Virus record (IMG/VR): IMGVR_UViG_644736339_000001 | Length of the DNA stretch: 64,000 bases | From: a virus | Taxonomy: Duplodnaviria; Caudoviricetes | Direction: 5' to 3' (one strand) | Shown: positions 1 to 64,000 of the stretch, piece by piece | How the letters are laid out: every line of letters starts with the position of its first letter | Position numbering within the stretch: position 1 is the first letter of the stretch | Notes under the pieces: generated by a model | Seen by the model: only the letters and a program-made list of their open reading frames with translations | Databases searched by the model: none | Told to the model about the DNA's origin: nothing | Position numbers and translations under genes: made by a program

Positions 1-381
1 GCCGGTCCAGGGGTGTTCGCGCGCCCAGTCGAGGACGTCGTCGGCAAGGGTGCTCGGCGCGGCGCCGACCACAGAAGCGGGCGTCGTGGGTCCGATGAAC
101 TGGGTCTCGGCTTCGGCCCAGGCGATGGAGCCCTGGTCGTATTCGGCGGCAAGTTCAGCCAGGTCGCGGCGCAGCCGCGCGGTAGTTTCGCTGCCGATCT
201 CGAACGCGACGCACGCGTTCTGCCACGGGTCGGCGCCGGGGGAAGTCCAGTCGCCGTAGATCCGGAGCGAGTGGCTGCGGACCGCGGCGGTGAACTTGCC
301 GTGGAACTCGGACCATCTGGCCTGGGTGAGCTTGTCATCGGAGTTGCCGATGCTGGCGTAGACGGTGTGGGTGTCGGCCAT
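1..381 (-). CDS. hypothetical phage protein, runs off the window edge
   Basis: Open minus-strand frame from ATG at 381 (MADTHTVYASIGNSDDKLTQARWSEF...), coupled to the stop of 381..662; not in the ORF track because it is truncated. Confidence 0.7.
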   Translation of the reverse strand, partial: MADTHTVYASIGNSDDKLTQARWSEFHGKFTAAVRSHSLRIYGDWTSPGADPWQNACVAFEIGSETTARLRRDLAELAAEYDQGSIAWAEAETQFIGPTTPASVVGAAPSTLADDVLDWAREHPWTG

Positions 382-662
382 CAGGTGGTCGCTCCGCGTC
401 GGGAGCGTCCGTTGCGCCGCAGTCCGGCTTCGCGCCGTTCGGTCTCGGTCATCTCGGCGACAGCGGTCCGGTAGGTGCCGCTCTCGGGATCGACCTGGCC
501 GAGGTCCGGGCGTCCCGGGCCGGCAGAGACCCACGCGAGTCCGCCAACGCCGTTGGCGCGGACGGAGTGAGTGACGATGCCGTACCGCACTGCCTGCAGC
601 GCGTCGACATCGGGGTGTTCTTCAGCGGATCGGCCAGAGAGGGTCATTCCGAATGCCTCCAA
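381..662 (-). CDS. hypothetical protein
   Basis: ORF in a tightly packed minus-strand operon. Confidence 0.55.
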   Translation of the reverse strand: MEAFGMTLSGRSAEEHPDVDALQAVRYGIVTHSVRANGVGGLAWVSAGPGRPDLGQVDPESGTYRTAVAEMTETERREAGLRRNGRSRRGATT

Positions 663-1171
663 GTCTGCGCATCAAGGCGGCGCGCAAGCATCGCCGGCGT
701 CACACAGGACGGGTCGCCTTGCCCGCACGACCAGTCCAACCCGGCGTACTGCCCTGCTTGCACAGCAAGCTCAGAGCACATGACGGACCGCCGGGCCCGT
801 TCGAACCATGCGAGGATTCGCCACCGCAAGCCGAGGCATCGCAGCCCGTCAACGGCGTCGGCGGTCCAGGCGTAGGGTTCGCCGCGTTTCGAGGACGCGT
901 ACTCGGCGACGGCAGCACGCTGCATATCGGTCATGGGCTCGGCGGTGTTGTACTCGATACGGCAGCCGGCGTATTCGGAGACGTCGCGGATACGGACGCC
1001 ACCGGGTTCGGCTTCGACGATCTGCCCGTCGCCGATGGAGATGAAAACGTGGTCCGCCCAGCTTTTTGTCAACGCGCGGATCATGAACGGTACGAAGCCG
1101 CCGGTCTTGACGCAGCCGTACACGCCGACCGGGGGAAGTCCGCGGCGGAACACGGTCTCGGACGGCGCCAC
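644..1171 (-). CDS. permuted papain-like (NlpC/P60, YiiX/YebB-type) amidase
   Basis: His precedes Cys: DHVFISIGDGQIVEAEPGGV ... GEPY ... MCSELA ... VTPAML. Confidence 0.8.
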   Translation of the reverse strand: MAPSETVFRRGLPPVGVYGCVKTGGFVPFMIRALTKSWADHVFISIGDGQIVEAEPGGVRIRDVSEYAGCRIEYNTAEPMTDMQRAAVAEYASSKRGEPYAWTADAVDGLRCLGLRWRILAWFERARRSVMCSELAVQAGQYAGLDWSCGQGDPSCVTPAMLARRLDAQTWRHSE

Positions 1172-1180
1172 CGCGACCCC

Positions 1181-1429
1181 CTACTCGGTCGCGTACTCCA
1201 CCGCCGGCGGCGGCACCTCGCGCACGACCAGCTCGGCCAGGTCCGCCACGATCGCGATGTCCGGATCGACGACGGTCAGCGTCGCAGTGACGGGTCCAGG
1301 GTTGTTCACGTCCAGCGGCGCGATCTCCACGCGCGTCACGCAGGTGAGCTGCTGGTTATCGACCCAGACTTGCGCCATCGATGCGGGTCCGCCGGGGTGG
1401 ACGATGCGGATCTTCGGGCCGTCAACCAC
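1181..1429 (-). CDS. hypothetical protein
   Basis: Coupled ORF with protein-like composition. Confidence 0.65.
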   Translation of the reverse strand: MVDGPKIRIVHPGGPASMAQVWVDNQQLTCVTRVEIAPLDVNNPGPVTATLTVVDPDIAIVADLAELVVREVPPPAVEYATE

Positions 1430-1710
1430 TACTTCGCCGGCTCCGCGGCCGTGCTCACGTCCGCCGCGACTTCCCTGGCGACGGACTGCACGTCCTGCTC
1501 GGCTTCGGCAACGACAGGTGCGGCGGCGGTCTTGGCGTCGTGCGCGACCTGCTCGGCGTCGGACTTCACTTCGGCCTCGACCGCGGGCAGGTGGCCGGTG
1601 AGCTCGTTGAACCAGGCACGGAACTCCGCGGCGAGCGCATGCTCCCGCTCCTCAAGCTGCGTGATTAGCGCGTGACCCTTGGCCTCGAGCTCGACCAGCG
1701 CAGCCTTCAT
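1429..1710 (-). CDS. hypothetical Ala/Glu-rich helical protein
   Basis: Start refined to ATG 1710 (MKAALVELEAKG...). Confidence 0.65.
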   Translation of the reverse strand: MKAALVELEAKGHALITQLEEREHALAAEFRAWFNELTGHLPAVEAEVKSDAEQVAHDAKTAAAPVVAEAEQDVQSVAREVAADVSTAAEPAK

Positions 1711-1721
1711 GGCACCCACGG

Positions 1722-2315
1722 CTACGCCGGGGGGTTGTCGTCGCGCGGAACCGGCTGCCCGAAGACCGCGCCGACGCTGGTTGCCGCGCCCGGGTCGATC
1801 TGCACGGTCACCGGCGCCATCGCCTTGCCGTTCACGTCGGTGATGTTGAGGGTGAGGAGGCCGGCCTGCCCGGGGTGGGATCGCACGTTCGCCGACAGGG
1901 TGTCCTCGGCCACGGCGACCTCGCCGAGGTCGGTGTTGTCCTCGACCCACGTGAACGGGGCCACGAAGTCGCCGTTGGGGTCGGAGAAGTCGGTGGGGAC
2001 CGGCACCTTCTCGTCGTCGAATGCGGTCAGGGTAACGGTGACCATGTCGTTGTCGGGCATGGAGAAAGCCATGGGGTGTCCTTCCGTGTTGCGGGGTTCG
2101 GGTGTGCCGAAGACGGCTTCGACGGTGGCGATGGGGGCTGGCCGACTGAGCCAGTGTTCGAACCAGTCGGCAACTTCGGTAACGCGGCGGCCGATGGTCC
2201 GGGAGCTGCGGGCCGGCCGGTCTTCGATCTCTCGAGTACCGAGGCCTGTGAAGAGTGCGGTGGCGTTGGCGAGGGCGGTGGCTCGTCGCTGGTCGCGTTC
2301 AGTGCTCACCGCCAC
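1722..2315 (-). CDS. hypothetical protein (beta-rich C-terminus)
   Basis: Acidic beta-strand-like C-terminal half. Confidence 0.6.
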   Translation of the reverse strand: MAVSTERDQRRATALANATALFTGLGTREIEDRPARSSRTIGRRVTEVADWFEHWLSRPAPIATVEAVFGTPEPRNTEGHPMAFSMPDNDMVTVTLTAFDDEKVPVPTDFSDPNGDFVAPFTWVEDNTDLGEVAVAEDTLSANVRSHPGQAGLLTLNITDVNGKAMAPVTVQIDPGAATSVGAVFGQPVPRDDNPPA

Positions 2316-2331
2316 CCGCCTCTCTGTTTGG

Positions 2332-2700
2332 CTACTCGTCGCGTCCGTATGCCTGGTCGCGGGCGCGGCGCAGGGTACGGATCAGACGGTTGAGTTCGGA
2401 GCGAGACAACGACGGCGAGTAGGCCTCGGGCATCCAGCCCTCTTCCCACCCCACGGCCTTCTCCTCAGCCTTGCGCAGCTCGTCGCCCATCTGGGTCCAC
2501 GCTGCGATCGGCGCCTGAAGCGACACCTGGACGTTGCCGATCTTGTCGTCGCCGGCTGCGTGCCAGCGCACGTTGACGATCGGTTCGTACCAGGTACTGG
2601 CGCCGTCCATGCCGCTGCTCATCGGCTCGCCGGACGCGGCATCGCCGGTGCGTCCAACGTGTTCGATTGTTTCGGGGAAGTTGATCTGATCTTTCGGCAT
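2332..2700 (-). CDS. hypothetical phage protein
   Basis: ATG 2700 after GGAG; C-terminal LSRSELNRLIRTLRRARDQAYGRDE motif typical of actinophage proteins. Confidence 0.65.
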   Translation of the reverse strand: MPKDQINFPETIEHVGRTGDAASGEPMSSGMDGASTWYEPIVNVRWHAAGDDKIGNVQVSLQAPIAAWTQMGDELRKAEEKAVGWEEGWMPEAYSPSLSRSELNRLIRTLRRARDQAYGRDE

Positions 2701-2749
2701 CACGCCATCTCCATCACGGAGGCCGCCCTGCGTGTGGGGCGGAGGTTTA

Positions 2750-3037
2750 TCAGGCGGCAATCCAGGTGCCGCGGATGAATCCATGTGATCCGCAAGCCCG
2801 GCACAAGAGCGACGGCTCAATGTGCAGCGGATCGAGGCTGATCACGTCCCAGCCGTACTCGGGGTTGTGCGGCTTGAACGGAACGAAGCCCGCGCACCAG
2901 TCACCGGCGGCAGTGCAATGCCACTCGGTGATGCCTGCAAGCTCGATCCCGTCGGGCATGTACGCAAGGACGTAGGCGTGGTCGTCATCGAGGTAGACAG
3001 CGCCTTCGTCGGGCGGGTCGCCGTGCATGATCGTCAC
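2750..3037 (-). CDS. DUF6527-like small metal-binding protein
   Basis: HC ... LHIEPSLLCRACGSHGFIRGTW motif. Confidence 0.6.
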   Translation of the reverse strand: MTIMHGDPPDEGAVYLDDDHAYVLAYMPDGIELAGITEWHCTAAGDWCAGFVPFKPHNPEYGWDVISLDPLHIEPSLLCRACGSHGFIRGTWIAA

Positions 3038-3058
3038 CAGGGCTCCTTTGGCGGGGCG

Positions 3059-3244
3059 TCAGGCGTCGATCAGGTCAAGGAACTCATCGAGATCAACCGG
3101 CGCGGATTCGCGCGGGATCTCAAACTCGTCGTCAAACAGTCGCCAGTGCTGCGGGCACGACTCGTACCGTTCGATGCGGCCGACAGCGTCAGGGGTCAGG
3201 AACACCAGGCAGGCGCAGTGGTCAGTCACGGGCGCGGGATCCAC
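3059..3244 (-). CDS. hypothetical protein
   Basis: Small Cys-containing ORF in operon. Confidence 0.5.
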   Translation of the reverse strand: MDPAPVTDHCACLVFLTPDAVGRIERYESCPQHWRLFDDEFEIPRESAPVDLDEFLDLIDA

Positions 3245-3390
3245 CGGTCAACCCCGGCAACGTGCAGCACGAGGAAGAACGACCCGATCAGCAGCATCGC
3301 CATCGGCGAGAACCACGCGCTGGTGTGGCTGCCGGAGCCCTGCTCGATGAAACCAAGTAGGTAGGCGACGGCGGCGAGGATCGCGAACAT
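3226..3390 (-). CDS. small two-TM membrane protein
   Basis: ATG 3390 after AGGAGG; two hydrophobic segments. Confidence 0.65.
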   Translation of the reverse strand: MFAILAAVAYLLGFIEQGSGSHTSAWFSPMAMLLIGSFFLVLHVAGVDRWIPRP

Positions 3391-3418
3391 GAAGGCCTCC
3401 TGATAGCTCGACGAGCTG

Positions 3419-3504
3419 CGGAGAGGGCGGGAATTGAACCCGCCGCCGGTGTCACCCGGACGACTGCTTAGCAAGCAGCTGCCTTACCGCTCGGCCACCT
3501 CTCC
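3419..3504 (-). tRNA. tRNA-Ser(GCT)
   Basis: GGAGAGG/CCTCTCC acceptor, anticodon loop TTGCTAA, long variable arm, GGTTCAATTCC T arm, G73. Confidence 0.92.
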
Positions 3505-3508
3505 AAGG

Positions 3509-3592
3509 CGGAAGGTAAGCGATTCGAACGCTTCACGGTGTTACCCGCCACGGTTTTCGGGACCGCTTGACACACCACATGTCGGACCTTCC
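3509..3592 (-). tRNA. atypical tRNA-Ser(CGA)
   Basis: GGAAGGT/ACCTTCC acceptor, GCGGT-CCCGAAA-ACCGT anticodon arm (C33), long variable arm, AAGCG-TTCGAAT-CGCTT; non-canonical position 8 and D arm. Confidence 0.75.
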
Positions 3593-3693
3593 AGGGGCGA
3601 GGAGAGCCTGATCAGTGCACCGCTCCGTGAGGGTGCGCTTCCTCGCCTTGTCCGGCGCCCTGACGGGAGCTACCCGACGGTTTCACCGGTCCG

Positions 3694-3769
3694 TGGCTCG
3701 GGTCGGATTTGAACCGACGATCTTAGGCTTATGGGGCCCACGGGGACGGCCGAACTCCCCTACCGAGCA
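3694..3769 (-). tRNA. tRNA-Met(CAT), initiator-like (1-72 mismatch)
   Basis: TGCTCGG/CCGAGCC acceptor with T1-C72 mismatch, TGGGC-CCCATAA-GCCTA (C33), GTCGG-TTCAAAT-CCGAC, A73. Confidence 0.82.
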
Positions 3770-3829
3770 TCGCTGTTGCGTACCTTGACGCTACGTCGGA
3801 GCGCGGTGCGATCGCACCCGGATAAACAG

Positions 3830-3855
3830 CAAGCCCACCCGTGAAGGTGGGCTTG
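3830..3855 (-). terminator. intrinsic terminator/attenuator hairpin before the tRNA cluster
   Basis: CAAGCCCACC / GGTGGGCTTG stem followed by CTGTTTAT on the minus strand. Confidence 0.6.
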
Positions 3856-3894
3856 GATGGCGCTCACTCGGGACACTTCACCGAGGATGTGCCC

Positions 3895-3923
3895 ATCATG
3901 AGCCAAGCGCAGGTCAGCGTCAA
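3895..3923 (-). promoter_or_regulatory. sigma70/HrdB-type promoter
   Basis: TTGACG-17 nt-CATGAT on the minus strand. Confidence 0.6.
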
Positions 3924-4171
3924 GTTGCGGACTCCGGACCTGTTTGCGGCTCGGTTGATTGCGACCGTCGAAGGCTGTCACGCATCGACTTCTCCGCCTG
4001 CACCACTTCCCGCTCGACGAGGACATCCTCAGGAGGGTCCTGAAGCCGAACGGTCCGGACGTGCCCGTCTTTGATCCACCGGTCGATGGTGCGGCGCGAC
4101 CTGCCCGTGATGGCCATTGCCTGCTTGATGCTGATTGGACGGAACAGCGGGTCCGCCGGGTCCGGGGTCAC
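3920..4171 (-). CDS. helix-turn-helix DNA-binding protein (excisionase/MerR-like fold)
   Basis: ISIKQAMAITGRSRRTIDRWIKDG. Confidence 0.8.
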   Translation of the reverse strand: MTPDPADPLFRPISIKQAMAITGRSRRTIDRWIKDGHVRTVRLQDPPEDVLVEREVVQAEKSMRDSLRRSQSTEPQTGPESAT

Positions 4172-4950
4172 GCCGCGGCCCGCTTCTTGAACGGCTGCGC
4201 TGCCAGTTTGACCCAGCGTTCGTACTCGTCTTCCTTAAGGAGAGTGCCGCAGTCTCGACACAGAACGTACCCAGTAGCGCGGCCCTGCCAGTCGAGTTCG
4301 TGCTCGAGCGCCATTAGGTCGCACTGCCTGCACGGGATGCCCTCGCACGGCACGGCGCGGACGTCGTCGGTGCGGGTGAGTTTGGCTGCGTGCCGGTACA
4401 GCCGGTTGAGGTCCTTGCCGAACTCCGCGGACTGCGCCGGCTCCGAATGCTCGGCGATCATCCAGTCGAAGTGGATGAGCAGAAGCCGGGTGTCGGCGGT
4501 GATAGCGGCGCCGCGACTCCGCGGTGGTGGCGCGGCGAGGTCGCGGTCGACACGGATGGCTTCTGCCCAGTAGTTGAGGACGCCGACGATGTCGTCGATG
4601 CAGAAGGTGTAGCGCTCGCGGCCGTGGATGGGGCGTCCTTTGGATCCGGAGACATGTACGGTGCCGGCTGCGGTGGCGTTCTCGACTTCGAGCATGAGCC
4701 GTGCGGCGAGTTCAGGAAAGTCAGCGAGTCCGATACGGACGTGCCGTGCGCAGGGGTTGCACCAGACGGGCTGGCCGGCGCGGGCGGTGAGTTCGTGGGG
4801 TGTGCCTTTGGTGAGGCGGGCGGTTTCGGCGCGGCGCCAGCCGGAGTTGCAGGGCCCGACACAGGCGGTCGGGGTTGGGACATTGTTCACCGCAGCGGCT
4901 CCCGTGGGGTTGTGATCTACCCTTGGTGCAGCGGTGTCGGTGTGTCGCAT
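4168..4950 (-). CDS. Zn-binding phage protein, candidate late-gene regulator
   Basis: CVGPC, CNPC, CRQC and CRDC motifs; position upstream of promoter-terminator-tRNAs. Confidence 0.6.
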   Translation of the reverse strand: MRHTDTAAPRVDHNPTGAAAVNNVPTPTACVGPCNSGWRRAETARLTKGTPHELTARAGQPVWCNPCARHVRIGLADFPELAARLMLEVENATAAGTVHVSGSKGRPIHGRERYTFCIDDIVGVLNYWAEAIRVDRDLAAPPPRSRGAAITADTRLLLIHFDWMIAEHSEPAQSAEFGKDLNRLYRHAAKLTRTDDVRAVPCEGIPCRQCDLMALEHELDWQGRATGYVLCRDCGTLLKEDEYERWVKLAAQPFKKRAAA

Positions 4951-5017
4951 GGTGACCAGTAGCGGATGGCGGTCTTCGCTGGTCGGCAGGTTGATCCAGA
5001 GGGTACGGCAAAAGGTG

Positions 5018-5047
5018 AGGCCCGGACCATGTGGCGGTCCGGGCCTT
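5018..5047 (-). terminator. terminator-like hairpin at the end of the transfer operon
   Basis: AGGCCCGGACC / GGTCCGGGCCT inverted repeat with T runs nearby on both strands. Confidence 0.55.
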
Positions 5048-5069
5048 TGTCGTTCTCGGGCGCCCCCTG

Positions 5070-5354
5070 CTAGGCCTGTTCGCCCTGGCGCCTGGAGATC
5101 GCGTCGTCCAGGTAGCCGTCCGACACCCGGCGGTGGCGGGCAGCTTCCTCGCTGTCGCCGGCCGCTGCAGCGTTCCGGCTGGAGTCCTGGAAGTCCTTGG
5201 CGAGGCGGAGGCTGAGCGCCGCCGGGTCTTCGGCTGCCAGGTTGTTGGCTTCTTCGCTGTACATCCAGTGCAAGTCCATAATGATCTCCCTAGTCGTGAG
5301 TTGGGCTGTCGTGCGCGGCACGTATCGTTCACTTCCTGAAGTATCTGGACTCAA
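5070..5354 (-). CDS. hypothetical protein
   Basis: ORF in operon. Confidence 0.55.
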   Translation of the reverse strand: MSPDTSGSERYVPRTTAQLTTREIIMDLHWMYSEEANNLAAEDPAALSLRLAKDFQDSSRNAAAAGDSEEAARHRRVSDGYLDDAISRRQGEQA

Positions 5355-5358
5355 ATGC

Positions 5359-5754
5359 TCAGTACCGCCAGGTCCGCCCTTTGATTTCGTTGGCGATCGC
5401 GACCAGCGTCTCGACCTGAGCTAGACGGTCGGTGCTCGGTGCGACGCCAGCAGGGATGGTCAGCAGCGCCGTCGTCGACATACGGCCGGCCATGGCGGCG
5501 ATTCGCGGCGACTGGGACGGCACCACCACCTCGTTGTAGGCAAACGTCCACCCGTCGGTGCCGATCAAGTCCAGGGCGTTGCGGGCGGAATCGACGTCGC
5601 TGTTTCGGAGCCAGTCGGCAGCGAGGCCGAATAGTTCACCTGCTTTAGCAATGTCCTGCACCTGCGCGGGCGCGTTCTGCACAGCGCGCATGCGGCGCCG
5701 GACAACGGCCGCTCCAGCGCCGGCCACGATCAGCACGGCAGCCCAATCGGTCAT
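5359..5754 (-). CDS. hypothetical membrane-anchored protein
   Basis: ATG 5754 overlapping the traB stop; N-terminal TM segment. Confidence 0.6.
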   Translation of the reverse strand: MTDWAAVLIVAGAGAAVVRRRMRAVQNAPAQVQDIAKAGELFGLAADWLRNSDVDSARNALDLIGTDGWTFAYNEVVVPSQSPRIAAMAGRMSTTALLTIPAGVAPSTDRLAQVETLVAIANEIKGRTWRY

Positions 5755-7796
5755 CGGCCGGCCCCTACGAGGCGGGCGTGCTGCGGCAGAACCCACACGC
5801 CGCGGTCGCTCTTGACCAGCTTGTTCTGCTCGACCGCGCGGGAGCATGTCTGGGAGACGGCGGCGAGCCTCTTGTCAACGTCCTCGCCGATGCCCTTGCA
5901 GATCTGGGTAGTGCTGGCCTCTTCGCCGAGTTCGGACAGGAACAGCTCGATCTTGTCCCACATGGTGCCCGTCGTTGCGGCAGTGGTTTGCGCGAGGGTC
6001 TCGGACCACGGCTTCTCCGGGTTCGACGCCTCGTCTTTCGCCTCCTCGGCGGTGACGAACGCGCTGCCGTCGGCCATGGCCACCATCAGCAGCTGCCCGG
6101 TCTCGGTAGTGACTGTAACGCCGTCGCAGTACCAGGCCTCGTCATACGGCGTGGGGGGCGCCTGGTCTTCGTCGTCTTCCCAGTCCCACTGGGTGTCGTC
6201 GAGCCCTCCAACGGCGGCACGCATCATGACGGAGTGGTCGGAGTCGGTGCCGAGGTGGTAGGCGACGCCGGCTGCGGATGATCCGTCAGCCCACAGCAGC
6301 GGCAGCGCGCCGGGGTCGCCGATTTGCTTGCCGTTGGCGACAATCATGCCGGTGAACTGGTTGCCGGTGCGGTGCACGGTCGCGGTGGTGAGGAGTCCGT
6401 CGCGGATGGACATGTCGCCGCCGAGCTTGTCGGCGGTGGGGTACTGAGTGAGGACGGTCAGTCCGATCAGGACTTTGCGGCCTTCGGCGACGAGCTGCGC
6501 AATGAGCGCTGCAGCATGCGGGAATCGGGCGATGAACGCCGGGAACTCGTCGATGATGATCCGGATGTGTGGCATCTCAGGGGTGGGGCGCAGCACCTCC
6601 CGGTTCAACGAGGCAAGGATCCTCAGCCGCCGATTTTTCTCGGTGACCGCGGCGGCGAGCGCAACCATGATCTCTTCATCGGAGCGGGCGAGGACGTCAA
6701 CACGGTCGCGCCACCCGGAGTAGGACGCACCCTGGTGCGGGTCGAGCAGCCAGGTGGCGGTGCAGGCCTCGTTACGCTTGTTGTAGGTGTGCCGGGCCAT
6801 GGCCAGCCGGAGCCGCGCGGTGCGGGACTTGCCGGAGCCGGTGGAGCCGACGATGAGTTCGTGAACGGCGCCCCAGCCGGGAAGGATCAGCGGGTGGTGG
6901 GTCCATTTGCCTGTGGGGGTCATGCCGGCGGGGTGCCGGTAGGTGCCGGGGTCTCCGGGTCCGCGCCACGGCACCGGGTCGGTGAGGGGGTTGCGGTTGA
7001 ACATCATCAGCCGCGCCTTGTTCTCGCTGATGGGCTCGACGGCGAGGCGCGACGGGTGGATGTCGAGCCCGGTTGAGATTTTCCCGAGCTGGGGCGTGAT
7101 GTCGGCGACGGTGTGGCGGATCGGGCCGCCGTCGGCGTTGAGGGTGATGATGCCGGTGGTGCCGTTGCCTTGGCCGTTGGCGTCCAGGAGCGGTTCGAGT
7201 TTGGTGAGGCTTGAGTTCTGCATGGGCCCGGCGGCACACCCGATGCGCTTGGCCCAGATCTTGCCGGGGCTCGGCGCCTCCTCCTCCGGCGCTTCCGCTT
7301 CCTGCGCGACCGACTGCTCTCGCTCTTCGGGTGCTGCCGCAGCGAGTCCGCGCAACCACCAGCACACGGTGGCGACGCCTGTGGCCGCTCCGTAGGTGGC
7401 CAGTGCGGTCGGGGTGTACGGCTTGGCGATGGTGGCGTGCAGTTCGAAGCCGGTGAGGTACATGCCGCAGGCGGTGATGTACGCAACCTGCTTGCCGTTG
7501 AGGGCATCGTCGTTGCGGCGTCGCAGCTCGGCATATCCGCCGGCGGCGCCGACCGCAGTGACCACGCCGCCGGCTTCGATCCATCCGGCGACTTCGGGTG
7601 TGGCTGCGTGCAGCATCCCGGCGGAGGCGATACCGACCGCGGAGACGGACAGCGGCATCAGCCGGAGCTTGTGCCGCCACCAGGTGCGGCCGGCCCATAT
7701 AGCAGCCTTGCCGCTGGCGGTGTCGCGGATCTGTGCCGGTGGGCGCGTCGGCGACCGGACCGCCACGTCCTTGGTGGGCGTCTGTGTGGTCTTCAT
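5751..7796 (-). CDS. traB: FtsK/SpoIIIE-family conjugative DNA translocase (Streptomyces TraB-type)
   Basis: Start refined to ATG 7796; N-terminal TM helices, Walker A GSTGSGKS, LLDP, Walker B IIIDE, EGRK...TQYP, C-terminal winged helix. Confidence 0.88.
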   Translation of the reverse strand: MKTTQTPTKDVAVRSPTRPPAQIRDTASGKAAIWAGRTWWRHKLRLMPLSVSAVGIASAGMLHAATPEVAGWIEAGGVVTAVGAAGGYAELRRRNDDALNGKQVAYITACGMYLTGFELHATIAKPYTPTALATYGAATGVATVCWWLRGLAAAAPEEREQSVAQEAEAPEEEAPSPGKIWAKRIGCAAGPMQNSSLTKLEPLLDANGQGNGTTGIITLNADGGPIRHTVADITPQLGKISTGLDIHPSRLAVEPISENKARLMMFNRNPLTDPVPWRGPGDPGTYRHPAGMTPTGKWTHHPLILPGWGAVHELIVGSTGSGKSRTARLRLAMARHTYNKRNEACTATWLLDPHQGASYSGWRDRVDVLARSDEEIMVALAAAVTEKNRRLRILASLNREVLRPTPEMPHIRIIIDEFPAFIARFPHAAALIAQLVAEGRKVLIGLTVLTQYPTADKLGGDMSIRDGLLTTATVHRTGNQFTGMIVANGKQIGDPGALPLLWADGSSAAGVAYHLGTDSDHSVMMRAAVGGLDDTQWDWEDDEDQAPPTPYDEAWYCDGVTVTTETGQLLMVAMADGSAFVTAEEAKDEASNPEKPWSETLAQTTAATTGTMWDKIELFLSELGEEASTTQICKGIGEDVDKRLAAVSQTCSRAVEQNKLVKSDRGVWVLPQHARLVGAGR

Positions 7797-9073
7797 CAGT
7801 TGATCGCCAGTACGGTCTGGTGGGCGGCGGCGTTGCCGGTCATGGCCTGCGCTTCGGAGTGCGGGCCTTGGTGCCGCTGCACGGTGTCGTGCATGTTCTT
7901 CACGGCCTCGGCGTGGAGAATCGCGGCCTGCGCCGACGCCTGGTTGCATTCGGCAGCGATCTGTTCGGCGGCTGCGAGGGACGCAGCGATTTCGGCAACG
8001 ACAGCCTCGGCGTCGGCGCGCCGCTGTTCGGTTTGGGCCAGCCCGACGGCAGTGGTGATGCCCACGCCGATGGAGGTCATGGACGCGTTGTCCACGCGCA
8101 GGACGCTGAATCGTGCCGCGGTTTCCTCGAGTTGCGCCGCGTGTTGGCGGGCCTTGTTCGCGGTTGCGACGGCGGTTTCGTGGCGTGCGACCGCGGTACT
8201 GCTGCGGACGAGGGCGTTGGCGGCGCGTTCGATGGCGCTGTTGGCTCGAACCGTGGACTGCTCGACGGCGCTGACGGCGTAGGCGAACGCGTTCTTGGCC
8301 CACCGGAACAGGTCGTGGATGGTGAGGATTTCAGCTGCCATGGCGTGTCCGTTCGGTGCAGTGATGATGGCGGTCGGGTGAGCAGGGAGTTCCGGCTGGT
8401 TGACGATGTCGGCGTATTCGGAACTGGCGAACTGGCTCGGCGTCGTCACCGGCGCCTGGATGTCGTCGGTGAGTTCGGCGTCGATGACCGCGTCATCGGG
8501 CCGCGCGCTGGAGTGCGGCGGCACGTTCGGTTGCTGCGCGCCACGGCGGCGCAAACTGAAGCCGGTGGTGCCGCCGGATGGGGTTCCCGGGCGAGACCAG
8601 CGACGCCCTGCCGTGGACGCAGACCCGTTCTTCGGAGTGCGGGACTGGCGCTGCGTCTTGTTCTGGGTGCCGCGTGCGGTTCGCTTCTTCGCGGTCCAGG
8701 TGGCGCCGGACACGAAGCCCAACCCGAAAATGGCGGCGCCGGCGAGGGACGCGGCGGTGGCATCGCCGAACAGGTCGGCCAGCTTCCCGCCGAGCCGCCG
8801 CCCGGGGAGGTGTGCGCGCGTCTTCGTCTTCCATCGGCGGTACAGGGACCGCTGCCACTGCCCGAACGTGATGTCGCCGGGGCCGAGCGACGGGCTGGAT
8901 CCGGACGAGGGGGCGCCCTTCCCTGTATTGCGTGCCCCGGCGGTCTTCGGTCCGGCGCCGGCTGTTGCGCCGCCGCCGGCCGTCGCAGGGGTGGATGCCC
9001 GTGCGGCTTTGACGGTGGCGACAACGCCGGAGCCCGCCCACCAGGCGATGGCGATGAGGATGATCGGAATCAT
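7796..9073 (-). CDS. TraA-like/plasmid transfer accessory protein
   Basis: TM segments plus Ala-rich coiled coil ending HQGPHSEAQ; directly upstream of traB. Confidence 0.6.
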   Translation of the reverse strand: MIPIILIAIAWWAGSGVVATVKAARASTPATAGGGATAGAGPKTAGARNTGKGAPSSGSSPSLGPGDITFGQWQRSLYRRWKTKTRAHLPGRRLGGKLADLFGDATAASLAGAAIFGLGFVSGATWTAKKRTARGTQNKTQRQSRTPKNGSASTAGRRWSRPGTPSGGTTGFSLRRRGAQQPNVPPHSSARPDDAVIDAELTDDIQAPVTTPSQFASSEYADIVNQPELPAHPTAIITAPNGHAMAAEILTIHDLFRWAKNAFAYAVSAVEQSTVRANSAIERAANALVRSSTAVARHETAVATANKARQHAAQLEETAARFSVLRVDNASMTSIGVGITTAVGLAQTEQRRADAEAVVAEIAASLAAAEQIAAECNQASAQAAILHAEAVKNMHDTVQRHQGPHSEAQAMTGNAAAHQTVLAIN

Positions 9074-9080
9074 GTCGGCG

Positions 9081-9677
9081 TCACCCCAGACCGACGAGGC
9101 TGCCGAGGAAGTGGGAGATCGTCTCGGACAGCAGCGTCAGCCACGTCACCACCCAAACGCCGGCCGTTCCGGGCATGGTGGCGGCGAGCGGGCCGAGACC
9201 GAACCAGCCCCACTTGTTGAACGACTCCTCCATGGCGCCCCACCGCGGGTGGCGCTTCGGTCGGCCGTTGGCGCCAACGCCGTTCCTGCGGAGGTGGGCG
9301 ATCAGGTCGGCGGTGACGGTAATCGCAAACGCCACGTCGACAAACGCCAACACGGTCAGGAGCCCGAGGTGGTCGTTGGCGAATGTCGGATCGCCAGTCC
9401 ATTTCGACAGCCAGTTGGCGGTGAGGTTGTTGACGTTGGCGCACCACTTGCCGACAACGCCAAGAGTGGCGGCGAAGATGAGGCCGCTGGCGGCGAGGCA
9501 CGCCCAGCTGAGCCATTCGACGACGGGGTGCCGGTGCGCGGCGAAGCGGTGGAGGATGAACCAGGCGAGCAGGCAGATGGCGCCGAGGGCGGCGTACACG
9601 TTGCCGTGCGCGAGGTGGAGTGCGGCGGCGGCGGTCGCGGGGTGGTTGGGGTTGATCGTCGGGTAGAACGTGCGCAT
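9081..9677 (-). CDS. multi-TM membrane protein (spread/transfer accessory)
   Basis: Four hydrophobic segments; tra context. Confidence 0.65.
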   Translation of the reverse strand: MRTFYPTINPNHPATAAAALHLAHGNVYAALGAICLLAWFILHRFAAHRHPVVEWLSWACLAASGLIFAATLGVVGKWCANVNNLTANWLSKWTGDPTFANDHLGLLTVLAFVDVAFAITVTADLIAHLRRNGVGANGRPKRHPRWGAMEESFNKWGWFGLGPLAATMPGTAGVWVVTWLTLLSETISHFLGSLVGLG

Positions 9678-9699
9678 GGGACGGCTCCGTTTCGGGGCG

Positions 9700-9810
9700 G
9701 TTCACGGTGTGAAGTTCACGGCGGGGATGGTGCACGGGGTGAAGCGTTTGCGCTGATCAAGGGTCTGCGGTGGGCTGGGAGGGCTGTGAAGTTCACGGTG
9801 TGAAGTTCAC
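9700..9810. repeat. intergenic repeats of the palindrome GTGAAGTTCAC
   Basis: GTTCACGGTGTGAAGTTCAC at 9700-9719 and 9791-9810; core at 9709, 9786 and 9800. Confidence 0.8.
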
Positions 9811-9826
9811 AGACGACCGGCGGGCT

Positions 9827-10930
9827 TCAGCTGGCCTGCTCTACGGTTTCGACGGCCCGGAGCCGGGGCGCAAGCTCGGGAAATCGACGCTCGACGATCT
9901 CCCTGATCTGCTTGGCTCGGGAGTCGGTGTTAAGCCCTTCGACAGCCGCGACAAGCTCCGGCGCGGTGGGGCGGGGGTTCGCGCGCTTGCCGGTGTTGTC
10001 GGCGAGGATTTGGCGGTAGGCGCCGAGAGTGGCGACAACGAGGGCTTCGACTTTGTCGGTGGCGGAGTTGTCGTTGGCGTCCGCAGCGCTGGCGACAGGC
10101 TTGGCGTTGGCGACAGCCGTGTTGTCGTTTTGGCGGTTGTCGGTCGGCGTCTGGTTGTCGTTGGCGGTTGTCGTTGCCGTTTTGGCGGCCGTCGCGCTGT
10201 CGACTGTCGTTGTCGTCGCGGCCGGATTAGCGGTTGGCGTTGTCGACCGGGTGTTGGCGGCAGCGTTGTCGGCGCCTGCCCGGTTGGCGACTGCCGCCGG
10301 CGCCTCATCCGTGGCGACCTTCTCGGCGAGCATTTCGGCTGCCTTGCGCGCCAGGGTGTCGGCGCCGAGTCCGACAAGAGCCTGCACGGGGATCGCAAGG
10401 ATCTCGTTGCGGATCGCGGCGCGGGTGCCCTTGCGGTCCACCGTCCACCGCAGCATCAACAGTCCGGTGCGGACCTTGAAGACGACCTTGCCGTGGCGCC
10501 GCTCGTAGGCCTCGCGGGCTTCCTTCAAGACCTTCCCGAAAGCCAGGACGGCGGCGATCGGCAGCAGCGCGGAGACGAGCTTGCCCTGCGGGTCGTTGAT
10601 GTGAATCCAGTTAATCCACGACGACAGCGTGGTGAAGCCGTCCACGTAAAGCAGCGATCCGAGGCTGGCTCGGCCGTAGATGGCGGCGCGGAAGCTCAGC
10701 AGCGACAGGGCCAGTGCGGCGCCGTCGAAGGTGGACGGCACCAGCCATGCCGCGCGCTCACTCAAGTCCATGTGCTGCTGGGCGAAGGCATGCAGTGCGA
10801 TGAACGACGCGGCCCAGCCGGCGACGGCCACGGCCACGACGAGGATCATGGCGAGTGAGGCAAGTCCGTTATCCCTCAGCGCGTCGCGCCACCGCGGCTT
10901 GGCATCCGGCGTCTCAGTGTTCTCGGTCAT
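9827..10930 (-). CDS. DUF2637/SpdB-like membrane spread protein
   Basis: WAASFIALHAFA...AWLVPSTFDG...SSWINWIH...LLPI pattern; low-complexity T/A/N/D linker. Confidence 0.75.
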   Translation of the reverse strand: MTENTETPDAKPRWRDALRDNGLASLAMILVVAVAVAGWAASFIALHAFAQQHMDLSERAAWLVPSTFDGAALALSLLSFRAAIYGRASLGSLLYVDGFTTLSSWINWIHINDPQGKLVSALLPIAAVLAFGKVLKEAREAYERRHGKVVFKVRTGLLMLRWTVDRKGTRAAIRNEILAIPVQALVGLGADTLARKAAEMLAEKVATDEAPAAVANRAGADNAAANTRSTTPTANPAATTTTVDSATAAKTATTTANDNQTPTDNRQNDNTAVANAKPVASAADANDNSATDKVEALVVATLGAYRQILADNTGKRANPRPTAPELVAAVEGLNTDSRAKQIREIVERRFPELAPRLRAVETVEQAS

Positions 10931-11715
10931 CGGGTGGTCTCCACGTTCACGTCGAGGACGTCCGCCAGCGCCATCCAGTCGTCTTCACGGCCGGCGGTGA
11001 TGGCGAGGCGCGTCGGGGCGGCGGCAAGTTCGGTGGGGGAGCTGTAACGCTCGGGTGCCGGAACGATGTCCGGGTGGCGCAGGTGCAGGTCGTACACAAC
11101 CCGATCAGCCCGTTGATCGGCGTCACGGCCGACGTGGAACCAGGACTGATGCTTGATGCGGGCGCGCTCGGTCTTGTGCTGTTCGCTGTCGAGGTTCATC
11201 TGCAGGTTGCCGGCGATGCGGTCGTATTGCATGCCAGCTTCGTGCTCGGTCTTCCGAACCTCGCGATTCGCCTTGGCTACGACCCAGGCCAGGCCTCCGT
11301 TGAGCACTCCGAACATCGCCGTCGCAACCAGCGACGCAGGCCACTTCGGTGCCCACAGCAGCACACCAACACCGCCGAGGATCAGGGCTACCGGCGACAG
11401 CAGCGCCCCGGCCCAGCTGCCAGCCTCCGTGCGGGACAGGAAGCCTGCGCCGGCCAGGGCCGCAGACCCTGCCGCTGCGGCACTGACAACGGCTTCGGCG
11501 GCCACGGAGTGGGCGCTGCCGTTCAGGCATGCCTGATGTGCGGACCATGCGCCCCAGCCGAGGAGCCCGTTGGCGAACACCGCACCGAGTGCGCGCGCGA
11601 CGGTCCCGCCCTGGCCGCGGTTCTCGCGGCAGGTGGTCTCGTAGTACGTGGTCTGCGACGGCTGGAAGTAGGCGTTGCGTTGCGGCTTCCAGGGTTCGAG
11701 TTCGGCGTGGCTCAC
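10927..11715 (-). CDS. membrane protein (Spd-like)
   Basis: Four TM segments, coupled to the downstream gene. Confidence 0.6.
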   Translation of the reverse strand: MSHAELEPWKPQRNAYFQPSQTTYYETTCRENRGQGGTVARALGAVFANGLLGWGAWSAHQACLNGSAHSVAAEAVVSAAAAGSAALAGAGFLSRTEAGSWAGALLSPVALILGGVGVLLWAPKWPASLVATAMFGVLNGGLAWVVAKANREVRKTEHEAGMQYDRIAGNLQMNLDSEQHKTERARIKHQSWFHVGRDADQRADRVVYDLHLRHPDIVPAPERYSSPTELAAAPTRLAITAGREDDWMALADVLDVNVETTR

Positions 11716-11750
11716 GGTGTTCCTCGCAGGGTCTAGTTCGGCGGCGTGGC

Positions 11751-11876
11751 TTAGCGCTCGCGGATCTCGTTGGGCTTCGGCGTGCGGCTGGCCTTCAGCT
11801 TTTTCAGCAGGCCAAGGCCAATAGCGACGGTGAGACCGGCGGCGGCTGCGGTAATCAGGGCTTCGGCGACGTACAT
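11751..11876 (-). CDS. 41-aa single-TM peptide
   Basis: AAGGAG RBS, MYVAEALITAAAAGLTVAIGLGLLKKLK...; below the ORF-track cutoff. Confidence 0.6.
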   Translation of the reverse strand: MYVAEALITAAAAGLTVAIGLGLLKKLKASRTPKPNEIRER

Positions 11877-11886
11877 GGCGAGCTCC

Positions 11887-12072
11887 TTAGGATTCGGGTG
11901 CCGGTCGCTCGCTGGCCTGGCGCGCGACGTGGGCGAGGAGATCGGCGGTGATGACGGCGGCGACGACGGGGCCGTATTCGGCTTCGATGGCCTCCAGTGC
12001 TTCGACTCCGGCGTCGCCGTCGCGGGTGGCGGTGGCGTTGGTGAGCTGCTCGAGGTGGTCGGACAGGGGCAT
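11887..12072 (-). CDS. hypothetical protein
   Basis: GAGGAG RBS, small ORF. Confidence 0.6.
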   Translation of the reverse strand: MPLSDHLEQLTNATATRDGDAGVEALEAIEAEYGPVVAAVITADLLAHVARQASERPAPES

Positions 12073-12131
12073 GGCGTACTCCTCGGTGGTCGGGTTGGGG
12101 TTTTGCGGTCACTGGCGGTGGAAGTTCACGA

Positions 12132-12605
12132 CTAATCGCCAGCCTCAGCGCGCCGCATGTCGGCGATCAGGGCGGCCAGCTGCCCGTCGAGGTCTTCGGC
12201 CCAGTCGCGGATCTGCTGGTCGTCGTATTCGGCCATCGGCGCCGGCGCGGGCGGGATATCGTCGCCGAGGTTCAGCCACACGCCGCCGCGTCCGTCGCCG
12301 TCGCTGCGGGGCGGGCAGTAGGGGCACGCGCGGTCTTCCTCGTTGAGGATGTAGTGGGACTTCGCGGCGATCCGCGCGAAGGCAATCGCCGGCAGCATCA
12401 CGGCGGTGGTAACAGCCAGGCCGGTCATGTCGGGCCGTTTGAGCGCGATGAAGACCACGGTGAAGCCACTAAGGATCCAGGGGCGCAGGCCTTGGTGGCA
12501 CCAGGAGAGCTGGATCAAGCGCCCGACGGGCCGGGTGTCGATCCAGGCGGCTGCGGATAGCTCGGCGGAGTACAGGTGCGCGTACAGGCGCTTCAGCATG
12601 TTCAT
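12132..12605 (-). CDS. hypothetical membrane protein with CPYC motif
   Basis: Two TM segments; coupled ORF. Confidence 0.6.
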   Translation of the reverse strand: MNMLKRLYAHLYSAELSAAAWIDTRPVGRLIQLSWCHQGLRPWILSGFTVVFIALKRPDMTGLAVTTAVMLPAIAFARIAAKSHYILNEEDRACPYCPPRSDGDGRGGVWLNLGDDIPPAPAPMAEYDDQQIRDWAEDLDGQLAALIADMRRAEAGD

Positions 12606-13426
12606 GACTCACCGTCCCCATCGGGGTCACGCTGCGGCCCGAATGCGAAACCGGACTCGTCTTCGCCGTCGCGCCACACGGTGATCGGCAGCGCTCCGGG
12701 CGTGGCGTCCAGGACCTGCCGGATTGACCAGGTGTGCGTGATGCACTGACATTCGGCTGGCGCGGGGTTCTCTGGGTCCATCGTGCTGCCGGTCTCGGCC
12801 GGTCCGTCCCAATTGCCGTGCTCGAGCACAAGGGCGTAGGCGTGCTGCACGTCCTCGGTGCCCCAGTCGGCCATCTCGTTGAACTCGATGTCGCTGAGGT
12901 AGATCTCGCCGTACAGGCTGTCGAACAGCCCGAACGGATCCTCAGCGTCGTGTTCGGCGGTGATGGCGTGGACTGCGGCCATGAACTCGGCCGGGTCGTA
13001 GTGTCCGATCGCGATGAGCGGCACGGGGCTGTGGATGTTGTCGCCGGCGCTGATGGTGATGCCGTTGGCGGTGTAGCCGGTAGCAGCGATCAGGGCACGG
13101 GCGGTATCGCCGTCGACCGGAGTCGGGACGTGCCGGAGGTTCTGGGCGGCGCTGACGCGGGCCTGGCGCACGGCGGCGCGGCCGGCTTGTGCGGCTTCCA
13201 TAGTGGGGTAGTTCTTCATCGGACACCTCCTGCTGGTCTTGGGTTCGTTCGTGTTCTCGTGGTCCAGATCGCGTGCGAACTGCCCGAGCTGCGGGATGTG
13301 CACGGTGTCGCGAAGGTCTGACAGGTCGTCGTTGCGACCCGGTCCGGCCTTGAGGACGACTGCCTCGTAGGCGCGGCCCGCGTTCGTGGCCGTGCTGCTG
13401 ACGGGTCCGAGCTGGGTGGCGTTCAC
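12602..13426 (-). CDS. hypothetical protein
   Basis: Acidic ORF coupled on both sides; possible internal start at 13219 (AGGAGG RBS). Confidence 0.6.
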   Translation of the reverse strand: MNATQLGPVSSTATNAGRAYEAVVLKAGPGRNDDLSDLRDTVHIPQLGQFARDLDHENTNEPKTSRRCPMKNYPTMEAAQAGRAAVRQARVSAAQNLRHVPTPVDGDTARALIAATGYTANGITISAGDNIHSPVPLIAIGHYDPAEFMAAVHAITAEHDAEDPFGLFDSLYGEIYLSDIEFNEMADWGTEDVQHAYALVLEHGNWDGPAETGSTMDPENPAPAECQCITHTWSIRQVLDATPGALPITVWRDGEDESGFAFGPQRDPDGDGES

Positions 13427-13851
13427 GAGAACACCTCCGCGGTGAGCTCAAACCAGGTGATCTTCCCGGTGCGGGTTTTCGTCCTGCCCCACCGCGTCGC
13501 CAGGTCACCCACGATGAGGAGTCCGCGGCCGTGTTCGTCGTCTGCCAGGTCCGGTACGGGGATCTGGAGATCCGGGTCGGAGACGGTGATCCGCAGGTGT
13601 CCGTGCCACCAGGCGGCGGTCACGATCATGTCGCCGAGGCCTGCGTTGTGCACCAGCGCGTTCGTCGTGATCTCCGAGACGACCAGCGTGGCGTTCTCGA
13701 CGGTGTCGGCGGGCACGTCCCAGCCAGCGAGTGTCGCGTCCAGCCAGTGGCGGGTGTCGCGGACGGACTGTAAGACACGGGGCAGGGTGATTTCGTCGTA
13801 CAGCGGCGAGTCGGCCACGGGGCGGTCCTGGGGGATGGCGGTCAGCAGCAC
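13423..13851 (-). CDS. HATPase_c anti-sigma-factor-like ATP-binding protein
   Basis: LVVSEITTNALVH, VSDPD, EHGRGLLIV, WG...GKITWFEL. Confidence 0.9.
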   Translation of the reverse strand: MLLTAIPQDRPVADSPLYDEITLPRVLQSVRDTRHWLDATLAGWDVPADTVENATLVVSEITTNALVHNAGLGDMIVTAAWWHGHLRITVSDPDLQIPVPDLADDEHGRGLLIVGDLATRWGRTKTRTGKITWFELTAEVFS

Positions 13852-14234
13852 GGGGCACCCCCGGTGGCGTGGTGGGTGTGGACGGTATCGGTGCGCGGCA
13901 GGAGCACGAAGCCGTGCTGTGCTGCCCATGCGCGGGCGTGGGCTTCGTCTTCGGACATGCCGGTTCTGTTGGCGTAGTGCACGGCCTGCCAGGTAACGCC
14001 GGCGCCGAATGCGCGGTACAGGAACGGGGGTCCGTCTGCGGCGGTGAACGGCCCGTCAAGGTTGTGGCCGATGGCGATGTCCGCGACGGCTTCGGCGCTG
14101 TCGAGGCTGATAACGATCGGCAGGTATTCCGGCACGGGCAGGGTCGAGTCCTGCTCGAGCCAATCGGCGAGGCTGCGCAGGGCTTTCGCGAAGGCAGTGG
14201 TCTGGGCGTGGCGTGCGGCGCTGCGCTCGGTCAT
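13842..14234 (-). CDS. hypothetical protein
   Basis: Coupled ORF; LRSLADWLE motif common in actinophages. Confidence 0.6.
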   Translation of the reverse strand: MTERSAARHAQTTAFAKALRSLADWLEQDSTLPVPEYLPIVISLDSAEAVADIAIGHNLDGPFTAADGPPFLYRAFGAGVTWQAVHYANRTGMSEDEAHARAWAAQHGFVLLPRTDTVHTHHATGGAPCC

Positions 14235-14602
14235 CGCACCTCACCGCCGCCCGGGACGAGAGCACTCAGCGCCTCTGCCGGCGTCCACATGTAGTTGTCG
14301 TTCACGCCGAGGTTCAGCCAGTAGCCGAAGATCGGGCCGTGAAGTTCGGGGCTGCTGACGGTGCCGGTAAGTCCGGCGTGGTACGGCGCGTCCGGTGCGA
14401 CTTGCACGCTGTCGCCGCGGTTGAACAGCGGGGTGCCGGTCGGCAGGAGTGTCAGCTGGTCGGCGTCGGCGAAGTGGGTGGTGCCGGCGGCGGTCTCAAT
14501 GTAGTAGCCGTGTTCGACGCCGACTCCGGTGGGCTCGACGACGGTTCCGACGGCAGAGACACGAGCGAACAGGACCTTGTCGCCGGGGGAGAAGGCATTC
14601 AT
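14231..14602 (-). CDS. tandem SH3/KOW-like beta-barrel protein
   Basis: Two repeats FSPGDKV...GTVVE and FNRGDSV...GTVSS. Confidence 0.55.
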   Translation of the reverse strand: MNAFSPGDKVLFARVSAVGTVVEPTGVGVEHGYYIETAAGTTHFADADQLTLLPTGTPLFNRGDSVQVAPDAPYHAGLTGTVSSPELHGPIFGYWLNLGVNDNYMWTPAEALSALVPGGGEVR

Positions 14603-14880
14603 GACACACCACGGTCTTCGGTGATCGCCGCGATCCAGTTGTTGCGGTTGTCGTACATGGCGTCGGTGCGGGCCTGCAACTGCTCGGAGCGCATCTCCAT
14701 GCCGTCGAACAAGCGGTCGGCGTTGACGGCGACGTCCAGCGCGAACTGCGCCATGGCCAGGTGCGCGGCGTGCAGCCGCATGTGCTTGTCCAACTGCCCT
14801 GCATCCCCGCGGGGCCCGGACTCGGACTCGGCCTTGGCCAGCGCCTTCTCGGCGGCTGCGTAATGCTGGGGCCCGTTCAT
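14599..14880 (-). CDS. hypothetical phage protein
   Basis: MNGPQHYAAAEKAL motif; coupled. Confidence 0.6.
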   Translation of the reverse strand: MNGPQHYAAAEKALAKAESESGPRGDAGQLDKHMRLHAAHLAMAQFALDVAVNADRLFDGMEMRSEQLQARTDAMYDNRNNWIAAITEDRGVS

Positions 14881-15242
14881 CGGTCGCCTCCGGGGATCGG
14901 TGTGAGTTCACGGCATGCCTTGACGGTCGTGACCGTCGCAAGGTGGCGGTGGCCTGGCTGCGGGTCGGTGATGATGCGCGCGACCGGACCTTCGGGAGTG
15001 TTCGCGACGATGTCGACGCGGCCGGTCCGCACGTTGCCGTCGAACACCCAGCTGACCTTGTCGCCGGCGTTGAACGCGGGCCCGTACAGAAACCCGGCGA
15101 GTGCGGCGCGCAGGTCGGCGTAGGAGGTGTCGTCGTCGTCGACCCACGGGTATCCGTGGTTGATCAGGACGGAGTTGATCTCGTCGAGCAGCGCGGTGCT
15201 GAATCGCGGGTCGTCGTTGGGGAACCGCAGCGGGTAGGTCAT
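14877..15242 (-). CDS. hypothetical protein
   Basis: Coupled ORF. Confidence 0.6.
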   Translation of the reverse strand: MTYPLRFPNDDPRFSTALLDEINSVLINHGYPWVDDDDTSYADLRAALAGFLYGPAFNAGDKVSWVFDGNVRTGRVDIVANTPEGPVARIITDPQPGHRHLATVTTVKACRELTPIPGGDR

Positions 15243-15556
15243 CACGCACCGCCCTTCGGCCACAACCGCTCCGGGATCCGGCGGCAGGTCTCGGCGTGCA
15301 CCTGCGCACTCCGGTTCGGGATAGCGTCATCGCTGGAGACGGCATCGAGGCTTCCGCAGGACTCGCAGGCGGCGCGGTACCACCGGCGCGTCATATCCGC
15401 CGCAGCGTCGCGCGTCACGATGACATGGGCGCCACCGACGGCGAGGAATCGGGCAGTAGCGGTTGCAGTCGAGACGGTGGCGTTCTTCTCGGATGCTGCG
15501 ATCCGGGCCATGGCAACTGCGCGGTTCGCGAGTCGGTCCTCGCTGTGGCGGCTCAT
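15242..15556 (-). CDS. hypothetical Zn-finger protein
   Basis: CESCG ... AQVHAETC. Confidence 0.6.
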   Translation of the reverse strand: MSRHSEDRLANRAVAMARIAASEKNATVSTATATARFLAVGGAHVIVTRDAAADMTRRWYRAACESCGSLDAVSSDDAIPNRSAQVHAETCRRIPERLWPKGGA

Positions 15557-15732
15557 CACGCACCGCCCTTGGTCTCGTTCGCGGCCGTCCTGGCACCCTG
15601 CTGGGCTTCGCGGACCTGCTTTACGGTGCGGCCGGCGTAGGCGCCGCCGTTCGCGGGTCGGTTGCCGACGAGCGTCTGCATCAGGGCGTTGTAGCCGCGG
15701 GTGGTGGCATCGATCGTCGCGGGGCCGGTCAT
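15556..15732 (-). CDS. hypothetical protein
   Basis: Coupled small ORF. Confidence 0.5.
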   Translation of the reverse strand: MTGPATIDATTRGYNALMQTLVGNRPANGGAYAGRTVKQVREAQQGARTAANETKGGA

Positions 15733-15938
15733 CGGGCACCTGCCGGCACGTACTGCACGATCTCTTCCATGGTGATACGGACGCCGGCGTCGAGCCCGCT
15801 TCGACGGCCGTTGAGCAGCGCCGCCTCTTCGAGGTACTGGCCGGTGCGCAGGGTTTTCCACGCCAGGCGGGCGGCGGCGCGAAGCCGGAGCGGGTACGAC
15901 ATCGGCGGGATGGCGGCGGACAGGCTGGTCGTCTGCAT
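15729..15938 (-). CDS. hypothetical protein
   Basis: Coupled small ORF. Confidence 0.5.
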   Translation of the reverse strand: MQTTSLSAAIPPMSYPLRLRAAARLAWKTLRTGQYLEEAALLNGRRSGLDAGVRITMEEIVQYVPAGAR

Positions 15939-16240
15939 CACAGCCCCGCCTTCCCGAGCGCCCGCAGCAGTGCCAGCGCCAGGTTTTCGGCCTGCTGGCC
16001 GGCCAGGTCCAGCGGCACCGAGTTCAGCGTGAGCGCGATGGTCGGCTGCGTCTCGTCGGGGTCCTGCATCAGCTGCACCGACGCCGAGGTGAGGGTGACT
16101 CCGCTGGGGTAGCCGGCCGGGTAGGTGAGGTCGGTGCGGGTGCCGATGCACAGGTTCGTGTCGGCGTCGTGTTCGGTACACCACGGCGGGCAGGTGCGGG
16201 GTTCCGGAACAAGGGCGAGTTGCGGAATGCTGGAGTGCAC
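15938..16240 (-). CDS. DUF6907-like protein
   Basis: CPPWCTEH N-terminal motif. Confidence 0.6.
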   Translation of the reverse strand: MHSSIPQLALVPEPRTCPPWCTEHDADTNLCIGTRTDLTYPAGYPSGVTLTSASVQLMQDPDETQPTIALTLNSVPLDLAGQQAENLALALLRALGKAGL

Positions 16241-16322
16241 GGCGGTCTCCGTTTTCCTAGGAGCGGTTGGCTGTCTAGGTCCGGGTCGGCGGTAGAGACG
16301 CTGGCTCGGGCCGTCTTTGCGT

Positions 16323-16526
16323 TCAGGCGGCGGATCGCGCTCGGCGATCGGCCAAGTAGCGGTCGCACTCGGTCTCGGGGACCAGGTACATGCCGCGCTC
16401 TCCGTCGCGCTCAGCGGCGATGAGCTTCTTTCGGATCATGATCCGGACCTTCGACTCGCTCGCCCCAATGCGGGTGGCAACCGCAGCCACTCGCAGGAAC
16501 CTGACCTGACCTGTGGTCTCGCTCAT
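16323..16526 (-). CDS. excisionase-like HTH protein
   Basis: FLRVAAVATRIGASESKVRIMIRKKLIAAER...YLVP. Confidence 0.75.
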   Translation of the reverse strand: MSETTGQVRFLRVAAVATRIGASESKVRIMIRKKLIAAERDGERGMYLVPETECDRYLADRRARSAA

Positions 16527-16616
16527 GCTGCCTCCCTTGTTGGTGTTGCTCAGCGTGCTGTCATTGCTGAGATTAGCAGGTTTCGCGTACTCTGTTAAGC
16601 CTCAACCTCGGGGCAA

Positions 16617-16647
16617 CAAAAAGCCCCCGGCGTCAAGCCGGGGGCCC
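16617..16647 (-). terminator. intrinsic terminator of the GntR gene
   Basis: GCCCCCGGC-TTGAC-GCCGGGGGC followed by TTTTTG on the minus strand. Confidence 0.75.
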
Positions 16648-16667
16648 AGTGGTGAAGGGAGGTTCAA

Positions 16668-17441
16668 TCAGTGCGTGGACCTGCGATACAGCAGCTCGAA
16701 CCGGTGACCGCCCTTCACCATGACGGTTGCTTCGATGGGCTTCCCGCCGCGCGACCACACGATGCGGAGCGTCTGGAGCACCGAAACGAACGGCGGCAGG
16801 TGCAGCAGTTCGAGCTCTTGTGTCGTGGGAACGCGGGTCGAGACTCGGTCCTCGTAGTCGACTGCGGGCAAGTGCATCCCATCAAGGATCTTCTGCACGC
16901 CGCCCTTGATCGACCCCGGCAGGGCAATGCGGGTACCTGCCGCAATCTCGATCGGGTAGTAGGACCAGTCGACCTCGACAGGTTCGTCCGTTTCTCGGAC
17001 GCGCATAACTCTAAAGCGGCGAACGGCTTGGCCGTTGGGCCCCAGCCCAAGCAGCTTGGCAACATCTCCTGGAATCGTTTCGGCGTCGGCTTCTTCCATG
17101 CGCTCCTGCCGGGCGCGCTCGGGTACTGCAACCTGAAGGACGTCAACGGCGAGCGTGTCGTAGCGGTAGATGTCGAGCTGCGGGTCTGGATCGGCGAGAA
17201 CGGGGGTTCTCGGTTCAGCAATCACCTCGGTGCCCTTACCTTTCTCCGAACGAATCAGGCCTTCACCCTTCAAGATCTCCAGCGCGTGCTGAACGGTGTT
17301 TACCGTCGTGTCGTACCACTCAGCCAGGATCTTGACTCCGGGGAGCATGTCCGGGTACTTGCCCGCAAGGATCACCGCCCGAATGTCCGCCGCGATCTGC
17401 TCGCGTCGCGGTCGGGGGTCGCTATAGCTGTCGTCCGTCAC
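16668..17441 (-). CDS. GntR/HutC-family regulator (KorA/TraR-like), wHTH plus UTRA
   Basis: QIAADIRAVI...LPGVKILAEWY...TVQHALEILKGEGLI...GKGT; C-terminal UTRA. Confidence 0.92.
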   Translation of the reverse strand: MTDDSYSDPRPRREQIAADIRAVILAGKYPDMLPGVKILAEWYDTTVNTVQHALEILKGEGLIRSEKGKGTEVIAEPRTPVLADPDPQLDIYRYDTLAVDVLQVAVPERARQERMEEADAETIPGDVAKLLGLGPNGQAVRRFRVMRVRETDEPVEVDWSYYPIEIAAGTRIALPGSIKGGVQKILDGMHLPAVDYEDRVSTRVPTTQELELLHLPPFVSVLQTLRIVWSRGGKPIEATVMVKGGHRFELLYRRSTH

Positions 17442-17444
17442 GGT

Positions 17445-17975
17445 TCAGCCGACCTCAATCCGGTACTGCAGAACCCTGCCAGCAGGCAGCATCAGCGAAT
17501 CCGTAACCTCAACCGGGGTGTCATCACCGGTGTACGCAGTACGGAACAACCGGGCCACACGCTTATCGGGCGGGACCTGCAGCAACTGCGCCTCCTCGGC
17601 GTTCGGGGCGGACTCAAGTTCGACTTCTTCATCGGCGTAGGCCAGCGCCAACCCGAGCGCGGCGATAACCGCTGGCGCACCGCCCTTGATCTTCTTGGGG
17701 TCGGCAAGCGGTGTGCCGTGCGCAAGCAGCTCGGGATACCACGAGTTTGCGATCTCCACGGGCTTGTCCTCGATGAGCATCAGCCGGCGGCGGACCACCG
17801 CACGCTCGGCCGCGCCAAGCTGAAGCGCGTCGGCAATCCGCTGCGGCGGCTTCACCGTTTCGACCGCGAGAATCCGCGACGCGCCGCCCCGGTCGGCGGT
17901 AGCCGCAGACCAAGCATCAGGGCCGCTTCGTGCCGCCAGGTAGGCGGCGGAATCATCAGGGTTTTCGTGCATCAA
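17445..17975 (-). CDS. stand-alone UTRA domain protein
   Basis: AVVRRRLMLIEDKPVEIANSWYP...GTPL...IKGG; no wHTH. Confidence 0.85.
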   Translation of the reverse strand: MMHENPDDSAAYLAARSGPDAWSAATADRGGASRILAVETVKPPQRIADALQLGAAERAVVRRRLMLIEDKPVEIANSWYPELLAHGTPLADPKKIKGGAPAVIAALGLALAYADEEVELESAPNAEEAQLLQVPPDKRVARLFRTAYTGDDTPVEVTDSLMLPAGRVLQYRIEVG

Positions 17976-18022
17976 CCGCTCCCTTTGGCGCTCCGACCAG
18001 GACTCATCCAGAGTACGCGAAC

Positions 18023-18045
18023 ACCGGTAAACCTTACCGGTAAGG
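18023..18045. promoter_or_regulatory. palindromic operator candidate
   Basis: Perfect palindrome CCTTACCGGTAAGG (18032-18045) plus ACCGGTAA upstream of the UTRA-GntR operon. Confidence 0.55.
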
Positions 18046-18194
18046 CGCTATGGTCGTATGCCCTGGTCAGGCGCGGTTGTGGGGCCGGGCGCTGCGAAAA
18101 CGAGTCTCGGAAGCAGCCGAAACGAGATCGGAAACACGCCGTTTCGGGGATCGGAAACGCGTGTTTCCAGTACCAGAAACAAGCGTTGGCGTAC

Positions 18195-18449
18195 CTAGCC
18201 CAGCCAGGTGATGCCGGTGACGTGAACCTCGGCAGCGTGTTCGAGAATCAGGAACGTCAGCATGCCGCCGTTGCCGAACGATGCAGTGCGGTGCGCATGG
18301 TGGTCATCAACGGGCTCGTCCGGCTGTCGCTGGAAGTTCCAGGGGTCAGCGCAGATCAGCGCGACCGTCTCCACGAGATCGTCAACCATGCCATAGGGCA
18401 TGCAAACCAGCTGAGCCTTCGCGGTCTCGGTGAACTCCCAGGCATACAC
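18195..18449 (-). CDS. RelE/ParE-like toxin candidate
   Basis: YAWEFTETAKAQL...DPW...LTFLILEHAAEVHVTGITW; follows a DUF6247-like gene. Confidence 0.6.
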   Translation of the reverse strand: MYAWEFTETAKAQLVCMPYGMVDDLVETVALICADPWNFQRQPDEPVDDHHAHRTASFGNGGMLTFLILEHAAEVHVTGITWLG

Positions 18450-18455
18450 CGCGAG

Positions 18456-18842
18456 TCAGCGACGCGCCGCCAGAGACCTCAGCTTGTCCAAGGCGTCCCT
18501 GGATGCGCCCTTCGCCTCCAGGATGGCCAGTACATCGTCCGGGTTGGCCCGTTCGCTGTCCGGGATGCCGTTCACCCGCCAGCCCTCGACCTTCGCCAGG
18601 AACGCCTTGTGCTTGGCAGGGTCGCACCAGCTAATCGACTCGGCCCACCACCACGTCAGCATCTCGTTCAGCGGTTCAAGCGAGTTTGCCTCACGCGCCT
18701 CGGTGTAGGCGCAGTCAAGCGCGGCGTCGAATCGCTCGACCAGGCCCTGCTCGCCGGCGTTCACCAGCACGGCTCGGATCGCGGCCGGAGTACGTGCCGG
18801 CTTCGGCATCACTCTCGGGCTGTGAATCGGCTGGGCGCTCAT
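18456..18842 (-). CDS. DUF6247-like antitoxin candidate
   Basis: MSAQP...RTPAAIRAVL...ERFDAAL...SLEPLNEMLTWWW. Confidence 0.7.
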   Translation of the reverse strand: MSAQPIHSPRVMPKPARTPAAIRAVLVNAGEQGLVERFDAALDCAYTEAREANSLEPLNEMLTWWWAESISWCDPAKHKAFLAKVEGWRVNGIPDSERANPDDVLAILEAKGASRDALDKLRSLAARR

Positions 18843-18970
18843 GCCTGTCACCTTCCCGCGCATGCACTAGTCCACGCAACCCCTACGCCGGTTCGCCAGG
18901 GACTACCTGTTGACGCCGGCGTCACCATCGTGCTTGCGCACTCCCGAACGTTCCTTAACAAGGGCAGCCG

Positions 18971-20170
18971 ATGACCACCGATGACCAGGCCTTCGACCTC
19001 GTCGCGGCCGAAGATTTACGCCTGTCCTACACGTCAGTCCGGGACTGGACAATGCTCCACCCCGAGCTGCGCGGCACGCCATTCCAGCTGTACGCCATCA
19101 TGCGATCACTGGTGATCGACAAGGCCGGAGATCAGCCGTCGCGCCGCATCACCCTCGATCAGTTGTGCTGGCTGCTGCCGGGCGTCAACGGCAAGCCGAC
19201 ATCGCTGACCGTCGTGAAGGACGCGCTTCGAGCGCTGGACAGGCTGGGCTTGGTAACGAACCCCGACAGCGAACGCCTGGTCACGTCCACGGGCGACCGC
19301 GGCATCAAGTCTCGGCGCCGCTTCCAGATCAACGACCTGCCGCCCGACGGATTCCGAGGCTGGCGCAACGCCTGGGACAAGCTGGACAGCTACCGCGAGG
19401 AATGGCGCACCGTCGCACCTAAACCGCCGGCCCTCGGCTCCGCGCCGGTTCGAAACGAACTCGATGACGGCCAGGACCAGCGACCCAAAACGGACGTCGG
19501 CGGCATCGAACAGACTCTCGAGGGTCGGAATTCCGACCATCGAGCCAACCAGGCAGAACAGGACGAAACCCCAGGTCATCTCGATGGTCGGAATTCCGAC
19601 CGTGCTGGACGGAATTCCGCCCACGGCGGACGGAATTCCGTCCGACAACTGGCATCTGACCAGCCCCAACGGGCCCCTAAGAAGTTTCTCAAAGAAGGTT
19701 CTCTCTCTACGGTCGCCTCAGCGGCGACCGATGCGGACCCCACCAGGCGAGAGAGAGAACCCGTCTGCGACGAAGAACCAGACCCCGCCGACCTGATCGT
19801 GAAGGCGTGGGCCGACGCCTGGACCAGAACCCGCAGCGGCCCATACCCCGTCAGGTCCCCGGACGCCGTTCGTCGCAATGCCCGGCGACTCCTGGCCGAC
19901 GGCAGCAATGTCGACCTTCTGTGCATGGCCGCAGCCAACATGGCCGAGCGCGGCTGGATCGACCTCGACAAGCACCTGGAGCGCTGGATCCCACCGAAGA
20001 CGCCGGGATCGCCCGCAGCCGACACATCCGGCCGTACCGCAGCCGACTGCCGCTGGTGCGACCCGTTCGGCTGGTACGAGCATGCCAACGGCGACGGCGC
20101 CCGCTGTAACCACCCCAACGACCCGCCGGCCGGACACCCGGCCGCCACCAACACCAGGAGCGCCGCATGA
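18971..20170 (+). CDS. replication initiator (wHTH) with internal iterons
   Basis: YTSVRDW...LYAIMRS...VKDALRALDRLGLV; GRNSD repeats from iterons; C-terminal CRWCD..CNHP; coupled to dnaB. Confidence 0.8.
   Translation: MTTDDQAFDLVAAEDLRLSYTSVRDWTMLHPELRGTPFQLYAIMRSLVIDKAGDQPSRRITLDQLCWLLPGVNGKPTSLTVVKDALRALDRLGLVTNPDSERLVTSTGDRGIKSRRRFQINDLPPDGFRGWRNAWDKLDSYREEWRTVAPKPPALGSAPVRNELDDGQDQRPKTDVGGIEQTLEGRNSDHRANQAEQDETPGHLDGRNSDRAGRNSAHGGRNSVRQLASDQPQRAPKKFLKEGSLSTVASAATDADPTRREREPVCDEEPDPADLIVKAWADAWTRTRSGPYPVRSPDAVRRNARRLLADGSNVDLLCMAAANMAERGWIDLDKHLERWIPPKTPGSPAADTSGRTAADCRWCDPFGWYEHANGDGARCNHPNDPPAGHPAATNTRSAA
19523..19643. repeat. four palindromic 16-bp iterons, putative origin 1
   Basis: GGTCGGAATTCCGACC at 19523 and 19586; variants at 19607 and 19628; AT-richer tract follows. 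Confidence 0.85.
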
Positions 20171-21513
20171 CCGACCAGGAGACCGACGCGCCAGGGCATA
20201 TCCGCACCCCGCCGTCCGACCTCGACGCCGAACAGTGCGTCCTCGGCGGCATGCTGCTGTCCGCCGATGCCATCGGCGACGTCCTTGACCTGCCGCTCGC
20301 CGGCAACGACTTTTACAAACCCGCCCACGAGACGATCTTCGCCGCGATCCTGGACCTGCACAGCCGCAGCGAACCCGCAGACGCCGTCACCGTCGGCGCA
20401 CTACTTGCCAAATCCGGCGACCTTAACCACATCGGCGGCGGACCCTACCTGCACACCCTCATTAACTCGGTGCCGACCGCAGCCAACGCCGGCTACTACG
20501 CCGACATCGTCAAAGAACTCGCAGTCCTACGCCGCCTCGGCGAAGCCGGAACCCGCATTGTCCAAATGAGCTACGTCACCGACCGGTCCGACGCCGCCAC
20601 CGTCGTCGACCTCGCCGCGGCCGAAATCCAGGCCGTCACCGGAGACACCCGGACCGACGGCGTCACCACAGTCGCCGACGAAGCCGAAACCTTCCTTGAA
20701 GGGCTGCTCGACAACACCAAACCCCGCAACTACCTGCCCACCCCCTACCGGGACTTCCGCGACGCCGTACCCATCGAAGGCGGCGACATGGTCGTCGTGG
20801 CCGGCGACACCGGCATGGGCAAGTCCGTCGTGATGGTTGACTTCGTCCGCCACGCCGCCATCGAATGCCGCAAGCGCACGCTGCTGGTATCGATCGAGAT
20901 GAACGCCGACCAGCTCATGCAGCGCATGTTCGCCGCCGAAGCGAAAGTGCCCCTGCACCACCTGCGCGGCGACGTCAACATCGACGACTTCGAACAGAAA
21001 CGGCTCGGCAAAGCAGCCGGCCGGATCCTCGACGCACCCATCGACATGATCGTTGACGGAACGGTCACGCTCGGCCGGATCCGCTCCACCCTGCGCCGCA
21101 TGCAAGCCCGGCACATGCTGCCCGAGCTGGTCGTCATCGACTACCTGCAGATCCTCACCCCCGAACGCGAAACCGGAAACCGCACCATCGACGTCGGCGC
21201 GCTGTCCCGCGGAATCAAGCGCATCGCCATGGACTTCCGGATACCGGTTATCGTCGGCGCCCAGCTCAACCGGCAGCTCAACGGCCGCACCGACAAGCGC
21301 CCCGTCCTGTCCGACCTGCGCGAGTCGGGATCCATCGGGCAGGACGCGAACATCGTGGTGCTGCTGTACCGGGAGGACTACTACGAGCGCGAATCCCCGC
21401 GCGCCGGCGAACTCGAACTGATCGTCGCGAAGAACCGGCAGGGCCCGCTGTGCAACATCACCATCGGCTTTCAGGGGCATTATTCGCGGGCCCTGGACAT
21501 GGCGCAGACGTGA
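20167..21513 (+). CDS. dnaB: replicative DNA helicase
   Basis: PPSDLDAEQCVLG, GDTGMGKS, SIEM, VIDYLQ, AQLNR, DLRESGSIGQDA, AKNRQG. Confidence 0.97.
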   Translation: MTDQETDAPGHIRTPPSDLDAEQCVLGGMLLSADAIGDVLDLPLAGNDFYKPAHETIFAAILDLHSRSEPADAVTVGALLAKSGDLNHIGGGPYLHTLINSVPTAANAGYYADIVKELAVLRRLGEAGTRIVQMSYVTDRSDAATVVDLAAAEIQAVTGDTRTDGVTTVADEAETFLEGLLDNTKPRNYLPTPYRDFRDAVPIEGGDMVVVAGDTGMGKSVVMVDFVRHAAIECRKRTLLVSIEMNADQLMQRMFAAEAKVPLHHLRGDVNIDDFEQKRLGKAAGRILDAPIDMIVDGTVTLGRIRSTLRRMQARHMLPELVVIDYLQILTPERETGNRTIDVGALSRGIKRIAMDFRIPVIVGAQLNRQLNGRTDKRPVLSDLRESGSIGQDANIVVLLYREDYYERESPRAGELELIVAKNRQGPLCNITIGFQGHYSRALDMAQT

Positions 21514-21521
21514 CCAGCGGG

Positions 21522-22064
21522 TCAGCGGTTCGTCCAGGCCCAGCGGAACCGATACGCGCCGGCAACCAGCCGCATGTCCGACACCTTAACCACCTGCCCG
21601 GATGCGTCGATGCCGCGCCGCACAATCCGCACCACCGCAGTCATGTCGTCGATGCCGAGCCTGTCCCGCTCATCGGCAGTCACGTTCTCACGCTCAACGA
21701 ACTCAACGTCCTCGGAAAACGAAACCAGCTCGTGCCCGAGTTCAGCCAGCCGCGCCGGGACGCCACCGGGGCCGGTGTTCAAGCCTCCGATCGGCGTGCC
21801 CTCGGCGAGCTTCGCCGGCAGGTAGGAACGGGCCCAGCAGACGCGCTTGCCGTCCACCGCGTAGACGCGGTCACGGACGATCGCGTTCCTGCCGAGATCG
21901 GCGGCGTCTTCGTCTCCCGCGTCTTCTGCATAGGTGACGGCCAACTCGAGAACCTCAAACTGGCGGTCGCCGGCATCGGCGGACCATACGGACTTGCCTG
22001 CGGTGCGCGGCTCGGCGGACAGGCGGGCGTTGGCGTCACGGAAGATCGGCTCAAAGTCGGTCAC
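21522..22064 (-). CDS. stand-alone UTRA domain protein
   Basis: IVRDRVYAVDGKRVCWARSYLP...GTPI...NTGPGGVPARL. Confidence 0.85.
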   Translation of the reverse strand: MTDFEPIFRDANARLSAEPRTAGKSVWSADAGDRQFEVLELAVTYAEDAGDEDAADLGRNAIVRDRVYAVDGKRVCWARSYLPAKLAEGTPIGGLNTGPGGVPARLAELGHELVSFSEDVEFVERENVTADERDRLGIDDMTAVVRIVRRGIDASGQVVKVSDMRLVAGAYRFRWAWTNR

Positions 22065-22073
22065 GGCGCCGTC

Positions 22074-22331
22074 CTACCCTGCCCACACAACGTCAACGAT
22101 TGTCACCGTCGCAGCGGTTTCGTTCACCACGTAAACAATCATTCCGTATGGTCCAACCGCCAACATCCGCGTAACGAACGCGCCCTCGGATTTCACCGAC
22201 GAGCCAACACCGTGCGGATCGTTCGGCAACTCCAGCATCGCCAGCACAAACGCCTGGTGGATGTCCTTGGCCATGGCCGGGCTTCCCACCACAGCGGAGG
22301 CTTCCTCGGTGATGACCAGGCTGTAGCTCAC
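22074..22331 (-). CDS. RelE/ParE-like toxin candidate
   Basis: YSLVITEEAS...LPNDPHG...GMIVYVVNETAATVTIVDVVW. Confidence 0.6.
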   Translation of the reverse strand: MSYSLVITEEASAVVGSPAMAKDIHQAFVLAMLELPNDPHGVGSSVKSEGAFVTRMLAVGPYGMIVYVVNETAATVTIVDVVWAG

Positions 22332-22648
22332 CGGCTGCTATGCCCGACGTATGGGCGGCCGTGGCGCTGCTCGAACTGCTCGGCGAAGTCCGGAATCACG
22401 TCTTCGATCGGGACCGTCCGTGCCGTACCGGCCTTGACCTGCTCGACCCGGCCCCAGGTGCCGGCGCGGTTCATGACCGCGGTCAGCCACCACTTCTCGA
22501 CTGTGGCCCGCAGGCTGCCGGCTTCGATGTCCTCAAGCTCGGCCATGAACTGGTTCCGCTGCTCGGCCGTGAGCGCCTGCTTTATGGCGCGGATCGTGCG
22601 CGGCAGGGAGATTCGGTGTGGTGTCGCATCCGACGGCTCGGCACTCAT
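22328..22648 (-). CDS. DUF6247-like antitoxin candidate
   Basis: MSAEP...PRTIRAIKQALTAEQRNQFMAEL...VEKWW. Confidence 0.7.
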   Translation of the reverse strand: MSAEPSDATPHRISLPRTIRAIKQALTAEQRNQFMAELEDIEAGSLRATVEKWWLTAVMNRAGTWGRVEQVKAGTARTVPIEDVIPDFAEQFEQRHGRPYVGHSSR

Positions 22649-22781
22649 AAGGCCAACGTACCGGCGCGGTGCGGTCACCGCCATGATGACCTCGCACTTT
22701 GGTGGATGCACTTTCCTGTATGAACTGCTGGTCGGCGCATGTTTCAATGCGACGGCACGGGCAGCTGCCACGCGCTCCATT

Positions 22782-23225
22782 TCAGCCACAGTCCCCAATC
22801 GTGACCTGGGCTTTCTTCAGCCTCGGTGCTGGCGTGGCGTCGGGGTTGTAGCCCGGGTTGTCGCTGAGCCAAGCCGCTTGGGTGCAGTCGCCAGGCCCGT
22901 TCGGGCTCGAGGTTTTGAGCGTGTCGAACGTCAGCTTGCAGTGCTCCGGGTCAGTGCCGCCAAGCTCGATTGCCGAGTCCGGCAGGCCCGGTTCCCGCTG
23001 CCATTCGATGACGTCGCCGCGGTCCGGCAGGGGAGTGGCGCAGGTTTCAACCGGCACGGACGGCTCGCTGGTGGTGCTCACGGCCGGGGGTGTTGCGGTA
23101 GTGGCAACACCGGCTGGGTGCGCTGCCGGGGCGGCTGCGGGCTTGCTGGCGCTACTGGAGCATCCCGCCAGCATCAGGACGGCAGCAGCTGCAACGGCGG
23201 TGGCTGTACGACGCATCGTGTCCAC
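22782..23225 (-). CDS. lipoprotein
   Basis: Signal peptide with lipobox LAGC. Confidence 0.75.
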   Translation of the reverse strand: MDTMRRTATAVAAAAVLMLAGCSSSASKPAAAPAAHPAGVATTATPPAVSTTSEPSVPVETCATPLPDRGDVIEWQREPGLPDSAIELGGTDPEHCKLTFDTLKTSSPNGPGDCTQAAWLSDNPGYNPDATPAPRLKKAQVTIGDCG

Positions 23226-23792
23226 CTAGCCGATCGTCCACTGCGCAACGTTGTCGCCGCCAAGACTGGTCAGCGCGTACTGCACCTGCGTGATCTTCTG
23301 CCCGTCGGGGACTTGGAAATCGACGAACCCCAACGCGGTATCGCCCGCCGTGAGATTCACACTCGACGGCATGTCCGCGCCGGCCGTTGTCGTCGCGAAA
23401 GCGATGCTCATCGTCTCCCCGGCGGCGTTCTTCACCGTCACGTCCGCCTGCGGGTCGTCGGAGTACACGCCGCTGCCCTGGTTGACGACGCGAACCTGAA
23501 GGGCAACGAAGTGTTTGCCTGCGTCGGGGACGGTGAACTCGTCGGAGCCCTTCGCCGGGTCGACGATCTTCACGAGGGTCACGGCGAGTTTGGCGTTCCG
23601 GCCGCTGATCTTGACGGTGTCGCCGAGTCCTGCCTTCTTCGGCGCGGCCGAGGTGCTGCTGGTTGCGGCGGCATGGGCTGCGGTTGTCGCAGCCTCGGCG
23701 GGCGCTACGGGCGTGGTGTTGACCTTGGCGCTGGTACAGCCGCCGAGGGCGGCGAGCGTGAGTACAGCGGTGATGGTTGGTATGCGGCGCAT
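23226..23792 (-). CDS. DUF4352-like lipoprotein
   Basis: Lipobox LGGC; GDTV...VTLVKIVDPA...FVALQVRVVNQG...GFVDFQVP. Confidence 0.8.
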   Translation of the reverse strand: MRRIPTITAVLTLAALGGCTSAKVNTTPVAPAEAATTAAHAAATSSTSAAPKKAGLGDTVKISGRNAKLAVTLVKIVDPAKGSDEFTVPDAGKHFVALQVRVVNQGSGVYSDDPQADVTVKNAAGETMSIAFATTTAGADMPSSVNLTAGDTALGFVDFQVPDGQKITQVQYALTSLGGDNVAQWTIG

Positions 23793-24009
23793 GTGAATCC
23801 CCCCAGGGATAGGCAACAGACCTCGTCACGCTACGGGCTGGCGGGGGTGGCGCTACGGGGTGTGGCCGGATCGTTGCTGATCGAATCAGGGGTCGCACTT
23901 ACCTGCTACGCGGAAACGGCCGCGACCCGAAGGTCACGGCCGTTCAACACCCGATTCGATTCCGAGCCAAGCCTACTCGGGGCCGATCAATCCCAACAGG
24001 CAGCGCGCA

Positions 24010-24180
24010 TCAGTCATCGGCCCAGTCGAAGCCGCGAAGCGGTTCCCCAGGCGCATCAAGCTCATCCAGCCGCGCCCGGACAACGGCAGCCATGTCCTCG
24101 CTCATTGCCCAGCCGGCCAACGGCGACTCCTCAGGTGGCTCGCTGTCGTCAACGTCGTGGTAGTCGTCGAAACCGTTCAT
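24010..24180 (-). CDS. small acidic protein
   Basis: MNGFDDYHDVDDSEPPEE..., RBS-like AGGGGG. Confidence 0.45.
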   Translation of the reverse strand: MNGFDDYHDVDDSEPPEESPLAGWAMSEDMAAVVRARLDELDAPGEPLRGFDWADD

Positions 24181-24556
24181 ATTGCCCCCTGAAATCCGGC
24201 TGCCTGGCAATGGCCAAACGCGTTCGCAGCGTAACCCGAAACCGGCTTGATCGGCCCGGTTTGACCAAGATTCAGCATGATCGGGTCAAGCCACGGCAAA
24301 GAGATCCACAAGTCGCGTCGTCGCAGTGCTGGATCATGCCTTCGCCGCAGGTCAGAGGTGTCGTTTTGGGACGTGCGGGACCCCTGGACGCGGTAAGATT
24401 TATCAGCACAGAAACGCCAAAACCGGGCCCGAAGGCCCGGCCCTGGACGACGAGTGTGCAGCCCGTCGTAAAGCTCTCCGTCGCACCCACGCAAGGAGAC
24501 CGCATGAAGCGTGTCTTAAGTATATACAACACCACGAACTGTGTGGTGGTGTTCGC

Positions 24557-25597
24557 GTGAACATCGAGGTCCACCGTCTCCGAGTCGGCGCGTCTGGATT
24601 CGAACGCGCGCCAAACGGGGCGACCTTCAACAAGGAACTGTCGATCGCTGCCATCGGGCTGCTGGTGCGACTACTGGCCGACGGCTGCAACCACTCGTCC
24701 ATCGATGCAATCGCCGAGTTCTACAGTCCAGGCAGCGCGGACGGGAAGCAGCGGCGGGGGATGGGGCGCGATGCCTACCGGGCTGCCGCCAAGGAGTTGG
24801 AAGCGGAAGGCCACCTTGCGCGAGAGCGGATCGTGGTGAACGGGCTTCCAGGCTGGCGGATTCAAGTTTTCGCGCAGCCGAATGTGCCTAATGCCCGTTC
24901 CGTCCCAACGACGGCTAAGCCACTTCCGGCCTCACCTGCGGGAACGACGCATTCTCCCAGCTCGTCTCCGGTGACGGCTGAACCACTTTCGGTTTCACCT
25001 GCGGAAACAGGGCAAACGCCCAGTTCGCGCCCAACGACGGCTAAGCCGTCGTCATTCCTTACAGACTTTTCTACAGACGAACAGACCCCTTTCCCCCACC
25101 TTCCCAGTGACGCTCCAGATTGGATGCCGCCAGCTGGCGCGGAGGGGGAGGAGGTCCAGGAGGAGGGGGAGGGTTCGGAAATCGAAGACGAGGTTCAAAA
25201 GCGCGCTGCCGTCTTCGTTGAGCAGCTCCCCTTCGACCGGCACCCAGGACGCCGACGACGGCAGGGACTCCAGGCGGTCGTTTCCCAAAATCTGGCCTCC
25301 GGCTGGTCCGAGGACGACCTCATGGAGGTCTGTGTTGCCGGTCTGGCGACCGCCAACGATCGGATAGCGGTCTGGATGTCCAGGCTCGATCCGGAGGAGC
25401 TTGGTCCTGCTCCAAAAGCGGAGCAGGACGATTCTGAAGCGAATTTGAAGCCGGGGTGGGTTCCGAAGCCGCGCCGCAACTCTGATGGCCACCAGACGTG
25501 GCAGGACCCCGATTCGCATAGCTACCACGCCCCAAAGGGCCAGCACCAAGGCTGGGAGAACCCCACCGACCCCGATGCCTACGAAGGCACGTTCTGA
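24557..25597 (+). CDS. second replication initiator-like wHTH protein
   Basis: GTG 24557; GFERAPN...LSIAAIGLLVRLL...GRDAYRAAAKELEAEGHLARER; internal 63-bp repeats. Confidence 0.72.
   Translation: MNIEVHRLRVGASGFERAPNGATFNKELSIAAIGLLVRLLADGCNHSSIDAIAEFYSPGSADGKQRRGMGRDAYRAAAKELEAEGHLARERIVVNGLPGWRIQVFAQPNVPNARSVPTTAKPLPASPAGTTHSPSSSPVTAEPLSVSPAETGQTPSSRPTTAKPSSFLTDFSTDEQTPFPHLPSDAPDWMPPAGAEGEEVQEEGEGSEIEDEVQKRAAVFVEQLPFDRHPGRRRRQGLQAVVSQNLASGWSEDDLMEVCVAGLATANDRIAVWMSRLDPEELGPAPKAEQDDSEANLKPGWVPKPRRNSDGHQTWQDPDSHSYHAPKGQHQGWENPTDPDAYEGTF
24904..25048 (+). repeat. 63-bp-period tandem repeats, putative origin 2
   Basis: GACGGCT core at 24910, 24973 and 25036; CCCAACGACGGCTAAGCC twice; TCACCTGCGG twice. 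Confidence 0.75.
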
Positions 25598-25609
25598 TTA
25601 GGAGGAATC

Positions 25610-26608
25610 ATGTCCGACGACCTCATCCTCTTCGAGGCGAAGCCGATGCCGAAGCGACGGACCGCCCACATTGACGCCCTACCGGAGCCGCTGGTCGACA
25701 CCTTCGAAGAGTTCTGGCGCGCCTACCCCCGGAAGGTCGGCAAGGCGCACGCGCGGAAGATCTACGCGAAGGCGGTCGCCAACGGCGCCGATCCGACGAA
25801 GATCCTGGCCGCCGCGCAGGAGTTCCGCAGCTACTGCGAGGACACCGGCCGCGAACAGAAGTTCATCCGGCATGCCGCTCGCTGGCTGAATGAGGCGTCG
25901 TGGGGGAAGGGGCTGCCGTTTGCCGATGCGCCGCTTCGGGTGAAGCCCGTGCAACCTCCGACCCCTGATGAACTTGCGCTTCTGGAGCCTGTGACGCCCC
26001 GACCACAGCGCTCCAGCAGCCGGGTACCGGTGCCCCGCGATACGCAACAGCGCGCCGACATCCTTGCCCGCGCCTACTGCGTCCTTCAGCCGCTGAGCTA
26101 TCACCACCGCGTCATGCGGATCGTGGAGGGCGCGATTGCTGCCGGCCGCTGGCACGACAAGGAGATCCGCTGGGCGCTGCTGCAACTGGCGAAAGCGGAT
26201 CGCAAGGTGACTGCCGAGACGTTGCGTACCGAGCTGCTTTACCGGCTGAGCGAGCGTCGGCAGGAGCGTGAATCCGGCACGTTGAGTCCGGACGCGGTGG
26301 TGTATCTCATCAAGGCCGACGAGTCGCCACTGGTGAAGATAGGCACCTCCGAGACGGCGCCGGAGCGGTTGTACGCGCTTCAATTGTCCTGCCCGGTGGA
26401 GTTGCGGATCTTGCACACCGTTCCCGGTACCTACGAGCTGGAGAAGGCGCTGCACCACGAGTTCCGGAGCCGGCGGCGGCACGGGGAGTGGTTCGACTTC
26501 TCTGACGTCGACCCGGTCGAAGCAGTAACACGTCGACTGCCGCACGTTCTGAAGCGGTTGGAAGAAGCGCGCACCGCCGCCAACACCCTGACCAAGGAGC
26601 CTTCATGA
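25610..26608 (+). CDS. phage Rep C-terminal-like domain fused to T5orf172/GIY-YIG-like domain
   Basis: FEEFWRAYPRKVGK...HAARWLN; VVYLI...VKIGTS...ERL..LQ...LEKALHHEF...GEWF. Confidence 0.8.
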   Translation: MSDDLILFEAKPMPKRRTAHIDALPEPLVDTFEEFWRAYPRKVGKAHARKIYAKAVANGADPTKILAAAQEFRSYCEDTGREQKFIRHAARWLNEASWGKGLPFADAPLRVKPVQPPTPDELALLEPVTPRPQRSSSRVPVPRDTQQRADILARAYCVLQPLSYHHRVMRIVEGAIAAGRWHDKEIRWALLQLAKADRKVTAETLRTELLYRLSERRQERESGTLSPDAVVYLIKADESPLVKIGTSETAPERLYALQLSCPVELRILHTVPGTYELEKALHHEFRSRRRHGEWFDFSDVDPVEAVTRRLPHVLKRLEEARTAANTLTKEPS

Positions 26609-27105
26609 CCACCACCCCTCTCCCCGACGGCTACTACGCCGTCCCGGATCCCGACGACCCGACCACCACGACCTGCTGGCGCGTGAAGGACGACTCCGGC
26701 GGCGCCCTGGCCGCCTCGCCGTCGGGCGCGCACTACGGCCCGGCGCTGTACAAGCGGGACCTTCCGAAGGGCCTGCGCGGACGGGAGCGCGGCGAGTGGA
26801 TTACCGCCTGGTACCAGACTGTGCGGCACCCGTGGGACCGGAAGGTCCGTGAGGCGATCGCTGCGGACCCGGAGGCTGCCGGGCTGCGGTTTGCGGAGTA
26901 CACGCACCACTGTTGCCGCTGCAACCAGCCGCTGACGGTGCCGGCGTCACAAGCCGCTGGCTTGGGCCCGGACTGTGTCGAAATCGTGCGGGCGAAGGCT
27001 GCGCGCGGTGCGGTCCTGGCCGACTCGGCGACGGCGCGGCAGCGGGCGATTGTGGACCGTGCGACGCGTACCGATCTAGTGCCGGCACCGAACGGTGGTG
27101 CCTGA
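26605..27105 (+). CDS. DUF6011-like Zn-ribbon protein
   Basis: CCRCNQPLTVPASQAAGLGPDC. Confidence 0.75.
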   Translation: MTTTPLPDGYYAVPDPDDPTTTTCWRVKDDSGGALAASPSGAHYGPALYKRDLPKGLRGRERGEWITAWYQTVRHPWDRKVREAIAADPEAAGLRFAEYTHHCCRCNQPLTVPASQAAGLGPDCVEIVRAKAARGAVLADSATARQRAIVDRATRTDLVPAPNGGA

Positions 27106-27341
27106 TGCGCGATCTCGAAGCGAAGATCCTCGCCTCCCTTGCCGAGGAGGACGAGCCGCTGTCGTGGGTCGGGCTGGTCAACAGCATCTGCCCGTGGCCG
27201 GCGGGTGAGATCCCCGACGCATTTGATGAACTGCTCGCGGCTGGCCTCATCGAGGTTGTAGGTGCCGGAGTGTCTGGAGGCTACGTGATTACCGACGCCG
27301 GGCGTGCAGCGCTCGCCACCACCACCGAGGAGAGATCATGA
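27105..27341 (+). CDS. small winged-helix-like protein
   Basis: FDELLAAGLIEV...YVITDAGRAAL. Confidence 0.55.
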   Translation: MRDLEAKILASLAEEDEPLSWVGLVNSICPWPAGEIPDAFDELLAAGLIEVVGAGVSGGYVITDAGRAALATTTEERS

Positions 27342-27709
27342 CGATTGCCCACAGGAAGTGGGGCAACCCCAACGGCCCGGCCGAGATGAACTGCCCGTGG
27401 TGCACCCGCGGCCACTTTCCGCCCACGGAAGCCGACGATGCCGACTGCACCTGCGTCCAGTGGTGCGGCAGCCCGGACTGCACCGCCGAGACGCCAGACC
27501 CGGACACTGCCGCGCTAATCGGCGCGTTCGAGGCAGTGAGCGCTGAGCGGGACGACGCTCGCGCTGTCGCGCTGATGCTGAAGAAGATCCTCGCCTCGAT
27601 GCCCACCTTCCTCGACGAGATCGTGGGCGAAGAGGTCTGGGACGAGCTGCCGGACTGGTTCACCGACGAGGACAACGGGCGCAGCTTCTGGGGTGGTGGC
27701 GATGCCTGA
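27338..27709 (+). CDS. hypothetical protein
   Basis: Coupled ORF, Cys motifs. Confidence 0.55.
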   Translation: MTIAHRKWGNPNGPAEMNCPWCTRGHFPPTEADDADCTCVQWCGSPDCTAETPDPDTAALIGAFEAVSAERDDARAVALMLKKILASMPTFLDEIVGEEVWDELPDWFTDEDNGRSFWGGGDA

Positions 27710-28076
27710 GCCGACCATCACCCCCGTTTCGGACGAAAGGCAAGGCCTGATGACCGACAGCGCAACAACCTGCCCCGAGTGCGGCACCCCGGCCCCCGAC
27801 TGGAATGCCGAGGAGCGCGAGTGCGACACCTGCGTGGCGATCGCCGATCTCGCCAATGCCCGCGACCAGCTTGCTGAGGCCATCGAGTACGAGGAATGGG
27901 GTGCGGCCCGCAACGAGCTGGAGTGGCTCGGTCAGGTCATCGGCAGGCTCCACAAGGCGCTGGACGTGATCAGCGATTCTGATGCGCACAACCGGATCGT
28001 GGACCTGCTGAACCAGGCCAGCGTGCAGTACAACGCGGCTGCGGATCAGTCGAACGCGGCGGGAGGGTGGCGGTGA
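27702..28076 (+). CDS. hypothetical protein
   Basis: Coupled ORF, CPECG/CDTC. Confidence 0.55.
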   Translation: MPEPTITPVSDERQGLMTDSATTCPECGTPAPDWNAEERECDTCVAIADLANARDQLAEAIEYEEWGAARNELEWLGQVIGRLHKALDVISDSDAHNRIVDLLNQASVQYNAAADQSNAAGGWR

Positions 28077-28288
28077 CATTCATGGGCGACCTGCCGAAGC
28101 CCGGCAACGCCGGATACGAGGAACACGCCTCGCCGCACGCGATCCGTGCGCACCTGCTGGACGCACGGACCAAGCGGCGGCGTGTCCTCGCCGAGTACGA
28201 CAGGACAATTAACTGGCTGGAGGAGCTGTTGCTCGACCGGACGCAGCAGGTTGCCGACGGGCAGTGGCCGAGGAGGGATGAGCGGTGA
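28073..28288 (+). CDS. hypothetical protein
   Basis: GTGA-coupled ORF. Confidence 0.55.
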   Translation: MTFMGDLPKPGNAGYEEHASPHAIRAHLLDARTKRRRVLAEYDRTINWLEELLLDRTQQVADGQWPRRDER

Positions 28289-28581
28289 TTGCTTTGTCTG
28301 CTAACGCCGAGCTGCTGTTGCGTGTATTCGCTGCGACGGCCGGCCCGATCGGAATGTTCGAGGCGGCCGACGTCCTGCTCGCGCCGAACCCTGGTGACCG
28401 GCCGGAATACTTCGGCAGCGCGTATGACCTGCTGATTGCAGGCGCCAGCCTGTACAACCAGGGCTGCATCGACCGGGTGGTTGCTGACGGCGTGAACGGC
28501 GACCTGTACGAGCCCACCGAGGTGGGGCGGCGGATTGCGGCAATGCCGTGGCCGAAACGGAATGGGAGGGCTTGGCGGTGA
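28285..28581 (+). CDS. hypothetical winged-helix-like protein
   Basis: Coupled ORF. Confidence 0.5.
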   Translation: MIALSANAELLLRVFAATAGPIGMFEAADVLLAPNPGDRPEYFGSAYDLLIAGASLYNQGCIDRVVADGVNGDLYEPTEVGRRIAAMPWPKRNGRAWR

Positions 28582-29216
28582 CCGACGACTACCTGGACCG
28601 CCTGGAGCACCACCTCGGCGCCTACCGCGGGGGCGAGGACAATGGGCGCAAAAACCGTGGAAGGCGGACGGCGATGTCTGAACCGATCAAGCCGATGACC
28701 GCAGCCGATGAGGCTCGCGCGTGGATTCAGCGTCTCGTGCGGATTGCCGACGAGTGCAACGCGCAGAACGAGGCCGAAGCAATCCCCGAAGTGAACTGCC
28801 CGCCGACGCACGTCAGCGCTGTGGTTCGGCTGAAGCCGTTGCCCGACGGGCGCGTGTCGGTGTACGAGCCCGGCGTCGAGGTCACGCCGGATCGGCTGCG
28901 GGCGTTCCTCGCCGAGCACGACGAACAACGCGACCGTGGCGAGACGGCGGAACGCGCACTTACCGAGCTGCAGCAGCGCCTCGGCGAGACGGCCGAGGAA
29001 TGGGGTGTGCGACGCGCCTGGAGCGAGAACGCCGAGACTCGCGAGGGCTACGCCATTTGCGAATCCGAGGAGCACGCCGGTGCTGTTCTGGACCATTACC
29101 GGGCGGTTGATCGGGCTGAGAGGAGCCTCGTTAAATCCGCGCTGGCGTGGCGGATTGTCGGCGAGTGGAGGCTGGCCGAGCAGCAGCCTGAGGGTGGCGC
29201 TGGGGATCCAACGTGA
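28578..29216 (+). CDS. hypothetical protein
   Basis: Coupled ORF. Confidence 0.55.
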   Translation: MTDDYLDRLEHHLGAYRGGEDNGRKNRGRRTAMSEPIKPMTAADEARAWIQRLVRIADECNAQNEAEAIPEVNCPPTHVSAVVRLKPLPDGRVSVYEPGVEVTPDRLRAFLAEHDEQRDRGETAERALTELQQRLGETAEEWGVRRAWSENAETREGYAICESEEHAGAVLDHYRAVDRAERSLVKSALAWRIVGEWRLAEQQPEGGAGDPT

Positions 29217-29767
29217 GCGGCTGGTGGCGTCTCCTTGCCTCCGTGTCGGTCGGCGCGCTAATCCCGCTGGCGGCTGGGATGGGTTGCGCCCTGCTGGGTC
29301 TCGGCCCGAACTGGTGGATGGGCATGTCCGCGGCCCTCGGGCTCGTCTGGGCGTTGACGCAGAACCGGATCCTTGACAGGGCCGGGGCCGCGTGGACGGA
29401 GCTGTGCGAGGCTGCCGGCGAGGTGCCGGCCCTCAACGACGACGACGCCACCCTGCTCGCATTGTTCGCGATGCATTCCAGCCCTGTACGCGTAGCGTGG
29501 CCGGTCAAGATCCTGAACCCGTGTCCGGACTCGCGGTGGTGGCCGTACCCGTGGCGGCACTGCCGTGTCATGTTCGCCTGGGGGTGCCGAAACGCCGAAC
29601 TGTTCACCGGGACCGAAAGGCTCGCCGGCAAGAACCTGCTGCAGCGCACCGAGCGCGGCCGGTCGTGGGACGGGACGAGCGTGTACGAGGCCACCGGGCT
29701 CGGGCGGGACGTGGCGGCGAGGAACGCTGAGGTGCTGATGGCTGGGCGGATGGAGGAAGCAGCATGA
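29213..29767 (+). CDS. hypothetical membrane protein
   Basis: Two N-terminal TM segments. Confidence 0.55.
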   Translation: MSGWWRLLASVSVGALIPLAAGMGCALLGLGPNWWMGMSAALGLVWALTQNRILDRAGAAWTELCEAAGEVPALNDDDATLLALFAMHSSPVRVAWPVKILNPCPDSRWWPYPWRHCRVMFAWGCRNAELFTGTERLAGKNLLQRTERGRSWDGTSVYEATGLGRDVAARNAEVLMAGRMEEAA

Positions 29768-29961
29768 CTGAAGTGCGCGAGGTTACCCAGTGCCGCCACT
29801 GCCGCGGGCCGGTGAAGCGCGACGAACTCCACGACCACGCCGGCGAGCGGAACGACTGCTACGCCGTGTGGACCTGCGTGAACCCGAACTGCCAGTCCAG
29901 CAGCGATGTCGCGTTCATGGTCTGCAGCGGCGGCGATGATGCAACCGAGGAGGAAGCATGA
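29764..29961 (+). CDS. small Zn-ribbon protein
   Basis: CRHC ... CVNPNC. Confidence 0.5.
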   Translation: MTEVREVTQCRHCRGPVKRDELHDHAGERNDCYAVWTCVNPNCQSSSDVAFMVCSGGDDATEEEA

Positions 29962-30164
29962 ACGTCTGGCGCTGCGCGCGTTGCGGGAAGCTCAACGAGA
30001 GCGAAGCCTTCGTCCTCTGGGACGACGACAACAGCTGCTGGTTCCAGGTCGGAGACAAGTACGGCAGCAACGAGCCCAAGTGCCACGGCTGTCTTGCGAA
30101 CATCTACACGAACCCGGAGCTGATGGGCCAGATGTACCGGCTCGAACCGATCGAGGCGCCATGA
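29958..30164 (+). CDS. small Zn-ribbon protein
   Basis: CARCG ... CHGC, GGAGG RBS. Confidence 0.55.
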   Translation: MNVWRCARCGKLNESEAFVLWDDDNSCWFQVGDKYGSNEPKCHGCLANIYTNPELMGQMYRLEPIEAP

Positions 30165-30454
30165 CTGAACACGACATTCCCGCGCTCGTTCAGGTACTCC
30201 AGCTCACCAAAGGACGCCCGGAGTGGAGCGCTTGGGATGCTGACGGCAACTGGTACTACCTGCGGTACCGCCTTGGGTCCGGCACCGTTCACATCTCACC
30301 TGGGGGTCCCGCGTTCGGTGCCAGCGATCAGGACTTCGTGAACGCCCTCGACGCGGCGAGGCTGCTCACCGACTTTGTGTACGGCAACGTCAGCGACGGC
30401 GAGATCACGCTGCCCGCGTTCCTGCGCATGGCCGGCATGCGAACGGCGGCGTGA
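30161..30454 (+). CDS. hypothetical phage protein
   Basis: WSAWDADGNWYYLRYRLGSG motif; ATGA-coupled. Confidence 0.6.
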   Translation: MTEHDIPALVQVLQLTKGRPEWSAWDADGNWYYLRYRLGSGTVHISPGGPAFGASDQDFVNALDAARLLTDFVYGNVSDGEITLPAFLRMAGMRTAA

Positions 30455-30472
30455 CGTGAGCAGGACGTTCTG

Positions 30473-31078
30473 ATGACCCGCACCAAGAACACGATCCGCG
30501 CGGACGAGAACCGGCCGTCTGCTGCCATCCTGGAGTCCGCCCGCGAGGCCCGCAGGCTGGCGGCAGGATCGGGTGCGTCCGCTACCGCCACGCTCATCGT
30601 CTCGGGGTCGTATTCGAACTGCGGGTTCTGCGGCGCCCACGCCTTCTCCCATCAGGAGACGCACGAAACTGTCGCCGGCTACGGGCCGGCGCTTCCCGGC
30701 CGTGGCGCCCGGTTCACGGCCATTACATCCGACAGGATCCACATCGACGACGAACTGGGACAGCGACTAGCACAGATGCGCCCGGATCTACCCGTAGTGG
30801 ACTGGCTTAACCGAGGAGTGGACATGCCCGACGCCGTAACCATCAGCGCTGGCACCGCCGTGCCGGCACGGTCGTGCCCGAAGTGCGGCTCCGACGACAC
30901 CGCCATGAACTACTGCGACGGCTGCCGGTTGCGGCCGTACTCGGCCTACGACGGCAACCACCTCGACAACAAGTGCGCCGACGGCGACACAGAGCACTTC
31001 CACCGAAGCTGCGGTCGCTGCCGCTATCAGTGGCGCACCGACGACGTGATCAACGCGCGGGAGGTGTGCAAGCGGTGA
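30473..31078 (+). CDS. hypothetical Cys-rich protein
   Basis: Several CxxC motifs. Confidence 0.55.
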   Translation: MTRTKNTIRADENRPSAAILESAREARRLAAGSGASATATLIVSGSYSNCGFCGAHAFSHQETHETVAGYGPALPGRGARFTAITSDRIHIDDELGQRLAQMRPDLPVVDWLNRGVDMPDAVTISAGTAVPARSCPKCGSDDTAMNYCDGCRLRPYSAYDGNHLDNKCADGDTEHFHRSCGRCRYQWRTDDVINAREVCKR

Positions 31079-31326
31079 CTGCCGCCTGGGTCGCCTGCGA
31101 ATGCGACGCCACCCCCTGCATCTGTTACATCCCGCCGCCGCAGATCGGGCCGGCCGATCGGGCCGAGGCGGAACGGCTCCGCGACGAGATGGCTGCCAGC
31201 GGGTCGGACGCCCGCGCATGGTTTGCCAACTTCATTGATGAGAACAGCGACGAGCTTGCTGAGGCGTTGTCGCGGCCGGTGGAGGACCTGATTGCCGAAG
31301 CGCTCGCAGCCCGGGAGGGATCATGA
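31075..31326 (+). CDS. hypothetical protein
   Basis: Coupled ORF. Confidence 0.5.
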   Translation: MTAAWVACECDATPCICYIPPPQIGPADRAEAERLRDEMAASGSDARAWFANFIDENSDELAEALSRPVEDLIAEALAAREGS

Positions 31327-31859
31327 CCGACACGTCCGCAACGAATCCCGAGTGGATCCCGGTCTGGTACGGCTACGACCGCGAGTTCCTGGTGCGCTTC
31401 ACCGACGCCGACAACCGTCGCCACGACTGGCACGTCCGCTCTGACAATTTCGACGGCACGGGCCGGCGGCGCCACATGGCCTGGCATGCGTGGCCTGACA
31501 TCCCGGACCCGGAGCGGTGGGACAAGCCGGTGTTTCTGCACCGCCGTCTTGCCGACGCGAAGGACGAGTTCGCGCTCGTGGTCATGCAGGGCTGGCGGCG
31601 CGGCTTCGGCTACACCGAAAGTGTCACGGGTAGCCCGATCTACGGGCGCGACAGTGCACGTCGTGAGCGGAGATTCCTTGTGGCCGAGCTGCACGGCCGT
31701 GGTATCTGCCCACGGTGCGGCAAATTGGTGCACGTCCGAACCGACGGGATGCTGAACGCGCACAACCGGCCGCGAAGCCTGGACCGGTGCGACGGGACGC
31801 ACGGACCTGCGGTAGCCGAGCTCAAGACGCTGGCGCAGATGGCGGAGGCTGGGCTGTGA
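31323..31859 (+). CDS. hypothetical protein with Zn-ribbon
   Basis: CPRCG ... HNR...CDG. Confidence 0.55.
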   Translation: MTDTSATNPEWIPVWYGYDREFLVRFTDADNRRHDWHVRSDNFDGTGRRRHMAWHAWPDIPDPERWDKPVFLHRRLADAKDEFALVVMQGWRRGFGYTESVTGSPIYGRDSARRERRFLVAELHGRGICPRCGKLVHVRTDGMLNAHNRPRSLDRCDGTHGPAVAELKTLAQMAEAGL

Positions 31860-32317
31860 CGGACATTGTGGAGTTCATCAAGGCGCAGATGGCCGTCGAT
31901 GAGCAGCTGGCCCTTGCGACCACACCGGTCCCGGTGCCCGGCAGCTGGAGAGCGGCGCAGGACAAGCACGCGGCCGACGATGCGCCGCTGTCGCTGATTC
32001 AGGGCCGCGACGAAGACGAGTTCCACGACCCTGACAACATCGGCTACAGCTACGGCAACCCGGTCATTGTCCACGCCGCTGACTGGCAGGACGAGGCCGA
32101 GGCGAACCTGCGACATATTGAGCGCCACGATCCTGCGTCGGTACTGGCCGACGTGAAGGCGAAGCGGGAACTGCTAAGGCACGCGGCCGAGCTGCGTGAG
32201 GTTGCAGCGCTTACCGAAACCTGGCTCCTAATGGATGCGGCAGTGGGAATTGAGCGCGCCTTGGTTGCGGCCTACGCCGGCCGGCCCGGATTCAAGACCG
32301 AGTGGAGCCTGCCGTAA
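31856..32317 (+). CDS. DUF6221-like protein
   Basis: DIVEFIKAQM..DE ... HIERHDPASVLADVKAKRELL ... AYAGRPGFKTEW. Confidence 0.75.
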   Translation: MTDIVEFIKAQMAVDEQLALATTPVPVPGSWRAAQDKHAADDAPLSLIQGRDEDEFHDPDNIGYSYGNPVIVHAADWQDEAEANLRHIERHDPASVLADVKAKRELLRHAAELREVAALTETWLLMDAAVGIERALVAAYAGRPGFKTEWSLP

Positions 32318-32967
32318 CTGTCGAGTCCCGCCCCCGCTGGGGCAAAGCCGGCGTGCGACTCACCGAGCAGGAAGCCGCCACAATCGACTTCCGCAACGCC
32401 TGCCGCGCGACCGAGGCAGCGGAACGTGCCGAGCGTGATAAGGACGCCGCCTACGGGTCGTGGAAGGCCGGTCGGCTCCGTCCCTACCTAATTACCTACG
32501 CGCTGGACCGCCACGGCCTGTACGGGCCAAGGGTGGACGTAGCGTGCGGCACGGAGGAACCGGCCGCGGATGAGTGGGAGGCGGGCGTCCGCTACCCGAC
32601 GTGGCCGGAGTTCAAGGCGCTGGCCGCGCTGACCTTGTACCCGCTCGGGCATTTCCTGCGCGACGCCAACCCGATCCCGTTCGAGTCGACGTCGATGCGG
32701 TTCCATTTGAAGCCGGGCATGAAGCCTCCGCCGGAACCGATCCTGTGCTTCGAACCCGAGGCAATCTGGGCAGCGACGCGCACGCCCCGCTGTCCGTGGT
32801 GCTGCCGTGGCGTGCAGACGGTAATGCCGGAGTGCCTGTTCTGTCCGCATTGTGGGGCCGCGCAGATGGACGGCGAGGCTGTGCGCACGGTTGGCGGGGA
32901 GGGGTTCGCACAATGCCCGGACTGTGGCGGGCGGTGGCCAGCCGAGACGGCCGCCGTTCCGGCGTGA
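32302..32967 (+). CDS. XRE-like HTH plus Zn-ribbon hypothetical protein
   Basis: DEWEAGVRYPTWPEFKALAALT; C-terminal CxxC motifs. Confidence 0.5.
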   Translation: MEPAVTVESRPRWGKAGVRLTEQEAATIDFRNACRATEAAERAERDKDAAYGSWKAGRLRPYLITYALDRHGLYGPRVDVACGTEEPAADEWEAGVRYPTWPEFKALAALTLYPLGHFLRDANPIPFESTSMRFHLKPGMKPPPEPILCFEPEAIWAATRTPRCPWCCRGVQTVMPECLFCPHCGAAQMDGEAVRTVGGEGFAQCPDCGGRWPAETAAVPA

Positions 32968-33009
32968 CGGGGGCAGGGGCGGCGGTAAGGCGGGTGGCGG
33001 GGCCGGGCG

Positions 33010-33303
33010 TCAGGACTCGGAGTTGTCTGGTGCCGCCGACTTGCCCTTACCGCCGGTTCGGCCCTCGCTGATCTGCTGCACGCGGTTGCGGTCAAGGCCA
33101 AGAAGTGAGCCGATCTCGGCAAGGCTTTTGCCCTCGGCCCGAAGTTCCTTCACGGCTTCCTGTCGGATCTGACGTGCCTGGGGCATGGCCTCGGTGCGCA
33201 TGGTCTCCATGAACGCGGCGGCACGCTTGGCGCGGTCTACGGGGTCCGCAACAGCTGCGATGTCGGCAAGTGCTTCGTTCATCTTGGCCTCCGGGGTCTT
33301 CAT
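33010..33303 (-). CDS. small HTH regulator
   Basis: RQEAVKELRAEGKSLAEIGSLLGLDRNRVQQI. Confidence 0.8.
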   Translation of the reverse strand: MKTPEAKMNEALADIAAVADPVDRAKRAAAFMETMRTEAMPQARQIRQEAVKELRAEGKSLAEIGSLLGLDRNRVQQISEGRTGGKGKSAAPDNSES

Positions 33304-33311
33304 CGGACCAG

Positions 33312-33354
33312 TGTAGTGGGTACGCTTGACAGCGTAGTGGGCACCCACTACAGT
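33312..33354 (+). promoter_or_regulatory. consensus promoter overlapped by three operator half-sites
   Basis: TTGACA(33326)-17 nt-TACAGT(33349); GTAGTGGG twice plus inverted CCCACTAC. Confidence 0.75.
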
Positions 33355-33395
33355 AAGCAATAGAAAAAACGCAGGAACCCACGAAGGAGACCGAG

Positions 33396-33692
33396 ATGAC
33401 CGCCACGCAGACCCTGACCCAGACGATCAGCACCGTCCGGTCCAACTACGCTGCCCTGCGCCGGCTGAAGGTCTCCGGCGGTCGCACCGCGGCCACCACG
33501 AACGCGATCTCCCGGCGCCGGAACGCCATCGAGGCGGCGTGCAAGAACCTGCCGCGCAACGTGGCCGGCGACCTGGCCTACGAGAACACCCTGCTGGAGA
33601 ACATGGCCGTCTCACGCCGCAACGGCGTGCAGCGCCCCGAACTCGCTGCCCGACTGGCGAACTGCCGTCGCGACATCAACGCCGGCGCCTGA
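33396..33692 (+). CDS. hypothetical basic protein
   Basis: AAGGAG RBS, strong codon bias, downstream hairpin. Confidence 0.7.
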   Translation: MTATQTLTQTISTVRSNYAALRRLKVSGGRTAATTNAISRRRNAIEAACKNLPRNVAGDLAYENTLLENMAVSRRNGVQRPELAARLANCRRDINAGA

Positions 33693-33790
33693 CCGCCCCC
33701 GCCAGCCACCGGACCTCGTGCCCGGCGGCTGGCGCAGGTGGTTGAGACGCCAACCAGAACCCACCGACGAGACCAAGACTGGAGCCTGAC

Positions 33791-34066
33791 ATGGTCGCAA
33801 CAACCCCATCCGGCAAGGTGATCACCTGCGATGGCTGCGGAGCCGCCATCGAGGAAGTCCGCGAGAACATGAAGCACCCGGTGCTTTACCCGCACCAGTG
33901 GGCCGAACCGAACGTGATCTACATCGTCTGCGCGCCGCTGCCGGACGGCACGCAGCCATGCCTGGACCTGGCGCGCCTGAGCGACGAGCTGTTCGAGAAC
34001 ACCAAGTGCCGCGTGCCCGGCTGCAACGGCGACCGCTGCCACCTCGCGAGGAGGGCTGTGAAATGA
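33791..34066 (+). CDS. hypothetical Cys-rich protein
   Basis: GGAG RBS. Confidence 0.55.
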   Translation: MVATTPSGKVITCDGCGAAIEEVRENMKHPVLYPHQWAEPNVIYIVCAPLPDGTQPCLDLARLSDELFENTKCRVPGCNGDRCHLARRAVK

Positions 34067-34821
34067 CCACCACCCCCGACCCGAAGACCGTGCGCGAGAT
34101 CGCACGCAAGCACATCCAGTCTGGCCGCGCCGAGATCGACGCCACCATCGTTCAGCACTTCGGCCCCGGCCTGCTTGGCGCCGATGAGTACTGGGCATGG
34201 GAGCGTGCCGTCGAGGACGAGCGGCGGAAGGCGGTCGTCACCGTCGCCGTGTCGTGGCCGGACGAGGAACCGCAGGAGTTCGAGTGCGAGGTCTGCACGA
34301 AGCCGATCACGGGCTACCCGTGCATCCTGTGCGAGCACGAGCCCGACCCGTGGGCAGCGCACCGTTGCGACAACTGCGAGGGTGTCGACCCGGGGTCGTG
34401 CGTGGCGAACGTAGGTGCCGTAGTTGCCGTCGCCGAGAAGCCGCAGGACGAGCGTGACCTGTTCGCCGACATTGCAGACATCACTGCCTGGCTGGACTCC
34501 TCGAACCCGTCAAGCAAGCACGAGGATGCGATGCGCGTCATGAAGCTCGGCGAGGAGGTGGGAGAAGCCATCGCCGCATACATCGGGCTGACGGGTCAAA
34601 ATCCGCGCAAGGGTGTCACCCACACCATGGACGACCTGCTGAAGGAACTGGCGGACGTGGCAATCACCGCACTTGCCGCGATGCAGCACTTCACGCAGGA
34701 CGAGGCCGAGACGCGGGCGCATATGGCTGCGAAGGTTCGGCAGATCATCAGCCGGTCGGCCATTCGCACGCGGGCCGGCGCCGAGGCGCAACTGGCTAAT
34801 CTGGAAGGCGGCGAGCGCTGA
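34063..34821 (+). CDS. MazG-like NTP pyrophosphatase domain protein
   Basis: MKLGEEVGEA...GQNPRKG...KELADVAITAL. Confidence 0.85.
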   Translation: MTTTPDPKTVREIARKHIQSGRAEIDATIVQHFGPGLLGADEYWAWERAVEDERRKAVVTVAVSWPDEEPQEFECEVCTKPITGYPCILCEHEPDPWAAHRCDNCEGVDPGSCVANVGAVVAVAEKPQDERDLFADIADITAWLDSSNPSSKHEDAMRVMKLGEEVGEAIAAYIGLTGQNPRKGVTHTMDDLLKELADVAITALAAMQHFTQDEAETRAHMAAKVRQIISRSAIRTRAGAEAQLANLEGGER

Positions 34822-35189
34822 TGTCCAAGCCGACCACTCCGCACCTGTGGGAACCGGAGCACCCGTACTACTGCGCCGCCGGCAACTTCTTCAAGGTCGG
34901 CTACCACGACAACTACCCGACCTGGGGCGACTTCATCGCAACCGCCGCCAGCTGGGACCTCGACATGGACCTGTTGTTCCGTTGGGACTGGCGCAAGCCC
35001 GACGCGGGCGTGATAGGCACGCTGAGCCTGTACTTCATCCGCCAGCGCAAGGGATACAACTACTCGCTCAGCGTGCCAGTTCACCCGGACGAGGAGCCTG
35101 AGGTGCGTGCGTACCTACAGGTCCGGCTGGATCATCTGGTGGCGATGTGGGCGCCGCTCGCGGTCGCGACAGATGCGGGGGCGTCCTGA
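34821..35189 (+). CDS. conserved phage hypothetical protein
   Basis: HLWEPEHPYYC...FRWDW...QRKG motif. Confidence 0.65.
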   Translation: MSKPTTPHLWEPEHPYYCAAGNFFKVGYHDNYPTWGDFIATAASWDLDMDLLFRWDWRKPDAGVIGTLSLYFIRQRKGYNYSLSVPVHPDEEPEVRAYLQVRLDHLVAMWAPLAVATDAGAS

Positions 35190-35581
35190 TGTTCGTCAAG
35201 CCGATGCCCCACGACGGCTACATCAACGAGGTTGCGTACCAGCTCACCCAACTCGGCCACGAGCCTACGCAACAATGGACCACGTCCCCGGACGGCGAGC
35301 AGCTCGACGGCGTTATCGTCTTCGACGACGCGGACCCAGCGCTGTGGCCCGACCACGTGTGGCTCGGCTGGGACCAGCACAACGGCTGGGCGCTGTGCGA
35401 CAACGGCACCCGCGCCCTGTTCCCGCTGGACCTCGACGTCTACGCCGCACCCGGAGCTGTTGCGGTACGCGCTGCCGACCGGTTGACGGGGCGGCAGGAC
35501 ACCGATGTGGATGAGGACTGGGACGGTGCTGCGGCGCTGGCCGAGGCGGTCCGTGCGTGGGAGAAGGAAGGCGCGTTGTGA
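35189..35581 (+). CDS. DUF6292-like protein
   Basis: HDGYINEVA...LGWDQHNGW. Confidence 0.55.
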   Translation: MFVKPMPHDGYINEVAYQLTQLGHEPTQQWTTSPDGEQLDGVIVFDDADPALWPDHVWLGWDQHNGWALCDNGTRALFPLDLDVYAAPGAVAVRAADRLTGRQDTDVDEDWDGAAALAEAVRAWEKEGAL

Positions 35582-36183
35582 TCGGGCCTGAACGTCCGAA
35601 CCCGACCGCCGCCCGCAGCCGCGGCGAACTCGCAGCGATGATCCGCGCCGGCGCCGAACCGAAGTGGCGCCTGTTCTTCGGGCACCGCGCACGTATCCCA
35701 GGCGTCGTCGACGAGGCGTGCCTGTCGCAGTGGTGGCCGGCCGAGTTCCGCATCGGCAGCATCACCTACTTCACCGCCGAGCATTGGATGATGGTCTCGA
35801 AAGCGCAGCTGTTCGGCGACTCCGACGCGTGGGCGCGAGTCCTGTCCACCCGCGACCCGGCCGTGGCCAAACGTGCCGGACGGAACGCCTGCGACTTCGA
35901 CGAGACCACGTGGGCCGCGGTTCGGTTCGGCTTGGTGGTCGCCGGTAACTACGCCAAGTTTGCCCAGAATTCGGACCTGCGTGCGTTCCTGGCCGGGACC
36001 GCCGGCGAGGTGCTTGTGGAAGCCTCCCCGTATGACCGCGTGTGGGGTGTCGGCCTGGCGGCGTCGCACCGGGACGTGCGGGACCCGGCTGCGTGGCCGG
36101 GGCTGAACCTGCTGGGGTTCGCGCTCATGCGGGTCCGGGAGGAACTGATGGCGCGGCCGGACCATACCGAGGAGACATCATGA
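35578..36183 (+). CDS. NADAR family ADP-ribosylhydrolase
   Basis: CLSQWWP...TAEHWMM..KA.LFGD...AKRAGR...KFAQN...LVEASPYDRVWGVG...GLNLLGFALMRVR. Confidence 0.93.
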   Translation: MIGPERPNPTAARSRGELAAMIRAGAEPKWRLFFGHRARIPGVVDEACLSQWWPAEFRIGSITYFTAEHWMMVSKAQLFGDSDAWARVLSTRDPAVAKRAGRNACDFDETTWAAVRFGLVVAGNYAKFAQNSDLRAFLAGTAGEVLVEASPYDRVWGVGLAASHRDVRDPAAWPGLNLLGFALMRVREELMARPDHTEETS

Positions 36184-36854
36184 CCGACACGCCGACGGAG
36201 CCCTACGCCCTCAGCGACAAGGGTCTCGAAGAAATCCGCCGCCGCGTGACCGGCACCTGCTCCTGCTGCGGCGAGAACGTCCACGACTTTGATACCGCCG
36301 ATGTACTGGAGTTGCTGGACGACGTGGACCGGCTCCGCAGCGATGCTTACGCCGAGGCCGTCGAGAAGTACGCAACCGACATGGCCGAGCGTGCCCGCAT
36401 CCGGTCGATGGAGATCCGCGGCGGCACGTTCAACCTGTCCCTTGAGGACGCGCAGGAGATGTGCGCTGCCTACGTTGCGACCGCCCGCACGATGCTCGGC
36501 GACGCAGAGAACTACTCCGAGACGCGCGTCGACTTCCCGAAGGAGAAGTGCGAGCTGGAGGTGAAGCTCGCTGGCGAACTCGACCAGTACGTGCTTACCG
36601 CTCAGCGGGCCGGGAAGCTGACGCCGCACGAGGCGCGGGTGAAGGCCGAGGAGGAGGCGGAGCAACTGCGCGAACAGGGCAAGTACCTGCTAACCGGCGT
36701 GGAAGTTGTTCTGCTGGACCACGCCAGTGAACTGTCCGACCCTGCTGCGGACCCGAACCTGACCGAGCTGGCCGTCCGCTACCTGACGGAGGCCGGAGAC
36801 GGGGCGGACGCTGGGATCCGAAGCGCGGTCGAAAGGGAGGTTGGCAATGGTTGA
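36180..36854 (+). CDS. hypothetical phage protein
   Basis: Coupled ORF; AENYSE and GKLTPHEAR motifs. Confidence 0.6.
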   Translation: MTDTPTEPYALSDKGLEEIRRRVTGTCSCCGENVHDFDTADVLELLDDVDRLRSDAYAEAVEKYATDMAERARIRSMEIRGGTFNLSLEDAQEMCAAYVATARTMLGDAENYSETRVDFPKEKCELEVKLAGELDQYVLTAQRAGKLTPHEARVKAEEEAEQLREQGKYLLTGVEVVLLDHASELSDPAADPNLTELAVRYLTEAGDGADAGIRSAVEREVGNG

Positions 36855-37446
36855 CCTGCTGCTGGATGAGCGAACGATCCTCATTTACCTGGCTGCGGCA
36901 GCCGACTCCGGCAACGCAGAGCACGTATCGCTGAAGGGCATCCTCGGTCCGGACAAGGCCGATCTGCCGCGCGAGCAGTTCGATTCGAGCGACTGGGAGC
37001 GGATGGCCGATCTGTACTTCGCCGTTCGCAACCTGCTTATGCTTGGCCTGGTTGGCGGTATCGCGGCTGACGGCGGCGAGCATCTCAACCGGTTCCGGAT
37101 TACCGATGCCGGTCGGGACGAACTGGCTGCAAACGCCAAGGAAAGCAAGCGGCGAACGACTGATCCGGCGTTCGGCGGCTTTCGCGTGGGCGAGAACCCG
37201 TGGATCACTCACTGGCGCTGGGTTGCCGTGGGGAAGGGCGTCGTACTCGACGACTTGCAGAAGATGCACCAGAACGAAACAAGGGGCGGCGTCCCGACCG
37301 GGAAGTGCCTATGCGGTCTTCCGGTGCCGTGCTCGACGGCCGAGCGGATTGGGGTGTACGCGGCGGGACTACGGGACCCGTGCGACTGCCGGCGCGGCGG
37401 GGGCGGTGCGTGTCCGATGATCGACAGGAGTGAGGCGGATGACTGA
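36847..37446 (+). CDS. hypothetical protein (wHTH-like N-terminus)
   Basis: Coupled ORF. Confidence 0.5.
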   Translation: MVDLLLDERTILIYLAAAADSGNAEHVSLKGILGPDKADLPREQFDSSDWERMADLYFAVRNLLMLGLVGGIAADGGEHLNRFRITDAGRDELAANAKESKRRTTDPAFGGFRVGENPWITHWRWVAVGKGVVLDDLQKMHQNETRGGVPTGKCLCGLPVPCSTAERIGVYAAGLRDPCDCRRGGGGACPMIDRSEADD

Positions 37447-37945
37447 GATCACCTATGTGGTTGGCGACGCCACGGACCCGGTTGGCGACCGCCCGCAAAT
37501 CATCGCGCACATCGTGAATGACGTCGGCGCGTGGGGCGCCGGCTTCGTACTGGCACTGTCGCGACGCTGGCCGGAACCCGAGGCGCAGTACCGGCGCGTG
37601 TTCCGGGAGTCGATGGAGAAGTGGGGCCGGTTTCCCGGCTTGGATGCTGTGTTCATGGTGAAGGTCGGGGAAGGGCTGCACGTCGCCAACATGGTCGCGC
37701 AGCATGGCACCCGGGGCCGGGACAATCCGCACCCGCTGGACTACGGGGCACTGCGCAAGTGCCTGCGGATCGTCGGCACGGGCGCGTTGATGATGGGCGC
37801 GAGCGTGCACATGCCGAGGATTGGGTGTGGGCTGGCCGGCGGCAGATGGGGGCTGGTGGAGCCGCTGATCGTGGAGCAACTGTGCAGTCGCGGAGTGCCG
37901 GTGGCGGTGTACGACCTTCAGTCACCTGACGATGTGTCACCCTAA
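37439..37945 (+). CDS. macrodomain protein (Poa1/TARG1/DarG-like)
   Basis: ITYVVGDATDP...IAHIVNDVGAWGAGFV...ANMVAQ...MPRIGCGLAGGRW. Confidence 0.92.
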   Translation: MTEITYVVGDATDPVGDRPQIIAHIVNDVGAWGAGFVLALSRRWPEPEAQYRRVFRESMEKWGRFPGLDAVFMVKVGEGLHVANMVAQHGTRGRDNPHPLDYGALRKCLRIVGTGALMMGASVHMPRIGCGLAGGRWGLVEPLIVEQLCSRGVPVAVYDLQSPDDVSP

Positions 37946-37958
37946 TCTCGGAGGAATC

Positions 37959-38357
37959 ATGACCAGCGAGCCCCGCACCTTCCCGATCGCCGACGTCCTG
38001 AGCGTCACCACAGGCGTGCTGCTGTCGCACGACCACATTGAGGGCGTGTACCGGATCCTGAATTTCCTTACTGGCGACAGCCTGCTAACGCACCAGCTAC
38101 CTGGCGCCGCGGAGGCGTGCAGGCCGCAGGTCATTGCGCAGCACCCGTGGCTTGCGGACATCCAGCCACCTGCCGGGCTTAATATGGCCGATCTGTTTTC
38201 GTGGCTGACAGCAGTCGAGTCCGAGCATCCGGAAGTTGCGCTCGTTCCGGTTGCCACCTGGGAGCGCCGCGATCCGATCAAAGAGGCCTGTGACCTCGTC
38301 GGCGCGAACAAGGTGATCGTATTGCCGGTCCTGCTGTCGGAGGGGCGGGAAGCGTGA
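37959..38357 (+). CDS. conserved phage hypothetical protein
   Basis: DVLSVTTGVLLS...LNFLTGDSLLTHQLP. Confidence 0.65.
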   Translation: MTSEPRTFPIADVLSVTTGVLLSHDHIEGVYRILNFLTGDSLLTHQLPGAAEACRPQVIAQHPWLADIQPPAGLNMADLFSWLTAVESEHPEVALVPVATWERRDPIKEACDLVGANKVIVLPVLLSEGREA

Positions 38358-38704
38358 ATTACTCGGCGACCGCACGCCTGACCTGCCTCCTGAAAGAGTC
38401 CGCGAACAACCCGTCTATCCTGCCGCCCGGGGTTGGCCCCGACGTGCACACGGTCCTGGTCGAGAACGGCGAACTGCGCGACGCCCTGGCGGTCGCGGTA
38501 GAACTGCTCGACCGCCTCGCCGACAACGACGGCTGTGAGTACGACCACAATGACGACTGCCAGATGCACAACCTGCACCAGCGTCCGTGCCCACATCCGC
38601 TTGCACGGCAAATCGTTGCGGCATGGCGCAAGGTCGAGCTGGAACGCATCGAACGGGTATCCGCGCTTGACGATGACTTAGACGAGGTGGCGAACCCGTG
38701 CTAA
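38354..38704 (+). CDS. hypothetical protein
   Basis: CEYDHNDDCQMH...CPH. Confidence 0.55.
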   Translation: MNYSATARLTCLLKESANNPSILPPGVGPDVHTVLVENGELRDALAVAVELLDRLADNDGCEYDHNDDCQMHNLHQRPCPHPLARQIVAAWRKVELERIERVSALDDDLDEVANPC

Positions 38705-39072
38705 TCAACCTGACGCCGCATCCGATCCGGATCTACCCCTACGGCACGCCCGACCGGATTAGCCTCGGCGACATCGAACCCGAGATGGTCCTAGAGCCAG
38801 CAGAGCAGCCCGCGCGCATCGGCGAGAACTACCTGTTTACGCAGACGCTGCCGCACTGCCCCGTGCGAGTCGCGCACGTTGAGTTCCGGCACACCACCGG
38901 CCTGCCGCCGTGGGATGGCGACCCGCAGGACATCCGCACCTGGTACGTGGTGTCGCTGCCGTTGGCGCTGTCGCAGGCCGGCAAGCGCCCGGACCTGCTG
39001 GCGCCGCACCTGGAGGTCCGGGACCTGGACGGCACGGCCATCGGGTGCCGGGAGTTGGTGCTGCCGGTATGA
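38698..39072 (+). CDS. conserved phage hypothetical protein
   Basis: INLTPHPI...YVVS...RPDLLAP...VRD..G..IGC. Confidence 0.7.
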   Translation: MLINLTPHPIRIYPYGTPDRISLGDIEPEMVLEPAEQPARIGENYLFTQTLPHCPVRVAHVEFRHTTGLPPWDGDPQDIRTWYVVSLPLALSQAGKRPDLLAPHLEVRDLDGTAIGCRELVLPV

Positions 39073-39383
39073 CTACGACCCTAACCCCGTATCAGGTCCT
39101 GGCGCTGCCGATGCCGGAGAACGATGCCGACGCGACCACGATCGGCGACTACCTGATCAAGCTGCTGGCAACGCTGTGGGACGAGAAGGAAGGCTTCGAC
39201 GGCAAGAAGCCGTTCGGGAACTCCGACTGGGACGGCGACCTAGTAGTGGCGCTGATCCAGGCCGGCGCGATCGAGGGCGAACTCGACGAGGACAGGTGTA
39301 TCGAGTTCTGCGACGACGATGCGGCTGAGGAGCTGATCGCAGCGGCGATTCAGGCGCTCGGGACCGGGCGGGATCCGCTGTGA
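39069..39383 (+). CDS. hypothetical phage protein
   Basis: TIGDYL..LL..LW.E.EGF.GKKPFGNSDW. Confidence 0.65.
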   Translation: MTTTLTPYQVLALPMPENDADATTIGDYLIKLLATLWDEKEGFDGKKPFGNSDWDGDLVVALIQAGAIEGELDEDRCIEFCDDDAAEELIAAAIQALGTGRDPL

Positions 39384-39571
39384 CCAGCGACAACCGCGCC
39401 CAGGCCGAGCAACTGATCAGGCCCATCGTCGGCAAGCCCAAATACCGCGGCGAGGTCTACCAGCCGGAAGACAAGAGCATCGCAAGGGCGCAGGTTCACG
39501 CGATCCTTGCGCTCGCCGCAGCGGTGGACCGTGTCGCAGATGCGTTGCTGAAGGCGGCGGGGCAGCAATGA
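39380..39571 (+). CDS. hypothetical protein
   Basis: AQVHAILALA motif. Confidence 0.55.
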   Translation: MTSDNRAQAEQLIRPIVGKPKYRGEVYQPEDKSIARAQVHAILALAAAVDRVADALLKAAGQQ

Positions 39572-39843
39572 CTGACGCAGACGCCCTGGTCGCCCGCTAC
39601 ATCCTCGACGTGTGGCGCGCCGAGCATCCGGAGCATGCAGGCTGCGCGACGCTGCGGGTCACCAATCCTGACGCCAGCGACGGTGCCTACGGCTGCGACA
39701 CCGGCTGCTCGTACTACCGCTTCACCGCCGAGGCCGGATGCGAGCACCAGGCCCCGGAGGAGTTCGAGTTCGGGGACTTCGGAGAGCTCGCCGACATCCT
39801 CGAAGACCTTCAGCGGGACTATGCCGACGGCACAACGCCGTGA
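39568..39843 (+). CDS. hypothetical protein
   Basis: YGCDTGC motif. Confidence 0.55.
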   Translation: MTDADALVARYILDVWRAEHPEHAGCATLRVTNPDASDGAYGCDTGCSYYRFTAEAGCEHQAPEEFEFGDFGELADILEDLQRDYADGTTP

Positions 39844-39861
39844 CAACGAGAGGGACCTGAC

Positions 39862-40110
39862 GTGAGCGCGATCCCGGGCGACATCTTGAACGCCGCGTCG
39901 ATGGCTGCGTTCCCGGGCCTGCCCGACGGAATGTCGCTGGACGAGGCGAACCGGCGGGTCGCGGCGGCGCTGGAGACAACGTGGCCGCTGATCGAGCAGT
40001 ACTGGCGCCTGCGGATCGCCGGCGAGATCACGGCGGCAGGTAGCCCAGTGCGGCTCGAAGCAGGGTGGAAGGTCGTTGTCGACCCGGCTGATAGTCAGGT
40101 AGGACACTGA
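39862..40110 (+). CDS. hypothetical protein
   Basis: ORF in operon. Confidence 0.5.
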   Translation: MSAIPGDILNAASMAAFPGLPDGMSLDEANRRVAAALETTWPLIEQYWRLRIAGEITAAGSPVRLEAGWKVVVDPADSQVGH

Positions 40111-40325
40111 TGGGCACAGTTGCGCTGTGCTGCTGGCGCTGCTGCTCCATGAACTCCGGCCCGGATGCCGTCGTTATCTGGCAGCTCACGCCCGACGACT
40201 ACGCACTCGGCTACTGCGGTGGCTGCCTGGACCTAATGCTCGATGAGGTCGACCGCCGCGAGCTGCTGGAACCGTCGCGACTGGACTTCCTTATCGAGCC
40301 CGGCAAGCTGATGGCGGTGGCGTAG
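40110..40325 (+). CDS. hypothetical protein
   Basis: Last ORF of the plus-strand operon. Confidence 0.5.
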   Translation: MGTVALCCWRCCSMNSGPDAVVIWQLTPDDYALGYCGGCLDLMLDEVDRRELLEPSRLDFLIEPGKLMAVA

Positions 40326-40337
40326 TTACCTGCGCTG

Positions 40338-40694
40338 CTATGGGAGCCACCGCTTGGATGTCTCCAGCAGCCGGTGCTGCAGCGACCCGACCGACTTCTG
40401 TTGGACGGCGACGCCAGCCTGAAGCCGCTTGAGATCGAACCGCGCCAACTCCAACCTGGCTTTGTTTGCCGCCAGCTCGGTAATGAGCCGTAGGTGTTCG
40501 CGACCGTACCCGCCGTACTCCAGCTCGATCAGGGCGGTGATCGCGACAGCAGCGCGTGGGTCACCGTTGGCGGCGGCGATCGCATCCTGCAAGAGATCAG
40601 TACGGCGCATGTCCTTGCGGTCGAAGAACCTGAAGGCCAGTGCCGCCGTGATGATAATCCCGAGTACGACGATCGCGGTGAGCCAAAGAGCCAT
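40338..40694 (-). CDS. hypothetical membrane-anchored protein
   Basis: N-terminal TM; follows PIMT. Confidence 0.5.
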   Translation of the reverse strand: MALWLTAIVVLGIIITAALAFRFFDRKDMRRTDLLQDAIAAANGDPRAAVAITALIELEYGGYGREHLRLITELAANKARLELARFDLKRLQAGVAVQQKSVGSLQHRLLETSKRWLP

Positions 40695-40715
40695 GTGGCC
40701 ACCGTACCTGCGTGT

Positions 40716-41864
40716 TCAATTGAGGACCGCGACGACGTTGTCCGGCGTCCGGCACCACAACGTGTGCGTCTCGTCGCGACCGACCGACAGCCCATACTCG
40801 TTGATCCCCGGCCGGTCCGCGGCTTCCCACCGCGCCCACGCGTCCTCGGCGAGGCTCCACACATCCTGCGGCCCGTGCTGCTCGACCGTGGCGTCCTTCC
40901 ACGGCGCTCCTTGCGGGACGTAGGCAACCGCCCAACTCCCGTCGGGTAGCGACAGCCACATGCAGTCGTCGCCGTCCTCCACAAGCGGCCCCGTGACATT
41001 CAGGCCGGGAACTGCGATCCGCGAAGGCCATGCCTCCTTCGCGGCTACGACCGCCGGTAGGTTCCAATCCGTTACTGAGCAGCGCTTCTCATCCTCGGCT
41101 TGCTTCGCCGGCGCGGGCGGCCGGCTGGTGCGCGAGGCCATAAAATCCACCGGGAACCGCACCCTGCCCTCGGCTGTGCCGTCCTCGCCGACCCGCAGCT
41201 GCACATACAGGTCCAGGTCCGGCTGGCCGATCTTCAGTGGCGCACACACCAGCCCGCCCGGCCTTGTCTGCGCGATCCACGCGGCTGGGATCCGGCGCAC
41301 CGAGTGTGTTGCGGACACGCGGTCAAACGGCGCCAGCGCGGGACGCCCGGATTCCCCGTCGCCGACGAAGGCGACCAGCGCCAAGCCGTCCCACACCCCC
41401 GAACTGTGCCAGTTCTCCACAGCGATACCGGCAAGCTCGGGATCGTACTCAACCGTCACCACTAGGCCTGCGGGCCCGACGCGGGCGGCCATCAGTGCCG
41501 CGGTCCAGCCGGTTCCGGTGCCGGACTCGAACACCCGCATCCCGTCGTCAAGATCGAGGGTGCCTAGCATGGCGGCGACCAGCATCGGCGCCGACAGCGA
41601 GCAGGTGGGCATGTTGTCGTCGCCGACCTGCGTGATGAACGGCTGGGTCACGGCGTGGACCGCCTCGTCCCAGTCCTGCTCGTTGTCTGCCCGATGCCGG
41701 GCGTCCCAGCCGTAGCCGTTCCATTCGAACCAGTCGTCGGGTGCGAAAGCAGACCGCGGGACGGCATCGAACACCTTGCGCCAAGCCGGGTCGGCAAGGG
41801 TGTCGTCTTCCCAGTAGGCCTCGGCGGCGATCCGTCCCGCGAAGTCGGTGTGCGTCTCGGGCAC
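40716..41864 (-). CDS. protein-L-isoaspartate O-methyltransferase homologue (RiPP-type, C-terminally extended)
   Basis: GTG 41864; VPRSAF, CSLSAP, VFESGTGTGWTAALM, VEYD, GDG..G...APFDRV, IPAAWIAQTRPGG. Confidence 0.9.
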   Translation of the reverse strand: MPETHTDFAGRIAAEAYWEDDTLADPAWRKVFDAVPRSAFAPDDWFEWNGYGWDARHRADNEQDWDEAVHAVTQPFITQVGDDNMPTCSLSAPMLVAAMLGTLDLDDGMRVFESGTGTGWTAALMAARVGPAGLVVTVEYDPELAGIAVENWHSSGVWDGLALVAFVGDGESGRPALAPFDRVSATHSVRRIPAAWIAQTRPGGLVCAPLKIGQPDLDLYVQLRVGEDGTAEGRVRFPVDFMASRTSRPPAPAKQAEDEKRCSVTDWNLPAVVAAKEAWPSRIAVPGLNVTGPLVEDGDDCMWLSLPDGSWAVAYVPQGAPWKDATVEQHGPQDVWSLAEDAWARWEAADRPGINEYGLSVGRDETHTLWCRTPDNVVAVLN

Positions 41865-41986
41865 TAGCGCGGCTTCTTGTGCGTGCCGTTGCCGGGCTGC
41901 GTGACTGTGGTGGGGACGCCGTCGCCGGATGGCGCGGGGGCTGCGGGCGGGTTGTCCTTCGGCGGCTTCGGTGCGTGCTCGCCCAT
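41864..41986 (-). CDS. 40-aa RiPP precursor candidate (imiditide/type I pamtide-like)
   Basis: GGAGG RBS; MGEHAPKPPKDNPPAAPAPSGDGVPTTVTQPGNGTHKKPR*; stop overlaps the PIMT start (TAGTG). Confidence 0.82.
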   Translation of the reverse strand: MGEHAPKPPKDNPPAAPAPSGDGVPTTVTQPGNGTHKKPR

Positions 41987-42036
41987 GGAATCCTCCAAGG
42001 CTGGGTGGCGTGTCCTTGGTGGACGTTAGTGCGGTA

Positions 42037-42258
42037 TCAAGGTTCGGGGAAGAGCGACACGCAGGAGTTGGCAGGAACGTGCGGCGCCGGACCGAGCTCG
42101 GGGAAGCGGCGCTGCATCTCGCTCCAGGCCATGTCGAGGCCTTGGTCAAGTCCGTCGCGAACGCCGCAGAGATAGGCGCTGGCAGGCTGGTAGTCGCCGG
42201 AGCGCAGAACGTGAAGCGCGGCGCGTAGGCGACCGCCAAGGCCGAGTTGAAGAGGCAT
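42037..42258 (-). CDS. hypothetical protein
   Basis: Small ORF upstream of the precursor. Confidence 0.4.
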   Translation of the reverse strand: MPLQLGLGGRLRAALHVLRSGDYQPASAYLCGVRDGLDQGLDMAWSEMQRRFPELGPAPHVPANSCVSLFPEP

Positions 42259-42396
42259 GCCGATGGTGTAGCGCAGCCGAGTCGCTTCTAAAAGTGCATG
42301 TCAGATCACACGGTTAGCTGACCTGGGATTAGCATCACCTGATCCTGGGCGGAGAATCCTCCGGGAGAGTGAACGTCGGCAAGTGTCAGCGCATGC

Positions 42397-42421
42397 AAAA
42401 CCCCGGCGGCGCGGCCGGGGC
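42397..42421 (-). terminator. intrinsic terminator
   Basis: GCCCCGG...CCGGGGT stem then TTT on the minus strand. Confidence 0.6.
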
Positions 42422-42435
42422 TTGAGGGAGCACAA

Positions 42436-42648
42436 TTAACGCCGGATCCCAATCTCCCACCTGCGAGTCCACGGCTGATACACCACGGTCCCGCCTGCGG
42501 TGAGGATCTCGTTGTGGCCGGTGATGATCTGGTTCAGGCCGGCCGCGTTGTTCAACTCGCTCAGCTCGTTTAGCACCTCAACCAGCATCTCCATCAGCGG
42601 CTGCGCCTTCGCCTGGAGCTTGGCGGACTGCTCCGGGGTCATCATCAT
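42436..42648 (-). CDS. hypothetical protein
   Basis: ATGA-coupled, GGAG RBS. Confidence 0.55.
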   Translation of the reverse strand: MMMTPEQSAKLQAKAQPLMEMLVEVLNELSELNNAAGLNQIITGHNEILTAGGTVVYQPWTRRWEIGIRR

Positions 42649-43046
42649 CGGGGATCTCCCTCGCTGAGAACTAGTTCGGCCGCTCGGATCGCGAGCTTCT
42701 GCGTGTAGTCGATGTGGCCGACGGCGGAGTTCTCGATCAGCATGACTGCTGCCATGTCCACGGGCGACTTGGAGAACTTCGCAAGCTCGGCGTTGACCAG
42801 ATCCAGAAGCTTCTCGCGCTCGAACACGACCCACTCCAGCTCGCCGGAGTCCGTAACACCACCTCGTAGATACCGCTCTTGCTGGACCTTGGAGATCTCG
42901 TCGGCGAACCGAGCGATAAGTGCCCGACGGTCCACGTTGTGGGTACACACCCGACTCCCCTTCCTTCTGCGAAGTAGGACTCCCGGTTCGAATACGACCG
43001 GGCCGCGCAGGTACAGGTCGTACACGGAGTTCTTCGGCGCCTTCAT
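42645..43046 (-). CDS. conserved hypothetical protein
   Basis: WVVFERE...ENSAVGHIDYTQKLAIRAAELV. Confidence 0.6.
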   Translation of the reverse strand: MKAPKNSVYDLYLRGPVVFEPGVLLRRRKGSRVCTHNVDRRALIARFADEISKVQQERYLRGGVTDSGELEWVVFEREKLLDLVNAELAKFSKSPVDMAAVMLIENSAVGHIDYTQKLAIRAAELVLSEGDPR

Positions 43047-43247
43047 TGTCAGAGCGCCACGGCAAGTAAGAAACGGCGCCTCAAACGGCATGCCGTTCGG
43101 CCACGCACCGGTGCGATACTAGGCGCCAAACAGCTTGAAGAGCAGGTTCACTACGCCTTCCTATCGTTTGTCGGGACACGAGTCGAGCAGTTGGGTCTGG
43201 TCGTACACGGCGCACCCCGGCCCCCAACCGGGACGCGCCGTGAGCGG

Positions 43248-43769
43248 TCAGGCCGTGTCGACCTCGTCCCACAGGTCGTTGTACGCGTCCTCCGCAGAGA
43301 CGCCCGCGCACCCGGCGGCGGTGCGCAACTTCGCGAGCATCGTGGCGATCATCCGGTCGGACATTTGGCCGGTAGCCTTCGCGACGTGGTACTCGCGGGC
43401 TAGCCGCGTTACGGTCTGCGCGTAGCTCGGATCGACGCGGGTGAGGAACTTGACGTTCTGCGGCCGGACATCGTCGCCGATCTGGATGTCGGCGACGAGG
43501 CTGCCGATTGCGTCCAGGTAGACCCGGACGACGGTGCCGGTAACGAGGTCCGGGCACTCGCTGATGGTCAACTTCACCTGGTCGCCGGCCTGGATGTTCT
43601 GCGGGTTCTCGACAGCCATCCTCGCCTCGAAGTCGAGAACCGTCTGGACCTGTTTGACGGTGAGGCCGGTGCGCGCCGCGATGTCGTCGGAGCACAGTCC
43701 GGGGTGCTTCTTCTCGCGCGTGCACTCGGGGTTGGCGCAGAGGGCCGCGGCTTCGGTGGTCTGAGGCAT
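43248..43769 (-). CDS. hypothetical protein
   Basis: AAGGA RBS; CTREKKHPGLC; SH3-like middle. Confidence 0.6.
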   Translation of the reverse strand: MPQTTEAAALCANPECTREKKHPGLCSDDIAARTGLTVKQVQTVLDFEARMAVENPQNIQAGDQVKLTISECPDLVTGTVVRVYLDAIGSLVADIQIGDDVRPQNVKFLTRVDPSYAQTVTRLAREYHVAKATGQMSDRMIATMLAKLRTAAGCAGVSAEDAYNDLWDEVDTA

Positions 43770-43807
43770 GTTGGCTTCCTTCAATCGGGTGGTGCGAGGT
43801 TGGTGGG

Positions 43808-44200
43808 TCAGGCGGCGATCAGGTTGCTGGTACGCGCGTAGCTGCGGGCAGCCTCGTTCAGGATCGGCATCTCGTTGGCGGTGTAGGCAAACGCGTCGAA
43901 CAGGCGCAGTCCGCGACGGGCGAGACCGGTGCGGCGCGACTTGCAGCCGAACTTGGCCTGATAAGCCTTCGAGGCCTTCGTGCCGAATGCGGAGCCGAAG
44001 CGGTCAATAAACGCCTGGTCGGCACCGATGCCGGCGAGATAGGACGCGGCGGTGATCAGGGCGCCGTTGGTGCGGGCGATCAGCGCGTCCAAGACCGCAT
44101 AGCGGCGGGCGACCGACATGTGCGTGCCGACGCGGGTCCGGGCGGCGTGGGTGCGCAGGACGCGGGCGGTGGTGGCGAGGCTGGCGTTCGTGGTGGTCAT
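43808..44200 (-). CDS. hypothetical basic protein
   Basis: ATG 44200 after GAGGGG. Confidence 0.65.
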   Translation of the reverse strand: MTTTNASLATTARVLRTHAARTRVGTHMSVARRYAVLDALIARTNGALITAASYLAGIGADQAFIDRFGSAFGTKASKAYQAKFGCKSRRTGLARRGLRLFDAFAYTANEMPILNEAARSYARTSNLIAA

Positions 44201-44232
44201 TGAGGACCCCCCTCGGATTGGACGGTTGGCGG

Positions 44233-44475
44233 TCAGTTGCAGTACGAGACGTCCTCGGTGTCGGCGCAGGTCTCGCAGATCTCGATCTCCGCGTTGTCGC
44301 GGTTGTCGATGCGGGTGAACAGTTCGGCGGTGGCGTGCCCGCACATCGGGCAGGTGTGGAACTCGTCGGCCTCGACCTCGGCGATAGCGGCGAACTTGGC
44401 CTGGATGACCAGCAGGGCCAGCGCGGAGGTGCGGTTCGCGGTCCGGATGTTGACCTGCTTGGCGATCGTGGTCAT
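44233..44475 (-). CDS. small Zn-ribbon protein
   Basis: CPMCG...CETC; first gene after the promoter. Confidence 0.65.
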   Translation of the reverse strand: MTTIAKQVNIRTANRTSALALLVIQAKFAAIAEVEADEFHTCPMCGHATAELFTRIDNRDNAEIEICETCADTEDVSYCN

Positions 44476-44524
44476 TTCGGGGTCCCCCTCGGATACCTTG
44501 CAACTGGTTTGCTTGCTAGGTAAG

Positions 44525-44553
44525 ACGCTACTCGGGGGCGGTAACCTTGTCAA
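44525..44553 (-). promoter_or_regulatory. sigma70/HrdB-type promoter
   Basis: TTGACA-17 nt-TAGCGT on the minus strand. Confidence 0.7.
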
Positions 44554-44619
44554 CACTCCAGTTGTAAGGAATCATTAGGGGTGAAGCCGCCGCGCCAACC
44601 GCCAGCGAAGGGCCACGAC

Positions 44620-44877
44620 ATGCCAGAAGACCGCCGAACCATGGCCGACCTAGCCGACCTGCTTAAGGTGAAGACCGCCACCATCCGCCACTACCGCGCC
44701 GTGTCCGCGCCTGGAGGTCGCTACGCCGACCATCCGTTTCCCGAACCATCCGGGCACCTCGCCAACGTCCCGTACTGGCTTGCCAATCGTGACGATGAGA
44801 TTCGGGCGTGGGCCGCAGGTAGGCCAGGCCAGGGCGTAGGCGGCGGTCGGCCGGCACAGTCCAAGGAGGAGAGCTAA
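44620..44877 (+). CDS. AlpA-like small HTH regulator
   Basis: TMADLADLLKVKTATIRHYR...FPEP...W...RPGQGVGGGRP. Confidence 0.75.
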   Translation: MPEDRRTMADLADLLKVKTATIRHYRAVSAPGGRYADHPFPEPSGHLANVPYWLANRDDEIRAWAAGRPGQGVGGGRPAQSKEES

Positions 44878-44880
44878 GTT

Positions 44881-45099
44881 ATGTCCGATTCGCAAATGAC
44901 TGTCGCCGACGACGCCAGCACGTTCCCGCCGCAGGGCCGACTCATCCACGTGGCCCATGGGTTCCAGTGGAACAGCATCGCGGAGTTGCTCCAGCGGGCC
45001 GGCGTGACGCTGTTCGAAATTCCGCCCGGCCCGTCCGTACCCGACCAGGCCGGCGAAGACATCCCGACGTTCGGGCTCATGCTGAGGAGTGGTGAGTAA
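44881..45099 (+). CDS. hypothetical protein
   Basis: ORF in operon. Confidence 0.45.
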   Translation: MSDSQMTVADDASTFPPQGRLIHVAHGFQWNSIAELLQRAGVTLFEIPPGPSVPDQAGEDIPTFGLMLRSGE

Positions 45100-45339
45100 G
45101 TGGCCAACGAGATCCCTCCGGCACTGCTCGACAAGAAGCGCGAGTTCTACACCACCCAGCGGAAGCTCGAGGGCATGCGCGACGCCGACCCGGAAGAGTG
45201 GCGCGCCGTACAACAGCGACTAACCCAACTGGCAGTGGACCTCGACAACAACAAGGCGTTCGAAGGGCTGTCGCAGCTCGAGCGGTATGAACTGGACAAG
45301 GCGGCATCGAAGCAAGCGCGAGCCGAAATCGACTCCTGA
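45100..45339 (+). CDS. hypothetical helical protein
   Basis: ORF with good codon usage. Confidence 0.55.
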   Translation: MANEIPPALLDKKREFYTTQRKLEGMRDADPEEWRAVQQRLTQLAVDLDNNKAFEGLSQLERYELDKAASKQARAEIDS

Positions 45340-45373
45340 ACGGCCCGCCGTCGCCGCCCGACATAATCCCGTC

Positions 45374-45811
45374 GTGAACTTGGCGCCCGCACCAACCGCG
45401 GACATGGGCCCGTACTCGGTAGAGCTACGGGCCAGTAGCGTCTTCTACCTGCGTCGCAGCGCCACCGACGGCGAGATGGACGAGTCGCCCGAGTACGTAG
45501 ACCAGCTGTTCATCGAACACGCCGAGGTCCCGATGCTGCGGGCGGCGCTGGCGCAGGTCCAGATGCACCCGCACTACGCGGAGGGTCGGTGGGAGACATC
45601 GCGGTTCTGGCTGACTACCGAGCCGCCGCACGGCTACACGCCGGAGCAGATCGAGGCTGCGAACGAGCCGTGGGAGATCACCCGCAACAGGGCCGCGGTG
45701 GTGATTGCCGGGCCGTTGTGGAACCCGCAGATGTGGCCCGACGGTCGGTTCCAGGTTGAGGTGGAGTACGCGAAGTTAAACAAGCTGGTGGAAGCGCTCG
45801 ACGTGGTCTGA
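45374..45811 (+). CDS. hypothetical protein
   Basis: ORF; start uncertain. Confidence 0.55.
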   Translation: MNLAPAPTADMGPYSVELRASSVFYLRRSATDGEMDESPEYVDQLFIEHAEVPMLRAALAQVQMHPHYAEGRWETSRFWLTTEPPHGYTPEQIEAANEPWEITRNRAAVVIAGPLWNPQMWPDGRFQVEVEYAKLNKLVEALDVV

Positions 45812-45901
45812 ACTGGCGGCGCTACGCCGTCCGGGCGTCGCAACGAAGCGTGCGGCGGTCGGCAGCGCGACGTGCGACCGGTGCGGGCGGACGCTGGGAC
45901 C

Positions 45902-46111
45902 ATGGATCACGGATATCAACGTCTCGAATCTGACCGGTACCGCCTCCACTTCCTCATCCACGAGGGGAAGGTGGCGCGTTGTGGTGGTTTCAACAGTGAT
46001 GATCTTGAGCAGGTGATTGAGCCTGCCGGGTCGCCGGACGTCAACGTGTGCCTGATGTGCGCTTTACGCGAAGCGGAGGAGGTCTTCGCGGACAGCAATC
46101 AAGGTCAGTAG
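45902..46111 (+). CDS. small Zn-finger protein
   Basis: LH...ARCG...CLMC. Confidence 0.45.
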   Translation: MDHGYQRLESDRYRLHFLIHEGKVARCGGFNSDDLEQVIEPAGSPDVNVCLMCALREAEEVFADSNQGQ

Positions 46112-46449
46112 CCGTCCGGTACCGGATTGACCGGAACGACCAACGCCGTGTCGTACACCACCCACGTCGATTGCTGCCAGTCGTTGTGCATGCCGCCGCC
46201 TGCGTGGTCAATGTGCGCAACCCACCAGCCGTCGTGGAGCAGGATCCAGGCGCGGAGTACCCCCACCTGCCAGGTGTCGCGGGTGCGGAAGTGCACCACC
46301 TTCCAGGCAACGACCCACTTGGCAACGTCGGTGTCGGCGGGCGCGTGGGGGAGTATCTCGAGGTTGGGCGGGTCGGCGGTCACGTTGACAACGGTATCGA
46401 AACTGTGTTCTATGCGCGCTTCACGGTGGTGCGTTAGCGACCGTGGCAT
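46105..46449 (-). CDS. hypothetical Trp-rich protein
   Basis: ATG 46449, divergent from ku. Confidence 0.5.
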   Translation of the reverse strand: MPRSLTHHREARIEHSFDTVVNVTADPPNLEILPHAPADTDVAKWVVAWKVVHFRTRDTWQVGVLRAWILLHDGWWVAHIDHAGGGMHNDWQQSTWVVYDTALVVPVNPVPDGY

Positions 46450-46486
46450 GCCTATAGTCCATTCATAGGTGGACATAGGAGGCGTC

Positions 46487-47311
46487 ATGCCGTCAGCCGT
46501 GTGGTCCGGGACGATCTCGTTCGGCTTGGTCAGCGTGCCCGTGCAGCTGTACTCCGTTACCGACAGCGCCGGACCCGAACTGCACCAGTACCACGCCGAG
46601 GACGGCGGCCGGATCCGGTACAAGCGGGTGTGCGAAGTCGACGGCCAAGAGCTGCAGCAGGACGACATTGCCCGCGGCTACCCCGTCGGCGACGACGAAG
46701 TGATCATCACCGACCGGGACCTCGACGGCTTGCCCGAGGTCGCGAAGAAGATCGTCGCCATCGATGCGATCGTCCGCGAAGACCAGATCGACCCGATCCA
46801 GTACCGGAAGGCCTATTACGTTGCGCCGGAGAAGGCGGGACTCCGCCCCTACGTACTGCTGCGCAATGCGCTTGCGAAGGCTGGACGCGCCGCGGTTGTT
46901 ACCTTTGCGATGCGCGAGCGCGAGTCCCTAGCGCTGGTGCGGGCCCGCGACGACCTGCTGCTGCTCGAGACGCTGTTCTGGCCCGATGAAGTGCGTGAGA
47001 TCCCCGTGGAGGCTCCGCCGGCCATCGACGACAAGACCGAGCTGAAAGCGGCCGTGGACCTGATCGAAGCCATGACCTCTGACTTCAAGCCCGAGCAGTA
47101 CCACAACCTGTACCGCGAGGCGCTCCAAGAGGTCATCGAGGCCAAGGAAGCCGGGCGCGAGGTGACGCGCGTTGAGCAGCCGAAGGAAGACGCGGGTGCG
47201 AAGGTCACGGACCTGCTGTCGGCACTGCGGGCATCGGTGGAGCGGGCGAAGGAGACGCGCGGCGAGGGCGAGAAGCCGGCTGCGAAGAAGAGGGCGAAGA
47301 AGGCGGCCTGA
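46487..47311 (+). CDS. ku: Ku (NHEJ DNA end-binding protein)
   Basis: WSGTISFGLVSVPVQLY...GGRIRYKRVC...IARGY...KAYYVAP...LFWPDEVR...DLLSALRASV; AGGAGG RBS. Confidence 0.96.
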   Translation: MPSAVWSGTISFGLVSVPVQLYSVTDSAGPELHQYHAEDGGRIRYKRVCEVDGQELQQDDIARGYPVGDDEVIITDRDLDGLPEVAKKIVAIDAIVREDQIDPIQYRKAYYVAPEKAGLRPYVLLRNALAKAGRAAVVTFAMRERESLALVRARDDLLLLETLFWPDEVREIPVEAPPAIDDKTELKAAVDLIEAMTSDFKPEQYHNLYREALQEVIEAKEAGREVTRVEQPKEDAGAKVTDLLSALRASVERAKETRGEGEKPAAKKRAKKAA

Positions 47312-47363
47312 CATTCGCACCGAAGCGGCGGTTCATCACTCTGGAGAATGATGTCCGCGCCGC

Positions 47364-47407
47364 CTATGTATACCCCCCATAGCTCCGGGTATGACGGGTG
47401 TACATAG
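47364..47407. promoter_or_regulatory. inverted-repeat operator upstream of HTH gene
   Basis: CTATGTATACCC ... GGGTGTACATAG (11/12 complementary). Confidence 0.65.
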
Positions 47408-47441
47408 CTAGAGCTCGGACGCCCCCAACGAAAGGCACCGC

Positions 47442-47765
47442 GTGATCCCCGACGAACACCTTGAAGCCATTCAGCAAGACGCGCTCCTGGTCACCTACGC
47501 CGCCGGGGCAGTCCACGGCGCATCCATCCTGCTCGCATCAGCACGAGCCAAGGCCGTTGCAGCTCTCGTTGAAGCGTGCGACGGCAACCAGTCCGAAGCC
47601 GGACGTCGACTCGGCGTTGACCAAGCCGCCGTGAACCGCATGGTCCACAAGACGGGCACCTCGCTGGAAGGTGTCGATCTCAACGGACTCGCTGGTCGGC
47701 TCGCCGAGGCAGTCAGTCAGGGGGTAAGTGCCCTGGCGCGGCTGGAAACTGTCGGAGCCGAGTAG
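47442..47765 (+). CDS. small HTH regulator (Aca-like context)
   Basis: RAKAVAALVEACDGNQSEAGRRLGVDQAAVNRMV. Confidence 0.75.
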   Translation: MIPDEHLEAIQQDALLVTYAAGAVHGASILLASARAKAVAALVEACDGNQSEAGRRLGVDQAAVNRMVHKTGTSLEGVDLNGLAGRLAEAVSQGVSALARLETVGAE

Positions 47766-47886
47766 CTGCTGCGCGTCGATGCCCGGCCGACCGAATGGCG
47801 GCCGGGCATTGGTGTATCTGACGGAAGCGGTAACGCGGCCCGTCCGGCGTTGCTATGGTCGAGGCAGCACAACCCCACCTCGGTGG

Positions 47887-47966
47887 ATACTCTCCGCGAC
47901 GGCGGAGGTGGTTCTGATGTGTTGTTCGTTTCAACACTTGCTCTCCGTATCAACGGAGGTACCGCT
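47887..47966 (+). CRISPR. cas-less mini-array: two type I-E-like 29-nt repeats flanking a 22-nt spacer
   Basis: ATACTCTCCGCGACGGCGGAGGTGGTTCT and TTGCTCTCCGTATCAACGGAGGTACCGCT, each with a CTCCG(C/T)-4 nt-(G/A)CGGAG hairpin. Confidence 0.6.
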
Positions 47967-48009
47967 GGCCCCGACCTCCGGGGTTATTGCGCTATCTAGA
48001 GGAGAGCCC

Positions 48010-48249
48010 ATGTACGGCTACGTACCCGAGGATCTCGACAACCAGGTTCCCTCTGAGGGCTCGGACGACGCCTCGTGGCTTGACGACTCCAGCGAGCCCG
48101 TCAGCGCGGGCTTCGAGTGGGTAATCGAAGGTGGACCCGAGATCCTGACTGCGGGCCTGCCGCCGTGGACTGGTGAAACCTGGGGCAACGGAACTGATCG
48201 CTGGGCCCATCTCGAGGCGGGCTGGAATTCGAAGCCGGCCGCCAAGTAG
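48010..48249 (+). CDS. small acidic protein
   Basis: GAGGAG RBS; MYGYVPEDLDNQVPSEGSDD... Confidence 0.6.
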   Translation: MYGYVPEDLDNQVPSEGSDDASWLDDSSEPVSAGFEWVIEGGPEILTAGLPPWTGETWGNGTDRWAHLEAGWNSKPAAK

Positions 48250-48350
48250 CCGGGCGTCGCCGCGCCAAGCCGCCCACAAGTGCGACAATGGCTTGAGCGG
48301 CGCCCCGCAGTCCCAGCCGGGGCGCACATTCACATCCGGGATGGTGTACG

Positions 48351-48587
48351 GTGCGGTTCAGGCAGGTCAGAGACCGGCCGCACGAGGAGAAGCCAGTGCA
48401 GGGCGGGCCGGTGTCCGTCGGGAGCTTACTCATCGCCGTGACACTGAAGCCGATCAACGAACTCCCGCCCGGCGTGCACCTCGAAGGCGTCCTAACCGAG
48501 CTCGGCGGCGTCGTCGCCGAGACGGTCGGCAACTGGTACGACAAGCGCGGCCACGAGTTCTGCGTGTCCGTACCCGACATAGCCTGA
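48351..48587 (+). CDS. hypothetical protein
   Basis: ORF; start uncertain. Confidence 0.5.
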   Translation: MRFRQVRDRPHEEKPVQGGPVSVGSLLIAVTLKPINELPPGVHLEGVLTELGGVVAETVGNWYDKRGHEFCVSVPDIA

Positions 48588-48842
48588 CCGGCGTACCCTC
48601 GACGTGCGGGCGCCGACGGCCCGCACGGGTTGATCCCACGCCCCGGCCGGCCCCAAGGTCACCCGGCCGGGGCGCCACGAGAACTCCCAACAGGGACGTC
48701 ATATAGGGGAAGGGATTGATCGGCCCCCGCCCGCGGCGGCATGAGCCGGCCGGTTCTGGCAACCGCGAGCAGGCGCTCACGTCCCGCCCACCGATGAGGT
48801 CCCGGGCGTGTGCCGCGGATGGTGCCCGGGACCGCCCTTCCA

Positions 48843-49244
48843 CTAGGCCTCCTGCAGCTCGCGGATCTTTGCCCTGTGGAACAACTCCAGTTCCGCCTCG
48901 CGCCGCCCGAACGGATCCTTCTCCACGAGTGCATCGTGCGTGCCGCGCACTACCCGGCCAGCCGCAATGTCAGCATCAAGTCGCTGTAGAGCTTCGTCAA
49001 GCGCAGACATCGCCTCTTCGGGGATGAACGCTACGACCTCGATGAACCACGAGTCCTCGACAGGTTGCCGTTCGGGCCACAGCCTCCAGGAGTAGGCCGT
49101 GACCGACACATATGGCCGCTCCGACACGACGTGCGCCTGGTCCACGTCCAGCGGCACGGACTCAAAGTGGACGCGCGTTTCAAACGGTGTCTTGTAGGCG
49201 ACGACGTGAGAAACGGGCACGGTCGGGGTGCCTCGGCGCTTCAT
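48843..49244 (-). CDS. hypothetical protein
   Basis: ORF, start refined to ATG 49244. Confidence 0.5.
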   Translation of the reverse strand: MKRRGTPTVPVSHVVAYKTPFETRVHFESVPLDVDQAHVVSERPYVSVTAYSWRLWPERQPVEDSWFIEVVAFIPEEAMSALDEALQRLDADIAAGRVVRGTHDALVEKDPFGRREAELELFHRAKIRELQEA

Positions 49245-49498
49245 AGTCACCACCGTATTGAGGCCGTCAGTCCTGCGGTTCGAAACCATGGCGGCCGGCC
49301 GTGTCCGGCGTCGCGGGCTTCCAAGGCTCCCGCAAGACTGGCCAGTTCTGCGGTTTGACGCCTCCACCTCGACCGGGCAGGCCGACCGCCTCGCAATCCA
49401 CGTCCGGGCGGATCGACTTAGCCTTGCGGCTCCTGGTCTGGACGTGGTGCTCTAGCGTACCGAAAAGCCCTGCCAGCCTGGGTGCCGTCGAAACAGCA

Positions 49499-49535
49499 GC
49501 GCGCCCCGGAGGCGGTATCCATCCTCCGAGGCGCT
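49499..49535 (-). terminator. hairpin closing the structured RNA
   Basis: GCGCCTCGGAGG ... CCTCCGGGGCGC stem on the minus strand. Confidence 0.55.
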
Positions 49536-49906
49536 GTGTCTGTAATGACTTTGCAAGTCAGTGACGTCCGCCACTTGGCCACACCGATGGCGTTTAAGGA
49601 CGCGGCTCACTCTTGACGGCGCCGTGCTCTGCCTATTGAGCTACGCCAGCACGTAGAGCCGGCGATGGGGGTCGAACCCATAACCTCGACGTTCTCGTCC
49701 GCGTCCGCTTGATCCGGCGATCGACGGCGATGCTGAGCATGGAGCGAGAATCTGAACTTCAGTGGTCTCGATGCGCCTCTACCAGTTGGGCTACAGCGGC
49801 CCGTATGCCGCCGGAAGGACTCGAACCTCCACCATCACCGAGCAACCCGTCAGCTTCAGTCTCAACTTCAGCTTGTGCTCGCCGCCGATCCTACCGTGCG
49901 CCGGCC
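49500..49906 (-). ncRNA. structured RNA with two circularly permuted tRNA-like domains (49767-49842 and 49620-49691)
   Basis: Each domain reads T arm, acceptor 3' strand, 6-7 nt loop, acceptor 5' strand, D arm; enclosed by long stems GATCGGCGGCGA/TCGCCGTCGATC and GGACGCGG/CCGCGTCC. Confidence 0.85.
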
Positions 49907-49910
49907 AGCG

Positions 49911-50642
49911 TCACGCGAACAGGTACCCGAACACGTCCTCGCCAACGCGCCGGTCCGTCACCTCGTGGTTGTTGGCCTCCTCGCGGGCGAACTTCACCGC
50001 GTGCGCCAGCTTCTCCACCCGCGCAGCCAGTGCATTAACGCGCTCGGCCGGCAGCGCACCGGAGAACTTCGTCGTGGTCCAGGTGCCGACGGTCACGTCC
50101 TCGTAGTAGACCTCGACCTGCGCCGGGTGCTTCTCAGTGGCCTCGGCCTTCACATGGTTGCGCGGCACCTTCTTGGTGCGGTTGGTCCGCACCGGCTCCG
50201 TCTTCCACGAGTCGGTCGACGGGTCGTGAACCCAGGACTCGGCGGCATCCAGCACCGGCAACTTCTTCACGAACGTGTGCAGGTCCGTCAGCTGCTTCTC
50301 CAGGAACAGCAGGTACGACACCGGCACGCCGGCGATGAGAACCTGGCCGTCGACCATGACGTCGGCGCGGGCTTCGCAGTTCGCCCAGTCCTTCGTCGCG
50401 GTCACGTCGAACAGCCGCGTCATGTTCGCCGATGTGAAGCGCAGGATCTCCTCGGCGCCGATCTGCACGCGCGTCGACTCCGGCGGAAGCTGCTCGCCTT
50501 CCTCGTCCTTTGGCTGGTACGTCCGGGAGATGCCGGACAGCAGCGCCTGCTTCTGGACGTTGTGGTGCGCCTCGGTGATGTCCGCGTAGGAGCGGGACTT
50601 GACCGACTTCTCAACGGCGATGATCTGGTTGAGCTTGGCCAC
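49911..50642 (-). CDS. hypothetical 243-aa largely helical protein, upstream partner of the tRNA-mimic RNA
   Basis: AAGGGA RBS, strong codon bias; MAKLNQIIAVEK...LLSGISRTYQP...KDWANCEARAD...YLLFLEKQL...KFSGALP...KFAREEAN. Confidence 0.9.
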   Translation of the reverse strand: MAKLNQIIAVEKSVKSRSYADITEAHHNVQKQALLSGISRTYQPKDEEGEQLPPESTRVQIGAEEILRFTSANMTRLFDVTATKDWANCEARADVMVDGQVLIAGVPVSYLLFLEKQLTDLHTFVKKLPVLDAAESWVHDPSTDSWKTEPVRTNRTKKVPRNHVKAEATEKHPAQVEVYYEDVTVGTWTTTKFSGALPAERVNALAARVEKLAHAVKFAREEANNHEVTDRRVGEDVFGYLFA

Positions 50643-50685
50643 GACTGTGGGTCCCTTCAGGGGGGCTTGTGGGGATTGACGCAGC

Positions 50686-51114
50686 CTACGCCGAATGATG
50701 TTCGCTTGCTGGCGGCTTTACTCGAACGTTCCACGCCGCTTCAGCCACGTCCCGAACCACGCACCCGCACGGCCGGTACGTAATCTGGCACTCCTCAGAC
50801 GGCCGGTCCCAGTTGATCTGATCGCCGCGGAACGCCGTTGCGAACTCGGCGTTCCAGCCGTTGGCCAGCCGCCTGCATGCCGGGCACCACCACGTCTGCC
50901 ATGGCCGCCGCGACAACCACGCATTGAGCGGATGTAACAGCGGCGGCGGCAGGTAGTCCCCGGGCACGAACGGCACGCACGAACCGCCGTGGCCCCGCAG
51001 GAGCCCGCACTGCACGTAGTCGGTCCGGGGGCGGTTCCGTCGCAGCAGCCACTGAACAAACGACCGTCGGTGCCAAGGGAATGCAACACCCGGGCAGGTG
51101 GGCGTCTCGTTCAA
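50686..51114 (-). CDS. hypothetical Cys-rich protein
   Basis: ORF; start uncertain. Confidence 0.45.
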   Translation of the reverse strand: MNETPTCPGVAFPWHRRSFVQWLLRRNRPRTDYVQCGLLRGHGGSCVPFVPGDYLPPPLLHPLNAWLSRRPWQTWWCPACRRLANGWNAEFATAFRGDQINWDRPSEECQITYRPCGCVVRDVAEAAWNVRVKPPASEHHSA

Positions 51115-51368
51115 GGCGGGAACTCCACGCCGTACAGGTCCGCCATCTCGGCCTCCGATGCCATCAGCAGCACCTGCCCGTCGTCCAGCCACGAGCACTC
51201 GATGACCGTGTACGCGATCCCGTAGCCGCCGTCGCGGACCGCATCCCGGACGCGCTCGTACATATCGGCGGCGCAGACGAGCCGCTTCTTGTTGCGTTCG
51301 ATACCAGCAAGGAACTCGTTCAGGGCGGCAACCGTCAGTGCTGGCTGGCCATATAGCGAGTCGGTCAC
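51111..51368 (-). CDS. hypothetical protein
   Basis: Coupled ORF. Confidence 0.55.
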   Translation of the reverse strand: MTDSLYGQPALTVAALNEFLAGIERNKKRLVCAADMYERVRDAVRDGGYGIAYTVIECSWLDDGQVLLMASEAEMADLYGVEFPP

Positions 51369-51625
51369 TGGCTGCGGTCTTCATACGCAAAAGTGAAACC
51401 CGGCGGCAGCAGATCCTCGGCCTGGAACAGCGCCGTTAGGTCGGTGGCCGAGGCCTCCATGCGTTTTGGAATCGCGTCACGGAACTCCGCAAGCCGCGCG
51501 TCATACTCGGCTCTCGCCGTCAGGTAGCCATCCCAGTTCCAGTCGGTAGTGTCGTAGTCAAGCCCATAGGCGGCAGCGATCTGGGCGCGGACCTGGCGGG
51601 TGAGGTCGTCAGGTGGTTCGGTCAT
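51365..51625 (-). CDS. hypothetical protein
   Basis: Coupled ORF, GGAGG RBS. Confidence 0.55.
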   Translation of the reverse strand: MTEPPDDLTRQVRAQIAAAYGLDYDTTDWNWDGYLTARAEYDARLAEFRDAIPKRMEASATDLTALFQAEDLLPPGFTFAYEDRSQ

Positions 51626-51894
51626 GGTTGACCTCCGTAGAAGCCGTCCAGCTGAAGGTTAAGCTCCGCCAGGTCGGGATGGATGGCGATGTTGATGCGA
51701 TCAGCCAGGCTCTCCTCGCCGACGATGCGCAGAATCTTCGAGCCGGTCTCGATCGACATCGGAAGCGTAACCTCGAACTCGCTGAGCAGCGGGAGGTGCG
51801 GCAGGTGCGGCGCCGGGTCGCGCTCCCACTCAATACTGATGTCCGTCACGGGGATCGGCTTGCCGTCGCCAAACTGGATGAAGCCGTCGATCAT
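51622..51894 (-). CDS. hypothetical protein
   Basis: ATGA-coupled, AGGAG RBS. Confidence 0.55.
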   Translation of the reverse strand: MIDGFIQFGDGKPIPVTDISIEWERDPAPHLPHLPLLSEFEVTLPMSIETGSKILRIVGEESLADRINIAIHPDLAELNLQLDGFYGGQP

Positions 51895-52220
51895 GTCAGC
51901 TCCTGCACTGCAAGGCCAGCAAACGGCGGGCACCGCCACGGAACACCGCAGTGCATGCAGCCAACGAAGCCGCGGTCGTCGAGGATCTGCGGGTAGTGGA
52001 TGTTCAGGACGGCGTAGGTGCCCATCGGATCCGGCAGCCCCGAAGCATCCATCATCCGCTCCCAGTCGTCGAACGCAGCATCATAAGTGGCCTGGAACGG
52101 CGCATATCGTGCGCGCGTCACCGCAAGAGCAGAGTCAACGATGTTCTCGGCAAGGAGACGCTCAAGCCTCTCCGCATCGAAGGTGCTGGCGGCGAGGATC
52201 GGGTTGTGCTCCTCGCTCAC
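51891..52220 (-). CDS. hypothetical phage protein
   Basis: VLNIHYP...CMHCGVPWRCP. Confidence 0.55.
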   Translation of the reverse strand: MSEEHNPILAASTFDAERLERLLAENIVDSALAVTRARYAPFQATYDAAFDDWERMMDASGLPDPMGTYAVLNIHYPQILDDRGFVGCMHCGVPWRCPPFAGLAVQELT

Positions 52221-52648
52221 GTCCTCACCTCGCATCGATGCCCGTCGGCCCACGCCACGTAGTCGGCAAGGTTAACGTTGGTCGGGGCCGTGAAGGCGTA
52301 GCAGTCGAGACAGGCCATGATGTCGGAGTCGTAGTACATCTCGAAGCGGCCGTAGTCGGTGCGGTCTGGCGCAAGGATCTGCAGGGGCTTTCCCTTGTCC
52401 TGCTCTACGATCTCGCGCCAGCGTTCGGCGAGCTTCTGGTAGCCGGCCTCGTTAAGCGGCCCGTCGAACTGTACGACGACGGTAGGCCGTTCGTCTCGCT
52501 CGCGGATGAGCGCGTCAACTTCGTTGAGCAGGTCGTTGCACATCACCCGTTCCATGCTGGTGACGAGCCCGAGGGTCGGATGCGCCCAGTTGACCTCGTG
52601 GATGCTGCGGATCTCGGCGAGACGCTCCGGCGTAGGGCGATCGTTCAC
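52217..52648 (-). CDS. hypothetical phage protein
   Basis: TPERLAEIR...DLLNEVDAL. Confidence 0.55.
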   Translation of the reverse strand: MNDRPTPERLAEIRSIHEVNWAHPTLGLVTSMERVMCNDLLNEVDALIRERDERPTVVVQFDGPLNEAGYQKLAERWREIVEQDKGKPLQILAPDRTDYGRFEMYYDSDIMACLDCYAFTAPTNVNLADYVAWADGHRCEVRT

Positions 52649-52777
52649 GCTTCCTCCAGGCTCGGCATCACAACAGCCACAGCCCTCTCCAGTGGCCACC
52701 CTTCCTCGGCGCCGCCCAACTGCGCGGTGACTTCGATGGCGGACTCAACGAGCGCACGCTCTGCGCATGAACGTCTC

Positions 52778-54153
52778 TTGACGTCCTCCCCGCCCTTAGA
52801 GCAGGGATTCCTGCCGCGCCGGTCACGCGAGTGTCCGGTCGCCTAGGTGGGTTCCTGCTTCATCGGGGCCTGCCACAGCAAGCTGCGGTCTTACGTCCCC
52901 TCCACAGGCATTTTCAGTCTCGGCGCGTCCCGCCGCGACCTGCCTTCCAAGAGTAAGGATGTTGCGTGCCGCGTTGACGTCCCGGTCATGGTGCACGCCG
53001 CAGGCGCCGCACGTCCAGCCTCGCACCTTCAGTGGCTTCGGTCCGTCCTTTACGCCGCACGCTGAGCAGACCTGTGACGTCGGCGCCCACCGGTCCATTT
53101 TCGCGAACGTCCGTCCGTACCGCGCGGACTTGTACTCCAGCATCCGCACGAAGTTGGACCAGCCGGCGTCGTGCACCGACTTTGCCATGCCGTTCATACG
53201 CGACCGTGCCATGCTGCTTGCCGCGAGGTCTTCCACGTACACCGCTTGGTTCTCGCGGATGATCGTGGTCGACAGCTTGTGGTGGAAGTCCTTGCGAGCA
53301 TCGGCAACGTGGGCGTGAGCCTTCGCGACCTTCACTCGCGCCTTGGCTCGATTGTTCGAGCCCTTCTGTTTCCGCGCGAGTGACTGTTGGAGCTTCTTGA
53401 GCCGCTGTTCGGCCTTGCGCAGGAACCTCGGTGCGTCGATCTTCTCGCCGTTGTCCCGGACGACAAAGTGTGTGAGACCCAGATCTATGCCGGTCTCCGC
53501 GTAGGCGTCGCCGGCCGGGAACCGTTCGGCATCCGCCGCCGGGTCGGTCTGGACGACGAACGAAGCGAAGTACCGGCCCGACGCGTCCTTGATGACGGTC
53601 ACCGACGACGGGTCGGACGGCAGGTCCCGCGACCAGCGGACCGCGACCTCGCCGATCTTCGGCAAAGACAGCCGACCCGACTTCATGATCTTGAACTTGG
53701 AGTTCGCAGTGAACCGGATCGCCTGCCTGTTGTCGCGCCGGGAGCGGAACCGGGGCTTGCCAGCACGCACGCCCTTACGCCGCCCCGTGGCGGAGTCGAA
53801 GAAGTTCTTGTACGCAACATCGTTGTCCCGCAAAGCCTGTTGAAGCACGACAACGGAAACACTCCCGAGCCATGCAGTCTCGGAGCTCTTCTTCGCCTCG
53901 GTAATCAACCGTTTTGACAGGACCTCACTAGCGATCCAGCCGCCACCCTCCTCGTAGGAAGACTTCCTTATGGCCAGCGCTTGGTTATACACCCACCGTG
54001 CACACCCAAACGCCTTCGTCAGCGCATCGCGCTGACCGGGCGTCGGGTCAAGGCGGAAGTTATACCGGAGCTGCACCTTGACATTCTACCAATTAATGCG
54101 CTAGCTCCGCCGTGAACGACAGGGCTAGCGCGCTACAATTCTCGGTCGAGCGC
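52778..54153 (-). mobile_element. IS200/IS605-family element with tnpB only
   Basis: Left flank TTGAC (54154-54158), subterminal hairpins, right end CAGGAATCCC...GGGGAGGACGTCAA ending at 52778; interrupts a small host ORF. Confidence 0.8.
52823..54076 (-). CDS. tnpB: RNA-guided endonuclease TnpB
   Basis: YNFRLDPT, FGCARWVYN, GIDLG, VEDL, TSQVCSACG...CGACG..HDRDVNAARNI. Confidence 0.97.
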   Translation of the reverse strand: MQLRYNFRLDPTPGQRDALTKAFGCARWVYNQALAIRKSSYEEGGGWIASEVLSKRLITEAKKSSETAWLGSVSVVVLQQALRDNDVAYKNFFDSATGRRKGVRAGKPRFRSRRDNRQAIRFTANSKFKIMKSGRLSLPKIGEVAVRWSRDLPSDPSSVTVIKDASGRYFASFVVQTDPAADAERFPAGDAYAETGIDLGLTHFVVRDNGEKIDAPRFLRKAEQRLKKLQQSLARKQKGSNNRAKARVKVAKAHAHVADARKDFHHKLSTTIIRENQAVYVEDLAASSMARSRMNGMAKSVHDAGWSNFVRMLEYKSARYGRTFAKMDRWAPTSQVCSACGVKDGPKPLKVRGWTCGACGVHHDRDVNAARNILTLGRQVAAGRAETENACGGDVRPQLAVAGPDEAGTHLGDRTLA

Positions 54154-54206
54154 GTCAATCCCGGCCGGCTGATCGACACGCCAGCCACAGCGGAAAGTCT
54201 TCTCGC

Positions 54207-54410
54207 TCACCGCACGTTCGTCCACGTTATGCGTGCGAACGTCGTGCCGTCTGATTTGGTCTCGACGGCCGACTCCGGGACTTGAACCAGTTTGACCGTC
54301 GCGCCGTCCGCGCTGATGCGCTCGATCTCGGCTTCCCAACACCCTTCGGTGTACCGCACACGAACCCGGTCGCCGGCCTGGGCGGGCGGGAGTTCGAACC
54401 AGTAGCTCAC
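54207..54410 (-). CDS. hypothetical protein
   Basis: GTGA-coupled ORF. Confidence 0.5.
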   Translation of the reverse strand: MSYWFELPPAQAGDRVRVRYTEGCWEAEIERISADGATVKLVQVPESAVETKSDGTTFARITWTNVR

Positions 54411-54784
54411 GTCAGACCCTCTCTGATCACCGCGTAGGTCTCGCACTCCCACTTCACCGAGTCGCCGTCGTAACCGCCCTCCTGGCAGTGCTCGCACATC
54501 GGGACAGGGTTGAAGCCGATGTCGCACAGGAACGGCTTGTGAACGTCCAGCACGGCCAGCGGCGTTGCGCCGGTTTTCCCGTCCGGGACCGCAGCCCGCA
54601 GCGACTCCCACTCGGCCATGGCATCCGCCTGACGTTGAACCGCGACAACGCTTCGTGCGGCACGATCAGCCTTGGCTAGAGCTTCATAATCAATCGCTAC
54701 TGCCGGAGCGGCTGGCGGCGTGACCGAACGACGCAGAGCGGCGGCCTGTGCGCGGAGCTGATCCGAGACGTAGTCGGTGACCAT
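54407..54784 (-). CDS. hypothetical phage protein
   Basis: VLDVHKP...CEHC...WECET. Confidence 0.55.
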   Translation of the reverse strand: MVTDYVSDQLRAQAAALRRSVTPPAAPAVAIDYEALAKADRAARSVVAVQRQADAMAEWESLRAAVPDGKTGATPLAVLDVHKPFLCDIGFNPVPMCEHCQEGGYDGDSVKWECETYAVIREGLT

Positions 54785-55185
54785 CAGATCCTCCACGCCG
54801 GGTCGTAGCGGTCATAGTCGGGGTGCTCATCGAACGGCTCGGCCATCAACCGCACCGTCTTGCACCAGCCGAACCCCAGCGTCTCGCCGCAGTCGGGATC
54901 GTTGTGGCAGGTGCGGCAGCCGAAGTCGTACAGGTGGTTGTCGCTCTGCCGTACCGCGGGAACGTGCTCGTGCTCGGCAAGCTGCTGCCGTTGTGCTGCT
55001 ACTTCGCGCAGGACGCGGGCCGGATTGTGGTTACGCCAGTACAACGACACCATGCCGAGTTCAAGAGCCTTGCCAGCCGCAACCATAAGCGCGTCATAGT
55101 CGGCACCGACTGCGTGCACAACGCCGCGCGCAAGCTGCTCGCGCTCATCCAGCCGGGCGTTCGAAAACGCCACAATGTCGATCAC
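54784..55185 (-). CDS. DUF6221-like protein
   Basis: IVAFSNARLDERE...HNPARVLREVAAQR...PFDEHPDY. Confidence 0.75.
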   Translation of the reverse strand: MIDIVAFSNARLDEREQLARGVVHAVGADYDALMVAAGKALELGMVSLYWRNHNPARVLREVAAQRQQLAEHEHVPAVRQSDNHLYDFGCRTCHNDPDCGETLGFGWCKTVRLMAEPFDEHPDYDRYDPAWRI

Positions 55186-55186
55186 G

Positions 55187-55477
55187 TCAACCCTTCCTGA
55201 TCGCAGCCGCGAAGCAACTCCGGCACGTCGGCACCTCAACGACCGGCAGCTGCTTGCCGAACAATGTCCCGCCAGGCGCCTTGCGCACACAGCCGTCCGC
55301 ACGCCAGCCGTCGCAGGTATGCGGTTCGTACACCGAGCACAGGCAGTGGCAGCCGGCGTCCGCAGGGATCACGGAGAGGGCGATCTGTGCGGTGATCGCG
55401 GACATGCGCTTCAACGGGCCGGTTGCGGCGTCCATGGCCTCGGCGAAGTCGGTCACGGCGCCGGCTCCGATCGCCAT
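55187..55477 (-). CDS. hypothetical protein
   Basis: Cys-rich ORF. Confidence 0.5.
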   Translation of the reverse strand: MAIGAGAVTDFAEAMDAATGPLKRMSAITAQIALSVIPADAGCHCLCSVYEPHTCDGWRADGCVRKAPGGTLFGKQLPVVEVPTCRSCFAAAIRKG

Positions 55478-55674
55478 TCAAAGCGCGTGTTGACGTAGAG
55501 ACGCTCAAGCGCCCAGCCGGTCCTTTCGGCTTCGGCCTGGGCTTCCTTGCGGCTACTGGCTTCCATCCAGAGGGATCCGTCTGGCCGGCGTATGCGATGC
55601 CATGGTCCGGGTTCCCAGCCGTCAGCCACAGCATCTGCCCCCTCAGCCGTTGGGGTGCCGTCGTCGCTGGTCAC
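55453..55674 (-). CDS. hypothetical protein
   Basis: Coupled ORF. Confidence 0.5.
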   Translation of the reverse strand: MTSDDGTPTAEGADAVADGWEPGPWHRIRRPDGSLWMEASSRKEAQAEAERTGWALERLYVNTRFEWRSEPAP

Positions 55675-55964
55675 GGCGCGCCCTCGATCAGGACCAGCGG
55701 CAACTCAACGGTGATCTGCATGGTGCCGGGCCGCACGGTGTCGTCCAGGACGGTAGGGATGCCGAAGATGGCAATGGGGTCTGCGCCGGATGTCGCCTCA
55801 TCGAAGGTGCGGTCATCCGCAGTCGTGGTCTTGTGCTGATCGTAGAGCGCTTCTAGATCAACGCGATGCAGCCGGAAGGTGACGGGTTCGCGGATGAATC
55901 GTTCGCGAATGTAGGTGTAGGCGCGGTAGATACCGGTGAAACGATCAACGGTCTCGCTGGTCAT
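55671..55964 (-). CDS. hypothetical protein
   Basis: Coupled ORF. Confidence 0.55.
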   Translation of the reverse strand: MTSETVDRFTGIYRAYTYIRERFIREPVTFRLHRVDLEALYDQHKTTTADDRTFDEATSGADPIAIFGIPTVLDDTVRPGTMQITVELPLVLIEGAP

Positions 55965-56526
55965 AGCCGCTTCCCTTCAAGACGTGGCGCCCGAGGTCGC
56001 TACCACGCATAGCCTCCAGGCTCGCAGCGCTAGCCCGCTCCTGCTCGGCCCAGAAGGTAGTGTGCGCAGCCTTCTGCTCCTCAATGAACCCGACGATGTT
56101 CGGCAGCGACAGGAACTCGGCGTCCGAGTAGATCGGCACCCAACACGACGCCTGGAATCCGTCGAAGAAGAACAGGTCGTTGTGGCCGACCGCGCCGCCG
56201 AGGTGCCGGACACCGGAAGGCACAAGCACGGCGCGGGCGAACGCGCCGCACTCGCCGCCGGTCGTAAAGTCGCCGGTCACCACATGGAAACGACTGCTAT
56301 AGCCGTAGTCGTAGTAGTGCGTCGGGGCACCGTCGGCCGCGAGGTACCCACGAAGCCACTCCAGATATAACCCGAGCGGCGCGAGATGGAACTCGGGGCT
56401 CTGGTGCGGCGGGACGGCCGCGACAAACTCGGCGGTCGCGCCGTCTTCGCTATCACGGTAGGCACGGTAGCCACGTTCGGCCTCATCGCGGACGGCATTC
56501 GTAATCCAGTCGGCGCTGTCGTTCAT
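55945..56526 (-). CDS. hypothetical protein
   Basis: GAGGAG RBS; PTHYYDY motif. Confidence 0.65.
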   Translation of the reverse strand: MNDSADWITNAVRDEAERGYRAYRDSEDGATAEFVAAVPPHQSPEFHLAPLGLYLEWLRGYLAADGAPTHYYDYGYSSRFHVVTGDFTTGGECGAFARAVLVPSGVRHLGGAVGHNDLFFFDGFQASCWVPIYSDAEFLSLPNIVGFIEEQKAAHTTFWAEQERASAASLEAMRGSDLGRHVLKGSGYDQRDR

Positions 56527-56627
56527 GACTTCAACTCCTCGGCACTCACGCTCAGCACTGGCGCACGGTACGCCTTACACGTGCGGATCAACGGCTTCGC
56601 TCCCAGTCTCTCCTTCGACCGGCTGCA

Positions 56628-57326
56628 TTAGGACCCCTTCGCGTCGCACGCGATCCGCAGCCAGTCCACGGTGGCGCAGTTGCGAACCGTGCAGCGCCGC
56701 GCACGCTCGTAGAAGTCGGCGAGCGTGATCGGCTCCGTCCATGCCGGCGCGTCGGCGCTTCGCCAACCATCGGGATCCATGATGTCGACGCCATACCGCT
56801 CGCCCCACTCCTCGGGCGTGCGCAGCTCGGCAGGCTCGGATGCCGAAACAACGTACTCGCGACGTTCCATGGGCGAGGCGTCCAGGATTGCGTCGACCAG
56901 GCCGGGTGCGAACCGCCGCAGCTTCCCCCAGTCCTCGGCCGTGAAGTCAGGCAGGCCGCCGTCCTGGACCTCGAAGGCAATGCGAGCCTTCTCGCGCTCG
57001 TTTGCCATCGCCAACTCCACCAGGCCGTCGCGCTGCACCTCGACCGCGATCGAGTCGCCGTCCTGCTGGGCCTGCGGCCACCGGGCTCGAACGCCAGGCG
57101 CCAACTCGACATACTCCAAGCCGATGCGAACGCACTCGCCTTCCTTCGCCGGATCGTGTCGCGGGCAATAGTGCAGGCCATCGCGCACAACCCAACCGTG
57201 CTCGGCGAACGCGGCGCCCCACTCGGCGGGTTCCGGTTCGGACAGGTCGTTGGTGCGCCAGCCGCCCGCGTACATGCAGGACGAACCAAAGCCGGACTTC
57301 TCACAGCGGATGCTGACCTCGTACAC
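56628..57326 (-). CDS. hypothetical phage protein
   Basis: AAGGAG RBS before GTG 57326; IMDPDGW motif. Confidence 0.6.
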   Translation of the reverse strand: MYEVSIRCEKSGFGSSCMYAGGWRTNDLSEPEPAEWGAAFAEHGWVVRDGLHYCPRHDPAKEGECVRIGLEYVELAPGVRARWPQAQQDGDSIAVEVQRDGLVELAMANEREKARIAFEVQDGGLPDFTAEDWGKLRRFAPGLVDAILDASPMERREYVVSASEPAELRTPEEWGERYGVDIMDPDGWRSADAPAWTEPITLADFYERARRCTVRNCATVDWLRIACDAKGS

Positions 57327-57509
57327 GCCTACTCCTTGATCAGACGCACTCGGGGACGGACACCTTCCCGGCCGGCATGATGACGAGAGTTTTGCCGGGC
57401 GGGCAGGTACGCGCGTTGGGATCGGTCGCGGCAACAAGCAGCACAACGCCGATAACCAGGGCTGCAGCGCCGACCAGCACCGCGGCGACGATCTTTGCGA
57501 GTGGGCCGT

Positions 57510-57692
57510 TCACGATCCGCTCAATCCGTCGCGTAGTTGTGCCCGACGGAACCGGGCGTGCTCTTCGGACGCCAACCCAACCCGCAGCGCCTCCAACGTC
57601 TCCTGGGAAAGCGGAGCGTTGACCTTGTCGGCGTAACGCTGGCCGACGTCGTCGTCGTGAGCGTCCTCAGTCCCGCCTTCAGAAATTGCCAT
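57510..57692 (-). CDS. hypothetical protein
   Basis: Small ORF after pnk. Confidence 0.45.
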   Translation of the reverse strand: MAISEGGTEDAHDDDVGQRYADKVNAPLSQETLEALRVGLASEEHARFRRAQLRDGLSGS

Positions 57693-58587
57693 ATGCCACC
57701 TGCCAGCACTTCAGCCCCAGGCGCCTCCATAGCGCGACCACCCGCGCCCGATCGTCCAGAACGAACCGCACGTTGTACAGGCCGCGCACGTGCGCATCGA
57801 ACAACTCCGCCTTGACGATGTCGTCGCTGCGCCGGTCTCCCTCGGCCCGCATCCACAGCTCGTCATACGGCACCTGATGCGCAGCCAGCCATCGCTCGGT
57901 GTGCTTCCGGAACTCCGACTGGCGTCCCGACAACAGCACGATGTAGCCGTCGGCACGGTCGCACAACGCCAGGACCCGAGCGACTTCCTCGTTCAGGAGG
58001 TCGGTCTCGCACAGGTCCAAGTCGTAGGCGCCGCGGCCGGCATGAATGGCCAACGTCCCGTCGATGTCACACAGGACCGCAGGCGGCAGCGACAGATCGG
58101 GAACGTAGGGTTCGGGCACCGGCGTGTCGTTCAGCCGTTCCGGATGCTTCCACCAGCCGTCGCGCGTCGACTTCAGCCGCTCGGCCATGCTCCGGATCAC
58201 GTCCTCGCCAACTGGACGCTCCCGCACCTTGTCCCGGCCGATGCACTCCTCAACGTCGACGCCGGTGAAGTCGTACACGGCGAAGTCCGCGCGCCCGGCC
58301 ACAACCCGCTTCAGTCGGTTCGGGATCCGCGAGACCAAGTGCGTGTTGTCGACCACAACGTCGAAGCCGCCGTCGATCGCTGCGAGGACCGCGGCGTCCT
58401 GGACCGCGAGCACCGTCTCCTCGTGGTCCCTGCCGAGCCGGATGCGGCCGTCGTTCGCGTCGAGCATCAACCGCAGGTCGTCGAGATTCACGCGGCGCAT
58501 CCGGCCGGCAGACTCGGCGACAAGCTGACGGGCGAGGCTGGTCTTGCCGCTCGCCGGCAGCCCGCAGGTGAGGTGGATTGTGGGCAC
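57679..58587 (-). CDS. pnk: T4-type polynucleotide 5'-kinase/3'-phosphatase
   Basis: GLPASGKTS, VNLDDLR, VVVDNT; HAD DIDGT, LSGR, MR..GD.R.D.IVK, LDDR. Confidence 0.95.
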   Translation of the reverse strand: MPTIHLTCGLPASGKTSLARQLVAESAGRMRRVNLDDLRLMLDANDGRIRLGRDHEETVLAVQDAAVLAAIDGGFDVVVDNTHLVSRIPNRLKRVVAGRADFAVYDFTGVDVEECIGRDKVRERPVGEDVIRSMAERLKSTRDGWWKHPERLNDTPVPEPYVPDLSLPPAVLCDIDGTLAIHAGRGAYDLDLCETDLLNEEVARVLALCDRADGYIVLLSGRQSEFRKHTERWLAAHQVPYDELWMRAEGDRRSDDIVKAELFDAHVRGLYNVRFVLDDRARVVALWRRLGLKCWQVAYGNF

Positions 58588-58588
58588 G

Positions 58589-59719
58589 TCAGCCTTCCTC
58601 GTCGGTCACGAACGGCACGTCACCGCGCGGCTTGATGCTCTTCCACGCCAGATCGTCGATGTCGCGGCCGTCGTACAGCCGGAACAGTGCAGCGCGGTGC
58701 TCGGACTTCATGGCCTGCTCGGCGAACGACTTCCTTTCTGCGGTCGGGCCAATCGCGTCGAAGTCCGCGCGGGCCGCAGCAACGTAGGCGTCGAACTCAC
58801 CGCGCAGGCGGGCCGCGACCTGACGGACCCAGCCCGCGAACTCATCGGGCACAGTGTCGAACAGGACTGCGGGATCCTGGCCGGACGCCAGAACCTCCCA
58901 CACGGTGCGTTCGTTCGTGCCGGTGTACAGCTTGTGAAGGGCCAGGTAGGACGACAGTTTGATCTTTGCGCGGATGCCGGACGTGAAGCGGATGACGTAG
59001 CCCTCGTCCTCGGTGCCGCCGGCGGTCCGCCCGTCGATACGACGGCTGTCCGCAGCCAGCACCTCCACCTCCCGAACATCTTTGCCCAAGCCCCAGGACC
59101 GCACCACCGGACCGATCGGCGCCCAGTGCGCCGCCACCTTGGCCAGCGCCTTCTCGGCGCCCGTGGCCGGCTCGTATGCGGCCAGCAGCACAAGGTCTTC
59201 ACGCGCGCCGTAGTCGACGACGATCCGGTTCGCGGGGTAGATCGCCTCCGCGAGGTACGTCAGCGCGGGGTCCAGCAGCGACGTGTCCGCCGCGTCGAGA
59301 CGGGCCTGCGCCCACGCCGACTGCTCGGAGGCGAAGCTGCCCTTGGACGCGGCGTGCCACCGGCCGTCGTAGTGGAAGGCGATAATTAGTGAGCCGTCCA
59401 CTTTCTCGAAGATCTCGAACGGTTCGGTCGGGAGCGGCGGCGCAAAGTCGTGAACGCCATGCATCCCCGTCACGAAGATCTTCGGGAACGGCAGCGCTAC
59501 TATTCGGCCCGTAGTGTCATCAACGATCAGTCCGCGACAGCACATCGTCACCGGGGTCCAGTGGTGCTCGTACTGGCAAGACTGGCCGTAGACGTACAGC
59601 GATAACGGCAGCGTCGGATGCTGCTTCCGCGTCACGAACTTCGCCTCGATCTCAGCCTGCAGATCCGCCGGCGAGAACAGGTCGTGCAGGTGCAGCGGGG
59701 AAGTGGTGGTGGTCGTCAT
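58589..59719 (-). CDS. T4 Rnl1-like RNA ligase
   Basis: CRGLI, PFPK, motif I EKVDGS, SKGSF, EAIYP.NRIVVDY, EGYV, KIK..YL.LH. Confidence 0.93.
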   Translation of the reverse strand: MTTTTTSPLHLHDLFSPADLQAEIEAKFVTRKQHPTLPLSLYVYGQSCQYEHHWTPVTMCCRGLIVDDTTGRIVALPFPKIFVTGMHGVHDFAPPLPTEPFEIFEKVDGSLIIAFHYDGRWHAASKGSFASEQSAWAQARLDAADTSLLDPALTYLAEAIYPANRIVVDYGAREDLVLLAAYEPATGAEKALAKVAAHWAPIGPVVRSWGLGKDVREVEVLAADSRRIDGRTAGGTEDEGYVIRFTSGIRAKIKLSSYLALHKLYTGTNERTVWEVLASGQDPAVLFDTVPDEFAGWVRQVAARLRGEFDAYVAAARADFDAIGPTAERKSFAEQAMKSEHRAALFRLYDGRDIDDLAWKSIKPRGDVPFVTDEEG

Positions 59720-59795
59720 CGAGGGCTCCGATTCGCTCGGTTGATACACGGTCGCCGGGAACAGCGATAGAGGCAAATCGGATACCGGCGTGAGG

Positions 59796-60026
59796 TCAGC
59801 GGTGCTCGCGCTCGGCAACTCGCTCGGCCTCGAACGCCGCCTCCGCACACCGAGTTGCCTTCTCCAGCGCAGCCACCGCCGCGGAGGTCAACGCGACGGC
59901 CTGCCGCAGGCTCGGGTCCTGCTGGTGGGCGTTGTTGTTCGCTGCGTGCAGCAACTTGAACACGGCCTGGGTCTCGGCGTGGAGGGTGGTGAGCTTGGCG
60001 GGGATGTCCATGGCAACCATTCTCAC
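59796..60026 (-). CDS. hypothetical protein
   Basis: Coupled ORF. Confidence 0.5.
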   Translation of the reverse strand: MRMVAMDIPAKLTTLHAETQAVFKLLHAANNNAHQQDPSLRQAVALTSAAVAALEKATRCAEAAFEAERVAEREHR

Positions 60027-60256
60027 TCTGCGACAACGTCGGGATTTGCGAACTTCCCGTACAGCGCATCAGCCCGCTGTCGCGCCCCGTCGAACACGGC
60101 ACACACCAGCAGCCGGCCACCTTCACTGCGCGCCTTGTCCATCGCGACGTCTTCCGCGGCGAGCGGCGAGTCGGCAAGGATCTGGTCGCAGAACCGCTGG
60201 CCGCCAGTGCGTTCATTCCAGCGCCGGTCGCGCGGGTCCTCAACCAACCCGAGCAC
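60023..60256 (-). CDS. hypothetical protein
   Basis: Shares the A(A)EDxA...LxVxxVFxG...DxYxxxxxP pattern with the next ORF. Confidence 0.55.
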   Translation of the reverse strand: MLGLVEDPRDRRWNERTGGQRFCDQILADSPLAAEDVAMDKARSEGGRLLVCAVFDGARQRADALYGKFANPDVVAE

Positions 60257-60259
60257 CGT

Positions 60260-60529
60260 TCACGTGGCGATCTCAAGGCCGGGCACGTCAGGCTCGAGGT
60301 CTTCGGCATCGAGGTTGCGAACATCCCGGGGGTCGACGTACAGCGTGTACCGGTCGACGGAAACGACGGTGCCCTCGAAGACGCCGGCCACCCGCAGCAC
60401 GGCGCCCTGCTCGGCGGCGAACATCTGCGCCAGGTCCTCGGCCGCGCGTGCCGACGTGGCCTGGTAGACCTCGCCCCAGCGTTCACTGCTGTGCGGCCAG
60501 AAACCGTAGACCGAGAAGTCCCGCATCAC
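60260..60529 (-). CDS. hypothetical protein
   Basis: Paralogue-like to 60023..60256. Confidence 0.55.
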   Translation of the reverse strand: MMRDFSVYGFWPHSSERWGEVYQATSARAAEDLAQMFAAEQGAVLRVAGVFEGTVVSVDRYTLYVDPRDVRNLDAEDLEPDVPGLEIAT

Positions 60530-61140
60530 TTGCGACCACTCCGCAGAGAGCCGCCGCCGCTGCTGCCGCTGCCGGACTTCGACTTCACGGTCGTGCTCGA
60601 CTTGCCGCTACCCGAGCCGGAACTCCCACTGCTACCGCCAGTAGAGCCGCCCGTGGTTCCGCTGCGCAGGGATCCGCCGCCGACCTTCCCGGTGCTGCCG
60701 GAGCCGCTGGAGAACTTCATCTTCGCCGTGGTGCCGGTCACCGTCTTGCCGTTGCTGCCCTTGTAGGCGGCCTTTGCCGATGCGGTGGAGATCTGCGAGG
60801 AGTAGGTGGTGTGGAACGTGGTCTCGTGGGTGATGTACACGGTGCGGTGCGACACCAGGACGTACCGGTTGTAGTAGGTGGGGCTGGAGTAGTACGAGTA
60901 GTACTCCTCGTGCCAGTACAGCGGCATCGCGGTGGGAACCCAGCCGGCGGGGCACAGGCCGGCGGCGAGGAGCTGCTGCGCCTCATACGGATCGTCGTCG
61001 TAGTAGCAGTGGCCAGCGCCACCGATGACTTCGCCGTAGGCGGCGGGCGCGTAGGACACGGGCGTGGCGTGGGAGCAGCCGGCGAGGGCTGCAACGGCGA
61101 TGAACAGCCCTGCGATCAGGGCAGCGATGCGACGCATCAT
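60526..61140 (-). CDS. lipoprotein with Tyr-rich core and Gly/Ser-rich tail
   Basis: Lipobox LAGC; AAGGA RBS. Confidence 0.75.
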   Translation of the reverse strand: MMRRIAALIAGLFIAVAALAGCSHATPVSYAPAAYGEVIGGAGHCYYDDDPYEAQQLLAAGLCPAGWVPTAMPLYWHEEYYSYYSSPTYYNRYVLVSHRTVYITHETTFHTTYSSQISTASAKAAYKGSNGKTVTGTTAKMKFSSGSGSTGKVGGGSLRSGTTGGSTGGSSGSSGSGSGKSSTTVKSKSGSGSSGGGSLRSGRK

Positions 61141-61311
61141 GATGTTCCTTCGTGGCGAGGGTTGGATGAAACGGTCCGCTGTACTGTCGGATCCAGCAAG
61201 TTGATCTCCGCGCGCAGTTCGAGCGCGGCTTCGCGGATGTCGGCCTTCGTGAACCTGCCGGGGAACCGCAGGATGTAGTCAATCTCGCGCATGCGCACGA
61301 GGGTGATCCGG

Positions 61312-61668
61312 TCAGGCATCGTCCGTCTCCTCGTCGAGTCGCCCGTCAAGCAGCGCCCACGTCCGGTAGATGTCGGGCATCGAGGTGACGGTCTCGCGGG
61401 CCTGGTACAGCATCATCGGATCGGACGGCTGCACGATCTCGTGGAACGGCGTTCCGGCCGCATGCATGGTGCCGCGCACGAACGCGGCCACGGTCATCTC
61501 CCGGACGAGCTTCGCCACCGCGAACGGCAGTGCATCGTGGCCGGCGTACTGCTCGAAGAACCCTGCGACATCGGCTTGGAGCGTTTCCCACGCTCGCTCG
61601 ACCGCCTGGTCGCGCTGGTGTTGGCGGGCAGCGAAGTAGGCGAGCATCTGCTCGTCGACGTCAGGCAT
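61312..61668 (-). CDS. hypothetical phage protein
   Basis: LVREMTVAAFVRG motif. Confidence 0.6.
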   Translation of the reverse strand: MPDVDEQMLAYFAARQHQRDQAVERAWETLQADVAGFFEQYAGHDALPFAVAKLVREMTVAAFVRGTMHAAGTPFHEIVQPSDPMMLYQARETVTSMPDIYRTWALLDGRLDEETDDA

Positions 61669-61972
61669 TGAGCAACCCCAAGTGCCGCACCAGGAACGCC
61701 ATCAACGCGTAGCCGTCCTCGGTCAGGACCCCGCCGGCACCACCACACGGGCACTTCAGGAACGCGGGCGGCTCGGTGTTCCGAAGCTCCAGCTCCTCGC
61801 CGGCGACCAGCGCCCGGCGAGTGCGACGTCGCTCGGCGTCATACCGCTCCAGCGCTTCGCGGTGCTCGTCCTCCCAGGCGCGGACTGCATCCGTGTTGTC
61901 GATGTAGCCGTCCCGGCAACCGGTGGTGCATCGGATCTCGGCCTGGGCCAGCAACTCAGTGATCGTGGTCAT
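61661..61972 (-). CDS. hypothetical protein with DnaJ-like Cys motifs
   Basis: CTTGCRDG ... CPCGGAG.VLT.DG. Confidence 0.55.
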   Translation of the reverse strand: MTTITELLAQAEIRCTTGCRDGYIDNTDAVRAWEDEHREALERYDAERRRTRRALVAGEELELRNTEPPAFLKCPCGGAGGVLTEDGYALMAFLVRHLGLLNA

Positions 61973-62328
61973 CAGGATGTCTCCTCGTTCAGGTACGCGC
62001 GTGCGGTTCGCACGGCCGCATCCCACTCCCGGGCGCGGTCTGGCCCGAAGGCTGCACGGGTGAGTTCGTGCAGGGCGGCGTTGTCCGCGACGGCGGCGAG
62101 CCAGTCCGCGACTGCGAATGCCACGCCCGGATGCCAGGCTGCGGCGTAGGTTCCGGCCGGGCCGCCAAGTCCGCTGTCGACGCCTTGCCGATAGGCGGTG
62201 ATGTCGTCGGCGTTCGGGTCCCAGTAGTAGGGCTCAGCATCCATCTCGTCCAGGAGCAGCTGGGCGTCGCGGCGAATCGCTTCAACGGCACGGCGCAGCA
62301 GGTTGGCGGGAGACTCAGGCATCGCCAA
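61972..62328 (-). CDS. Ead/Ea22-like phage protein
   Basis: YAAAWHPGVAFAVADWL. Confidence 0.55.
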   Translation of the reverse strand: MAMPESPANLLRRAVEAIRRDAQLLLDEMDAEPYYWDPNADDITAYRQGVDSGLGGPAGTYAAAWHPGVAFAVADWLAAVADNAALHELTRAAFGPDRAREWDAAVRTARAYLNEETS

Positions 62329-62638
62329 CCTCCGTCACGGCCAGCCGGACAACACGCCCCTTGCCTGCGTCAACCTCGGCCTGGACGCCGTAGGGGAAGC
62401 AGACCCGGAACAGAACCTCGCGCGGGTAGATCATGACCGGCTCGGTGATGTCCATACCCATCCAGCCCCAGTGCGTTGCAGTCGGATCATCGTCGGAGAC
62501 CTCGACAACATCCACCTCGACAATCGGCGCTGACACGCCGTGGAACTCGACATACCGACGGGAGCCCAGGTTGTGCAGGTCGCCGCTGTCGTAGCGGTGC
62601 GCAAACATACGCCAGGTGCCAGCCTCAGTACCGGACAT
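62315..62638 (-). CDS. conserved phage hypothetical protein
   Basis: HWGW...MIYP...VCFPYG. Confidence 0.65.
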   Translation of the reverse strand: MSGTEAGTWRMFAHRYDSGDLHNLGSRRYVEFHGVSAPIVEVDVVEVSDDDPTATHWGWMGMDITEPVMIYPREVLFRVCFPYGVQAEVDAGKGRVVRLAVTEVGDA

Positions 62639-62855
62639 GGTCGCTCCCGCAGTGTCTCTTGGCCGCGGCGCCGTAAATCACGGCGCCGGTGAACAGCACC
62701 GAGTCACCGCAGATGGTGCACGTCCACCGCTCGGGCGCGGCTGGTCCTGCCGGCGGGTCGAGTTCGACATTGTGGCCGAGTCGCTCCGCGCGTCGGATGG
62801 CCTCGGCGCGCATCGCCTCCGGCCAGTCGAGATCGTCCATGGGGCTACTCAGCAT
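62625..62855 (-). CDS. hypothetical protein
   Basis: Coupled ORF. Confidence 0.5.
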   Translation of the reverse strand: MLSSPMDDLDWPEAMRAEAIRRAERLGHNVELDPPAGPAAPERWTCTICGDSVLFTGAVIYGAAAKRHCGSDHVRY

Positions 62856-63541
62856 CAGGCACCGTCCCCACTAGGGTCGGTAAACCAGTCGGGCAGGTCT
62901 TCGAAGTCGATGCCGAGCAGTTCGTCCAAGCCGACCGGCATGGCGTCAAGAACGTCCTTGCATTCCCGCGCAAGAGCACGGGCTTCACGCAGGGTCTCGT
63001 CGGTTGCCGCCTTCACCGCAGCATCCCGCCACGCCAGCAGCTGCTCCGGCAGGTCCGTGTCCTCCACGGGCACGCCCTGCGGCCGGTCAAAGTCTCCGGC
63101 GCACTTCACCACGTAGGTGCCGCCGTCGCCGGCGTCCGCGAGGATCTCCAGCAGCTCCTCCTCGTCGCCTTCGCCGGGCCACACCAGCACGGCACGCACC
63201 TCGACGACCTCACGCCCGTGCACCATGTACCGGGTCGGAATCGGGTCGTCGAACCCAGGATCGGGCTGCATCTGAATGAACCCGCCAAACTCGTGCCCTT
63301 CGTAGTGGGCGACGATGGCCTGGAGATCCTCCAGGACGTGCGTGCCGCTGAAGGTCCGCACGCGCGGCAGGATGCGGTCGGCGGTCCGGCGCACGGTCTC
63401 GGTGTCGCCGTCATCGCTGACAGTCCGCCTCTCCCGGATCTCCAGCTTCAGGTCTCGCAGCGCCGGTCCGGCCTCAATCTCGGACCAGGTCAGCGGCGGC
63501 GTGATTGTGATGGCACCGCTAAAGCGGTTGTCGTAGCTCAT
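62855..63541 (-). CDS. DUF6205-like phage protein
   Basis: MSYDNRFSGAITITPPLTWSE. Confidence 0.6.
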   Translation of the reverse strand: MSYDNRFSGAITITPPLTWSEIEAGPALRDLKLEIRERRTVSDDGDTETVRRTADRILPRVRTFSGTHVLEDLQAIVAHYEGHEFGGFIQMQPDPGFDDPIPTRYMVHGREVVEVRAVLVWPGEGDEEELLEILADAGDGGTYVVKCAGDFDRPQGVPVEDTDLPEQLLAWRDAAVKAATDETLREARALARECKDVLDAMPVGLDELLGIDFEDLPDWFTDPSGDGA

Positions 63542-63723
63542 CGGCTCGGTCCTGAACTGTCGGCATGGCGTTCCACCATGCGAGTCTTGATCTGACCGTT
63601 CGTGGGCTTCTCCCACGCGTGCCAGCCAGCAGCTTCGGTCCACTGCCGCGCGTGCTGGCTGCGGGCGATACCGCACCAGCGGCAGCCCATCGGCGGGTAC
63701 TTGGGGTCGGGGCGGGTGGGCAT
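63538..63723 (-). CDS. hypothetical phage protein
   Basis: GCRWCGI...H...GWHAWEKPT.QIK.RM. Confidence 0.6.
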   Translation of the reverse strand: MPTRPDPKYPPMGCRWCGIARSQHARQWTEAAGWHAWEKPTNGQIKTRMVERHADSSGPSR

Positions 63724-63998
63724 TAGTCGCTCACCGCCTGCGGCTTGCGGTACGCCCAGTGCCCGGTATCCACGTACCGGCCGTTGCGGTTCACCAGGAT
63801 TGACGTGCCACGGATCTTGCGCCGCTCGACTTCCTCCCACGTGTAGTCGGAGAAGCAGACGTCGACCGCCTTCTTCAGGGACTCCAGGTCCCAGAACACT
63901 TCGGTGTCGTAGACGGTGGCGCCGTCGAGGGTGCTGTACTCCCAGACCCACGGGGCGCCGGCCTCATCGCGAACCTTGTTCGCAACCGCGTACATCAT
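63723..63998 (-). CDS. hypothetical protein
   Basis: ORF at the window edge. Confidence 0.55.
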   Translation of the reverse strand: MMYAVANKVRDEAGAPWVWEYSTLDGATVYDTEVFWDLESLKKAVDVCFSDYTWEEVERRKIRGTSILVNRNGRYVDTGHWAYRKPQAVSD

Positions 63999-64000
63999 CA

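What the first reader, a model, noticed from the sequence alone, without database searches (positions are those of the whole stretch)
47364..48249. Cas-less CRISPR-repeat pair inside an HTH-controlled cassette: candidate RNA anti-CRISPR (Racr) or mini-array with an Acr-like ORF
Seen: an inverted-repeat operator (47364-47407), a small HTH gene, two 29-nt units (47887-47915, 47938-47966) and an acidic 79-aa ORF with a strong RBS. The two units share CTCTCCG-N6-CGGAGGT and show a compensatory change in the stem (C-G versus T-A). The 22-nt spacer is itself a hairpin (GTGTTG/CAACAC). Established: actinomycete type I-E repeats look like GTGCTCTCCGCGCGAGCGGAGGTG..., normal spacers are about 32 nt, and mobile elements carry solitary repeats (Racrs) and acr-aca operons. 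Inference: host Cas6 could cut both repeats and release a short, structured crRNA mimic that sequesters or mis-assembles Cascade, or that acts as a regulatory guide.
Basis: partly seen in the sequence, partly recalled or inferred. Interest (0 to 1): 0.75.

Follow-up and report, generated by a model that had tools for sequence, protein, structure and literature searches.

The report
Prophage-borne type I-E CRISPR RNA mimic
A large prophage in this actinomycete carries a tiny, cas-less imitation of a type I-E CRISPR array (two decayed repeats around a 22-base guide) that copies the repeat of sister species, not of its present host. It is most likely an RNA that decoys or reprograms CRISPR proteins, a phage counter-defence described in 2023-2026, so it is a good new example and not a new principle.

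Summary
Two hairpin units (47887-47915, 47938-47966) share CTCTCCG-N6-CGGAGGT and lie 51 nt apart around a 22-nt hairpin-forming spacer. An inverted repeat and a small HTH-like gene lie upstream, and an acidic 79-aa ORF lies downstream.

The units do not resemble the host's own type I-E repeat above chance. They match a second I-E repeat class that forms real arrays in more than 120 actinomycete loci, including four genomes of the same genus. Unit 1 matches that class at 24-25 of 29 positions, including 7 of 8 bases of the 5' handle. It is the best match in the whole 10.47-Mb genome.

The locus lies in a ~140-kb low-GC prophage-like island. Arrays of both repeat classes, in the host and in congeners, hold imperfect spacers against this island.

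The layout (decayed repeat, short guide, decayed repeat, hairpin) fits viral crRNA-like anti-CRISPR RNAs (Racr/Cracr). No target for the guide was found, and there is no expression or processing evidence. The HTH-control and Acr-like-ORF parts of the reading are unsupported, because both proteins are ORFans.

Verdict: a probable new member of a known kind. This scan has noted similar prophage mimics in at least 15 other genomes.

The parts
47364..47407 (.). Imperfect inverted repeat upstream of the HTH gene. It is a possible operator, and its link to the mimic is not shown.
   Evidence: 18-nt arms, 83% complementary. (the 12-mer occurs exactly only in these two arms).
47442..47765 (+). 107-aa HTH-like ORFan.
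   Evidence: HTH_37, E 0.0019, below cut-off. (only itself among 5.8 billion clusters). (Atlas model pLDDT 0.81, HTH-type neighbours).
47779..47809 (+). Perfect 11-bp G+C-rich hairpin right after the HTH stop codon. It is terminator-like but lacks a clean T run.
   Evidence: I6, 100% complementary. (it forms in the MFE fold). One search found no consensus terminator.
47851..47859 (+). TGCTATGGT, a candidate extended -10 element 27 nt upstream of unit 1. Read by eye and not verified.
   Evidence: Sequence. The sigma-70 consensus scan found no promoter.
47887..47915 (+). Pseudo-repeat 1: a 6-bp stem with a 4-nt loop, followed by a 5'-handle-like GTGGTTCT.
   Evidence: 24/29 to the C. pinistramenti repeat and best of 2.1e7 genome positions. 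25/29 to a G007 repeat variant. Covariance model 21.0 bits, E 7.7e-4, top hit of the window.
47916..47937 (+). 22-nt spacer-like guide, 36% G+C, able to form a 6-bp hairpin on its own.
   Evidence: No target found.
47938..47966 (+). Pseudo-repeat 2: same stem geometry with a compensatory T-A closing pair. The stem and cut-site flanks are kept, while the loop and 3' tail have decayed.
   Evidence: Best 19/29 to any real repeat. Covariance model 8.6 bits, E 6, not significant alone. Keeping 6 Watson-Crick pairs despite 12 differences has P=0.0018 under random placement.
47966..47989 (+). 8-bp hairpin followed by TTATTG. It is a possible weak terminator of the small RNA, in the same position as the hairpins behind the cas-locus mini-arrays of two congeners (G012, G002).
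   Evidence: it forms in the MFE and centroid folds. (comparison with L182 and L169).
47999..48249 (+). Shine-Dalgarno GAGGAGAG plus the acidic 79-aa ORFan (48010-48249). A role in the system is unproven.
   Evidence: no relatives. (pI 4.05, coding-like GC3). (no confident structure).
44363..44394 (-). Protospacer matched 28/32 by a spacer of the C. yoronensis (G012) array of the mimicked repeat class. The 5' flank is AAG.
62342..62373 (-). Protospacer matched 28/32 by a spacer of a G007 array of the mimicked repeat class. The 5' flank is AGG.

Best explanation
The locus is a cas-less, one-guide imitation of a type I-E CRISPR array carried by a ~140-kb prophage-like element. Its layout is: pseudo-repeat 1, a 22-nt pseudo-spacer, pseudo-repeat 2, then a small hairpin.

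It derives from the CTCTCC-class I-E repeat used by other Catenulispora species. It does not derive from the CCCCGC-class repeat of the strain it now sits in.

Inferred mechanism:
- In a host with the matching I-E system, Cas6e cuts 3' of both stems.
- This releases a 51-nt crRNA mimic made of an 8-nt handle (7 of 8 authentic), a 22-nt guide and a 21-nt 3' hairpin.
- The mimic loads Cas6e, Cas5, Cas7 and the large subunit into a shortened Cascade that cannot support interference.
- It therefore acts as an RNA anti-CRISPR, either by competing with phage-targeting crRNAs or by steering the complex to a promoter that has not been identified.

Shown here: the origin from the repeat, the geometry, the prophage context and the CRISPR pressure on this element. 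Inferred: transcription, Cas6e processing and inhibition.
For: (a) The motif is real CRISPR.
- The pattern taken from the two units hits more than 120 loci with 61-nt-periodic arrays in Streptomyces, Catenulispora, Actinomadura and others.
- In the host's genus, 4 of 12 other genomes carry 3 to 153 copies, while the reversed control pattern finds 0.

(b) Unit 1 matches this class strongly.
- It is the single best match in the whole genome to the congeneric repeat (24/29), and 25/29 to a G007 variant.
- A covariance model of 56 distinct repeats ranks it first in the window (21 bits, E 7.7e-4, about 10 bits above the next hit).

(c) The pattern of decay is what a single-guide gene needs.
- Both units keep positions 4-10 and 17-23 (stem plus cut site).
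- Unit 1 keeps the handle GTGGTTC. Unit 2's unused tail is decayed (1 of 6).
- Unit 2 keeps six Watson-Crick pairs through a compensatory change, P=0.0018.

(d) A 22-nt guide matches the 21- and 24-nt pseudo-spacers of the prophage I-E Cracr array that is processed by Cascade proteins (preprint 10.1101/2024.10.29.618823, read).

(e) The context is a phage.
- The genome's only HK97 capsid and portal genes lie 3-9 kb left of the window.
- The low-GC island runs from about 3.225 to 3.365 Mb.
- Neighbouring genes include a polynucleotide kinase/phosphatase plus RNA ligase pair, and NADAR and Ku genes. From general knowledge, such genes have been linked to phage counter-defence or repair.

(f) The element is under I-E attack.
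- Five spacers of congeners' CTCTCC-class arrays match the island at 27-31 of 32 positions. Three of these have AAG or AGG flanks; the other two have AAC and CAG.
- Four spacers of the host's own arrays match it at 29-31 of 32 positions.

(g) The predicted RNA 47866-47995 folds into all the expected hairpins (-55 kcal/mol, z = -3.2).
Against: - There is no evidence of transcription or processing. No RNA run was available, and the consensus scan finds no promoter.
- Unit 2 alone is not significant (E 6).
- The mimic does not fit the resident I-E system. It matches the host repeat at 17 and 15 of 29 positions (chance level). The handle agrees at 4 of 8 positions, by my own count. The Cas6e proteins next to the mimicked arrays in G002 and G012, and the Cas6e-like match in G007, are only 27-32% identical to the host's.
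- The guide matches no cas promoter, no host crlRNA and no other sequence above chance.
- The cassette has no homologue in 200 genomes of the order, in IMG/VR or in the metagenome contigs. Conservation across relatives therefore cannot be used.
- The motif columns of the covariance model are partly circular, because the arrays were found with the units' own motif.
Confidence: 0.5

Rival explanations
1. Functionless relic. The phage once captured the end of a CTCTCC-class array, for example by recombination in a former host. What remains is a decaying repeat, a spacer shortened by a 10-nt deletion, and a degenerate terminal repeat.
For: - Unit 2 scores only 8.6 bits (E 6) and has 12 differences from the consensus. 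This resembles the degenerate last repeat of an array.
- The units mismatch the resident CRISPR system.
- No target, no homologue and no conservation data exist.
- Other degenerate or orphan repeat remnants exist in this genome.
Against: - The 12 differences of unit 2 avoid the stem and cut site, and include one compensatory pair (P=0.0018 for keeping six Watson-Crick pairs).
- Unit 1 keeps exactly the part needed as a 5' handle.
- A small hairpin follows unit 2, as in the cas-locus mini-arrays of two congeners.
- The 22-nt length fits known functional I-E pseudo-spacers.
Confidence: 0.2
2. Offensive mini-array. The phage borrows the host's Cascade and Cas3 to destroy or exclude a competing phage or plasmid, as virus-borne mini-CRISPR arrays do in inter-viral conflicts.
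For: - The layout is repeat, spacer, repeat on a virus with no cas genes.
- High-GC IMG/VR contigs carry I-E-type repeats of this class with ~32-nt spacers.
Against: - The guide is 22 nt, whereas the arrays sampled here have a 61-nt period, which means ~32-nt spacers.
- The repeats agree at only 18 of 29 positions.
- No protospacer was found in the host genome (best 17/22), in 31 genomes of the family with up to 3 mismatches, in IMG/VR or in metagenomes (4 low-GC chance-like hits without a PAM).
Confidence: 0.1
3. CRISPR-sensing leader. The mimic is the 5' leader of the acidic ORF. Cas6e binding or cutting at unit 2 changes the leader fold and so switches translation or stability of the downstream mRNA, whose product may be a protein anti-CRISPR.
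For: - Unit 2 ends 43 nt before the ATG, on the same strand, with no clear promoter in between.
- In the folded leader, the 5' arm of unit 2 (47940-47946) pairs with the Shine-Dalgarno bases 48001-48007 with probability ~0.68, in competition with the unit-2 hairpin.
Against: - After a simulated cut, the Shine-Dalgarno bases are predicted to pair with coding sequence instead. Mean unpaired probability rises only from 0.27 to 0.41.
- CTCTCC is complementary to any GGAGAG-type ribosome site, so this pairing may be incidental.
- The hairpin at 47966-47989 may terminate the small RNA before the ORF.
- The ORF has no relatives and no fold.
Confidence: 0.1
4. Not CRISPR-related. The units are two palindromic protein-binding sites (operators) or generic 5'-UTR hairpins that resemble repeats by chance.
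For: - Each unit is also a DNA palindrome.
- An HTH gene lies next door.
- G+C-rich hairpins are common: 14,284 hairpins of this geometry occur in the genome, and about 200 of them score as well against the host repeat.
Against: - Unit 1 agrees with real repeats outside the palindrome too, in the handle GTGGTTC and in positions 4-5 and 22-23. It is the top-ranked position of the genome.
- The palindrome is not enriched elsewhere in the window (11 hits with up to 1 mismatch against 7.5 +/- 2.7 expected, and only the two units are exact).
- The inverted repeat in front of the HTH gene is a different sequence.
Confidence: 0.05

Closest known systems
Cracr arrays: viral crRNA-like regulatory anti-CRISPR RNAs, in particular the prophage CracrIE array of Salmonella (Liu et al., bioRxiv 10.1101/2024.10.29.618823)
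   Same: - Carried by a prophage and cas-less.
- Degenerate repeat-like units flank a short pseudo-spacer (22 nt here; 24 and 21 nt there).
- Type I-E.
- The expected product has an 8-nt handle plus a short guide, giving a complex with fewer Cas7 subunits.
- The paper reports candidates predicted to target CRISPR-Cas loci of Actinomycetota.
   Different: - Cracrs are defined by at least 9 PAM-proximal matches to a host CreR/CreA guide or its promoter target. No such match was found here, in the three CTCTCC-class cas loci available or in the host locus.
- There is one guide only.
- The guide can fold on itself.
- The mimicked repeat class is not that of the resident host.
Racr: RNA anti-CRISPRs encoded as solitary repeat units (RacrIF1, RacrIE1/IE2, RacrIC1; Camara-Wilpert et al., Nature 2023, PMC10651486)
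   Same: - Mimicry of the CRISPR repeat hairpin on a prophage, in an intergenic position.
- Next to small ORFs of unknown function.
- The host carries the same CRISPR subtype (I-E).
- The proposed action is titration of Cas6 and Cas7 into aberrant complexes.
   Different: - SRUFinder requires at least 90% identity to a known repeat and no second partial repeat within 100 bp. Here identity is 86% (unit 1) and 66% (unit 2), and there are two units 51 nt apart.
- RacrIF1 activity did not need the 5' handle, whereas here the handle is the best-kept flank.
Host crRNA-like RNAs (CreR/CreA-type mini-arrays inside CRISPR-Cas loci)
   Same: The CTCTCC-class cas loci of three congeners contain decayed repeat pairs of the same build. 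In two of them (G012, G002) a hairpin follows. The loci are L182:5735-5824, L183:231-320 and L169:10260-10352.
   Different: - Those sit inside cas loci and have 32-nt pseudo-spacers.
- Their guides are unrelated to the 22-nt guide here.
- This one is on a phage.
Virus-borne mini-CRISPR arrays used in inter-viral conflicts (from general knowledge: Faure et al. 2019; Medvedeva et al. 2019)
   Same: A repeat-spacer-repeat unit on a virus without cas genes.
   Different: Those have near-identical repeats, full-length spacers and protospacers in related viruses. None of the three holds here.

Membership tests
Racr / solitary repeat unit (Camara-Wilpert 2023) | Located on a virus or plasmid, not next to cas genes | tested here: met
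   The capsid and portal genes lie 3-9 kb left of the window. The low-GC island spans 3.225-3.365 Mb. The only cas operon lies 1.1 Mb away.
Racr / solitary repeat unit (Camara-Wilpert 2023) | At least 90% identity to a known CRISPR repeat over at least 90% of its length (SRUFinder rule) | tested here: not met
   Against the repeats sampled here, the best match is 25/29 (86%) for unit 1 and 19/29 (66%) for unit 2. The SRUFinder repeat database itself was not searched.
Racr / solitary repeat unit (Camara-Wilpert 2023) | Solitary: no other partial repeat within 100 bp | tested here: not met
   There are two units 51 nt apart, and their 20-nt cores are 75% identical.
Racr / solitary repeat unit (Camara-Wilpert 2023) | Intergenic and downstream of a promoter | tested here: inconclusive
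   The stretch is intergenic with a non-coding GC pattern. The consensus scan finds no promoter. An extended -10-like TGCTATGGT at 47851-47859 was seen by eye only.
Racr / solitary repeat unit (Camara-Wilpert 2023) | Bound and cut by the cognate Cas6; inhibits interference | not testable with these tools
   Needs biochemistry and infection or conjugation assays.
Cracr / viral crlRNA (Liu et al. preprint) | Pseudo-repeat, short pseudo-spacer, pseudo-repeat, on a mobile element outside CRISPR-Cas loci | tested here: met
   A 22-nt guide here compares with 24 and 21 nt in CracrIE.
Cracr / viral crlRNA (Liu et al. preprint) | Guide shares at least 9 PAM-proximal bases with a host CreR/CreA guide, or matches the cas or toxin promoter | tested here: not met
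   There is no seed-plus-PAM match above shuffled controls in the cas loci of G002, G007, G012 or the host. There is no likeness to the three cas-locus mini-array guides. Only three loci of the class were available, so an unsampled target is not excluded.
Cracr / viral crlRNA (Liu et al. preprint) | Cas-dependent maturation to a handle-plus-guide RNA | not testable with these tools
   No RNA run was listed for this DNA.
Type I-E CRISPR repeat (CTCTCC class) | 29 nt, a 6-bp stem at positions 6-11/16-21 with a 4-nt loop, CT before and GT after the stem, and an 8-nt handle | tested here: met
   Unit 1 meets all of these. Unit 2 keeps the stem and flanks but not the handle.
Canonical CRISPR array | Near-identical repeats, ~32-nt spacers, three or more units, adjacent cas genes or leader | tested here: not met
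   The units agree at 18/29, the spacer is 22 nt, there are two units, and there are no cas genes nearby.
acr-aca operon | A known Acr family, with an HTH Aca encoded in the same operon and an inverted repeat in the acr promoter | tested here: not met
   The ORF has no relatives and no fold. The HTH gene lies upstream, behind its own inverted repeat, and is separated from the ORF by a terminator-like hairpin. No dedicated Acr or Aca library was available.

The most novel reading that the evidence does not exclude
The mimic is a CRISPR sensor and not only a decoy. It forms the 5' leader of the acidic ORF, and the 5' arm of pseudo-repeat 2 sequesters the ribosome-binding site (pairing probability ~0.68). 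When the phage enters a cell that makes the matching Cas6e, binding or cleavage at the repeat hairpins would remodel the leader. This would switch on the downstream ORFan, a possible protein anti-CRISPR, only where it is needed.
Probability: 0.08. Interest if true: 0.8.

Novelty: new member of a known kind. Interest (0 to 1): 0.4.

Why it matters
If functional, this would add a Catenulispora example to the RNA anti-CRISPR / viral crRNA-like RNA class. It has two instructive features.

First, the mimic is tuned to the I-E variant of sister species and not to the variant of the strain it now lysogenises. That would make such RNAs markers of a phage's past or alternative hosts.

Second, the same prophage is matched by imperfect spacers in the host's own arrays and in those of congeners. 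This gives a natural system for asking how a lysogen tolerates self-targeting.

The units fall below the identity and 'solitary' thresholds of the published finder. Decayed mimics of this kind are therefore probably under-counted.

The principle itself has been published, and this scan has noted comparable prophage mimics in at least 15 other genomes. The value is that of a well-documented example and a testable ORFan neighbour.

Tried and rejected
- **Host repeat.** Similarity to the host's own repeat is at chance level: 17/29 occurs about 12,000 times per strand, and about 200 non-CRISPR hairpins of the same geometry score as well.
- **Guide targets.**
  - Host genome: best match 17/22, without a PAM, lying near the right edge of the island at genome 3,368,281. 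Treated as chance.
  - 31 genomes of the family with up to 3 mismatches: none.
  - Seed-plus-PAM scans of four cas regions: no better than shuffled guides.
  - IMG/VR: none.
  - Metagenomes: 4 hits in contigs of 34-53% G+C without a PAM, about what chance gives.
- **Relatives of the cassette.**
  - No DNA match in 13 genomes of the genus or in 200 genomes of the order. Only the Ku gene and the DUF7873 gene with its flank have homologues.
  - Nothing in phage or plasmid records beyond Ku.
  - Both proteins are ORFans.
- **Short-spacer twins of the motif.**
  - IMG/VR: one canonically spaced three-repeat array in a 41% G+C contig, and one coding tandem repeat.
  - Metagenome contigs: none.
- **Known RNA and phage families.** Rfam finds only two tRNA matches elsewhere in the window, and ARAGORN finds three tRNA genes there. 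PHROGs finds nothing for the cassette proteins.
- **RNA evidence.** No RNA holder was listed for this DNA, so nothing could be laid on it.
- **Structure of the acidic ORF.** AlphaFold2 gives pLDDT 54.6 and pTM 0.15, and the Atlas model has pLDDT 0.33. Both are too poor for a fold search, so none was run.
- **N-terminal extension of the ORF.** A start at the ATG at 47917, behind the GGAGG of unit 1, was rejected. By my own count from the sequence, third-position G+C is only about 58% and there are many rare codons.
- **Dispersed phage operator.** Rejected, because the palindrome is not enriched in the window.
Full report
**What is in the sequence**

The region reads, on the + strand:
- an imperfect inverted repeat at 47364-47407;
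- a 107-aa ORF at 47442-47765;
- a perfect 11-bp G+C-rich hairpin at 47779-47809;
- about 75 nt of non-coding DNA;
- unit 1 at 47887-47915;
- a 22-nt A+T-rich stretch at 47916-47937;
- unit 2 at 47938-47966;
- an 8-bp hairpin followed by TTATTG at 47966-47989;
- GAGGAGAG at 47999-48006;
- a 79-aa ORF at 48010-48249.

The two units share CTCTCCG-N6-CGGAGGT and start 51 nt apart. That motif occurs three times in the 10,467,782-bp genome, and two of the three are here.

Each unit is a 6-bp stem with a 4-nt loop. The closing pair is C-G in unit 1 and T-A in unit 2. The full 29-mers agree at only 18 positions.

The stretch between the HTH stop codon and the ATG at 48010 has a non-coding GC pattern by codon position.

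**Which CRISPR repeat do the units resemble?**

The genome has one type I-E system. Its operon encodes a Cas3-Cse1 fusion, Cse2, Cas7, Cas5, Cas6e and Cas1. Three large arrays lie around it at 4.41-4.46 Mb, and their repeat has a CCCCGC stem.

Against that repeat the units score 17 and 15 of 29. This is chance level:
- 17/29 occurs about 12,000 times per strand;
- about 200 unrelated hairpins of the same geometry score as well.

A scan of one genome per prokaryote species with the units' own motif in tandem gave a different result. It hit more than 120 loci made of 61-nt-periodic arrays in Streptomyces, Catenulispora, Actinomadura and others. Their 29-nt repeat has a CTCTCCGC stem and a handle beginning GTG.

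Within the host's genus, four of twelve other genomes carry 3 to 153 copies of the motif. The reversed control pattern found none.

Unit 1 matches the C. pinistramenti repeat at 24 of 29 positions. It is the single best match among the 2.1e7 positions of the host genome, ahead of the host's own repeats. It matches a G007 variant at 25 of 29.

A covariance model built from 56 distinct repeats ranks unit 1 first in the window: 21.0 bits, E 7.7e-4, about 10 bits above the next hit. Unit 2 scores 8.6 bits (E 6), so it is recognisable only through its neighbour. The motif columns of that model are partly circular. The extra agreement in the handle (GTGGTTC, 7 of 8) and in the stem's closing pair (positions 11 and 16) is not.

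**Pattern of decay**

Relative to the congeneric consensus, unit 1 has 5 differences and unit 2 has 12. None breaks a stem pair. Both units keep positions 4-10 and 17-23, which are the stem and the Cas6e cut site of real repeats.

Unit 1 keeps the 3' tail that would become the 5' handle of the product. Unit 2's tail, which no product would use, is decayed.

With 12 randomly placed substitutions, six Watson-Crick pairs survive in 0.18% of simulations. This argues for selection on the hairpins, but it rests on an assumed ancestor.

The 22-nt stretch forms a 6-bp hairpin. That is rare in its shuffles (0.55%) but not rare among real 32-nt spacers (9%). The predicted RNA 47866-47995 folds into all these hairpins, with z = -3.2.

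**Context**
- The genome's only HK97-type capsid and portal genes lie 3-9 kb left of the window.
- G+C is 63-68% from about 3.225 to 3.365 Mb, against about 70% outside.
- The window holds DnaB, DUF2637, T5orf172, NADAR, Ku, TnpB and a polynucleotide kinase/phosphatase plus RNA ligase pair.
- Earlier first-stage notes describe a siphovirus-like element with a conjugation module here. I verified only the capsid and portal genes.

The mimic therefore sits in the accessory part of a very large prophage or phage-plasmid.

**CRISPR pressure on this element**

Five spacers from congeners' CTCTCC-class arrays match the island at 27-31 of 32 positions. Their 5' flanks are AAG, AAG, AGG, CAG and AAC. 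Two of these protospacers lie in the window, at 44363-44394 and 62342-62373.

Four spacers of the host's own arrays also match the island, at 29-31 of 32 positions, with AAC or GAC flanks. All nine protospacers fall inside the low-GC island.

This phage lineage therefore meets both I-E variants, and the present lysogen tolerates imperfect self-targeting spacers.

The Cas6e genes next to the CTCTCC-class arrays in G002 and G012, and the only Cas6e-like match in G007, are only 27-32% identical to the host's Cas6e. The mimic is thus tuned to the other variant.

**How it most likely works**

A Cas6e of the matching system would cut 3' of each stem. The product would be a 51-nt RNA with an 8-nt handle, a 22-nt guide and a 21-nt 3' hairpin. 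This is inference.

It is the design of viral crRNA-like anti-CRISPR RNAs. The prophage CracrIE array of Salmonella has 24- and 21-nt pseudo-spacers between degenerate repeats. It matures in a Cas-dependent manner (expressed with the Salmonella I-E Cas proteins) and both represses casA and competes with crRNAs (preprint read). Solitary-repeat Racrs titrate Cas6 and Cas7 into aberrant complexes.

By the published definitions, this locus fails two tests:
- the SRUFinder rules (at least 90% identity, and solitary);
- the Cracr target rule (at least 9 PAM-proximal matches to a host regulatory guide or promoter).

On the second point, I found no such match in the cas loci of G002, G007, G012 or the host. 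There was also no likeness to the decayed repeat pairs that sit inside those congeners' cas loci. No protospacer turned up elsewhere.

The mode of action therefore stays open between decoy, repressor guide and nothing.

**The flanking genes**

The HTH assignment is weak but plausible. The inverted repeat before the HTH gene does not recur before the units, and a terminator-like hairpin intervenes. 'HTH-controlled cassette' is therefore unsupported.

The acidic ORF looks coding and has a good ribosome site. It has no relative among 5.8 billion clusters or 1.84 billion representatives, and no confident structure. Its Acr status cannot be judged.

One further point: the 5' arm of unit 2 is complementary to the ribosome site and pairs with it with probability ~0.68 in the folded leader. 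A simulated Cas6e cut does not clearly free the site. I keep a Cas6e-sensing leader only as a low-probability, high-interest reading.

**Verdict**

| Reading | Probability |
|---|---|
| The units derive from a CTCTCC-class I-E repeat | ~0.9 |
| Of the possible roles: functional RNA anti-CRISPR or crRNA-like regulator | ~0.5 |
| Relic | ~0.2 |
| Offensive mini-array | ~0.1 |
| Sensor leader | ~0.1 |
| Unrelated operator or hairpins | ~0.05 |

The kind is known, and this scan has noted similar prophage mimics in at least 15 other genomes. It is a new member of a known kind. The points of interest are the mismatch between the mimic and the resident system, and the self-targeting spacers.

Noticed in passing
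Outside the window: genome 3237795-3237826, 3238111-3238142, 3243238-3243269, 3255601-3255632: Four spacers of the host's own type I-E arrays match the resident prophage at 29-31 of 32 positions, with AAC or GAC flanks. This is imperfect self-targeting that the lysogen tolerates.
   Followed up: partly
Outside the window: genome 7997368-7997520 (+): An orphan mini-array of two to three units of the host's own repeat class with ~32-nt spacers, 3.5 Mb from the cas operon, in another low-GC (62-68%) region.
   Followed up: partly
Outside the window: genome 7411779-7411807 (-): A solitary 29-mer matching the Streptomyces-type CTCTCC-class repeat at 23 of 29 positions. No second unit is visible within 200 nt.
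   Followed up: no
L182:5735-5824 (-), L183:231-320 (-), L169:10260-10352 (+): The CTCTCC-class cas loci of three congeners each hold a pair of decayed repeats around a 32-nt guide. In G012 and G002 a hairpin follows. They look like host regulatory crRNA-like genes of the CreR/CreA type.
   Followed up: partly
Outside the window: genome 4427700-4427950 (-), beside the cas operon: A short degenerate array whose repeats grade from the host's CCCCGC class towards a GCGGAGGTGGTACG-type 3' half. This hints that the two repeat classes are related.
   Followed up: no
L202:13704-18656 (-) (genome 4432703-4437655): The host's I-E operon starts with a 1650-aa open frame that joins Cas3 (HD, helicase and C-terminal domains) to Cse1/Cas8e.
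   Followed up: no
window 49572-50645 (-): The DUF7873 gene and about 330 nt of non-coding DNA after it are conserved at 73-81% DNA identity in about half or more of the 200 other genomes of the order that were searched. A second copy lies in this genome at 6,402,176-6,403,219. This bears on another first-stage note about a structured RNA there.
   Followed up: no
Outside the window: genome 9956743-9956771 (-); L141 in G008: The third copy of the motif is a 5-bp hairpin in a chromosomal context that is conserved between the host and G008. It differs at the two facing (unpaired) positions at the top of the stem (G/G in the host, A/A in G008). It is probably unrelated to CRISPR.
   Followed up: partly
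L131, L135, L128, L133, L134 (IMG/VR contigs): High-GC viral contigs carry short I-E-type arrays in which neighbouring repeats belong to different stem classes (CCCCGC-like and CTCTCCGC-like), with ~32-nt spacers.
   Followed up: no
window 47940-47946 and 48001-48007: The 5' arm of unit 2 is complementary to the Shine-Dalgarno bases of the acidic ORF. The predicted pairing probability is ~0.68 in the full leader.
   Followed up: partly

What the first reader, a model, noticed from the sequence alone, without database searches (positions are those of the whole stretch)
49500..50642. Protein plus double circularly permuted tRNA-mimic RNA: candidate undescribed ribonucleoprotein system
Seen: a ~400-nt ORF-free region starts right after the stop of the 243-aa gene (49911..50642, minus strand) and folds into two tRNA-like domains with permuted strand order. 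Domain 1 (49842-49767) is CTCGGTG-ATGGT-GGAGG TTCGAGT CCTTC-CGGCGGC-ATACGG-GCCGCTG-TA-GCCC AACTGGTA GAGGC-G-CATCGAG. Domain 2 (49691-49620) is CGTCG-AGGTT-ATGGG TTCGACC CCCAT-CGCCGGC-TCTACGT-GCTGGCG-TA-GCTC AATAGGCA GAGC-A-CGGCG. Both keep a canonical T loop, the D-loop GG and U8-A9. The acceptor stem is capped by a loop (no CCA end) and there is no anticodon loop; the anticodon stem instead joins a scaffold helix (12-bp GATCGGCGGCGA/TCGCCGTCGATC and 8-bp GGACGCGG/CCGCGTCC). Further hairpins and a terminator-like stem follow. Established: this capped-acceptor topology is that of bacterial YrlA Y RNAs, which partner Ro60/TROVE. No TROVE gene is in this window and the adjacent protein is not Ro60-like. 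Inference: the protein and RNA form a dedicated RNP that displays two tRNA elbows, for example as a decoy for tRNA-targeting toxins or defences, or as a scaffold for RNA-processing enzymes. The same element encodes Pnk/Rnl1 and variant tRNAs.
Basis: partly seen in the sequence, partly recalled or inferred. Interest (0 to 1): 0.92.

Follow-up and report, generated by a model that had tools for sequence, protein, structure and literature searches.

The report
Twin tRNA-mimic RNA beside DUF7873
A conserved gene of unknown function (DUF7873) is followed by a folded RNA of about 400 bases carrying two back-to-front tRNA look-alikes; the gene and RNA travel together in most Streptomyces-type bacteria and many unrelated phages, without the Ro60 protein that such RNAs normally serve, so they are probably an undescribed RNA-protein unit.

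Summary
Right after the 243-aa gene (49911-50642, minus strand; Pfam DUF7873, 393 bits) lies one structured RNA (about 49894-49490) with two permuted tRNA-like heads, in the order T arm, 7-bp loop-capped acceptor stem, D arm.

- **Structure.** Two covariance models built here show compensatory changes at every modelled pair of module 2 and its two enclosing helices (94% paired against 58% shuffled). The tRNA 15-48 tertiary pair also covaries.
- **Relation to YrlA.** Rfam YrlA matches only below threshold (37 and 20 bits; cut-off 69). The Ro60-binding motif is missing, and no full-length Ro60/TROVE gene was found in this genome, in 5 Streptomyces genomes or in 5 phages.
- **Gene-RNA linkage.** This is close to absolute. 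In 121 genomes of the order, 70 of 72 with the gene have the full RNA next to it, and 0 of 49 without the gene have it. The RNA is also present in about 73 of 80 viral contigs and in all 20 distant phage loci tested.
- **The protein.** It has a confident predicted fold with no known match.

Binding, transcription and processing are untested. The scan has noted this same pair before on other DNA. I found no paper describing it. My reading is a Ro60-independent, Y-RNA-like ribonucleoprotein tied to tRNA biology.

The parts
49911..50642 (-). DUF7873 protein gene (243 aa, GTG start, TGA stop at 49913-49911)
   Evidence: Pfam PF25283, 392.7 bits, residues 1-242 of 244. AlphaFold2 mean pLDDT 95.8. 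No fold match in PDB or BFVD.
49716..49894 (-). 5' half of the RNA: scaffold helix P1, GAGC element, hexamer track, tRNA-like module 1, conserved central strand
   Evidence: CM R2 full-length match, 165.9 bits.
49879..49890 (-). P1 5' strand (GAUCGGCGGCGA), pairs with 49719-49730
   Evidence: Seen in the sequence. 70% of cells paired across relatives, with compensatory changes at all 10 modelled pairs. Moderately supported.
49849..49874 (-). 5' hexamer track: four phased repeats (AAGCUG AAGUUG AGACUG AAGCUG) with a conserved U-N-A every 6 nt
   Evidence: U-N-A spacings of 6, 12 and 18 nt are enriched 14-, 10- and 6.5-fold over shuffles in 66 distinct relatives. Consensus. The middle letters do not covary with the 3' tract, so a plain helix is not supported.
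49767..49842 (-). tRNA-like module 1: anticodon-stem strand, variable loop, T arm, 7-bp acceptor stem capped by AUACGG, U8-A9, D arm, anticodon-stem strand
   Evidence: T, acceptor and D helices are 99.6-100% paired with compensatory changes. U8 is present in 87/87, G19 in 84/84, and the 15-48 pair is A-U in 76 and G-C in 5. The D arm is almost invariant.
49731..49766 (-). 3' tract and conserved central strand (…UUCAGAUUCUCGCUCCAUGCUCAGCA); GCUC at 49742-49745 may pair with GAGC at 49877-49880
   Evidence: UaU.gcuc is conserved across 66 distinct relatives. GAGC:GCUC is mostly invariant with a few compensatory cases. The long-range pairing is possible but not proven.
49578..49730 (-). 3' half of the RNA core: P1 3' strand, helix Py, AUCRA loop, helix Px, tRNA-like module 2, UCAnnnUGA linker, UUAAACG loop
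   Evidence: CM R1 full-length match, 139.4 bits. 93.9% paired against 57.5% shuffled, and all 35 pairs have changes on both sides.
49714..49719 (-). Helix Py 5' strand (CGCCGG), pairs with 49582-49587 (UCGGUG)
   Evidence: Helix 1: 96% paired, 6 of 6 pairs compensatory.
49699..49706 (-). Helix Px 5' strand (GGACGCGG), pairs with 49598-49605 (CCGCGUCC)
   Evidence: Helix 2: 90.6% paired, 8 of 8 pairs compensatory.
49620..49691 (-). tRNA-like module 2: T arm, 7-bp acceptor stem capped by UCUACGU, D arm, 5-bp anticodon-type stem
   Evidence: Rfam YrlA 37 bits, below the cut-off of 69. Helices 3-6. U8 136/136 and A14 136/136; the 15-48 pair is A-U in 101 and G-C in 26.
49591..49597 (-). UUAAACG, the 3' side of a conserved internal loop facing AUCAAGC (49707-49713; consensus aUCgA)
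   Evidence: UUAAA is at least 90% conserved in 73 distinct full-length relatives. Candidate protein-binding site (inference).
49490..49581 (-). 3' tail: variable hairpins, then the terminal G+C-rich hairpin 49501-49534 with loop AUGGAUACCG and a short U-rich run
   Evidence: MFE fold. The hairpin and a YGGMUAYG-like loop recur in relatives. The strict terminator scan found none. The RNA ends have not been mapped.

Best explanation
The DUF7873 gene and the roughly 400-nt RNA beside it form one dedicated two-part unit: a Ro60-independent, Y-RNA-like ribonucleoprotein.

**Shown**
- The RNA is a single, strongly constrained structured non-coding RNA.
- Its scaffold carries two genuine L-shaped tRNA heads, each with acceptor, T and D arms. 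The anticodon arm is replaced by scaffold helices.
- It is inherited together with the protein gene across Streptomycetales chromosomes, mobile elements and phages of several bacterial phyla.

**Inferred**
- DUF7873 binds the conserved non-tRNA parts. These are the AUCRA/UUAAACG internal loop, the GAGC/UCGCUC core and the phased U-N-A hexamer track. It may bind as an oligomer with one subunit per hexamer.
- The two heads are offered to enzymes that recognise tRNA shape: RNase P, CCA-adding enzyme, T- and D-loop modifying enzymes, and exonucleases. In this role the RNA would be a tether or platform, as Y RNA is for Ro60 and PNPase.
- The 7-bp acceptor stems, G+1, the frequent U-1 and the N-CCA that starts about 40% of cap loops predict that RNase P can open the caps, as published for M. 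smegmatis YrlA. That would give a multi-piece RNA with tRNA-like ends.
- The likely field of action is tRNA or structured-RNA processing and quality control. Phages carry the unit inside their tRNA gene islands.
For: **Gene-RNA linkage**
- In 121 genomes of the order, the gene is in 72. The full-length R1 RNA is adjacent in 70 of these. One more copy is cut at a contig end, and one gene remnant has no RNA. None of the 49 genomes without the gene has the RNA.
- The partial R1 hits elsewhere are tandem tRNA-Asn junctions.
- About 73 of 80 IMG/VR loci have abutting full-length R2 and R1 matches.
- The RNA is present in all 10 named phage records examined, which infect Arthrobacter, Gordonia, Klebsiella, Ralstonia, Vibrio, Rhizobium, Pseudanabaena and Microcoleus.
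- It is present in 10 of 10 further viral loci of the divergent Vibrio- and Rhizobium-phage clades; those two query proteins are about 30% identical to the window's.

**The linkage does not depend on gene order**
- In L161 the RNA lies upstream of the gene.
- In a Microcoleus phage an IscB/HEARO element sits between the gene and the RNA, and both are kept.

**Structure**
- Covariation supports the folds, as does tRNA tertiary covariation.
- N-CCA starts 48 of 127 and 34 of 82 cap loops, against about 1.6% expected.
- The non-tRNA core and the 6-nt U-N-A phasing are conserved.

**Other**
- No Ro60 is present.
- The protein is about 245 aa throughout, in 2381 clusters at 50% identity. Its invariant residues are mostly Trp, His, Asn, Gln and Gly (W137, H172, Q175, W188, N88, N224, G37, G186).
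- Published precedent: M. smegmatis YrlA, which has a 7-bp acceptor stem, is cut by RNase P and receives CCA in vivo (PMC4201824).
Against: - No direct evidence exists for transcription, RNA ends, processing or protein-RNA contact. The tools for reads and complexes were unavailable.
- The DUF7873 fold matches no known RNA-binding fold.
- Co-inheritance would also arise if the RNA were a substrate, a regulator or a cis element of the gene.
- Several Streptomyces copies have lost module 1, so two heads are not always needed.
- The window RNA has no encoded CCA in either cap.
- An earlier check in this scan (e1-2703945) priced the 'protein binds RNA' reading at only 22/100.
Confidence: 0.5

Rival explanations
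1. The RNA is a conflict module, in one of two forms. It could be a tRNA-shaped decoy or sponge that protects the tRNA pool of a phage or mobile element from host tRNA-targeting defences. Or it could be a type III-like toxin-antitoxin or abortive-infection pair in which the RNA keeps DUF7873 inactive.
For: - The pair occurs in phages, on a mobile island (the window copy; FtsK/TraB-like gene, DnaB, Ku, TnpB, Pnkp and Rnl1) and in bacteria.
- In phages it sits inside tRNA gene arrays. From my own knowledge, such arrays are known to offset tRNA-depleting defences.
- The gene-plus-RNA cassette has variable neighbours.
Against: - The heads lack anticodon loops, the usual target of anticodon nucleases.
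- There is no PADLOC match.
- The protein is about 80% identical across Streptomyces, Kitasatospora and allies, and is present in 46 of 88 Streptomyces-type genomes and 12 of 12 of the window's own genus. That looks more like a housekeeping gene than a patchy defence gene.
- The RNA is not a tandem repeat array upstream of the gene, as type III antitoxins are.
Confidence: 0.17
2. The RNA is a cis-acting 3' element of the DUF7873 transcript. Its tRNA-like structures would act as RNase P/RNase Z punctuation and as blocks to exonucleases, in the way of mascRNA, and the protein would have no physical tie to it.
For: - The RNA lies immediately downstream on the same strand in nearly all loci.
- It carries RNase P-type features (7-bp acceptor stem, G+1, U-1, N-CCA).
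- It sits in tRNA operons that are processed by the same enzymes.
Against: - About 200 nt of non-tRNA scaffold is conserved and covaries, far more than punctuation needs.
- The RNA lies upstream of the gene in L161.
- The RNA is kept although separated from the gene by an IscB insertion in L102.
- A promoter is annotated between gene and RNA in Klebsiella phage FBKp24.
- When the gene has decayed, the RNA is gone as well (G454).
Confidence: 0.1
3. The RNA is an ordinary YrlA Y RNA that serves a Ro60/Rsr protein encoded elsewhere, and its adjacency to DUF7873 is incidental.
For: Rfam YrlA is the best-matching family. The topology is the same as in Chen et al. 2014.
Against: - The scores of 37 and 19.7 bits are far below the cut-off of 69.
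- No GNCGAAN0-1G motif is present.
- TROVE gives only a 64-position vWA-type partial hit in a 684-aa ORF in this genome. There are none or similar partial hits in 5 Streptomyces genomes, and none in 5 phages.
- The strict coupling is to DUF7873.
Confidence: 0.03

Closest known systems
YrlA-type bacterial and phage Y RNAs with Ro60/Rsr (Rfam RF02553; Chen et al. 2014, PMC4201824), above all M. smegmatis YrlA
   Same: - A non-coding RNA is encoded next to its protein gene on the same strand.
- The tRNA-like domain is permuted (T arm, loop-closed acceptor stem, D arm), with scaffold helices in place of the anticodon arm.
- tRNA tertiary contacts are conserved.
- As in M. smegmatis YrlA, the acceptor stem has 7 bp, the feature that makes that RNA an RNase P and CCA-adding substrate.
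- It is found in bacteria and in phages.
   Different: - There are two heads on one RNA of about 400 nt instead of one head on about 110-150 nt.
- It lacks the GNCGAAN0-1G Ro60-binding motif and scores below Rfam's cut-off.
- The scaffold is different: the AUCRA/UUAAACG loop, the UCGCUC core and the phased hexamer track.
- The partner gene is DUF7873, which is not TROVE.
- No Ro60 is present in the genomes.
Two-piece (circularly permuted) tmRNA with SmpB
   Same: - The gene order is permuted: the T arm and 3' acceptor strand with CCA come first, and the 5' acceptor strand later.
- Processing opens the link.
- A dedicated small protein partner is often encoded nearby.
- It is carried by phages in tRNA islands. 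Phendrix has a tmRNA in the same array.
   Different: - There is no match to Rfam tmRNA or permuted tmRNA in the window.
- No tag reading frame was looked for or seen.
- Full D arms are present.
- There is no conserved G3-U70 and the discriminator base varies, so aminoacylation by one synthetase is unlikely.
- DUF7873 is not SmpB.
TRAP bound to phased (G/U)AG triplets (from my own knowledge)
   Same: Short conserved triplets recur at a fixed 5-6 nt phase on a single RNA. This is the signature of an oligomeric protein that reads one triplet per subunit.
   Different: This is an analogy only. The oligomeric state of DUF7873 is unknown, the triplet here is U-N-A, and the RNA is not a leader.
mascRNA/MALAT1-type tRNA-like processing signals, and the stable 'species 1 and 2' RNAs of the phage T4 tRNA cluster (from my own knowledge)
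   Same: These are tRNA-shaped elements or stable RNAs that are made with tRNAs and cut by RNase P.
   Different: They have no dedicated protein gene, no double permuted heads and no conserved scaffold. There is only a weak Rfam mascRNA hit (16 bits).

Membership tests
Rfam YrlA (RF02553) | Score at or above the curated gathering threshold (69 bits) | tested here: not met
   37.0 bits (49596-49711) and 19.7 bits (49743-49859). Relatives score 23-38 bits.
Rfam YrlA (RF02553) | Permuted tRNA-like domain: T arm, closed acceptor-type stem, D arm, with tRNA tertiary contacts | tested here: met
   Covariation in all helices. U8, A14, G18-G19 and T-loop conserved; the 15-48 pair covaries.
Rfam YrlA (RF02553) | GNCGAAN0-1G Ro60-binding motif near the 5' end (Chen et al. 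2014) | tested here: not met
   No CGAA anywhere in 49480-49912. The motif occurs in only 5 of 80 and 12 of 71 relatives.
Rfam YrlA (RF02553) | Encoded within about 4 kb of a Ro60/TROVE gene on the same strand | tested here: not met
   The only TROVE hit in the 10.47-Mb genome is a partial hit (profile positions 290-353 of 442) at 361 kb, in a 684-aa ORF. None in 5 phages, and none or the same kind of partial hit in 5 Streptomyces genomes.
Canonical tRNA (RF00005) | Cloverleaf with anticodon arm and free acceptor end | tested here: not met
   ARAGORN finds no tRNA at 49480-49912. Rfam tRNA scores 16-17 bits against a cut-off of 29.
tmRNA / permuted tmRNA | Match to the tmRNA models | tested here: not met
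   No tmRNA or tmRNA_permuted hit in the window at gathering score or at E up to 10. ARAGORN reports no tmRNA. A tag reading frame was not examined.
Pfam DUF7873 (PF25283) | Full-length match above the gathering score (27 bits) | tested here: met
   392.7 bits, residues 1-242 of 244.
Ro60/TROVE protein | TROVE domain in the adjacent protein | tested here: not met
   Pfam gives only DUF7873. No Ro60 chain is among the fold-search hits.
Type III toxin-antitoxin | Tandem direct repeats of antitoxin RNA upstream of an endoribonuclease toxin gene | tested here: not met
   The RNA lies downstream, and its two modules are diverged tRNA-like heads in one scaffold. No PADLOC match. Toxicity was not tested.

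The most novel reading that the evidence does not exclude
The RNA matures into a multi-piece, two-headed tRNA. RNase P and 3' trimming or CCA addition would open both acceptor caps and leave two free CCA ends on one scaffold. DUF7873, bound along the hexamer track, would then present the two heads together to the ribosome or to an aminoacyl-tRNA-using enzyme. The heads would mimic an adjacent pair of tRNAs, and DUF7873 would act as an SmpB-like adaptor. That would be a new class of translation- or tRNA-linked ribonucleoprotein shared by phages and Streptomycetales.
Probability: 0.08. Interest if true: 0.95.

Novelty: new variant of a known kind. Interest (0 to 1): 0.8.

Why it matters
Bacterial tRNA-mimic Y RNAs are known only as partners of Ro60.

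Here the same kind of mimic, doubled and set on a different conserved scaffold, is tied to an unrelated and unstudied protein family. That family has at least 2381 clusters at 50% identity. It is found in about half of Streptomyces species, in every genome searched of the window's own genus, and in phages of at least four bacterial phyla, often inside phage tRNA islands.

If the two form a particle, it would be:
- a widespread, unnamed RNA-protein machine in antibiotic-producing bacteria;
- a new piece of phage tRNA biology;
- a large new structured RNA class missing from Rfam 15;
- a function for DUF7873.

It is directly testable in Streptomyces genetics and with SEA-PHAGES actinophages.

Tried and rejected

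**Protein searches that gave nothing**
- Foldseek against PDB: best E 0.057.
- VIA-align wide: best Z 8.2, on helices only. 3kdq_A scored Z 8.0 at rmsd 8.4 Å.
- BFVD: one weak unnamed hit.
- None of these gives a function.
- A profile search against PDB sequences gave nothing.
- PHROGs, PADLOC and NCBIfam gave no family.
- Scanning 47 members against Pfam at E up to 5 showed no second family.
- ESM Atlas gave only unnamed clusters at 0.80.

**Ideas tested and dropped**
- RNA-repair link: Rnl1 in 1 of 10 and RtcB in 1 of 5 phage records, so the link is not general.
- Plain Watson-Crick helices between the two hexamer tracts (my P2 and P3): the U and A positions are invariant, but the middle positions pair in only about 50% of sequences. 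I rejected these as ordinary helices.
- GAGC:GCUC long-range pairing: mostly invariant, so it is unproven.
- E. coli-type promoter and terminator scan: none found.

**Other dead ends**
- megablast of the locus against phage records gave no match.
- The Klebsiella phage homologue found nothing in genome contigs.
- Literature: no paper holds 'DUF7873', and the other searches found no description.
Full report
**What is there**

On the minus strand, the gene 49911-50642 encodes a 243-aa protein. It matches Pfam DUF7873 end to end at 392.7 bits. No PHROGs, PADLOC or NCBIfam family matches.

- module 1 at 49842-49767;
- module 2 at 49691-49620;
- the 12-bp helix at 49890-49879 with 49730-49719;
- the 8-bp helix at 49706-49699 with 49605-49598;
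- a terminal G+C-rich hairpin at 49534-49501.

ARAGORN sees no tRNA there. At gathering thresholds Rfam finds nothing there. With relaxed thresholds the only meaningful family is YrlA, at 37.0 and 19.7 bits against a cut-off of 69.

**The genome**

The window lies in a single contig of 10,467,782 bp. The contig holds a second DUF7873 copy at 6.40 Mb, followed by the same kind of RNA with many compensatory changes. From memory, that size fits Catenulispora acidiphila. I did not verify this. The nearest relatives named include Actinocrinis and a Catenulisporales MAG.

**One RNA, not two**

In 82 loci of Streptomyces, Kitasatospora, Actinocrinis and allies, a conserved RNA follows the stop codon. 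I built two covariance models.

R1 (150 positions) covers the 3' strand of P1, helix Py, helix Px and module 2. R2 (178 positions) covers P1, the 5' tract, module 1 and the central strand. On the window they score 139.4 and 165.9 bits, and the two matches abut.

On the R1 alignment of 136 distinct sequences:
- 93.9% of cells pair, against 57.5% in shuffles and about 44% when partners are slid;
- all 35 pairs show changes on both sides;
- this includes the two helices that enclose module 2.

On the R2 alignment:
- the T, acceptor and D helices of module 1 are 99.6-100% paired, with compensatory changes;
- P1 and the anticodon-type stem are about 70% paired, so they are only moderately supported.

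Both alignments were fitted to the models, which favours the structure. The margins are nevertheless very large.

**The heads are true tRNA shapes**

- U8 and A14 are invariant or nearly so: 136/136 each in module 2, and 87/87 and 83/85 in module 1.
- G18-G19, A21 and the T-loop U54-U55-C56-R57-A58 are nearly invariant.
- The tertiary 15-48 pair covaries, with A-U in 101 and G-C in 26 of 131 module 2 sequences.
- The acceptor stem always has 7 bp. Position +1 is G in about 85% and position -1 is U in about 57%.
- The cap loop begins with N-CCA in 48 of 127 (module 2) and 34 of 82 (module 1) distinct sequences, against about 1.6% by chance.

Chen et al. showed that M. smegmatis YrlA, the one YrlA with a 7-bp acceptor stem, is cut by RNase P and receives CCA in vivo (PMC4201824). 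The same fate is therefore a reasonable prediction here. It is only a prediction, and the window's own caps (AUACGG and UCUACGU) encode no CCA.

**The scaffold is not YrlA-like**

The Ro60-binding motif GNCGAAN0-1G is absent from the window RNA and rare in relatives. The parts conserved across 66-73 distinct full-length relatives are:
- an internal loop aUCgA / cUUAAAcG between helices Py and Px;
- a linker U.A..cU.A after module 2;
- a GAGC element and a UaU.gcuc strand, which could pair at long range. This pairing is mostly invariant and so unproven;
- a run of hexamers before module 1 in which U-N-A recurs every 6 nt.

For the hexamer run, spacings of 6, 12 and 18 nt are enriched 14-, 10- and 6.5-fold over shuffles.

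The U and A of these hexamers line up with U and A in the 3' tract. The middle letters, however, are complementary in only about half of the sequences. I therefore do not accept these as plain helices. They look more like phased recognition sites.

**Gene and RNA go together**

*Order-level sample of 121 genomes*
- The gene is in 72 genomes.
- A full-length R1 match lies next to the gene in 70 of them. One more is cut at a contig end (G447), and one genome has only gene remnants and no RNA (G454).
- None of the 49 genomes without the gene has a full-length match.
- One of the 121 genomes (G429, which has both gene and RNA) is unpublished. Without it the counts are 69 of 71 and 0 of 49.
- The many partial R1 hits elsewhere are junctions of tandem tRNA-Asn genes, the artefact Chen et al. 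warned of.

*Viral contigs and phages*
- About 73 of 80 IMG/VR loci have abutting full-length R2 and R1 matches.
- Named phages of Arthrobacter, Gordonia, Klebsiella, Ralstonia, Vibrio, Rhizobium, Pseudanabaena and Microcoleus all have modules after the gene. Their proteins are 28-56% identical to the window's.
- So do 10 of 10 further viral loci found with the Vibrio and Rhizobium phage proteins.

*Two informative exceptions*
- In L161 the RNA lies upstream of the gene, inside a tRNA array.
- In a Microcoleus phage a HEARO/IscB element is inserted between the gene and the RNA, and both are retained.

These speak against a mere 3' UTR.

**Context**

- In Streptomyces chromosomes the neighbours differ from species to species: terpene synthase, permease, HutD, Hsp20, FUSC. 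The gene plus RNA is thus a self-contained cassette.
- In phages it sits in tRNA islands. 46 of the 80 viral loci have at least one tRNA gene within 1.2 kb. Mimi, Phendrix, K479 and TM39 show dense arrays.
- The window copy lies on a mobile-looking island with an FtsK/TraB-like gene, DUF2637, DnaB, Ku, TnpB, Pnkp and Rnl1.
- Its RNA and protein are closest to a 134-kb IMG/VR contig, at 85% protein identity.
- RNA ligases are not steady companions: Rnl1 in 1 of 10 and RtcB in 1 of 5 phage records.
- No full-length Ro60 exists in this genome, in 5 Streptomyces genomes or in 5 phages.

**The protein**

The family is large: more than 7000 clusters at 90% identity and 2381 at 50%. Its members are almost always 240-255 aa.

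Invariant residues in 47 diverse members are G37, N88, P107, W137, H172, Q175, G186, W188, A219 and N224. I see no obvious metal-binding triad.

AlphaFold2 gives a confident model with mean pLDDT 95.8. It has long helices and a beta sheet. No convincing match turned up in PDB or BFVD. An RNA-binding role is inferred from context only.

**Reading**

The best-supported account is a dedicated, Ro60-independent, Y-RNA-like unit. DUF7873 would hold the conserved scaffold, and the two tRNA heads would engage tRNA-recognising enzymes.

| Claim | Status |
|---|---|
| The RNA is a conserved structured RNA | Shown |
| The heads have tRNA geometry | Shown |
| Gene and RNA are strictly coupled | Shown |
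| Ro60 is absent | Shown |
| The protein binds the RNA | Inferred |
| RNase P and CCA enzymes process the caps | Inferred |
| The unit acts as a tether or in quality control | Inferred |

The rivals are a conflict decoy or toxin-antitoxin pair, a cis-acting processing element, and an ordinary YrlA. They are weighed in the Rival explanations section.

**Prior knowledge**

No paper in the library mentions DUF7873 or describes this RNA. The scan itself has noted the same pair many times on other DNA.

One of those notes reports a later check that kept the observation but priced the binding claim low. It names Burroughs and Aravind 2016 as the nearest idea in print. I could not read that paper.

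My own counts do not support that note's worry that the pairing fails as a rule, at least down to about 28% protein identity.

Noticed in passing
window 52823-54076 (-): TnpB/IS605 OrfB-type gene (HTH_OrfB, OrfB_IS605 and Cas12f1-like TNB domains), 2 kb upstream of the DUF7873 gene on the same strand. Its omega-RNA was not looked for.
   Followed up: no
window 57679-59848 (-): Adjacent Pnkp (kinase plus HAD phosphatase, 302 aa) and Rnl1-like RNA ligase (419 aa), a T4-style tRNA repair pair on the same island. Rnl1 was seen in only 1 of 10 other DUF7873-bearing phage records tested.
   Followed up: partly
window 3418-3769 (-): tRNA-Ser(GCT), tRNA-Ser(CGA) and tRNA-Met cluster. Rfam misses the Ser(CGA) gene at gathering score. 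It could mark the end of the mobile island, which carries an FtsK/TraB-like gene at 5751-8303 and DUF2637 at 9827-10930.
   Followed up: no
window 40716-42239 (-) and 46469-47311 (+): A 507-aa protein with a PCMT-type methyltransferase domain in its middle, and a Ku homologue. Both lie on the same island.
   Followed up: no
L102 3950-5461 (Microcoleus phage My-WqHQDG): A HEARO RNA (129 bits) followed by a 1278-nt gene, probably IscB, is inserted between the DUF7873 gene and its RNA (R2 5541-5709, R1 5694-5936).
   Followed up: partly
L161 806-1124 and 1201-1929 (IMG/VR contig): The order is reversed: the twin-head RNA lies upstream of the DUF7873 gene, inside an array of tRNA-Leu, Cys, Gln and His.
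   Followed up: partly
L101 4018-4097 (Klebsiella phage vB_KpM_FBKp24): The record annotates a 'tRNA-Sup-TTA' that reuses the T arm and 3' acceptor strand of module 2 of this RNA. This is probably a false suppressor tRNA call. A promoter is annotated between the gene and the RNA.
   Followed up: no
L183-L185 (Streptomyces-type genomes G306, G448, G039): Tandem identical tRNA-Asn(GTT) genes give 50-62 bit partial hits to the permuted-tRNA model. This is a systematic false positive for any YrlA-like search.
   Followed up: yes
L024, L027, L031, L056, L065, L067 (Streptomyces loci): Module 1 is deleted or decayed while the scaffold and module 2 remain. In other loci the cap loop of module 1 carries insertions of up to 83 nt.
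   Followed up: partly
window 49501-49534 (-) and relatives: The loop of the terminal hairpin keeps a YGGMUAYG-like motif across distant relatives (UGGAUACC, CGGCUACG, CGGAUAUG). This suggests a role beyond termination.
   Followed up: no
L098 2072-2600 (Gordonia phage Phendrix): A tmRNA gene (89 bits) lies in the same tRNA array as the DUF7873-RNA pair.
   Followed up: no
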